From Wallemia ichthyophaga EXF-994 (lineage: Eukaryota > Fungi > Basidiomycota): a DNA stretch of 32,000 nt. Both the position numbers and the translations under genes were made by a program. Under the pieces are notes generated by a model, which worked only from the letters and a program-made list of their open reading frames with translations, was not told the origin of the DNA and searched no databases. The DNA lies in assembly GCF_000400465.1 (NCBI RefSeq), contig NW_008806287.1, forward strand, positions 150,001 through 182,000, read 5' to 3'. How positions within the stretch are numbered: position 1 is the first letter of the stretch; each line of letters opens with the position of its first letter. Shown here one piece after another: positions 1-32,000 of the stretch.

Positions 1-1210
<1,210 letters not shown>

Positions 1211-1380
1211 ATTAAATTGATTACGTAGTTGGTGTGAAAGGGTTACTAGCCCCAATTTACATTTAACATCATGTATAAAATTGTTACTTTCGTTTAAACA
1301 GACTTTCCAAATTTCTTTTATTTGTATGTTTGTGTGTTCCCCTGGATGATCACTTCACTTAAGATTGATTGCTGGGTTCC

Positions 1381-2161
1381 TTACTCTTTTTCTGAGAGGT
1401 ACGCTTTGCGATTATACGTTGCTTGATCTCTAAGCCATTGCCTGTAAGACTTCAAGCTTACAATAGACTCGCCGTAGTAATCTAACTATGTAAGCTTGTG
1501 CAATGAGACAATAAATTGCACCCACCAGGAACTGGATTTTGAACTGATTGTCTTGCAGGATCTACCCTCTTCTTCATAACTGCAGTTGTAAACATTTACC
1601 ACCTCTAAACTATTAAATGCACTCACTATGATGGAAAAATAGTCTCTCTTTGATCTCATACTCAGGTAATTTTGACTTATGTAGGAATTTCCAGATGGAA
1701 GTACCTAAAGATGGACCAGTTAACCATCCAAGTGCGCCACATCCCATCTATTTTTGTCAAATGATCCAAATTTAGAGGATAAAGACTCACTGATGCAATC
1801 GAGTAAACCCAAATTGCTTCAATACCTGACGATTGTTATTCCTGCTAGACTAAATAACGTAAACAAACCAAATATGACTTGATTAGGATCAAACGAAGAA
1901 AAGTAGCTTGCACCACCAAAGAAACCACCTAAGGTGGTTGGTATGCTAGCTATAGCGTCATATCTGTCTAGTTAAGGTATTAAATATAAGCCAATAACCC
2001 TATAAAGGCTCCTTACGACGAGATTTCCGTATATTCAAGAAATCCTCCCAATTGAGTGGTTCAACGCCTTGTAAAGCAGAATCTTGATTATTATTGGGCG
2101 CAGTAAACGATCTAACTAAATAATTTTTATTCGAACTGTTTAATATTCTCCTCGATAACAT
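1381..2161 (-). CDS. PAM17: Mitochondrial presequence translocase-associated motor subunit Pam17 (6 exons)
   Basis: Spliced product [98 protein letters not shown]. The [16 protein letters not shown] motif is characteristic of Pam17. Arg/Ser-rich presequence; 5 GT-AG introns. Mostly absent from the ORF track. Confidence 0.9.
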
Positions 2162-2187
2162 TTTGATGGTAAACTTCAACAACCAAC

Positions 2188-3089
2188 ATGGTGAGAGTGA
2201 TTCATTCAATTTAAATATAAAAATTAAGTTTCCTTCAGGCTAGAAATTCTGAGAAATCTCAATCAATGCTCTTCAGGTTTAGAGAGGCTAAACTGAGTGA
2301 GATGGGAATGTCTACACGTTTTACTCGCAGGCCAAAAATGGTTTCACTAGTCACTTCAATTAGAGACTGTGAACGTTTTAGAGGTGAAATTCTTAAAGAG
2401 ATTAGTAGAAAGGTCGATAAGATTCAAGACGCTGGCTTAACAGATTACGAAGTTAGGGATCTCAACGATGAGATCAACGGTTTGCTCAGAGAGAAATCAA
2501 ATTATGAAAGGCAAATAGTTTCACTTGGTGGTGCTAATTATAGAAGAGCTGGTGTCATGTTGGATGAATCTGGTAAAGAAATTCCAGGTACTCGCGGTTA
2601 CAAGTACTTTGGACGTGCAAAAGATCTCCCTGGCGTTAAAGAGCTTTTTGAACGTACAGATATGGATGAAGAAGCTGAGGATGATATATATAAGCCATTC
2701 ACTGATCAAGGACCTGATTACTTTGGTGACACAACCGAATTTAACCATGAGTTGCTTGAATACGAACACGATTTAGAAAAAAAATGTGAGTTTACGTAAT
2801 GCCATTTTCTCTTACCTCCCTAACATATACAGCCCATCAAAACGCAGTAGAGAGATTGAAAGTAGTTCTAAACACCCCAGACGTGCAAAATGAAGCGTAC
2901 AGTCATCACAAACCGCGACCGCTTCAAGCACTTATGGAGATCGCAAAAGAGAACAAGTTGAATAGCGTTCATTCCGACTTTATTGAAGATGAATATCTAG
3001 AGCCACCGCGATTGCCAACAAAGGAAGAGACTGACAAAGCCTTACTTGATATACGCAAACAATCATTAATGTCTGAATACGGAATTTGA
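2188..3089 (+). CDS. ISY1: Pre-mRNA splicing factor Isy1 (Prp19/NTC complex)
   Basis: ATG at 2188-2190, intron 2191-2238, then ARNSEKSQSMLFRFRE..EVRDLNDEINGLLREK..GYKYFGRAKDLPGVKELFE. Second intron 2786-2832 joins the 2799-3089 ORF. Confidence 0.95.
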
Positions 3090-3144
3090 TGTACTAATTT
3101 ATAAATACTGTTGTAATGCTCTATCTTGATTACTTACTTTCATC

Positions 3145-4216
3145 ATGCCTAAGAGACATAAGCAATCTGCGATACACGAAGCTGCTGTCGAAGATGAAAG
3201 TATTGGAGGTATTAACGACCCCGGTAAACGTGAAGCTGCCGGTGAAAGACGTCGTCTTATCGAAATTGATCCTTCTAGTACTCTCAAGGCAAATAAGAAG
3301 AAGCTCAAAGAAAAAGTAGACGCCCATAAAGTTGATCTTCTCGGTAAACGTAAAAGAAAGTCCAAGAAGTGGGTCAGAGATGTTGACCCTAACGTCTTGA
3401 TCGACGATAATGCTGCAGAAAACTCCAATAAACGTAAGTTGATGTTAAGAGTACTTTATTCTTATTGACATTCAGTAGTTCCATCTGCTGTACGTGTGGA
3501 TATTTCATCACTTTAACAAAACGTTAAGAGCTCCTTTAGAGTGTCATGAAAATGATATACAGCCATACGGCTAACTACTATAAAGGTAAAGGTATTCTCG
3601 GTGAAGGTAGCGACAATGGTAGTGATAACGACAGCGATGAAACAAATAATGATATTGATATAGGCAGTAGTAATAAAGACCTTAATCAAGGCCTTATCCA
3701 AGACAACAATCAAAGCAATGATGAAAATAACAATCACGTCGATCCAACGCCAGTCCCACGACAGGACATGTCTTACGCTTTCGATGGTACATCTTTAGTC
3801 TGCCTTGGTGAGCTAATACTAAAACAATTTCTCACAATCCTAACCAACCTCTCACAGGCCTTCTTTTCGAAGAATTGATTGTACACTACACCAGAGACCT
3901 CATCGATGAGGATATCGATGTCGCTAGAGAAGAACCAGAGGATTTATCCGGCTTAAATGATAACACGCCGCAAGCTTCCGAAAATATCATAGCTACAAAT
4001 GCGAGTACATCTCACCAAATTAACGCAAAATCAAAAAAGAAGTCTACCAATAAGCAATCAGACCAATTTATCAAGCAAAAAGCTTTAGACGACCTTTCAA
4101 AAAAGAAAGTTGAACCAGACTCAGAAGATAACCTTAGTCTCGCAAGCGACCCTGACGAGAATGCACTGAAATCTAGCCCATCTATACCTTCTATTCGTTC
4201 ACCGTCGATCGGTTAA
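3145..4216 (+). CDS. Probable RNA polymerase I UAF subunit Rrn10-like protein (4 exons)
   Basis: Introns 3434-3475, 3490-3539 and 3808-3857 join three ORFs in frame. The product has LVPSASVMKMIYSHTANYY ... DMSYAFDGTSLVCLGLLFEELI, which resembles from memory the bipartite Rrn10 motif (PxSDLLKAIHxYASxYY ... DxSALLALGILxEE). Family assignment is unverified. Confidence 0.55.
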
Positions 4217-4475
4217 CCTTAACGATATCAACAGGTATCATAGAAGTCTATTTATCCGTATCCAGAAGTCTGTATATCACCGCCATTATACTGTACTTGG
4301 TGAAACGACGTGTAACAATCAAGTATTAAAGATGTATACTGTCAGCTTACTCAAATTTACTCGTACAAGCGTTAACGCGTCGAGAAGAAAGACTAGGAGG
4401 AGAAATGATTAAAGATAAAGAGAGAAAAAGCTCGAATGTTTCAAGCACAGCCTGAATATGAAAACAAGACGATGA

Positions 4476-6069
4476 CTACACTTGACCTTATGATCTCGTT
4501 AGCAACACTTCGGAGTCAACTTACATAAGACTAACCTTTAATGTCAACCTTTACGTATCTGGACACTTGACTCAGAAGTATTGGATGAACATCTTTACAA
4601 AGAAGCACCTTTTCATGATCTGGTGGCACGCCATTGTTTGTGACTCCAACGGCGCTCTTTTCGAAACAGCTAACAGCGCCGAGTTGCTTTAAAAGATCTT
4701 TTACTGCCGTAGCATTATCGAATCTAAGCTCATTCTTTATGAAGGATAATGGTATCTTTATGTAAGCCTTAGTTATCATTATCAATGCCTTCAACCTCTC
4801 TCTTTCAACGAAAGCATCAATAATGTAAGCAGACATATTTGGCGAATCTTGATATAATTTGAAGAAGAGATGATAGTTGTTAGTAACTAGTGATGAACGT
4901 ACCTTTAATGCGTGCCTTATTTCATGAGCTTCTTTCTTTTCGTTTGACAACAGTCCAACAAGTATATTCGCCGCTGACCAGTTTCTGCTATAGCATAGGT
5001 ATAGAATTTGGTAGCTTATAAACTCCAATTCGTTACCCTTAAGATTTAATTGATAAAGAGGTTGTAAATTAGCAGCGCATTGATTGTATTCACCTAAGTC
5101 GCCATTCTCTAAAGCTAGTCTTGCGTGTATTTCGTAGACTTGTACTGTGAAATCGTTCTTGATCCGTTGTACAGTAAGGTCTTGTCGAAGTGATTTGAAC
5201 TGGTCACATATATAGTTATAATCTCTGTCCTGCCGCCATTTTCTCTTAAGGTGATCAAGCGTCTTCTTCAAAACAGGTAAAGGGCGTATTGTGGCTGGAT
5301 CAGGTGCGGATGTTAGTCTGAGATACTGTTTCTCTAGTGAATCTGATAAGCCGACGATAGTGTGTTGATCCCAGTCAATCACATTTGGATCAGGCTCGCT
5401 TGTATTACCTCTGTTTATCCATTTATTTGCCTTTGGTGGCATTTTCACGGTAGCTGGGTTGGTGTAAGTTGATGGTATAGTCGCACCCTCAAATCTCTTT
5501 GCTCTTTTAACGCGCATATCCTCATCGTCATCAACGGTGAACCCCTTTGACTTCTTTGGTTGTGATGACTTCTTAGTAGCTTGATTGTTCCTGGGATAAG
5601 CGTGTCAGAAGTAGACAGTTTGTCGAGTGATTTGCTCACTTTTTCCGTTTCATCGGCTGTTGCGCCTGCTGAGGACTTATTTGAATGCCATTTGAGGCAG
5701 CAGTACCAATCGCGGCTGCGTAGGAACCAGTTGGAGGAGGTAGAGAATTTTGAAGGCTAATAGCTTATAAGAAAGGATCAGCGGTTGGTTGTACACTCAC
5801 GACGGTATACGCTGTGCCATCCAATTCGTAGTCCACAATCTACCTTCAACGTACGCACTGAGACGTTATATATGTCAGATACATATAACAACTCCAGTCC
5901 ACGCCATACCGCTGAATCATTTCCTTTAGCTCGAGATTCACTTTGACCTTGTTGCTATCGTTAGCCTGTGACAACACGTTCTCAACGAAATTTCTAAATT
6001 TTCTTATTAATTGAATGATTATCTTATTCTCATTTTATACCTTAAAGCTGGTGGCCAACTCGATGACAT
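4476..6069 (-). CDS. THP3: SAC3/GANP (PCI) domain protein, Thp3/LENG8 type
   Basis: LEKQYLRLTSAPDPATIRPLPVLKKTL, YICDQFKSLRQDLTVQRIKNDFTVQVYEIHARLALENGDLGEYNQC. Spliced N-terminus MSSSWPPALRNFVE..LWTTNW; spliced C-terminus KVDIKGQV* with stop at 4476-4478. Confidence 0.88.
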
Positions 6070-6155
6070 TATTCCCCTTTATATCTCGTGATGGTGTCAG
6101 TTCAAGGTGCAATTTACTGCTTAAAATACATTTAATTTACATTCTCTATACGTTA

Positions 6156-8048
6156 TCATCTTAGTACTATTGGTGGTGCAAGCGTTGGTATCTCTCCCCA
6201 AGAGAATTGCTCATCTTTAAATGCCTTTTGAAATTGTTCAGGTAGTTCTTCTAGAGAAGGCGCAAATCGAGCTGATTGATCTACTTCCTCTGGCCTCTGT
6301 TCCCTGCTTGGCACTCCAAACGCGCTAGTTCCTATACTATGCCCAAATACTGTCTCCTGCTGACTAGCTGCTGGTTGTCCAAACGCTGATGGGCGTCCAA
6401 ATGCAGAGGGTTGATCAAGCGTCGAAGAAACGGGAGCTGGTGCTGGAGTTGTCGCTGGAGGTGCTACTGCAGGCGTATCAAATGAAGGTTTAAGTGAAAA
6501 AGCACTAGTAGGTGCTGGTGCAGACGTTTGTCCGAATGCACTTTGCCCAAACGAGCTAACTGGGGTCGATTGTTGTCCAAACGCATTATTGCCCCCACTA
6601 CCGCTTTGAGAAGTGTCATTGAATGCATTGTTCGATGAAGTACTGCTCTGACCAAAGGCGCTTGGTTGTGAGGTTTGTCCAAATGCAGATTGACCAAACG
6701 CTAAGCCAGTACCTCCACTGCCTCCTCCACCGCCGAATGCTCCGAATCCAGTCGACGCAGCCGGTGTGGTCCCGCCAAATGCCGATGAACCTGTACTAGA
6801 CTGACCGAATGCGTTTGTCTGACCAAAGGCGCTTGAAGGCGTCGTGCTTTGGCCGAACGCATTACTTGTAGGAGCACTGTTTTTTTGACCAAAAGCGTTG
6901 GTAGGTGTTGCGCTCTGGCCAAACACACTTGTTGAAGGCGTGGAAGTGGATCCAAATGCGCTTTTAGGCTCTGAAGATGCACCAAACGCTGGTTTAGACT
7001 CAGCAAACGCCCCAAAGCCACTTGAAGGTGCACTGGTTAGTGCAGATGCTCCAGATGCTCCGCCACCAAACGAATTTGGCTGTCCAAATGCACTGTTACT
7101 CGCAGGCGTTGCCGACTGTCCGAAAGCACCTTGAGTTGAGCTTCCAAACGCGCTTTGCTGAGATATAGATCCGAATGCATTCGATGAAGGCTTTGAAGAT
7201 GAGAAAGCACCAAAACCGCTCGACGGGGCACCAAAACCATTTGCAGTCGATCCACCAAACGCTGAAGATCCAAATGCTGGTTGGCTGGGCTGCGCACTTT
7301 GCCCGAATGCTGAAGTTGATGCTGCTGTTGTTGCTGATGGCTTAAATGCACTGTTCGCTGGTATCTGGCCCTTGAGCTTGGCATTAATATGCTTATGCGC
7401 GTCAAAGCTGTTTCTAGCCGCACTTTCAAATAACTGTAAGCATTTGGCTGTCTGTGATTCTTCGTATTGCACCTGATCAATACTATTAGCTCTATCTTTT
7501 TAGCGCCTTCAGTGTACTGCACTTACGTATTGTTGAGGGTTGCCAGACGCGTTCGCCTGGACAAACTTAAGACGCAACTCTTCAGGCGACTCGTCTAGCT
7601 CCAATATGAGATTAGGTTCCTCCTTCGCTGGCCCATAACTTGTAAGGGGATAAATCGGGCGCTCATCAACTAAATCGTGTCTGATTGATTCGGCACTAGT
7701 AGTTGTGAGATTTACGTAATCAAATCTCTGATACGCACCTTGAAGCGCTCTCGTTCTTGCGCGCAGAATTTGTATTACCAGAAGCAAATGACGAGTTACT
7801 AAAGTTGCTGAAACCGCCTTGTCTACTTCCAGCAGCTAGAATATGTCAGCCAGTTAATTACTTGCTCTTTGTAACCCACTTTGCTCTCCAGGATGTTGAT
7901 TTTTGCAGTTGCTACCAAACCGGCATCTAATATGCAGTGTCAGTCACTGATCACAATGTCCTTGATAACGCACGCTCCACGTAAAAAATACTGGCAAACT
8001 ACCTGTGACTTTGTCAGATCGTTCACTATGATTTCAGAGCCGTACCAT
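6156..8048 (-). CDS. NUP42: CCCH zinc-finger FG-repeat nucleoporin (Nup42/NUPL2/Amo1 type)
   Basis: Spliced N-terminus MVVCQYFLRGACRFGSNCKNQHP (C-x7-C-x5-C-x3-H), then YPLTSYGPAKEEPNL, many SAFG/AFG repeats, and a C-terminal FSWGEIPTLAPP resembling the Gle1-binding motif. Confidence 0.85.
6330..7330 (-). repeat. (S/N)AFG nucleoporin FG-repeat array (coding)
   Basis: Recurrent SAFGQ/NAFGQ/GFGAF units in the 6156-7472 ORF; boundaries approximate. Confidence 0.85.
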
Positions 8049-8189
8049 TTCCGAAGATGATTGTCCAGGTCCAAAGTGCAAAATGAGTAGTATTTCATAT
8101 CAAAAGTGTGTAATGATATTACCTTTATCTGAAGACTATCTTGATGTTAATATATGAGGGAAAAATTAAAAGCAAATTATAAAAAGATG

Positions 8190-8276
8190 TCCTCCCACCC
8201 AGAATCGAACTAGGAACCTCAAGATGTGCTAGGTTTCAATTACAGTCTTGCGCTCTGCCAATTGAGCTATAGGAGG
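8190..8276 (-). tRNA. tRNA-Tyr(GTA) with a 14-nt intron (8226-8239)
   Basis: Minus strand CCTCCTA TAGCTCAATTGGCAGAGCG CAAGA CTGTAA [TTGAAACCTAGCAC] A TCTTG AGGTT CCTAG TTCGATT CTGGG TGGGAGG A. Shows C1-G72 and A73 Tyr identity, A and B boxes, an intron after position 37, and a T5 terminator at 8181-8185. Confidence 0.96.
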
Positions 8277-8293
8277 CTATAATTGAAATCTAA

Positions 8294-8658
8294 AATAAAA
8301 CAAAGGTATCAAATTATCTGTCCAGAACGTATACGAGTTCTTCAAACCGCAATTGACTACGTACCAAAGATACTCCGTTGGTTCAATGTAATTGAGAACC
8401 ACCAACAATTTACAAATTACGACGCTAGTCAAGAAACGCTCCCAGTAAATTCAGCACCCCCTTTGACTCCTCATGCTTTAAGAACTATTTATGGACGCTG
8501 TTTAAACAATTATTGTCTTAACAATATATTTAGATTTCATCATCATCAAATTTATCCCATAACGACGCTTTCCAACATTAGTTGATTATCAGGATGATCT
8601 TCAGCTCGCTGAGATATTATTAAAGTTGTTTTGTAAGCAATTTTCGGACACAATTCTC
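8294..8658 (+). mobile_element. Copy A: severely 5'-truncated non-LTR retrotransposon 3' remnant
   Basis: 8332-8391 encodes YEFFKPQLTTYQRYSVGSM*, 12/19 identical to the C-terminus of copy B, with the first 15 nt identical and the stop at the same position. It is followed by an AT-rich tail region with CATCATCATC near 8538-8547. Outer boundaries are inferred. Confidence 0.6.
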
Positions 8659-8671
8659 ATTGAAATCCTAA

Positions 8672-9182
8672 TTGTAGTAAATTTGCTTTCCCTACTGCCA
8701 AGTCTTACCGATTCCGATTCAAACTGTCAGATTCACCACTTTGCAGCAAGTGCAATGAAGTAGACAGTATCACACACAGGATTTTCAGATGTAGGAAGTT
8801 CGATCAAGCAAGATTATCGTTGAGGAGGAGGACATATGGAATGGGGTTAAGGTTCGAGATGAAATATATGCTTTCAAACGAAGAAGTTCTCAAAGCTCTC
8901 TACGAGTTCTTCAAAAACCAGCTCAGCACCCAACCGCGCACCTCCGTTAGCTCCACGTAGTTACCTCCCAATTGCGGCACACGTGCCAAGAATTGCATTC
9001 CTCTGAGTCACTACAATCATCAGCTTTCGATACACAAGAAGTATAGATAGGCGAAGATTATTAATCGTTGTAACGCTTTTGACTATATATTATTATTTCT
9101 ACCTATCATCTCCAGATCGAGAATGTGCACTACATAACATGATTTCTATCCAACAAATAATGGCCAAATTAATCAATGAAAG
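8672..9182 (+). mobile_element. Copy B: 5'-truncated LINE ORF2 3' end (CCHC zinc knuckle; I-group/Tad1-like) plus 3' UTR
   Basis: The ATG-less frame 8664-8960 reads FAFPTAKSYRFRFKLSDSPLCSKCNEVDSITHRIFRCRKFDQARLSLRRR..MKYMLSNEEVLKALYEFFKNQLSTQPRTSVSST*. C-x2-C-x7-H-x4-C at 8742-8792, preceded by a DSPLC motif, is typical of the LINE ORF2 C-terminus. Not in the ORF track. Outer boundaries are inferred. Confidence 0.78.
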
Positions 9183-9374
9183 ATTGAAACTCTGAATACA
9201 AAAAGCAAACAGACAGATAAAAGGCGAAACTATGTACCGTTCTCGAAAAATGCATACATGTGGCAAAACAAACATGGCCACACAGGTTAAGCAGAATGGG
9301 ATTAGACAACAAAACCTAATTCTATTGCTTACATATGATAATTATTATATACAGATATCGGTTCTAACATAGGC

Positions 9375-11062
9375 TTACTGTCTTTAGGCAAGTCAACTAT
9401 GACATAATGGCAAAGTGAAGAAACTCACTCTCCGCTTTCGTTTGTGAACTCCATATGTTTGCGGATATCTTCATCCGAGACGGTCGGTCGAGTGCTATTG
9501 ACGGCTTTAATGAAATCGTTGAGGGAGAGGTCAGGTTCGAGCAATTCTTCAGAGTCGATGGTAGACCAACCACCTTCAAAGGCGTGTGGATCACCGGGTG
9601 AACAAGGAGTCAGCTTTCTAATTGAGTTTCCACTCTCGTCGTTGACATGTACCTCCTTGAAGTGAGTTGCAGAGAGTACCTTTCGTACAGGTTGCATCAA
9701 CGCGTCTCTCACGACGATGGCTATATCGGAACCAGAATAGCCTTCAGTCTTTTCGCCTAACAATCTGTAATCTTTTTGAGTCAACTTGCATGGAGTTTCA
9801 CCGACATTCAACCTAAACATCTCCTTTCTAGCCTCTGGTTCAGGTAGTGGTATATAGATTCTTTTCTCAAATCTTCTCTTTATAGCAACATCTAAAGACC
9901 ATGGTATATTGGTTGCACCGAGGACTAAAACCCCGTTGTCATCATTTCCTACGCCATTCATTTGAACGAGGAATTCAGTCTTAATTCTTCTGCTTGCCTC
10001 AGATTCACCTTCACCTCTGGTGCCAGCCAAACTGTCAACTTCATCGATGAAGATGATGGATGGTTTGTTTTCCCTGGCCATAGCGAAGAGATTTTTTACT
10101 AATCTTTCAGATTCGCCCATCCATTTGCTGACCAGATCTGAGGAGGAAACGCTAAAGAAGGTTGACTTGGATTCAGTGGCTACTGCTTTTGCGAGGTAAG
10201 ATTTACCAGTACCTGGTGGACCAAATAGTAAGATACCGCTGAGAGGTCATGAGGGAGTGGGGTGATTAAAGAGAGACCAACTCACCGCCAAGGTTTGCGG
10301 TTACCTTTGAAGAGATGAGGGAACTTTATCGGTAAGATGACAGCTTCTTTGAGAGCCTCTTTTGCAACTTCGAGACCAGCGACGTCATCCCAGCTAACGT
10401 TTGGTGTTTCATGTAGAATTGAGCCTTTGTATTGTTAATGTGGGTAATAAGGATGTCAAGCCACGCTCACTTGATAATCCAGCGCGTAATTTCTTAGTCT
10501 CAGCGTCATCGTTTTCGGCCTCTTTGTTACTAAATCGACGCGTTAGACCGTGGTTTAAGGGGAGGAGAAAGGACGTACGGTTGACCAGAATTAGCACTGG
10601 CAGTGTTAGTAGAACCAAGTGGTTGCTTCTTGTTTTCATCACTTTTAGCAATATGCTGGGAGAATGAGTGAGGAAGGAGAGAGAAAAAGTAGGAAATCAC
10701 CTGCTTGAGCTTCTCTGCTCTTGTGATGTAATCAACGAGTTTACCACGTATCATTGTCTTTAAAGAAGGGTTCTTTTCGTCTGAGTGGGATTGAGTTGGC
10801 AGTGTGGCTATGAATTACTTGAGACGCACATTTCAAAGCCATCATAAAGTAATCCAAGGCATTTAAATAGAGTCTCAAGGCCTCAGCGTAGTTTGTCTTT
10901 ACATCCTCTTCAATCGCCTGGGATTGGTTAGACTGTGGTCTATTAAGCGTGTGTTGATTATTACATTAGAAACCAAGTCAATGGCTTTCTAGTCGCTTTA
11001 TTAGAATATTTCAAGTCCCCGACTAGCACACGCACATCAAGGAAATTTGAATTGGATGTCAT
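9375..11062 (-). CDS. VPS4: AAA-ATPase Vps4 (ESCRT-III disassembly)
   Basis: Spliced MIT domain ([28 protein letters not shown]), Walker [11 protein letters not shown], Walker [35 protein letters not shown] beta domain; last exon gives ESGEQ*. Confidence 0.97.
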
Positions 11063-11369
11063 TGTTGATTTGATAGTGAATTCGAAATCTTTATAAGGAA
11101 ATATAAAAGTTTTAATTTATTTAACTAACACATTACAATATACCAAGCGTGCACAGCTAGCAATCCCATCCAGCCAGCCGGCTAATCACCCACAGCGACC
11201 ACTTGGGAATTTAAATGGATCAAGTAATAAACAGCACCACTGAGTACGCTCTACAGCTCCTTAATACCTTATAAGCTTAATTTATTTAAATTTTCTAATT
11301 TGTAAATTTTGATAGACGCTGACGCTCATCCTGAATTCCTTCTCGTTAGCAACGCTGTGTTTTTGAAAA

Positions 11370-11726
11370 ATGGTGTGTGGCTGTTTATATGAATATAAGC
11401 CATTCTAATAAACTTCCCCCGCTTTAGACCCTTGCAGTCGACCTTCTCAACCCTTCGTATCAATCTGAGGTTCAAAAGCACAAGCTCAAGCGTCTGGTCC
11501 CAAGTCCAAACTCTTTCTTCATGGACGTCAAGTGCCCAGGATGCTTTGCTATTACAACCGTCTTCTCACACGCTCAGACGGTTGTTTTATGCGGCTCTTG
11601 CTCCACCGTACTCTCTCAACCAACCGGTGGTAAGGCTCGTTTGACTGAGGGTGAGTCCTTTTCCTCTTTTAAGACTTATTTCTCATTCATTACTTTCCAG
11701 GCTGCTCATTCCGTAGAAAGAACTAA
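11370..11726 (+). CDS. RPS27: 40S ribosomal protein eS27
   Basis: ATG at 11370-11372, intron 11373-11427, then [68 protein letters not shown], a second intron, and CSFRRKN*. Confidence 0.98.
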
Positions 11727-11768
11727 GTTTTCTAAGCTTAAACTGTTATCTACGAAATACATTCCTCT

Positions 11769-14521
11769 TCAACGTGCACTAGCAGCTATCATTTTATCTA
11801 TTACCTTTGCCCTCTTGTCTGTATCTGCAAATAACGCTTTGCATAGCCTGACTAATTCTTCGGACGTGAAGTCAACTAAAGAGCCTTGTTCATGCAAGTA
11901 ACTGAGGTCTACGAGACTCGCTTCAAGGATCTCACTCAAGTACGCCATCTTGAACCAACTCTCCGTGTGCTTATACCCTTGCGTTCCATTCTCCTCAAAT
12001 ACTTCCTCGATCCCTGCCTGCAATTCCCTACACAACTTACTCACTTTGTTACTATCTTCTTCGCTGATATCGTCTAGATCCTCTACCGCCTCTATAACAA
12101 ACCTCATCACAAACTCTGCTATTGATCCTAAGAGCTGATTGAGATCTTCTACGCTAATCACGCCTTTGACTGTCGATCTTAACCTCGAGATTGATGATAT
12201 TACCCCAGCGAACGCCTTCTCGTGCTTTATTGACAGATCAATCAGTGATCCTGCCTCTGTCAGCATCTCAACCAATTGACGCTTCTGTTCCACATCCACC
12301 TCCATCATAATCTTCTTGTTGAGCATACCCAGCTTTTTACTATTACTAATTAACTCCCTTTGCCACGTTTGATGCGATAAATACTCGCAGTCGTTTGCAA
12401 ATTGTAAAGCTAATGCTGGAACAAGTTTGATTGTCTCCTGGTGTACGTGAGGGAATAAACATCTGTATATATCTATGACAGATTCCATAACAGTTGTAGC
12501 CTCCTTCAACAGGTCCTTATCTGATGAAGGTATTTCATCTGTGTGCTTAAGAAACTCCTTATCACTATAGACGTCATCCATTAGACCAATCAGCTGATTT
12601 ACATACTCTGACACTACGATTCGCCGCTTCTGTCCAATTTGTTTCTCGTCCACCGCTTGCTGTGGTATTCGGGTATGTTTTGCTGTCTCACTCCATTTGC
12701 TATCTTTAACGGGATTGCGCTCCTCATCTTCAAGTGTCCAGCCATCTTCACTAATATTATCTTTTTTTGTTGGTACTGATGCTGCTGCTGCTGCCTCATC
12801 AATGTCCATGTCATCCTTCCAAGGATCGTCGTCATCGGAAATTGGATTGGCGGGTGTCACCTTCTGCTTATCATCAGCAATCTCCACATCCTCATCGTCG
12901 TCGAGTCCCCATCCATCGTCGTCATCATTGGCTATGATATCAGGCTGGGGTGAAGTAATGGACGAGCCAGACTCTGTGCGTGACAACTGAGGTTTACCAA
13001 TCTGCTCGCCTTGAGCTGTTTCCTCTTGCAGCTGCTCAATGCCTTCTTCCTCATCTAGCCCCCAACCGTCTTCGTCCTTCTCACCATCTTCCTCATCGAC
13101 GTCCTTAATCGATGCTAACGATGTCTTAGAGTCTGCCTTCTCTATCGAAGCACGCGGTTGAGGTAATACTTCCTCATCATCTAAACCCCAGCCATCCTCA
13201 TCACCCTCATTATCTGGTAGGTGATTACTTTCATCTATATTTGGTTGAGAGGATAATCTCAAAGCATCATCGCTTATTGTTCTCTCTATGTCCTCCGTAT
13301 TGTACTTGTCACTGCTATCCTTAACCAGAACTGAAATCTCAGCTGTAAACATATCCCAATTTGGTCTCAAAATAACCTTTCTAGCATCCTTCAAAGCTCG
13401 ATTTTGTCTTTGTTCTATCCAATAATTACCCCAATTCTGAGACACTTTCTTTATCAATCCATCCTGACTAACTTGATTTTCAAAATCAACTGCTTCATCT
13501 AATCTTCTTTGGAATAGGGTTACGTCTGGCCCACCTAAGCGATATGGTAGGGATGGGAGAAGGTATACATCCATCAATCTCTCCAACACAAGTGGTGTTA
13601 GCTGTTTACCAAGATCTTGGTATCTTTTGTTGATGAATTCTAAAAAAATAGCCAGATTTTTCAATTGTGTGCTCTTAATGGGAGCTTCTGTGGTGGGCTG
13701 AAGTGTGAGTGTGTCCTCGCTGAACACTATTGTGGGTATAAGAGCTTTGCTTGTTGAAGGTGGAAGAAGTGTATCAACAAAGTATTCCTTTACGCTGCTA
13801 TAAAGATTCTTGTAGTGATTAGAGAAGCTTTTGAGAGTATTCAGCGCGTCTACTATTTCCGACAAAGGACGAGTGCCGTATAGACTTTTGAGCGTCAGAC
13901 TGGAAGCTGTGCACTTGGTTGATTCATTCCATGCGCTGTTTAAATTGTTTGTGAGAAGTTCAGATAATTCGTAGTATTCCGTCTGAAGAGTAGAAGAACC
14001 GTCCCATCGCGACACAAAAGATCGTTGAAGCTGCTCAATATTAGATTTCATATCTGATCTTAAATATTGTGCAGCTGTGGAATAGTCATTCGAGTCTATA
14101 TGCCTCCTCAACGTCGACAAAGATGAATGGACGGAATCCAGTATAGTTTTAGCCTCGTGCTCTAGCTTTGCCTGCTTGTAATCTTCTATGTGAGCTCTGT
14201 ATTGCTCAACCTCCCGCTCTAAAGAGGGCTTCATTTGTTGGATTTCTAGGTAAATGTCATCTGATTTCGACGCTATTTGTGAGTGTAATTGGGAAATACT
14301 AAGCGACTGGCTGAGCTGATGAGCGTGTGTGCTCAGGTTCCCATTAAATTTATCTGCCAACTCGACCTGAGCGCCGTTGATGAGTGGTGCTGCCAATAGC
14401 GTGGCAGTATACATACTCTGCGGTCGTTGATATCATTCTCCAATCTTCCCTGCAATGCCACTAGATCGCGTGTATTATCTATCGTCGAAAGTGATTCTAT
14501 GTATCTGTCCAAGCAACTCAT
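11769..14521 (-). CDS. ZW10: Dsl1/ZW10 family tethering and kinetochore protein
   Basis: C-terminal [44 protein letters not shown] and a central acidic-Trp lasso. Exon 1 (MSCLDRY..NDRR, 14417-14521) joins the long ORF through intron 14367-14416; the ORF-track ATG at 14414 lies inside that intron's GTATGT donor. Confidence 0.88.
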
Positions 14522-14551
14522 CGTCGTATTCGTGCAAGAGAACGGCGCTAT

Positions 14552-15647
14552 TCAAACAATCCCATCTATCAATTTACAAAGCCTTATGTTCGATTGTATC
14601 ATTTCCTTGTAATTCAGCTTGAAATCCATCGCAACAGTCTTAATTTTCTTATCGACTAGCTCGGCATCAGGACGCAGTGGCTCATCCGCGCGCGACTTGG
14701 CACAAAGAATCATATCGAACAGCGTAAGCCAATTCCAGCCGCTACTCTTAGCAAATAGGTCATTAACTACGTCATACCATTCACTAGAATCCTTTGTCAA
14801 GTCTTTTATGTCCTCCACAGAAGTTTCAACTGCGGCATACTCAGCCTTCATCGACGCATACATATCCAGTAAGCAATTGCTATTGCTCCAGTTGTGGTTG
14901 ATCGATATACAGTCGTCCAAATTCTCTACCTGGTGATACCAGCCACTCGGTATGAAAATTATTTGTCCAGGCTCTTGAACCACCTCTGTCGCGTACTTTT
15001 CTGCCTCATAAAACTGTTTAAACACACTCCTATCCACATCGCGTACATCGTACACTATCTCCGATGTCGTAATATGTGGAAATCGCCGCAAAAAAGTTTC
15101 AGTATGTGGTGGAAAAAGCCTCCACAGCTTCCTGCCAATGATATTAGCTGACCAAGAGTAGCTCCTATATACATCACGGTGTAAGCCTGTAAAAGTAGAT
15201 GCTGATCCAGCATAGACGAATCTGAAATCGTCGTTTGTATGTGCTAGATAGTAGTCGTTCATCCAGTCGTCGCGTAAATATGACGGTGTAGAGTAGAAGG
15301 AATCCCCACTCCTCAATCCTAAATGCCAGTCTTTAATATACAGACGCTCCCCCTGCTTCATTCTGGTGATTGCATTGCCAACTGTCATTTCTTCTCGCTG
15401 CTGGTCGCTGAAATCTCTCACTTCACACAGCGCCACAGAAACGACCTGATCGCCATAGAGCGACGCTAGCGTATCCAGACTCTCCCATTCTTGATAAGCA
15501 GTCCAGCTCTTTACTGCATCCGAGTTAATCAAACAGGGGAGATTCGGTAACAGATTTCTAGACTGCCAATTAAAAGTCGAAGTGATCGCCGATAATTCTC
15601 CTCACTAAAAACTCATCATATTGTGGATCACCAATGACTGCGACCAT
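14552..15647 (-). CDS. JMJD4: JmjC 2-oxoglutarate/Fe(II) oxygenase, JMJD4-like
   Basis: Spliced N-terminus ..YDEFLSRNLLPNLPCLI, LYIKDWHL, DDFRFVYAG, HxD in TGLHRDVYRSYSWSANIIGRKLW, and GWYHQVENLDDCISINHNW. Confidence 0.85.
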
Positions 15648-15809
15648 TAAAGCCAATCAGAGCGTCAAGCAGCTCGCAAAAGACAAGAAAGAAGCCAAAT
15701 GTAAACTGTAATTCATGCCAACAATCGTGTAAACGTGTAAAAGAACAAAATATGGGTATAGAAAGTATTGTAAAGTGTAATATTGCTGCTGTAATAATGA
15801 TAACAAACG

Positions 15810-18588
15810 TTACTGCTCCGTTGGTCTAGATATGTTAGGTTTCACATGCACACTCTCGTCCTCGTATGCTTCAATGATCGAGTTGGAGTCCAATTGATCT
15901 TCATTTGTCGGTTCACGTTGTTCGCTTTCATGTTCTGCTCCTTGTGGCGTACTCCTCTGAGACTGCTCCTTTGAGTGTGACTTAGATGATTGGCTACTGC
16001 TATTTCTGTTCCTCCTGAATGAAAATTTTCTATGCGAAGTTGAAGAACTATCCTTAGTATAAGGTAATATCGATTCAGTTTTATGGTAGCGTGAACTACT
16101 CTTCCTGTTCAAACTACCATAACCACTGTCAGGTGTTCCAAGCTGAGGCGACTGACTAGTTTCAGCGCCTTGCTCATTATCACTTGACTGTGATTTACGT
16201 CTAGATGAAGTTCTAGTCGTTGGAGATGATCTCATTTGAGAGGCTCTTCTGCCTAGTACTTGAAATTGCTCTCTAAACCCACCTGAAGTAGTTCTAGGTG
16301 CAAAGTCACTTAACGATAGACCTTGCGTCGAGGCTCTCATAGATGACATATCATGAGTTTGTGATGCTTCACTGCGCTGTAAAGGTGAAGCTATTGCATA
16401 CTTGGTTCTCGACGTCTCACCAACATTAGACGCCAGCGTGTTTGAGCGCTTCAAATCTATTCTCTCACTTTTCTGTGGTAGCGGTGCCCATGTCAATGGC
16501 TCATTATCAAATATAGTCTTGTAGTAGAGTATAAGATCTTCCATTGTCTTGTCCTTCGATGCAGCATGCTGCATTTTGAGCGCATCTTCTGCACTCATAC
16601 CTTGAAGCTCCTCAATATTGATATCACCCATAATCACAGGCTGGAAGACTATCGCCAAGCTTGACACATTCATCTTATTGTATGGCTCATAAAGTGCAAC
16701 CAAAGCAAGGTGTTCGACGACCATTTTCAGAGTTTGTGATGCTAGTGGCGACAATTTTCTCATTTTAGACTTGAGCAATGGAAAAGCTTCAGCGAATTGC
16801 TTTTGGCGCGTTTCTGTGTGTTGTACACGTTCAGCTAAAGAACATCTGAACAAAGGCTCGGGTAGCTGACGTAGGTATAACTTTAACACTCCTGCAATTG
16901 TATGTGGTTCATCTGAACTCGTTATCTCAAAGTTGCCATAGTCTTTCTCAATTCTCCTGACCATATCAGTGACAGCTGCTTGGCGCGGACTGATTCTGTA
17001 AATACCTTCGGTTCTGATAGGGCTCCTGTTCAATGCTGCAATGGCTTGCGATACAACACGCGGTGGTACGTCACCAGTACCGCAAGTCATAGCTAAATCA
17101 GACAACTTAACGCCAAAAACTAATTCAAACGATTCACCAGCGTGATCAACATAGAGATAACGAGGGGGTATACCAAGTGAAGCGGGATCAGCAGGTAGAG
17201 TACCCTTGAATTGAGCTAGATCCTTCTCTGGATCGATTCTTTCGACTGTATCGCGTACAGTTTGAGATAAACCGTCATGCTTCTTGACTAAATCTATATT
17301 ATGCTCAGTGTAGCAAGTGAGACGCTCACGCATTTGTTCTGACAATGCTTCAATGAACTCGGACAAACTAACGAAAGCAGCTCCTTGAAGGCGCTCACGC
17401 TGCAGTCTGAGACTTTCTAAATGAAATACTGCTTGTCGGTATGTGTTGTCAGCTTCCTCAGCCTCCCTCTTAGCTTTGGCTATCTTGAGTGCACTAGGTT
17501 TTGAACCAGATTGAATGGATGTAGGGTCTTCAACGAGTTTGCTATCACGATCAGAGTCGTTACTAGCACCAGCACCCATATTCTTGAAAAAGCTATTAAG
17601 ATGACGTTTACCATTAGCCCAATCTTTAGTTTTGAAAGCGTTTATCATGTCTTTACCGGCAGAATTTGCGTTTGCAGATTCTGGCGACATAGGTCGCGAT
17701 GAAGGTTCCTCAGAAGCGGTTGAGGTATTGCTCTGAATGGGTTGTATGATATTCTGTAACAATCTGGCTTGAGCGTCGACAGCAGCGCTCTGACGTTGAT
17801 GGGCTTCAAGTTCTATATACTTCTTCTCGTACGACTTCTTGTACTTCATAACTCTTTCTCTGTACTCGTTGTAATCGGCAGAGCTAGATCTGATATCTTC
17901 TTTAACGCGACGACGTGTACGTTCGTGGGTGTCCTAAAACGGATGAGAACGTGAGAATGAAAGTAATTTGAAAGCGCACCTTGAAAACGGTCAATGGATC
18001 AACTACGTCATCCTCCAAGGCCTGCCTGAAGTTGTCTCGGACTTGGCGTTCACGGTCCAAACCATCTCTAACCTCTGACCATACGTGACGAAGAGATGTC
18101 ATGGCATATTTACTGGTAATTTCCGTGAGACTGCTATCACAGCGGTGTATTCCGAGGACATACGTATCTAAATCGTTGTCAATCCTGCTAGCTGAGTCGT
18201 GTAAACGGTTAAGGCCTTGTATACTGGGTTTGTTAGCTGCTGTGAATGGCTCATTCACCTCTCGCCTACTATTGAGTCTCTAGTGCTATCCTAATAGGTG
18301 AAAATCAACGCCGGGACATTACAAAGAGCAATTGAAACGCACCGCTCGTTGAAGAATTGTACGTATGACTAAAGTACGCTTATTAATAGGTGTGTAAATC
18401 CTCACTAGCGAACGAACCTCATTCAATTCCTTTGCTTTGAATGCAAATAAACTGAGCAAACCGAGCTCCTGGACTTGGTTGTGGTTACCAGAGGACAAAC
18501 GCGGCTGCTGGCTGTAGTCCTGCAGCGTATACTCAGAATTATCGCTAAAAATCACTCCATTCCTCACTGTGGAACTCCTGGCTGTCAT
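15810..18588 (-). CDS. F-BAR (FCH) + RhoGAP protein (Rgd1/Rga7-like)
   Basis: Spliced N-terminus ..ELNESYVQFFNERIALETQYIQGLNRLH (F-BAR start, built from 26-nt and 21-nt exons), helical coiled coil, GAP domain EGIYRIS (arginine finger), VLKLYLRQLPEPLF, NKMNVSSLAIVFQP, then a Ser-rich tail. Confidence 0.85.
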
Positions 18589-18661
18589 CAACGTCTGTGA
18601 TGAACGAGGATTTAATCCTGGGTAAAAGGATCAAGTAGATAAAATAAATAAATGCAAACAC

Positions 18662-19816
18662 TTATTTGAGATACACGCGTCCATCGCTTTCAACTTGTAC
18701 TGTTTGTCCATCAAACCCAGGTCCAATGTCCATATCAACTGCTTGCTTCTGCTTTATGTACTCTATCCAACTAGCATGTGTACGCTCATGTCCAAATCCA
18801 ATATAAAGTGTTTTCTGTGCACCGATCCGATACGTTGCATTCAAACTCTGTTCCAATCCGAAATGTGATAAGTGGGGGTCTGTTTTCAGGCAATCTAGTG
18901 CGAGAACTGCGGGTTTTCTATCCCAGAATGTCCGCTCTATAATTTCGTATGCTCTCTCTGGAATTCTACTTACATCTGCCATATAAATCAAACCAACGGG
19001 GAATATGAAACTGAGACAAATAAACGGCGAGCTATCTCCCGATACACTCTTAGGTGAAGCTAATCCATGTTCCACCTCCGCGGAGATAACAGGCACACCT
19101 GCGACATCAAACTGCTCTCCTGGTGTTATTATGTGCCATCTGAATGCTGGAACATCACCACCGCCGCTGGCTTTTTAAGTTAAGAATTTGTATTAGAAAG
19201 TCTCAGTTTTAGCCATAAATATTGCCCACCTTTCGAGCTATCGACCACTGTAATCCTTACGTCAGCCAAAACCGACAGTATCTGTCAGCGAACCCACTGT
19301 AAGGAAACACATTCTTAACGGTGTTGAATGTATCCAGGTTGGTATAAACGTCTATGCAGTCCTGTATCGAACGCATAGTCCACGCCTGTAAGGATTCTCA
19401 GTAAACTACTCGACCAACTCCACCGATAGTATCCACCGATAGTATCTTCTACCCACCCTCAAATCATCTAATCCATACATAGCATCAGCATGGCCGTGTG
19501 TAAGCAGTAGTCCGTCAATCTTTCTCAGCCCTCGCTTAGGAAATTGCCTCAACGAATCCCTATAAAACGTCTTGCCACAATCAATCAATATGGTCTTAAT
19601 ATTTCCATCGCCCCCTTTTGCCTGCACGACTGCCGATGTATTGCCCCTCGTATCCTCCTCCGCGGACGATAAGCACGTCTTGCATCGTTGTTCGGGATCC
19701 GTGACGCATGGCAATATGGGCACCGCAGAGCTAGTACCTGTACCCAGAAACATGAATTCAAATTGCGTTTCTCGTACATCGCTCTGATTGCTATCTGGCA
19801 GCATTTCTGGTAGCAT
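18662..19816 (-). CDS. Metallo-beta-lactamase-fold hydrolase (PhnP-like)
   Basis: FLGTGTSSAVP, ILIDCGKTF, HxHxD in LLTHGHADAMYGLDDLR, FPYMVDSSKASGGGDVPAFRWH after splicing introns 19386-19456, 19248-19297 and 19171-19229, and HFGLEQS..GFGHERTH. Confidence 0.85.
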
Positions 19817-19915
19817 CAAGCGTGCTATGATGATAGTCTATTTTTAACCCATCAATAACTCCGACTACAACGAATGAAACATGCATTATAAATTCTTTTG
19901 TGCCTTTATTTACAA

Positions 19916-21689
19916 CTAACTTGGTGGCGGTGGTGGTGGGATACCTTCGTCTGGTGGTAATGGTGCATCATCAGCAGGCATTTCAGGTGGAAGTGGAGCA
20001 TCTTCAACGTCTTGGAGTTTTCCATACGCCCCAACAATGGTACGTCCACCGAATACTCTACCAGCTAGCGCTTTCAACGCCTTACTCGCCTGCTCTTCTG
20101 TTTTATACAGAATATATATCTTCCCAACGCCTAACTCCTCTGCAACTGCTTCAAATCGGAAGTCTTCCCCAGATGCTGTAACAACTCCGGGTGTTCTGAA
20201 TACTGGATCATCTGGTCTAGGTGGTCGAGGTATCTTGATTTTTACCACCTCACCATACTGTGAACACTCCTCTTGAATATCCTCTCTGATTTCTTGGTAG
20301 TCGAGATCATCTCTGAGCTCCTCCGCGGTCACCATATTCAATAAAAGTAAGACGTTTGTGCGGAAAGCTTGTGTTTCTGACGCCATTGGAAGAATCTGAG
20401 CAATTGTTGATGTACCACCTGCGCCAACTTTACCCATTGGACCAGTTGATGAGCGCTGAACGACAAGCTTTCTGTCGCCTACTTCCATCCCGTTCAGACC
20501 TTGTATAGCAATGTCGGTGAGTGAGGGATCCTTGTACTCGCAAAATGCAAATCCCTATTTTTTTTTATATATGTTAGTTAAGGCAATTGATAACACAATC
20601 AAAACTCACTTTTGAAACCTCCGTCGTTCCTTCTTTAACCAAATTGAAAGAGCGTAGCTCACCAAAACTACTGAGCAACTCCATCACCTGCTCGTCCGTG
20701 AGGAAAGAAGGCAAGCTACCGACAAAGATTTTCTGGTCAGAATCTGGCACCGTTCCACTGACGTTGTTGCCTTGTTTGCTCTGTAGCTCCTCAAGCACAA
20801 CATCTGGACGCTTAACCTGGATGGATTCACCTTGGAAGATGGTGCCATCAAATTGTAGAGCCAGAGTAGCCTCTTCTGGGTTTCTAAACTCAACGTAAGC
20901 GTAACCTCTGTCGTGCTTAACTGTGACATTAACGGTAGCATCGCCAGGAATTTTTGCGACTTGATCAATAGTCGACATTTTATCATTAAACAACTTTGTC
21001 AAGTTCTCTTCATTGTGATTTGGTTTGATGTCGCCAATAAAGACTCTTCTAGAAGCCCTTGATCCAGTGAAATCCTCTAAAGTAGGAGGAAGATTAGAGA
21101 AGGAAGATTGGCCAGGGAAAGCAACAGCGCGTTGAACGCCTGCCATGGCGAAGATACCAGAATACTTAGCCTGCAAAGCTGTAATACCTTCGAAGCCAGG
21201 TGGTTTGATATCCCAATAGCTTCTCTGTTTTTTGCGTTGTGATAGTGGCACAATATTGTCTGGAGTTGGGCTGCGTCTTTTTGGAGTGCCGTAACTACGA
21301 TCCATGTCTTCTCTGCCACGGTCGCGGTCAGCGCGATCACCACGGTCTCTATCAATTCTCCTCCTATCGTCTCTGTCTCTGTCGGATCTCCTCGGACGCC
21401 TGTCGTCGTAGCGGTCTCTGTCGCTCCTGTCTCTATCCCTGCGATCGTAGCGCTCAAAGTCTCTTTCGCGGTCTTCACGGCGTGCGCGTCTATCGTAATC
21501 ATCGCGACGGCGAGATCTATCGTATCTGTCGTCGTCTCTGTCGCGGCGAGGTCTATCAGAGTAACGTCTGCGGTCTAAAGATGGTCAGAAATACGTGGAT
21601 AAAACCGTTAAATAAACTCACCGTAATCTCTATCTCTGTCCCTGCGTCGTTGTGAGAAATAAATCTGTGCAATTCTTTTCAACTCACAT
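19916..21689 (-). CDS. U2AF2: Splicing factor U2AF large subunit
   Basis: RD/RS-rich N-terminus, ULM Trp (RSYWDIKPPGFE), RRM1 (RGYAYVEF), RRM2 (KIFVGSLP..KGFAFCEY), C-terminal UHM (NVLLLLNMVTAEEL). Introns 21642-21687, 21575-21621 and 20555-20609. Confidence 0.95.
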
Positions 21690-21785
21690 GGCGGTAAGAG
21701 ATGAGGAGATGGACACGCACAAGAGGGAATATCAATTATAGTATATTTTATGTATGTTTATTGAAATATAATTCTATACGTTAAT

Positions 21786-23039
21786 CTATTTTAAATCTCT
21801 AGCCTTATCGACAGCCCAGCGGAGTTGCTCAAGAATAACGAATATGGCTATCGAGTTAGGGCAAAGTCTAATCCAGGCTGGAGTCCAGCCTCTGAAAAGG
21901 AATCCCGGTCCTTCATGTTGAAGAGAAGACTTGAACATCTGAGTGATAGATCCACCCGCGCTAGATTGACTCATAACTCTCGACTTGATTACATCTGCTG
22001 GTGAGCACACGGTAGTAGCGAGTGTGCCTGCCAAGAATGACGCAGAGAAATGAAGCGGAAGGCCTTCCTCCATTTCAACAAAAGTCATCAAACTTCTCTT
22101 GAAGTAATCGTAGCTAGCCAACTGCGACGCATTCATAAGGATAGCTCTGACGGTATTCGGGCCCAATCCTCTAAACAGCGTTTTGACTCCTTCATCCTTT
22201 GTCATTCTGAAGGTACCATGCAGCGCATTTCTATATCCCTTTCTTTCAGCAGCAGGTTTAGTAGCATCCGAAGTCATTCTAACTAGAACAATATCTGTTA
22301 TGCGTTAGATATACTCAAATTTCTATCCTCGCTTCTCACCTGCTGGATTCCCCGCAATACCGCCCAAAGCCCCGGCACCTGAAGCACAGAGCACCATATT
22401 AGCAGCGCTGGCCTGTTCTGCGTCATGTGAGTTAGTGCGACTACACGACGTACGCCAACTCACGACCAGGTTTGGCAGTAAACGCTTTAAGTTTCTCATA
22501 AGCGCCAAAACGGGTAATCGAGTAGGTCATCCTGGCGTGAGCTTTAGCGTGAGCTCAAGTGAGTGAGTGAAAAGCTTCACTCTGCCACTCACTGCCTAAA
22601 CACCGAAGCGCTCAAACCAACATAGAGACCTCTGATACCTGCATGATTAGTCAGTATGGACAAACCCACTTGTAATCCAACCCACCTTGCTCTTTCACCG
22701 TGGAGATCATCGTCCGCAGCATATTCTGCCTATCCTTTGCAGCCATCGTTTGCATACGCACCTTGGTGAGATCGAGCGGGTGCGTGAGGCATGCAGCCAT
22801 AGACGCAGCGACACCTGCAGACGTGCCATACGTGTAAGCAATTCTCTTACTATCGCTATTGCTTCATACATACCTCCCAGCCTGCTCTACTTAGCTACAA
22901 ATTTTTGTCGTTTTTATACTAACACTCACCAGAATGGATATGAACGTTTTGCAGGTGCGGGTGCGGGCGCAGATACAGGCGCAGATACAGGCGCAGGCGC
23001 AGAACCAGAAACTGTCTTTTCTTGTGCGTAGTTTGACAT
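21786..23039 (-). CDS. DIC1: Mitochondrial dicarboxylate carrier (SLC25)
   Basis: Spliced YPFWLGGVAASMAACLTHPLDLTKVRMQT, GLYVGLSASVFRQMTYSITRFGAYE, GNPADIVLVRM, RAILMNASQLASYD, CSPADVIKSRVM, GWTPAWIRLCPNS. Three carrier signature repeats are present. Confidence 0.93.
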
Positions 23040-23051
23040 TCTCCGACGGCT

Positions 23052-23087
23052 TGGCTGTGGCTGTGGCTGTGGCTATGGCACTGGCCG
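23052..23087 (+). repeat. Degenerate hexamer microsatellite (TGGCNN)6 just upstream of the DIC1 ATG
   Basis: TGGCTG x3, TGGCTA, TGGCAC, TGGCCG read directly. An in-frame TAG rules out an N-terminal extension of DIC1. Confidence 0.7.
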
Positions 23088-23150
23088 TGATTGGTGGATA
23101 GGAAGAAGTTTACAGGCACACATGTGTTTAAAACTTAGATAATTATAACA

Positions 23151-24505
23151 TTAGGAAGACGCCATTGCTATATCTAGCACCAGTCGCTGCCTCAAATACT
23201 TCATGTGTTTCTGGGTGAATTCGAACGCACTGTCGTCATCGACATCCATACCTCTACTTAAGGCGTCCATAAAACAGCAGGAAAAAACACCGCAATCGAA
23301 TCCATTGTTCTGAGCGGGTGTATTCTCCGACCAGAAGTCTTCCCAGTCTGTAAAGTCAAATGGAGTGCCCTTCTTCGTTTCGTGTTCCTTGCCAATATAC
23401 TCGCGCATTTTGTTATATACGTGCTTATTACCCCCACCCATTGAGTCATACATCTCGAAACGCTTTTTGCGCATATTGATAGCCCCACAAACCCAATGTG
23501 ACTGACCGCGGTTGATTGGAAAGATGATAATATCTTTTTCGAATAAGTCAATCTTCTTTACCCATCTTCCCAATTTAGCTTTGTCATAGCCAGCTGATTC
23601 GAGGGTAGAGAAGAGAAATGTGCCGTGTATGTACGCGTCAAATGGCTTGACGCCTTTCTTGTCGTTCTTCTCCCAACTTTCTATATCATCAGCCTTCCTC
23701 TTTCTTAGCATCTCGGCATAAAAGTTGATAACTTCATCATTCAGCCACCTTCCAGGAAGAAGGAGTTTAAGATCATTTGACATCATGGTCTGTCTACCGC
23801 ATTTACTAACTTTGCCAGACAGGCTCATAATCTTCTTGTGCTCAGCGTGCTCTTCATCAGAAAGTTCAGTTGGGAGTTCACGTTTAGGGCCTAAGGAGAG
23901 CTTTGCGAGTTCAAGCTGTGATAAGTGATAGACCTTTGGTGGTGCTGCGTTGAAAGAGGTATCGCTGCGCAGCTGCTTGGTATCTAGCCAACCAACATCT
24001 AAGCTCTTCCTTGAGCGAGTTGAGGGAGGTATATTCTGACCCAGATTAAGCTTATCGACGCGCTGCTTGAACGAGTAATAGCCTTTAAGGGTAAAAGTGA
24101 GAAGAAAAGACCACGATAAGCATCACCAGCGCACCTTTAAAGGTATCAAAATCTGCAGAGTAACCTCTAGACTGCTGTTGATGGAATGCGAGTTTAATTT
24201 TCCTCAATTGGGCGTTATTTAAGTGCTGAGAGGGCGTAAGGAGGGGTAGAAAAGAGAATAAGCCTAAGGCACACCTGTAGGCTAAGAATATGAGGACGTT
24301 TCTTGTGAGATTTCTGGATAGTTTTGCTTTTAGTGCTGATTGAGAGAGAGTTATTAATATGACGATGAGATTGCTTCGATAGCTGCGATTGCTGCCGAGA
24401 ATACTGCTGAGGAAATTGCTGCGATTGCTGCCGAGATTGCTGCCGAGAATCACCAATAAAATAATCAGATATGCTATGGAATAAATTTTCTAAATAACCG
24501 GTCAT
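23151..24505 (-). CDS. ULP1: SUMO protease Ulp1 (peptidase C48)
   Basis: LLPGRWLNDEVINFY and the catalytic triad in GQSHWVC / FEMYDSM / QNNGFDCGVF. Two upstream exons join via GTGTGC..CAG and GTGCGC..AAG introns; N-terminal RQQS 12-nt repeats at about 24380-24445. Confidence 0.93.
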
Positions 24506-24551
24506 CAACCTTTATATCTTTATCTGGTGTTGAGCGTAATTATCAAGAGGA

Positions 24552-25105
24552 ATGGGATACACTTATAGAAGATATATTAGATCAGAATCGGGTGCATTTG
24601 GATGCGTAAATTGTAAAACGCATTTAGCAGCGCTTGAGGATTTAGAGAGTCATGTGCGTGGATGGCTAATGGCTGATAAGACATCTAATCAATCTGAAGG
24701 CATTTCAAGGGCAAACGGGCAGGGCTTTGTTGTTTAGGAGTGTGTGAGTCAAAGGTATCCAACAGCCACTCAGGCTCACACGAAATAGCCTCAATTACAC
24801 ACTCTCTAAAGCAGAAGAAAGGGGAATGACCACTGGGGTACACACGGTTGCAGACTTGGAGTGTAGAAGGTGCAAGCTGCAGCTGGGCTGGAAATACCTC
24901 TATGCTTATGACGAGAGGTGGGCCATGTCTACAGCTATATAATCACACTCATCACAACCACCGCAGCCAGAAGTATAAAGAGGGCAAGTACATCCTTGAG
25001 AAAGCTAGAATAGTCAAGGTCGATGGCGGTTTGTCTAGACGTCGTACTCAACTCTTCTCCAACGGCGTTGTCTACAGCGACGACCAGGCCAGCGACGATG
25101 ATTGA
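24552..25105 (+). CDS. MOH1: Yippee/YPEL/Moh1 zinc-binding protein
   Basis: Spliced [65 protein letters not shown]; two CxxC pairs, 3 introns. Confidence 0.93.
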
Positions 25106-25206
25106 CAGCTGTACCTTCAAACGAGGAGGTTTTAACGAACATACTAACGACAGGATTACTTATGTTTTGCTATTCTCAATGCATGTTGTACTATCTATTA
25201 TTACTA

Positions 25207-25992
25207 TTAGAGCACCGGTGTGGCTGGTGTGGCTGGTGTGCTCGAACGAGATGTCGCTGTTGATTTTGTTGACTTGCGTTTCTTCTTCTTGATTGATGTA
25301 TTGGCAGTGCTATTAGCTGCCTTTGTCGGTATTGGTTGTGTAGGTGGTTCTACTACAACTTGCTGTTGCTCCCCCTCTTGTTCAGACTGCTCACCAAGTA
25401 CCTTCGCTCTACGCTCCCGCTCAGCCTTAACATCCTCCCTAGTCGAACGCATCGACCTGAGTAACGGCAACGGGTTATCCTCACTCTCGTCCAATTTATC
25501 CCTCTGCTTATCCTGAATATCCCACTTATAACCAATTCTAGGATTATAAGCAGGTAATACATCCCTAATACTCTTCATGGACGACTGTAAAGCGAATATC
25601 GCGCTATGGAACTTTATACCTAGAGTACTGTATCCATCTGGTGCAGCGTATATGTTATTATTCAGGCAGTAATAAACCCCTAGTACTCTAACACTGCTAG
25701 GGGAGTATCTGTACTGCTTCTTTATGATAAACAAGTCAGGTGGCTTCGAATCAGCCAAAACAAATTCAACGCCAACAAAGTGAACAAGCTGATGTTGTAA
25801 ATTCATTGGTTGAGCTAAATTTGCAATATTCTGCATCTTGATTAACTGGTTATTGCTCTTCTTATCGTAGAAAGGTGATAAACTAAAGTAATCCATTATG
25901 AGTACGTCATTTAGTGTATTACCGTAGAATTGTAAAAATTCAGGCGCTCTCCAGAAAATACTACTCAAATCAATTTCGTCATCTTGTGCCAT
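25207..25992 (-). CDS. MED6: Mediator subunit 6
   Basis: FWRAPEF..IMDYFSLSPFYDKKSNNQLIKMQ..VGVEFVL..PPDLFIIKKQYR..VLGVYYCLNNNIYAAPD. The first true ATG is at 25992; the ORF-track start at 26019 is TTG. Confidence 0.92.
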   Translation of the reverse strand: MAQDDEIDLSSIFWRAPEFLQFYGNTLNDVLIMDYFSLSPFYDKKSNNQLIKMQNIANLAQPMNLQHQLVHFVGVEFVLADSKPPDLFIIKKQYRYSPSSVRVLGVYYCLNNNIYAAPDGYSTLGIKFHSAIFALQSSMKSIRDVLPAYNPRIGYKWDIQDKQRDKLDESEDNPLPLLRSMRSTREDVKAERERRAKVLGEQSEQEGEQQQVVVEPPTQPIPTKAANSTANTSIKKKKRKSTKSTATSRSSTPATPATPVL

Positions 25993-26093
25993 TGATTGTG
26001 ATGGTGATGGTCGAGACAAAGAAAGTCAAAGAAATAATAAATTTTCATCTTTACAAAATCATTTCAACTTGCTTGATGCTGGTGTTGTTCATG

Positions 26094-29000
26094 TTATTCA
26101 TGTTGCATATGTTGATTTTGATTTTGATTCGTACTCGTACTCGTACTTGTATTAGGTGGTAAGAAACTACCTCCTCCAAACATATTTGGCCACCCAGATG
26201 TCCCACCATCTCCCCATATGCTATTAGATCTACCATTCCTAGTCATTTGATTACTATTAGGTGTTACGCTCCCTGTTACTCCCGCAGTCGGCCACCCCGT
26301 CTGTTTATCCAGACTCATCGGCAGTGGCTGCCAAGTGCTTCCACCTAATCCAACTGGTGCCATCTGTGAACTTTGTCGCCTTGCTGGTCTTTCCACCACT
26401 TCATCATCTCCACCTCCTAGTGCTGAACTACCAAGTAATTTACCCACTGAAGGTGCTGACGATGATTGATCTGGTGTTGTATTTCCACTTGGTCTAGATA
26501 TCGGTGTTGGTACTGCAGATATAGGTGGTCTGCTAACTGCTCCGACCGCTCCAAATCCAACTGGTCTTGCTGACGTTGAGGCTGACGCTCCCGCAGATGG
26601 CCCGGCTAACAAGCTATCTTCACCAAGATTCAAACCCGCAACTCCTCCACCAACACTTCCAATCGGTGACTTTGACTGTCTCTTCCCACCGAACAAACCA
26701 TCATCCATCGAGTTACTTTCAAATGCAGTTCTTGTCATTGAGGGTGGTGATTTCGCAAATCCGTATGCACCAAAAGGTGTCTGTGCATTTTGCGTTCCAT
26801 TAGGAATCAGACCTGGTGGTGCTACCCCCACTCTAGGTCTCTGTTGATGTTGTTGATGTTGTTGATGTTGATTAGAAGCTGGACTATGCATCTCTTGTTG
26901 TGAATAAAATGGCGGCCTTTGAATATTCCCATTAAGTAGTGCTGAAGGTGCCTTTGGTGCATCTTGCATTTGCTTGTCTTTCGTTGGCGTCATCATGTAA
27001 GGTGCTGTCGAATTATGAGCTGGTGGTGACCTCATTGGCATCAACCCAGGTGCAGCTGCTGCTCTTGGTGAAGGTGATGATGTAGATGCTTCTGGGTTTT
27101 GTAACTGTCTGTGGAACTGTGCTCGCTGTGCTTGAGCTGCTGCTTGTGCTTGAGCATGTGCTTGCTGTTGACGAATCTGCTCCATTCTTGCTTGTTGAGC
27201 TTGAGCTTGTGCCTGCATTTGAGCCTGTGCCTGAGCTTGAGCTTGAGCCTGTGCCTGTGCCTGCTTCTGCAACTCTTCTTCGTGTGCTTTATCTGCTTTA
27301 GCTTTTTGCTCAGCTTCATATGCAGCAGCACGTTCCTTTTTACGCTCAAGTTTGGCAGCCTTAGCTCTCTCCTGCTCCTCCTTCTCTGATTTAAGCTTAT
27401 CTTCACGCTCCTTTTTCTTACGCTCCTTCTCAGTTTCTCTTTCCTTGTGGATTTCCTGTTGACGCTGTCGCTCAGCCTCACGACGACGCTTCTCTTCCTC
27501 TTTAGCTTGTCGCTCTGCTTCACGACGCTGTCTTTCAGCTTCTTGACGTCGACGAGCTGCCTCTTGTGCAGCATCTGCTTTGGCTTTCTTAGCTGCCTCC
27601 TCTTCTGCAACTTGTGCTCTCTTAGCTGCATCTGCTTCCTCTTTTTGTTGACGCTGAAGACGCTTTTTGTCTTTCTTACGCTGATTCTCTTTGGCCTTTT
27701 TAGCTTCCTTATCCGCTGCAACCTTGTCTTCCTCCTCAAGTTCGCGGAGAAGTTGTAATTGACGTTCTTGTGCGACCTGCGATTACTTAGTTGTGATGAA
27801 TAACGTATATCACAAACCACTCACCTTCTCACGATATGCCTGTAATACACGCTGTTCAAACATTCTTGCAGCAAATACTTGGAACATTCGACGACCATCT
27901 TCCATACGCTGTTGAGTGTGAGTTAGAATAAAAGATGCACTTAAAACACACTAACATCCTCATCATCATCATCCTCCAAAAAATCGTCATCTTCTTCATT
28001 ATCATCCTGCTCATCTTCTTCTTCACTATCATCAAATCCAGCAGCAGCTTCTTCCTCTCTTTGTAAGCGTCTTTCAGCTAAACTTTCCATCATTTCTAAG
28101 AACTTTTGTCCGTCGTTTCTCAAGAGATCATCAGCAACGGTGAGTATTCCACCTAGAGCTAAAAATCAATAAATTGAATAGTTGTAAATTCCAAATAATA
28201 CGCACCTTGTACTGTAAAAGTTTTCGAGAATGATGATGTGAATATCTCTGACTTCTTCCTTCTACTGTTGCCATGGCGATAGCGACGTGAATTAGACAGA
28301 CTGTCTTGCTCATCGTCGTAGTCATCATCACCCGATATATCATCGTCAGGGTCATCCTCATCGTAATCCTCATCATCTTCGTCGTCGTACTCATCATCGA
28401 GGTCATCATCATCATCGCCATTATCGGGTGGTTGAACTAACTGACCGTTCTTGTCAAGTTCCACAGAACCTGGAAATGGACCTGGACCGGGAGGCGGTGG
28501 AATTGTAGTAGGAGAGCTATAATGCTGATATTGATGTGCGACGTACTGCTCGAGTTCATCATAGTAAGCATCGTATAAAACTTCAAGTTCATCTTCAATT
28601 GCTGAACGCTTTCTACCACAAACAGCGCAAGAGCATGAATGCTTCTGCTGCTCCTTCATTTTTCGAAGGACAGTCTCTTTTTCAACTTGTACTAGCTTTC
28701 TTCGCTCGTCTTGGGAGAGAGACAACCAGAATTCTTTTATACGCTCGCGCTCCTCAGTTGAATTAGTGGACCAAATCTTCTTAGCCAGAGAAGAAGAAGG
28801 AGGCTGCTTATTTGTGGAAGAAGTTTGAGATGATTTAGATTTCGTCTGATTTGTAGCGGCATTTGACCTCATAGTGGACTGTTGAGGTAGATAAGACATA
28901 GGAGCTTTTCCAGCAGCCCTAGAAGAAGGTGGTGGAGGTTGAGTGACTGGTGGGGGTGGAACTGGCTGAGCAGGTGGTGGTGGTGGTGGTGGAATAGAAT

Positions 29001-29786
29001 TTGTATTCAACAAATTATTAACTTTTGGCTGAGCAGTGGGTTTAGTCTTCTTATTCTTCCTCTTCTTCTTCTTTGAAGGGGCGTCTGTAACACCATTCAA
29101 ATGCTGTTCAGACTGTACACCAGGAGTAGTAAGAGGAATTACGCCGCTATCGTAAATGACGCCAGAATGATAGTTGTACTCGCCGTCAGTACCATCAATA
29201 GAGTCAACGTCATCGTCTGTATAATACTCCTGATCAAAGTCATCATGCCTCAAACCGCGTGAAGGTGGCGGACCAAGCTGCTCCAAAGCGAAACGAACAG
29301 AAGGATCACTGAAATCGAATGAGCTAGCTGGTGGGGGAGCAGGACCATGAGGAACGCCTTGAATCTGAGAATTGTTGTTGTTGTTGTTGTTTGGAGGGTA
29401 ACGCGTGGCAGACGCAATTTGCTGTGCGACGGCCTGCATAGCTGCAGCAGACATCTTTGGAGGGGTGTGGTGGTTGTTTGATTGCAGCTGTCCGAGTGGC
29501 AGAGCATTTCTAATGAATTGTCGTAAGTGGGCTGGGAGACTGGACCAGTAAGCGTCATCGTCTGGGAGTGAACCTGGGTGATCAGCGGACATTCTAGCGT
29601 ACAGGGAGCTAGCTGTTGCTAATAAGTCTAAAGATATATGAGAACAATAGGGCTGCACTGCGATTTGGACTAACCATGGGCAGTAGCTGCTGCGTCTACA
29701 CCCAAATTCCATTGGCCACTGAGATCTGTATGCTGGCTATGCTCATCCACTTTCTTCTGCTGTCCTTTCTTCGATTTCGCGGGCAT
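26094..29786 (-). CDS. NST1: Stress response protein Nst1
   Basis: [102 protein letters not shown], then a long coiled coil and a low-complexity tail. An extra exon 1 (MPAKSKK.., ATG 29786) joins through intron 29628-29674. Confidence 0.92.
27130..27265 (-). repeat. (Ala-Gln)n coding repeat within NST1
   Basis: [37 protein letters not shown] from GCTCAA/GCACAG hexamers. Confidence 0.85.
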
Positions 29787-29994
29787 AACGTCGTCGCTCT
29801 GAACTAAGGTGAAATGGCGCAGGGATTCGGTGAGAAGTTATTTAAAAATTGTACAGCTAGTGCTATCTATCCTTTATATCGTATATTCAATTCATTTTAG
29901 ATAAAAAATCTTTTTTATTTTCATAGCCATCGTCCTGCCGTTGAGGACTTGTTGGGAGGACTGTGCGGATAGTGGCAGGCGTGTTAGTTAGTTA

Positions 29995-30792
29995 TTACAG
30001 TCGCTGCTGTGCGTGGTATAGCCAAGCTATTTGCATCGGCTCACAGCTCAGCGGCCTCTGCCTTTTTATAAAGTCGACAGCCCGGAATACAATATCTGCG
30101 TTATCAGTATTGTTTTCGTTGAGGTCATCGTAGAATGGCTTTAATTTGTGGTCTTTGCATCGTATAAGCTCGTTTAAGGCTATAAATGTTGCACTTCTGC
30201 CGATCCCTGCTGAGCAATGCACAACACAAGGTGATTGCCTATCGAGTCTACGCAAAAGGGTTTTTAAAGAGGAAAGTGATTTCGGCGCGGAGTGATCTGG
30301 CCATATCTTGTAGAGTATATGACGGGTTTCAAGTGATTTAAAGGGCGTTGTTATCTCGATAATCGTTGTCAGACATTCTTCGTCCTCATCTATGGACTTT
30401 TTTGTGATAGTAATACCATCCAGCTGAATAAAATCGTTTGGCAGGTAATAATCAACCTTTACTCTCCCGCTCTCGCGATAATTGGACAGCTGTATGATAT
30501 CACGGGCACCTTCCTCGAGAATCATCGTGTAGAATGATTGCAGCGTGTGCAACGGTGGTGCTTGTGTGGCTATAAACATCTTTGACTGCCCAATATCGCA
30601 ATTAAAGTCGTTAAACTGCACGACGGATGCGTTGATATACTCCACTGTGCTCGGCAGGCTTTCATCGTAGCAGAGTATATTTGTATACCTATTAAACGCG
30701 ATAAATCGCGTTGACTTGGACTTTGATAAAGATTTCCTGTCTAATCGGACTTTCTCTCGTCGAGACAGCTCTTGAATGGAATCAGCCATCAT
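29995..30792 (-). CDS. Classical protein-tyrosine phosphatase (PTP1/Pyp3-like)
   Basis: NRYTNI, YINAS, FIATQAP, WPDH loop and the VHCSAGIGRS signature. No other Met lies between the ATGs at 30792/30789 and the NRY motif. Confidence 0.92.
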   Translation of the reverse strand: MMADSIQELSRREKVRLDRKSLSKSKSTRFIAFNRYTNILCYDESLPSTVEYINASVVQFNDFNCDIGQSKMFIATQAPPLHTLQSFYTMILEEGARDIIQLSNYRESGRVKVDYYLPNDFIQLDGITITKKSIDEDEECLTTIIEITTPFKSLETRHILYKIWPDHSAPKSLSSLKTLLRRLDRQSPCVVHCSAGIGRSATFIALNELIRCKDHKLKPFYDDLNENNTDNADIVFRAVDFIKRQRPLSCEPMQIAWLYHAQQRL

Positions 30793-31096
30793 TGATTGGG
30801 TGAATGAAGCACTCGAGGATCAGCAACCAAACAATCTCATCAATCAGCTCGATGATAAGTTCTACAAGCTCATTTCAAATATAAACGAAAAAATTCAGTC
30901 CATCGACTACGATAAATCTCAGTTAGATGACCTCAATCGTTTGGCTGTTGAGTTGCAATCGCAGTTATCTCATTTACGTAAAGATTTGCGCTCTCTACCT
31001 ACAGACGATGTACACCTATCTAAACTAAACACTCTCTCGCGTCTGCACTCCGAGTTACTGACACAAACTGAAAATCTTCGCAACTCATTCATTTGA
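30776..31096 (+). CDS. 106-aa helical protein resembling the N-terminus of COG7
   Basis: Intronless ORF with a single Met, filling the whole gap between two conserved genes. IIDWVNEAL followed by amphipathic heptads resembles the COG7 N-terminus (DVxxWINxAL..). Identity is from memory and unverified. Confidence 0.55.
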   Translation: MESAIIDWVNEALEDQQPNNLINQLDDKFYKLISNINEKIQSIDYDKSQLDDLNRLAVELQSQLSHLRKDLRSLPTDDVHLSKLNTLSRLHSELLTQTENLRNSFI

Positions 31097-32000
31097 TCCA
31101 ACATTCCCCCCATCAATCAGGATATTGAACGTAAAGTCCTTATACTCCTCCTCTGCCTCGTCCATATGCGGCGTCGATGGCGGCGTCATGGTTCGGTACG
31201 TATACGTTACTTGTAAGACAACCTAGACCTTTTCATCAGCATATACCTTTTCTTTACCAAAACTCACCTCTAATCTCTTTGCGTCTTGGTATACTCCCAA
31301 TTCAAACATACTGTTTGTCCAATTACCCTTGCTCTCCACCAGTCCGACAGACTTGGCCTCTGAGATGCGTCTTGCCTGACTCTGCACCCACGCCTCCTCT
31401 TCAAACTCCATGACATCGTTGAATGCACCTATCTCATACTCCCCCTCGTCTATACGAGCTTTGCAGCCACTCTGGTGCACAACTTTCATCCTGATCTTCA
31501 TAGCGTCGTACAGTGGATTGACTGTATGCATCTCAAACACATACACCCTCCCTCCTCTCAACTCTCCATTGCTTGTGAGTCTCGATCCTGTAGGTTGCAG
31601 CGCCATCCGCGCTATCCTCGCGTTAATCGCAGGCAGGTAGTTATTAGCTGTCATCTTTATCTTGTGTTTAGTGTGTGATTTGGTATCTGGTTTGATGAGG
31701 ATATGCCTACACGTAGCGCAACGTTTGCTGTATTTTGTAACTAGTTTGATTCTTTGAGGTGTCTGCAGGTGTTTGTATATGCTAGATGGATATGAATTGC
31801 TCGAGTTGTGAATGTCGTGGAGATCTGTGGCATTCCTAAGAATGTTGAGTTTATCAAACTCAGTCTCTGCCAAAGACTCCAGCTGCCTATCGCTCGTGTC
31901 TGGCGTTGCGTGTGCCGGGTAGAGAGGATGGAAAGCAACGTCATCTACGAAACCGTCAACGCTAAGGAGAGACTCGAATTTACTTCTGACATGCTCAAAC
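31085..32000 (-). CDS. DCTN4: Dynactin subunit 4 (p62), 5' end outside the window
   Basis: LVTKYSKRCATCRHILIKPD..KIKMTANNYLPAI..VNPLYDAMKI. Intron 31223-31267, then a last exon VVLQVTYTY..KDFTFNILIDGGNVGSNE* with stop at 31085-31087. Confidence 0.88.

What the first reader, a model, noticed from the sequence alone, without database searches (positions are those of the whole stretch)
8190..9182. Two stacked 5'-truncated LINE 3' ends directly upstream of a tRNA gene: candidate tRNA-targeting non-LTR retrotransposon in a fungus
Seen: the only ~1-kb gap in an otherwise packed window contains two same-orientation fragments. Copy B (8664-8960) has a CCHC knuckle (CSKC-x7-H-x4-C) after YRFRFKLSDSPL. 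Copy A (8332-8391) repeats only its last 19 codons (12/19 identical, same stop position). Both point away from the tRNA-Tyr 5' end (8276), and copy A's recognisable homology starts about 45-55 nt from it. Established: this knuckle marks the C-terminus of LINE ORF2, 5' truncation is a product of target-primed reverse transcription, and Dictyostelium TRE5 non-LTR elements insert about 50 nt upstream of tRNA genes with their 5' ends facing the tRNA. Inference: two diverged insertions at one Pol III locus in a gene-dense genome suggest a safe-harbour strategy. The fungal tRNA-targeting elements I know are LTR types (Ty1/Ty3), so a LINE doing this could be new.
Basis: partly seen in the sequence, partly recalled or inferred. 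Interest (0 to 1): 0.78.

Follow-up and report, generated by a model that had tools for sequence, protein, structure and literature searches.

The report
tRNA-targeting LINE remnants in Wallemia
The gap next to a tRNA-Tyr gene in this Wallemia ichthyophaga window holds dead fragments of two jumping-gene (LINE) families that, at every locus recovered from this species, sit upstream of a tRNA gene at set distances and face away from it, a habit described so far, in the reviews I read, only for LINEs of social amoebae.

Summary
tRNA-Tyr(GUA) lies at 8190-8276 on the minus strand. Upstream of its 5' end, on the plus strand, are two 5'-truncated LINE 3' ends. They belong to two different families:
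- A, 8317-8547, with a (CAT)n tail and a 9-bp target-site duplication (TSD).
- B, 8688-9107, with a CCHC knuckle and a (TCTA)n-type tail.

The peptide is homologous to the extreme C-terminus of full-length APE-RT-RNaseH ORF2 proteins.

The organism is Wallemia ichthyophaga. All 11 independent loci I could recover from it carry A and/or B fragments upstream of a tRNA gene in the opposite orientation. At least six tRNA species are involved.

The 5' junctions cluster whatever the truncation point. Family A sits at about 82 nt (five of six measured; the window copy is at 41). Family B sits at about 194-219 nt (four of six). TSDs of 9-14 bp and B-inside-A nesting fit position-specific target-primed integration.

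Caveats:
- No full-length copy or RT was recovered.
- Insertions are fixed among strains.
- Family A copies in W. mellicola, one with a clean 13-bp TSD, have no tRNA gene nearby.

The reviews I read list such LINEs only from dictyostelids. I rate it a new variant of a known kind.

The parts
8190..8276 (-). tRNA-Tyr(GUA) gene with a 14-15-nt intron. Its 5' end (8276) faces the element pile.
   Evidence: Rfam RF00005, 55.2 bits, E 1.9e-9. ARAGORN in intron mode: tRNA-Tyr(gta) i(38,14).
8308..8316 (+). Left copy of the candidate target-site duplication of the family A insertion (ATCAAATTA), 32-40 nt upstream of the tRNA 5' end.
   Evidence: 9 bp with 1 mismatch against 8545-8553. The right copy overlaps the (CAT)n tail, so the boundary is ambiguous by about 3 nt.
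8317..8547 (+). Family A LINE 3' end, 5'-truncated. It holds the last 24 codons of ORF2 (stop TAA at 8389-8391), a roughly 150-nt 3' UTR and a (CAT)3 tail (8538-8547).
   Evidence: blastn: 92% over 134 nt to L003 14777-14644 and 80% over 205 nt to L004 6567-6768. tblastn with P0101: E 3.7e-5. P0010 ends ...YEFFKPQLTTYQRYSDGSM. A (CAT)n terminus is shared by seven of the nine family A copies examined.
8545..8553 (+). Right copy of the candidate target-site duplication of the family A insertion (ATCAAATTT).
8554..8687 (.). Unassigned spacer between the two fragments. It is probably original intergenic DNA that lay between the tRNA and copy B before copy A inserted.
   Evidence: No blastn, tblastn or nhmmer hit to either family.
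8688..9107 (+). Family B LINE 3' end, 5'-truncated. It holds the last 90 codons of ORF2 (stop TAG at 8958-8960) and a 147-nt 3' UTR ending in a degenerate (TCTA)n-type tail (TCTACCTATC).
   Evidence: blastn: 90.7% to L001, 90.6% to L003 and 87.0% to L004, E 1e-145 to 1e-167. tblastn with P0001: 86% over 90 aa, E 5e-48; with the full-length ORF2 P0017: E 6e-8. 3' ends compared.
8742..8792 (+). CCHC zinc knuckle (C-SK-C-x7-H-x4-C) of the ORF2 C-terminal domain.
   Evidence: Translation. Weak Pfam zf-RVT hit, E 0.18. The second Cys, the His and the last Cys are invariant in the family alignment and the first Cys is conserved in five of the six sequences. zf-RVT hits at E about 1e-5, just below Pfam's own cut-off (27.2 and 26.8 bits against 27.5), in the full-length relatives P0073 and P0054.
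9129..9155 (+). Possible older remnant of a family B 3' end. Weak evidence.
   Evidence: 74% identical over 27 nt to 9082-9108 (repeat D1). Not significant on its own.

Best explanation
The gap holds the dead 3' ends of two independent, 5'-truncated insertions. They come from two related non-LTR retrotransposon families, which I call A and B, of Wallemia ichthyophaga. ORF2 in this lineage has the order endonuclease (APE), reverse transcriptase, RNase H, CCHC knuckle.

In this species both families integrate by target-primed reverse transcription upstream of Pol III-transcribed tRNA genes, always with the 5' end facing the tRNA 5' end. The first nick falls on the strand that carries the tRNA sense sequence, on the side of the target away from the tRNA. 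The (CAT)n tail of A or the (TCTA)n tail of B is primed there. cDNA synthesis runs towards the tRNA and usually aborts, which gives the 5' truncation. A 9-14-bp target-site duplication is left.

The target is set by distance from the tRNA gene, not by sequence: about 82 nt for A and about 200 nt for B. At this locus B most likely inserted first, at about 170 nt. A then inserted at 32-40 nt and pushed B out to 412 nt.

Shown: element identity, orientation, distances, target-site duplications, tails and nesting.

Inferred: the ruler is the Pol III transcription complex (TFIIIB, TFIIIC or Pol III, and perhaps the first upstream nucleosome for B), by analogy with TRE5-A and Ty1/Ty3. It is also inferred that the habit persists because it spares genes in a 9.6-Mb genome that is about 75% coding.
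For: LINE identity:
- A phmmer search with P0001 hits the last ~130 residues of 1144-1323-aa proteins, at E 1.4e-8 for the best of them (P0017) and 1e-5 to 7e-4 for the other six.
- Those proteins carry Exo_endo_phos_2, RVT_1 and RNase_H.
- The RNase_H half-domain is present in the longer copy in L003 (E 2.2e-5).

Organism:
- Every close protein hit is from Wallemia ichthyophaga.
- Two window ORFs are exact proteins on an NCBI contig, and their cluster mates are W. ichthyophaga.

tRNA association:
- The loci are the window, L001, L003 (two), L004 (two), L005, L008, L009 and L011 (two), 11 independent loci.
- Every fragment lies upstream of a tRNA 5' end on the opposite strand.
- With about 144 tRNA genes in 9.6 Mb (11.55 kb of tRNA), about 0.9% of the genome lies within 600 nt upstream of one.
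- The two-sided probability of 11 of 11 orientations by chance is about 0.001.

Fixed distances despite different truncation points:
- Family A: 80, 82, 83, 83, 85 nt, and the window copy at 41. Five of six fall within 5 nt; 0 of 200,000 uniform simulations match this.
- Family B: 194, 201, 204, 219 nt (p about 0.004).

Target-site duplications:
- L009 B: 13 bp exact.
- L003 A: 13 bp, 1 mismatch.
- L004 B: 10 bp, 1 mismatch.
- L001 B: 13 bp, 2 mismatches.
- Window A: 9 bp, 1 mismatch.

Nesting: in L004 and L009 a B copy splits an A copy at about 200 nt from the tRNA, at different places within A. This is what a distance ruler predicts.

Literature: stacking at one tRNA gene is also described for dictyostelid elements.
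Against: - No full-length element, RT domain or ORF1 was recovered from Wallemia, so activity and clade are unknown.
- The orthologous loci compared across strains (L001/L002, L004/L006/L007, L009/L010) are 98.4-100% identical with no empty site. No insertion event has been seen happening.
- The window's copy A is at 41 nt, not about 82. Copy B in L003 is at about 355 nt and copy B in L005 at about 583 nt.
- In W. mellicola a 645-bp family A copy with an exact 13-bp target-site duplication (L012) and further fragments (L013) have no detectable tRNA or other Rfam RNA gene nearby.
- The sample is 11 loci reached through annotated ORF fragments, not a whole-genome census.
- The tethering partner is pure analogy.
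Confidence: 0.8

Rival explanations
1. Retention bias. The LINEs inserted at random. In a genome that is about 75% coding, only copies in the dispensable DNA upstream of tRNA genes escaped purifying selection.
For: The genome is very compact: 9.6 Mb with 1.67% repeats. All copies are old and fixed among strains. W. mellicola copies occur away from tRNA genes, in gene-poor contig ends.
Against: Selection alone does not predict 11 of 11 loci with the same relative orientation. It does not predict the absence of copies downstream of tRNA genes or in other intergenic DNA of about 150 kb examined. It does not predict 5' junctions clustered at 80-85 nt and 194-219 nt regardless of copy length. It does not predict repeated hits at one locus, including B landing inside A at the same distance.
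Confidence: 0.12
2. Sequence-specific or self-homing integration. The endonuclease recognises a DNA motif, for example within older copies of the element, that happens to lie upstream of tRNA genes.
For: Family B is found inside or next to family A sequence in L003, L004 and L009. Many target-specific LINEs recognise repeats (abstract of PMC4640811).
Against: The target-site duplications are unrelated in sequence: ATCAAATTA, AGGCAGCGCGGCG, CGAAACAGCTGTG, TTAAGTCCAACGC, ATTTTAGAAT. B inserted into unique DNA in L001 and L011 and into three different places within A. What the sites share is the distance from the tRNA, not the sequence.
Confidence: 0.05
3. One insertion followed by a local segmental duplication produced copies A and B.
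For: Same orientation, and the last 19 codons are similar (12 of 19 identical; 15-nt exact match).
Against: Copy A's 3' UTR and (CAT)n tail match family A copies at other loci (92% to L003). They do not match copy B's 3' UTR or its (TCTA)n-type tail. Copy A has its own flanking duplication.
Confidence: 0.01
4. The fragments are part of a tRNA-derived SINE or of a host gene, not LINE remnants.
For: They are close to a tRNA gene, and a short open frame of 98 codons is present.
Against: The tRNA is on the opposite strand, head to head, whereas a SINE head is co-linear with its tail. The tRNA is a normal intron-containing gene. The peptide family maps to the C-terminus of APE-RT-RNaseH proteins. 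Copies are multicopy and flanked by target-site duplications.
Confidence: 0.01

Closest known systems
TRE5-A (and TRE5-B/C), tRNA gene-targeted non-LTR retrotransposons of Dictyostelium discoideum
   Same: Both are APE-type LINEs that integrate upstream of tRNA genes in the opposite transcriptional orientation. Both are often 5'-truncated, stack at one tRNA gene, and live in a compact genome (PMC5911963; PMC5006619).
   Different: TRE5 inserts 44-54 bp upstream, is placed in the L1 clade, and has an APE-RT-ZF ORF2 without RNase H and an oligo(A) tail. The Wallemia families sit at about 82 and about 200 nt, have an RNase H domain, and end in (CAT)n or (TCTA)n. The host is a basidiomycete fungus.
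Dp_NLTR-A and Pp_NLTR-B (Dictyostelium purpureum, Polysphondylium pallidum)
   Same: Both are non-LTR elements with an RNase H domain downstream of RT that are found upstream of tRNA genes.
   Different: Their distances are 2-6 bp and 39-64 bp, and the hosts are amoebozoans. Homology to the Wallemia families could not be tested because no sequences were available in the tools.
Ty1 and Ty3 of Saccharomyces cerevisiae, and Tj1, Tyl3 and Tyl6 of other yeasts
   Same: These are fungal retrotransposons that use the Pol III machinery to find safe sites upstream of tRNA genes. Ty1 has a broad upstream window that extends beyond 200 bp.
   Different: They are LTR elements that integrate with an integrase. 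Ty3 can insert in both orientations. The Wallemia elements have no LTRs, have simple-repeat tails and show 5' truncation.
APE-RT-RNaseH LINEs of fungi (Tad1-like architecture)
   Same: The domain order of the nearest full-length relatives is Exo_endo_phos_2, RVT_1, RNase_H, then a C-terminal CCHC.
   Different: Clade membership was not tested because no Wallemia RT was recovered. I know of no tRNA gene targeting reported for Tad1-like elements (my own knowledge, plus the searches).

Membership tests
Non-LTR (LINE) retrotransposon, APE type | ORF2 with a reverse transcriptase domain | tested here: inconclusive
   No RT sequence is present in the window or in any Wallemia fragment recovered. The longest copy, in L008, reaches only the post-RT region. 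RT is present in the homologous full-length proteins P0017, P0036, P0045, P0053, P0073, P0084 and P0086.
Non-LTR (LINE) retrotransposon, APE type | C-terminal ORF2 region with a CCHC knuckle, homologous to known LINE ORF2 | tested here: met
   phmmer hits to the C-termini of APE-RT-RNaseH proteins, at E 1.4e-8 for the best (P0017) and 1e-5 to 7e-4 for the other six. The knuckle lies at 8742-8792.
Non-LTR (LINE) retrotransposon, APE type | Marks of target-primed reverse transcription: variable 5' truncation, a common 3' end with a simple-repeat tail, and target-site duplications | tested here: met
   Common 3' ends: a (CAT)n tail in seven of nine A copies and a (TCTA)n tail in B. 5' ends fall at several different ORF2 positions. 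Target-site duplications are 9-14 bp.
tRNA gene-targeted retroelements (functional class, TRE5-like behaviour) | Copies lie at a defined distance upstream of many different tRNA genes | tested here: met
   11 of 11 W. ichthyophaga loci, involving at least six tRNA species. Family A at 80-85 nt (five of six measured), family B at 194-219 nt (four of six). Not met in the few W. mellicola copies seen.
tRNA gene-targeted retroelements (functional class, TRE5-like behaviour) | Fixed orientation relative to the tRNA gene | tested here: met
   All fragments lie on the strand opposite to the tRNA, with the 5' end facing it.
tRNA gene-targeted retroelements (functional class, TRE5-like behaviour) | De novo integrations go to tRNA genes, and an element protein binds TFIIIB, TFIIIC or Pol III | not testable with these tools
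   This needs a tagged-element assay and interaction tests. It is known for TRE5-A ORF1 with TFIIIB.
TRE clade (L1-clade elements of dictyostelids) | APE-RT-ZF ORF2 without RNase H, oligo(A) tail, RT groups with TRE/L1 | tested here: not met
   An RNase_H domain is present. The tails are (CAT)n and (TCTA)n. No RT tree could be made.
Tad1 clade of fungal LINEs | RT phylogeny places the element within Tad1 | not tested
   Only the APE-RT-RNaseH domain order of distant relatives is known. Those relatives are unnamed metagenome proteins.
tRNA-derived SINE | A tRNA-like head co-linear with a LINE-derived tail | tested here: not met
   The tRNA is on the opposite strand and is a complete intron-containing gene.
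LTR retrotransposons that target tRNA genes (Ty1/Ty3 type) | Flanking LTRs and an integrase | tested here: not met
   No long direct repeats flank the fragments. The protein homology is to LINE ORF2.

The most novel reading that the evidence does not exclude
Basidiomycete fungi evolved Pol III-guided, orientation-specific LINE integration independently of amoebae. In Wallemia two sister LINE families use two different molecular rulers, about 82 bp and about 200 bp upstream of the tRNA 5' end. This would imply tethering to different parts of the Pol III promoter complex or to the first upstream nucleosome. Intact copies may still be active in some Wallemia species.
Probability: 0.55. Interest if true: 0.8.

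Novelty: new variant of a known kind. Interest (0 to 1): 0.72.

Why it matters
Integration next to tRNA genes is the textbook example of a safe-harbour strategy in compact genomes. For non-LTR elements the reviews I read list it only from dictyostelid amoebae. The fungal cases they list are all LTR elements that use an integrase.

A fungal LINE lineage with the same habit would be a further independent origin of this behaviour. It has a different domain architecture (with RNase H) and two new, discrete distances. That gives a comparative handle on how an endonuclease/RT complex, rather than an integrase, reads the Pol III complex.

It also explains a good part of the small repeat fraction of one of the smallest basidiomycete genomes. 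In addition it gives a practical warning: many 'hypothetical proteins' annotated next to Wallemia tRNA genes are LINE debris.

Tried and rejected
Searches that gave nothing useful:
- Genome contigs holds only bacteria and archaea, so I did not use it.
- A protein-pattern scan of metagenome contigs with alignment A4 found no relatives, and a DNA-pattern scan with the family A 3' end found no match.
- Two homologous-protein searches, with the copy B peptide and with an RNaseH-plus-C-terminus conceptual translation, returned only short W. ichthyophaga fragments and no full-length element. The profile search added W. mellicola and unnamed ENA fragments but again no RT.
- The nearest full-length relatives are unnamed metagenome proteins, so no clade name could be read off.

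Steps that were blocked:
- I could not fetch the orthologous tRNA-Tyr locus from other strains or species. The only window ORFs that exist as exact database proteins lie 16-21 kb away, beyond the 10-kb flank limit.
- The last contig look-up, on a W. mellicola copy, landed on a contig end, so its upstream side is missing.

Technical lessons:
- The Rfam gathering-mode run missed two genuine tRNA genes in L004, which a more permissive run scored at 60.8 bits. ARAGORN in bacterial mode missed intron-containing tRNAs or gave them the wrong isotype.

Ideas rejected:
- That the conserved ~65-nt (CAT)n tail after copy B in L003 and L004 belongs to family B. It is the distal part of a family A copy that B split.
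- That the flanks of the split tRNA-Arg in L011 are decayed halves of a tandem pair. Their similarity is no better than shuffled sequence.
Full report
**1. What is in the window**

Rfam finds one RNA gene in the 32 kb. It is a tRNA at 8190-8276 on the minus strand (55.2 bits) with a 15-nt insert after the anticodon. Its 5' end is at 8276, so everything to the right lies upstream of the gene.

The next gene to the right is VPS4, also on the minus strand. Its last exon ends at 9425 and matches the AAA and Vps4_C families. The pile of fragments therefore lies between the tRNA 5' end and the 3' end of VPS4.

The frame that opens at 8664 reads ...FPTAKSYRFRFKLSDSPLCSKCNEVDSITHRIFRC...YEFFKNQLSTQPRTSVSST*, with C-x2-C-x7-H-x4-C at 8742-8792. 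The frame through 8332-8391 reads YEFFKPQLTTYQRYSVGSM*. The two DNA stretches share an exact 15-mer and a colinear 21-mer at the same offset of 569 nt.

**2. The fragments are LINE ORF2 ends**

Pfam alone is weak on copy B (zf-RVT, E 0.18).

A full HMMER scan of 1.8 billion representative proteins with the closest intact relative (P0001, 170 aa) gave 93 hits. Seven of them are proteins of 1144-1323 aa, and in each the match lies in the last ~130 residues, at E 1.4e-8 for the best (P0017) and 1e-5 to 7e-4 for the others. Pfam finds Exo_endo_phos_2, RVT_1 and RNase_H in all seven and a zf-RVT match just below Pfam's cut-off in one of them.

A longer Wallemia copy in L003 continues upstream into the C-terminal half of an RNase H domain (WIPGHMNVEGNELAD; Pfam E 2.2e-5).

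The peptide is therefore the C-terminal domain of an APE-RT-RNaseH-CCHC ORF2 and not a host gene.

**3. The organism**

Every close protein hit is a 'hypothetical protein' of Wallemia ichthyophaga, and a few are from W. mellicola. Two ORFs of the window exist as exact proteins on a 332,823-nt NCBI contig, and their 90% clusters contain named W. ichthyophaga proteins.

W. ichthyophaga has a 9.6-Mb genome that is about three-quarters coding. It has 1.67% repeats and 11.55 kb of tRNA genes, which is about 144 genes. Its genome paper and its population-genomics paper do not mention retrotransposons.

**4. Two families, not one**

Comparison with copies at other loci redefines the limits.
- Copy B is 8688-9107. 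It is 87-91% identical to copies in L001, L003 and L004.
- Copy A is 8317-8547. It is 92% identical over 134 nt to L003 14777-14644 and 80% over 205 nt to L004 6567-6768.

The two share the last ~20 codons but have different 3' UTRs.
- Seven of the nine family A copies examined end in ...AACAATATATTTAGATTT(CAT)n.
- All family B copies end in ...GATTTCTATCTA(TCTA)n.
- Family A proteins end ...LQALYEFFKPQLTTYQRYSxGSx (P0010, P0016, P0101). Family B proteins end ...YEFFKNQxSTHPxASGSST.

Copy A is flanked by ATCAAATTA (8308-8316) and ATCAAATTT (8545-8553).

The segmental-duplication explanation is therefore rejected.

**5. Association with tRNA genes**

I fetched every locus I could reach through annotated ORF fragments (12 look-ups). 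I scanned them with ARAGORN in intron mode, Rfam, blastn, tblastn and nhmmer. Strain duplicates were removed.

That leaves 11 independent W. ichthyophaga tRNA loci that carry A and/or B fragments:
- the window (Tyr)
- L001 (Lys-CTT)
- L003 (Asn, and a class II tRNA at 14890)
- L004 (two identical intron-containing tRNAs, at 6436 and 9706)
- L005
- L008
- L009 (a second Lys-CTT locus)
- L011 (a tRNA at 13082, and a tRNA-like gene at 9933)

In every case the fragments lie upstream of the tRNA 5' end on the opposite strand. Nowhere in about 150 kb of non-redundant W. ichthyophaga sequence is there a fragment elsewhere. In the 32-kb window the only hits are at 8317-9111.

About 0.9% of the genome lies within 600 nt upstream of a tRNA gene, so this is far beyond chance. 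The orientation alone (11 of 11) has a two-sided probability of about 0.001.

Two or three tRNA genes in these loci have no fragment: L004 8069 and L008 7446. A possible tRNA at L005 8280 has only a 38-nt family B tail remnant 334 nt upstream.

**6. Distance rulers**

The 5' junction, measured from the tRNA 5' end, is nearly constant within each family, although the copies are truncated at different ORF2 positions.

Family A:
- L011: 80 nt
- L009: 82 nt
- L004, both loci: 83 nt each
- L003: 85 nt
- the window: 41 nt
- L008: somewhere between 22 and 94 nt (uncertain)

Five of six measured values fall within 5 nt. This never occurred in 200,000 uniform simulations.

Family B:
- L009: 194 nt
- L011: 201 nt
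- L004: 204 nt
- L001: 219 nt
- the window: 412 nt, which becomes about 170 nt once copy A and one copy of its target-site duplication are removed
- L003: about 355 nt
- L005: about 583 nt (a rearranged locus)

Four of six within 25 nt has p about 0.004.

The sequences between the tRNA and the element are unrelated among loci, so these are independent events.

The model also explains the nested structures. In L004 and L009 an A copy that starts at about 82 nt is split by a B copy at about 200 nt, at different places within A. The B copies are flanked by duplications of 10 bp (ATTTTAGAAT/ATTTAAGAAT) and 13 bp (TTAAGTCCAACGC, exact).

Other target-site duplications:
- L003 A: 13 bp with 1 mismatch
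- L001 B: 13 bp with 2 mismatches

The duplicated sequences have nothing in common. The target is a position, not a motif.

**7. Mechanism**

The anatomy is that of target-primed reverse transcription by an APE-type LINE. The first nick is on the strand that carries the tRNA sense sequence, at the distal edge of the target. The simple-repeat tail is primed there. cDNA synthesis runs towards the tRNA gene and often aborts. The second nick is offset by 9-14 bp.

A constant position and orientation relative to genes whose only shared feature is Pol III transcription points to tethering to the Pol III apparatus. This has been shown for TRE5-A (ORF1 binds TFIIIB, and targeting depends on the B box) and for Ty1 and Ty3. 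This step is inferred, not shown.

Two distances for two sister families suggest two contact points. One would lie just beyond TFIIIB and the other about 120 bp further out, perhaps a nucleosome feature. That is speculation.

For this window the order of events is most simply B first and A second. A roughly 41-nt deletion next to the tRNA would bring both copies onto the modal distances (82 and 211 nt), but nothing tests this.

**8. What weakens the case**

- No RT, APE or ORF1 sequence from Wallemia was recovered, so the clade and current activity are unknown.
- Copies within a family differ by 9-20%.
- The three loci that could be compared across strains are 98.4-100% identical with no empty site. 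The insertions are old.
- In W. mellicola, a 645-bp family A copy with an exact 13-bp target-site duplication (L012 9978-10622) and three fragments in a gene-free 8-kb contig end (L013) have no tRNA or other Rfam RNA gene nearby. Either that subfamily does not target tRNA genes or the specificity is not absolute.
- My sample was reached through gene models, not a genome-wide scan.

**9. Comparison with what is known**

The behaviour matches TRE5 of Dictyostelium, which sits upstream in the opposite orientation. Stacked insertions are also noted for dictyostelid elements.

Membership in the TRE lineage is not supported. TRE5 is an L1-clade element with an APE-RT-ZF ORF2 and an oligo(A) tail, and it inserts at 44-54 bp. 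The dictyostelid NLTR-A and NLTR-B share the RNase H domain and tRNA targeting, at 2-6 and 39-64 bp. I could not test homology to them.

The 2016 and 2018 reviews list tRNA-targeting non-LTR elements only from dictyostelids, and the fungal cases only as LTR elements. Six literature searches found nothing on Wallemia retroelements or on fungal LINEs at tRNA genes.

I therefore rate this a new variant of a known kind.

**10. Verdict**

It is strengthened by the two distance rulers and the nested insertions. It is limited by the lack of an intact element and by the W. mellicola exceptions.

Noticed in passing
L011 (W. ichthyophaga SPOL01000044), minus strand, about 9933-9822: A tRNA 3' half, then CTAC, then a tRNA 5' half, followed by a T-run. 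Joined in permuted order they fold into a perfect 72-nt tRNA-Arg(ACG) cloverleaf in ARAGORN. Rfam sees only a weak YrlA hit (33 bits). This is either a candidate circularly permuted tRNA gene, which I do not know from fungi, or a rearranged pseudogene. A family A LINE fragment sits about 80 nt upstream of it, just as at ordinary tRNA genes..
   Followed up: partly
L001 10087, L004 9910, L011 12881 (minus strand), L009 9969, L012 9978: Five copies from both families and two species begin within about 20 nt of the same ORF2 position, just after the RNase H domain. Four of them are about 645 nt long. Random 5' truncation would not give this. Possible causes are an internal promoter, a strong RT stop at an A-rich stretch, or a short non-autonomous lineage..
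   Followed up: partly
L012 9965-10635 and L013 1-9086 (W. mellicola): Family A copies that are not next to any detectable tRNA gene. One is a 645-bp copy with an exact 13-bp target-site duplication (TAAGTATGATTTA). Three fragments lie in an 8.4-kb stretch with no called genes at a contig end. The 205-codon ORF at the contig edge of L013 is intact to its stop codon, which hints at longer copies that break the assembly..
   Followed up: partly
L009 10825-11488: Directly after the LINE pile lies a 660-nt stretch that is 79% identical to part of the neighbouring carnitine acyltransferase gene (L010 13591-14256). This is a gene-fragment duplicate of unknown origin..
   Followed up: no
L003 9498-9850 and 10727-10789: The family B copy in L003 starts about 355 nt from tRNA-Asn and is followed by the last 63 nt of a family A copy. 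The expected left part of that A copy is not detectable. The interval is C/T-rich low-complexity DNA. The two-ruler model does not explain this..
   Followed up: partly
L004 6354-6436 and 9624-9706; L003 14890-14977 and L005 9282-9369: Pairs of near-identical intron-containing tRNA genes, each with its own independent LINE insertion. The Rfam gathering-mode run missed the L004 pair, which scores 60.8 bits with laxer filters. ARAGORN's isotype calls changed between modes (Phe against Val). tRNA annotation in this genome needs intron-aware tools..
   Followed up: yes
Gene models on L001, L003-L011 (P0001-P0006, P0010, P0101, P0106, P0113 and others): Many 'hypothetical proteins' annotated next to tRNA genes in the W. 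ichthyophaga strain assemblies are spliced-together, frame-shifted LINE debris. Some fuse a family B 3' end to a family A C-terminus (P0010)..
   Followed up: yes
window 9129-9155: A 27-nt stretch 74% identical to the family B 3' end at 9082-9108, just beyond copy B. It may be the eroded tail of an even older insertion..
   Followed up: no

Follow-up and report, generated by a model that had tools for sequence, protein, structure and literature searches.

We found that a plus-strand open reading frame (ORF) in the salt-loving fungus Wallemia ichthyophaga EXF-994 is very likely a real protein-coding gene, wedged between the genes for dynactin p62 and a protein tyrosine phosphatase (PTP) and overlapping both of them, probably through loss of the spacers. 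We regard it as a gene because a comparison of five lineages revealed an intact frame with an excess of differences at third codon positions. The three coding sequences (CDSs) abut without a non-coding base between them, an arrangement that is shown by the comparison across lineages to be old, and substitutions in all three reading frames are distributed in the manner of coding sequence. Both the small gene and its head-to-head overlap with the PTP gene were already known, as they are present in the NCBI reference annotation (GCA_000400465.1), which gives the small gene with 106 aa. Added here are the validation across lineages, a corrected p62 model that exposes a second overlap at the tail of the small gene, an ortholog that is unannotated in W. 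mellicola, and the age of the head overlap.

The window is the whole stretch of DNA that was analysed, 32,000 nucleotides, and window coordinates equal those of the record KE007237.1 (GCA_000400465.1, W. ichthyophaga EXF-994) minus 150000. The small gene occupies 30776..31096 on the plus strand, stop codon included, and encodes an acidic protein of 106 aa that is predicted to be all-helical. The CDS of the PTP, a classical protein tyrosine phosphatase of 265 aa encoded in a single exon, lies on the minus strand (29995..30792). The two CDSs overlap head to head for 17 nt (30776..30792, both strands), which read M-E-S-A-I-(I) on the plus strand and M-M-A-D-S-(I) on the minus strand. At the other end, the small gene meets the last coding exon of dynactin p62 (DCTN4; 31085..31222, minus strand), which consists of 45 codons (31222..31088) and the stop codon TGA (31087..31085). 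This exon is preceded by an intron of 45 nt (31223..31267, GTGAGT...TAG) and by an upstream coding exon (31268..32000) that leaves the window; its coordinates were taken from positions 8320..9570 of L012, an annotated 20.8-kb locus, and the start codon would fall at window coordinate 32473. The tail-to-tail overlap of the two CDSs is 12 nt long (31085..31096, both strands; plus strand TCATTCATTTGA).

An earlier, sequence-only reading of this DNA had proposed the same geometry, and its coordinates were verified, including the statement that no non-coding base lies among the three CDSs. The small ORF begins inside the PTP CDS with the ATG at 30776-30778, for an overlap of 17 nt, or 14 nt when counted from the second PTP Met, and its TGA (31094-31096) lies beyond the p62 stop (31087..31085), for a tail-to-tail overlap of 12 nt. 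That reading had also noted that neither overlap is easily removed: there is indeed a single Met in the 106 aa of the small protein, and after residues 1-2 of the PTP the next Met is residue 72, past the NRY motif. The 45-nt intron that it had described as clean has GT and AG ends, and the frame of the exon after it could be worked out. Its broader claim, that the small CDS overlaps both neighbours and that neither overlap can be removed by remodelling the genes, is backed by the comparison across lineages.

Conservation of the small reading frame

An in-frame TGA (30773-30775) immediately precedes the ATG of the small ORF, so the ORF has no upstream extension. At 43% GC, the probability of finding no stop over 106 codons is ~2e-3 per frame start; judged from the sequence, a single open frame of this length is not significant by itself, and its conservation is. 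Intact orthologous ORFs of 105-106 codons were found between p62 and PTP, on the strand opposite to both, in five Wallemia-like lineages. These are W. ichthyophaga (the window and L003-L005), which served as the reference for protein identities; a Logan assembly (L008), in which the small protein is 78% identical to that of the window; an ENA metagenome (L001 / L002; 74%); W. mellicola (L006 / L007; 67%); and ENA metagenome scaffolds with 26.8% GC (L009-L011; 32%). The sequence-only reading had named stops or frameshifts in the ORF of related species as evidence against a gene; the ORF was found intact in all five lineages.

The p62 of the AT-rich relative (L009-L011, 26.8% GC) is 45% identical to the p62 of both W. 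ichthyophaga and W. mellicola, and the lineage is placed outside both species because it is equally distant from each. It keeps the order of p62, small gene and PTP as well as the head overlap, and the p62 intron and the tail overlap are absent. A 41-kb Logan contig with P0129 was grouped with the same lineage.

In every lineage, the frame of the small ORF is the only one of the six that is free of stops, and the remaining frames contain 3-26 stops. In the lineage with 26.8% GC, the probability of no stop over the ORF is ~9e-5. Differences between species by codon position (first/second/third) were 27/13/61, 21/10/53, 32/22/66, and 11/5/36, and the third-position excess was significant in every species pair (chi-square p = 1e-6 to 1e-8). 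The dN/dS comparison across relatives that the earlier reading had proposed gave a low ratio for the least saturated pair, L001 vs L008 (NG86, dN 0.065 and dS 0.99); dS by this method is saturated in more distant pairs. The alignment of seven small-protein sequences has 25 invariant columns at 32% overall identity, and all of its indels are in-frame.

The ortholog in W. mellicola CBS 633.66 is intact as well (L006 5379-5699, minus strand, scaffold JH668239.1; also in L007). It encodes 106 aa, with overlaps of 12 nt with p62 and of 17 nt with PTP, and neither NCBI assembly of W. mellicola has a gene annotated at this ORF. All contigs found to carry the small protein in our contig searches were genomic, and none of the three proteins was found in the table of differentially expressed genes of Zajc et al. 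2013. The entry GME1674 (1251 nt) in Table S4 of that paper was considered as a guess for p62, and neighbouring identifiers gave no confirmation. Tryptic peptides predicted in silico from the small protein include IQSIDYDK, SQLDDLNR, LAVELQSQLSHLR, and LHSELLTQTENLR.

The overlaps with dynactin p62 and the phosphatase

The 447-aa model of p62 matched the Pfam family Dynactin_p62 (PF05502) with 178.8 bits against a cut-off of 25.3, and the spliced protein is 76% identical to the 'Dynactin subunit 4' of W. mellicola CBS 633.66. The reference annotation keeps the p62 intron instead, and its p62 model then has 416 aa and stops at 31223, which leaves 126 nt to the small gene. The tail overlap is hidden in the reference annotation because of this retained intron.

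One alternative, which we consider improbable, is that the small gene is real and the tail overlap is not used, since p62 would be made mostly as the intron-retaining 416-aa form with its CDS stop at 31223. The GeneMark-ES reference model of p62 has this length, and intron retention is among the types of alternative splicing scored by Zajc et al. 2013 (PMC3849046). Pfam did not discriminate between the two models, with 179.1 bits for 416 aa and 178.8 bits for 447 aa; the alignment to a distant p62, however, did so. The start of the last exon, VVLQVTYTYR, aligns to LLVTYNYKS in the p62 of Pilobolus (Mucoromycota), within a conserved 'L.VTY.Y' strand. The last exon is also conserved in L001, L008 and L006, with 3- to 20-fold more third- than second-position changes (for example, 4/1/21). 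The L009 ortholog of p62 has no intron and reads through the exon junction, and spliced models of 447/448 aa have been adopted in the annotations of W. mellicola and of the 2019 W. ichthyophaga strains. Moreover, read-through of a retained intron meets different early stops in other species. An example of the peptide encoded by the C-terminal exon is TMTPPSTPHMDEAEEEYK. Judged from these comparisons, the 3' end of the reference p62 model is probably incorrect and the spliced 447-aa form is favoured; a retained-intron isoform of 416 aa may also exist.

With the spliced p62, the 12-nt tail overlap (TCATTCATTTRA) was found in the window, L001, L008 and L006, which shows, on the aligned sequences, that it is common to the four closer lineages. 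It is absent in L009, in which the two stops are 35 nt apart. The overlap reads TCA TTC ATT TGA (S-F-I-stop) on the plus strand and TCA AAT GAA TGA (S-N-E-stop) on the minus strand. The C-terminal F-I of the small protein is invariant, including in L009 where there is no overlap, and the tail of p62 is variable apart from the N-E that lies antisense to F-I. Since F-I is held without the overlap and the p62 tail varies, it appears to be the small protein that sets the constraint on the tail.

At the other end of the small gene, the PTP matched the Pfam family Y_phosphatase (PF00102) with E = 1.9e-39 and 136 bits against a cut-off of 20.9. Its translation carries the catalytic C(X)5R signature VHCSAGIGRS and the WPD loop WPDHSAP, and an identical product of 265 aa is present in NCBI/UniRef for the W. 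ichthyophaga genome. The protein starts with MMADSIQ (its two ATGs begin at 30792 and at 30789), and its orthologs share the N-terminus MMADSIQEL. The first ATG is in a poor context, with T at -3, and the second is in a better one, with A at -3 and G at +4. Some strain annotations begin the PTP at the second Met, which would make the head overlap 14 nt rather than 17 nt.

Both ATGs and both reading frames of the head overlap are kept in the five lineages. Four lineages have an overlap of 17 nt and L009 has one of 20 nt; the single 3-nt indel that accounts for the difference preserves both frames. The comparison shows that the head overlap is older than the split from the AT-rich lineage, which is deeply divergent. 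Within the overlap, the small-gene and PTP frames share their third codon positions. Among the four closer lineages, substitutions occurred only at 30781 and 30784 (A/T at each), which are both shared wobble sites; the change at 30784 is synonymous in both proteins, and the change at 30781 exchanges E and D in one protein and D and E in the other. Conservation within the overlaps is not creditable to either gene alone.

It is very improbable that the head overlap is a start-codon artefact, with the true start of the PTP or of the small gene at a non-AUG codon or in an exon spliced on from upstream. The context of the first PTP ATG is weak, as noted above, and both N-termini are predicted ones. 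Against this, the in-frame TGA directly 5' of the ATG of the small ORF is present in four lineages, and the PTP open frame offers no upstream in-frame ATG, GTG or TTG and none of these codons downstream before the catalytic domain. Both ATGs have been retained in five lineages with a 3-nt indel as the sole indel in the overlap, and the annotations made independently for W. mellicola and W. ichthyophaga begin the PTP at its first Met or at its second, with which an overlap of 14 nt remains. An upstream exon of the PTP would sit inside the small gene and lead to a larger overlap. All lineages have a CT-rich tract 15-25 nt before the small-gene ATG; as a speculation, this is a candidate initiator region.

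The small protein

The small protein of 106 aa has a pI of 4.8 and contains 18% leucine. AlphaFold2 with the seven-sequence alignment predicted helices at residues 4-15, 18-42, 47-72, and 81-105, at low confidence (pLDDT 62, pTM 0.37). Pfam searches with the window protein and eight orthologs gave only coiled-coil-type matches of 16-17.5 bits, against cut-offs of 24-29; the families concerned, all below threshold, included Syntaxin, STX6_10_61_N, and HSBP1. Searching the PDB sequences with a profile returned only generic coiled coils (E >= 0.005), and a Foldseek search of the PDB with the model of pLDDT 62 gave a best E of 0.24; its weak matches included FAT domains and designed 3-helix bundles. 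When 1.84 billion representatives and a 5.8-billion-cluster collection were searched with HMMER profiles, only Wallemia-like orthologs were retrieved, and a match to a 3793-aa protein was rejected as spurious because it was matched in six separate stretches. To judge from these searches, the small protein is so far confined to Wallemia-like lineages.

Syntaxin Habc-type N-domains, HSBP1 and FAT-domain-like bundles resemble the small protein in size and in its predicted all-alpha architecture. However, the small protein falls below all thresholds for these families, and the likeness is one of generic helix packing and not of membership. We rejected membership in the syntaxin N-terminal, HSBP1 or other named helical families, as there was no significant profile or structure match. 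Our best guess for the protein is a small subunit or adaptor of helical-bundle or coiled-coil type.

A protein that has no domain match and no homologs outside its lineage, and whose gene is apparently uncalled in the annotations of W. mellicola and of the 2019 W. ichthyophaga strains, could in principle not be a protein at all. The ORF would then be transcribed without being translated, or would be no gene, and its conservation would result from constraint on the promoters and UTRs of its neighbours. We consider this very unlikely. Regulatory constraint gives no three-base periodicity of substitutions, whereas here 61 of 101 differences fall at codon position 3. Nor would it hold one frame open for 105-106 codons in five lineages, one of them at 26.8% GC, or preserve 25 invariant columns with only in-frame indels. 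In addition, ~290 nt of the small ORF are shared with no other CDS. Three further readings were rejected: a chance ORF, as the frame is kept open in all five lineages; membership of the ORF, as an exon, in a larger plus-strand gene, as the stop and the ATG are conserved and nothing is conserved downstream on that strand; and conservation imposed by an antisense CDS, as there are stops in every minus-strand frame across the ORF.

Genome compactness and known types of overlap

The W. ichthyophaga genome comprises 9.6 Mb with 514 genes/Mb, and CDSs make up about three quarters of its sequence (PMC3849046; PMC6738226). Our view of the genomic context rests on the 20.8 kb of L012. The gaps between neighbouring CDSs in this locus are, in order, 245, 33 (divergent), 403, 142 (divergent), 126, -17, and 208 nt, followed by 101, 101, 46 (divergent), and 111 nt; the gap of 126 nt becomes -12 with the corrected p62. 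The two tightest gaps were confirmed in a separate check. The 46 nt separate the start codons of a Peptidase_C48 gene (minus strand) and a Yippee/Mis18 gene (plus strand) at window coordinates 24506-24551. The 33 nt separate those of an ankyrin-repeat gene (minus strand) and Nup88 (plus strand) at 2916-2948 of L012, outside the window. Because nearby divergent start codons nearly touch, promoters that lie inside genes are probably common in this genome.

The sequence-only reading had called the arrangement very unusual for a eukaryote. This is overstated for W. ichthyophaga, in which distances of 33, 46 and 142 nt separate annotated divergent start codons in the vicinity, and short CDS overlaps are documented in Giardia muris and microsporidia. 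Overlaps with a neighbour, 21 bp long on average, affect 9.5% of the genes of G. muris (PMC7641422), and overlapping genes have been noted in microsporidia (PMC6899921). Overlapping transcription in compacted genomes is on record as a phenomenon; our literature search found no paper describing gene overlap in Wallemia. The small-gene locus is the extreme of a continuum in a very compact genome.

The overlaps would be by-products of the loss of intergenic DNA. Once formed, they would have been locked in, since any change must suit two proteins. This is in line with two observations: only shared wobble sites vary in the head overlap, and the variable C-terminus of p62 is fixed as N-E by the invariant F-I of the small protein. 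Because the overlap of the CDSs at the head leaves no bases between them, transcription of the small gene would start inside the PTP coding region and that of the PTP inside the small gene. The mRNAs of these two genes would then have complementary 5' ends, over a stretch of 17 nt or more, and those of p62 and the small gene would overlap by 12 nt and both 3' UTRs.

In a second reading, the start-codon overlap is a maintained regulatory device that couples expression of the PTP and of the small helical protein. We consider this unlikely. If it were so, each promoter would lie within the other gene and the 5' ends would necessarily be antisense to each other; the coupling could operate by transcriptional interference or RNA duplex formation, leading to either/or expression, and the lineage-specific small protein might itself have the phosphatase or dynactin p62 as a partner.

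The finding is no new kind of biological system. It suggests that a free-living fungus, and not only parasites and nucleomorphs, tolerates coding overlap on both sides of one gene over long evolution, and it raises the question of how transcription starts and 3' ends form without non-coding DNA between genes. The locus also offers a natural experiment, if a small one, on the constraints of dual coding.

Loci of this kind are handled poorly by annotation pipelines: the p62 intron is left in the reference model, the small gene is missing from the W. mellicola annotation, and fused models occur in other strains. In one strain, a public fusion model joins the PTP to the neighbouring NST1 in a 'partial' protein of 1021 aa (P0134, window ~26094-30792, minus strand), and a model at 17754-20798 of L012 combines Mito_carr, RRM and Lactamase_B domains in 1134 aa. 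Tight gene spacing seems to mislead gene predictors. Two further observations were made in the window. The long ORF of the NST1-like gene (28159-29712, minus strand) contains marked low-complexity runs (poly-Asn, poly-Pro and acidic D/E) together with several tandem repeats of short length (28352-28417). A single tRNA gene of 87-88 nt at 8189-8276 (minus strand; Rfam 55 bits), for which ARAGORN named no anticodon, probably contains an intron.

We compared the locus with three known types of overlap. In the compact genomes of Giardia muris, G. intestinalis, microsporidia (Encephalitozoon) and nucleomorphs, overlaps from a few bases up to some tens of bases are found, as here, between adjacent protein-coding genes with very short spacers, and they are read as an outcome of compaction. 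In contrast to these organisms, Wallemia is a free-living, intron-containing basidiomycete and neither a parasite nor an endosymbiont remnant. Here, moreover, one gene is overlapped on both sides, each time by a gene on the opposite strand, and the head-to-head overlap is conserved across lineages whose p62 is only 45% identical.

The second type comprises divergent genes with bidirectional promoters and head-to-head cis-natural antisense pairs in yeasts, plants and mammals. Transcription proceeds apart from a shared short region in these pairs, as it would here, and in some of them the 5' ends cross, so that the mRNAs are likewise complementary at their 5' ends. Elsewhere, it is normally UTRs or introns that overlap in divergent pairs, with a nucleosome-free promoter of at least 100 bp between the start codons. 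Here, by contrast, the CDSs themselves overlap, and therefore no dedicated promoter DNA is left.

The third type, tail-to-tail cis-natural antisense pairs, is common in Saccharomyces and other fungi. The 3' ends of convergent genes overlap in such pairs, and those of p62 and the small gene must do so too. Whereas the usual pairs overlap in their 3' UTRs only, here the last four codons of each gene contain the stop codon of the other, with TCA...TGA read on both strands.
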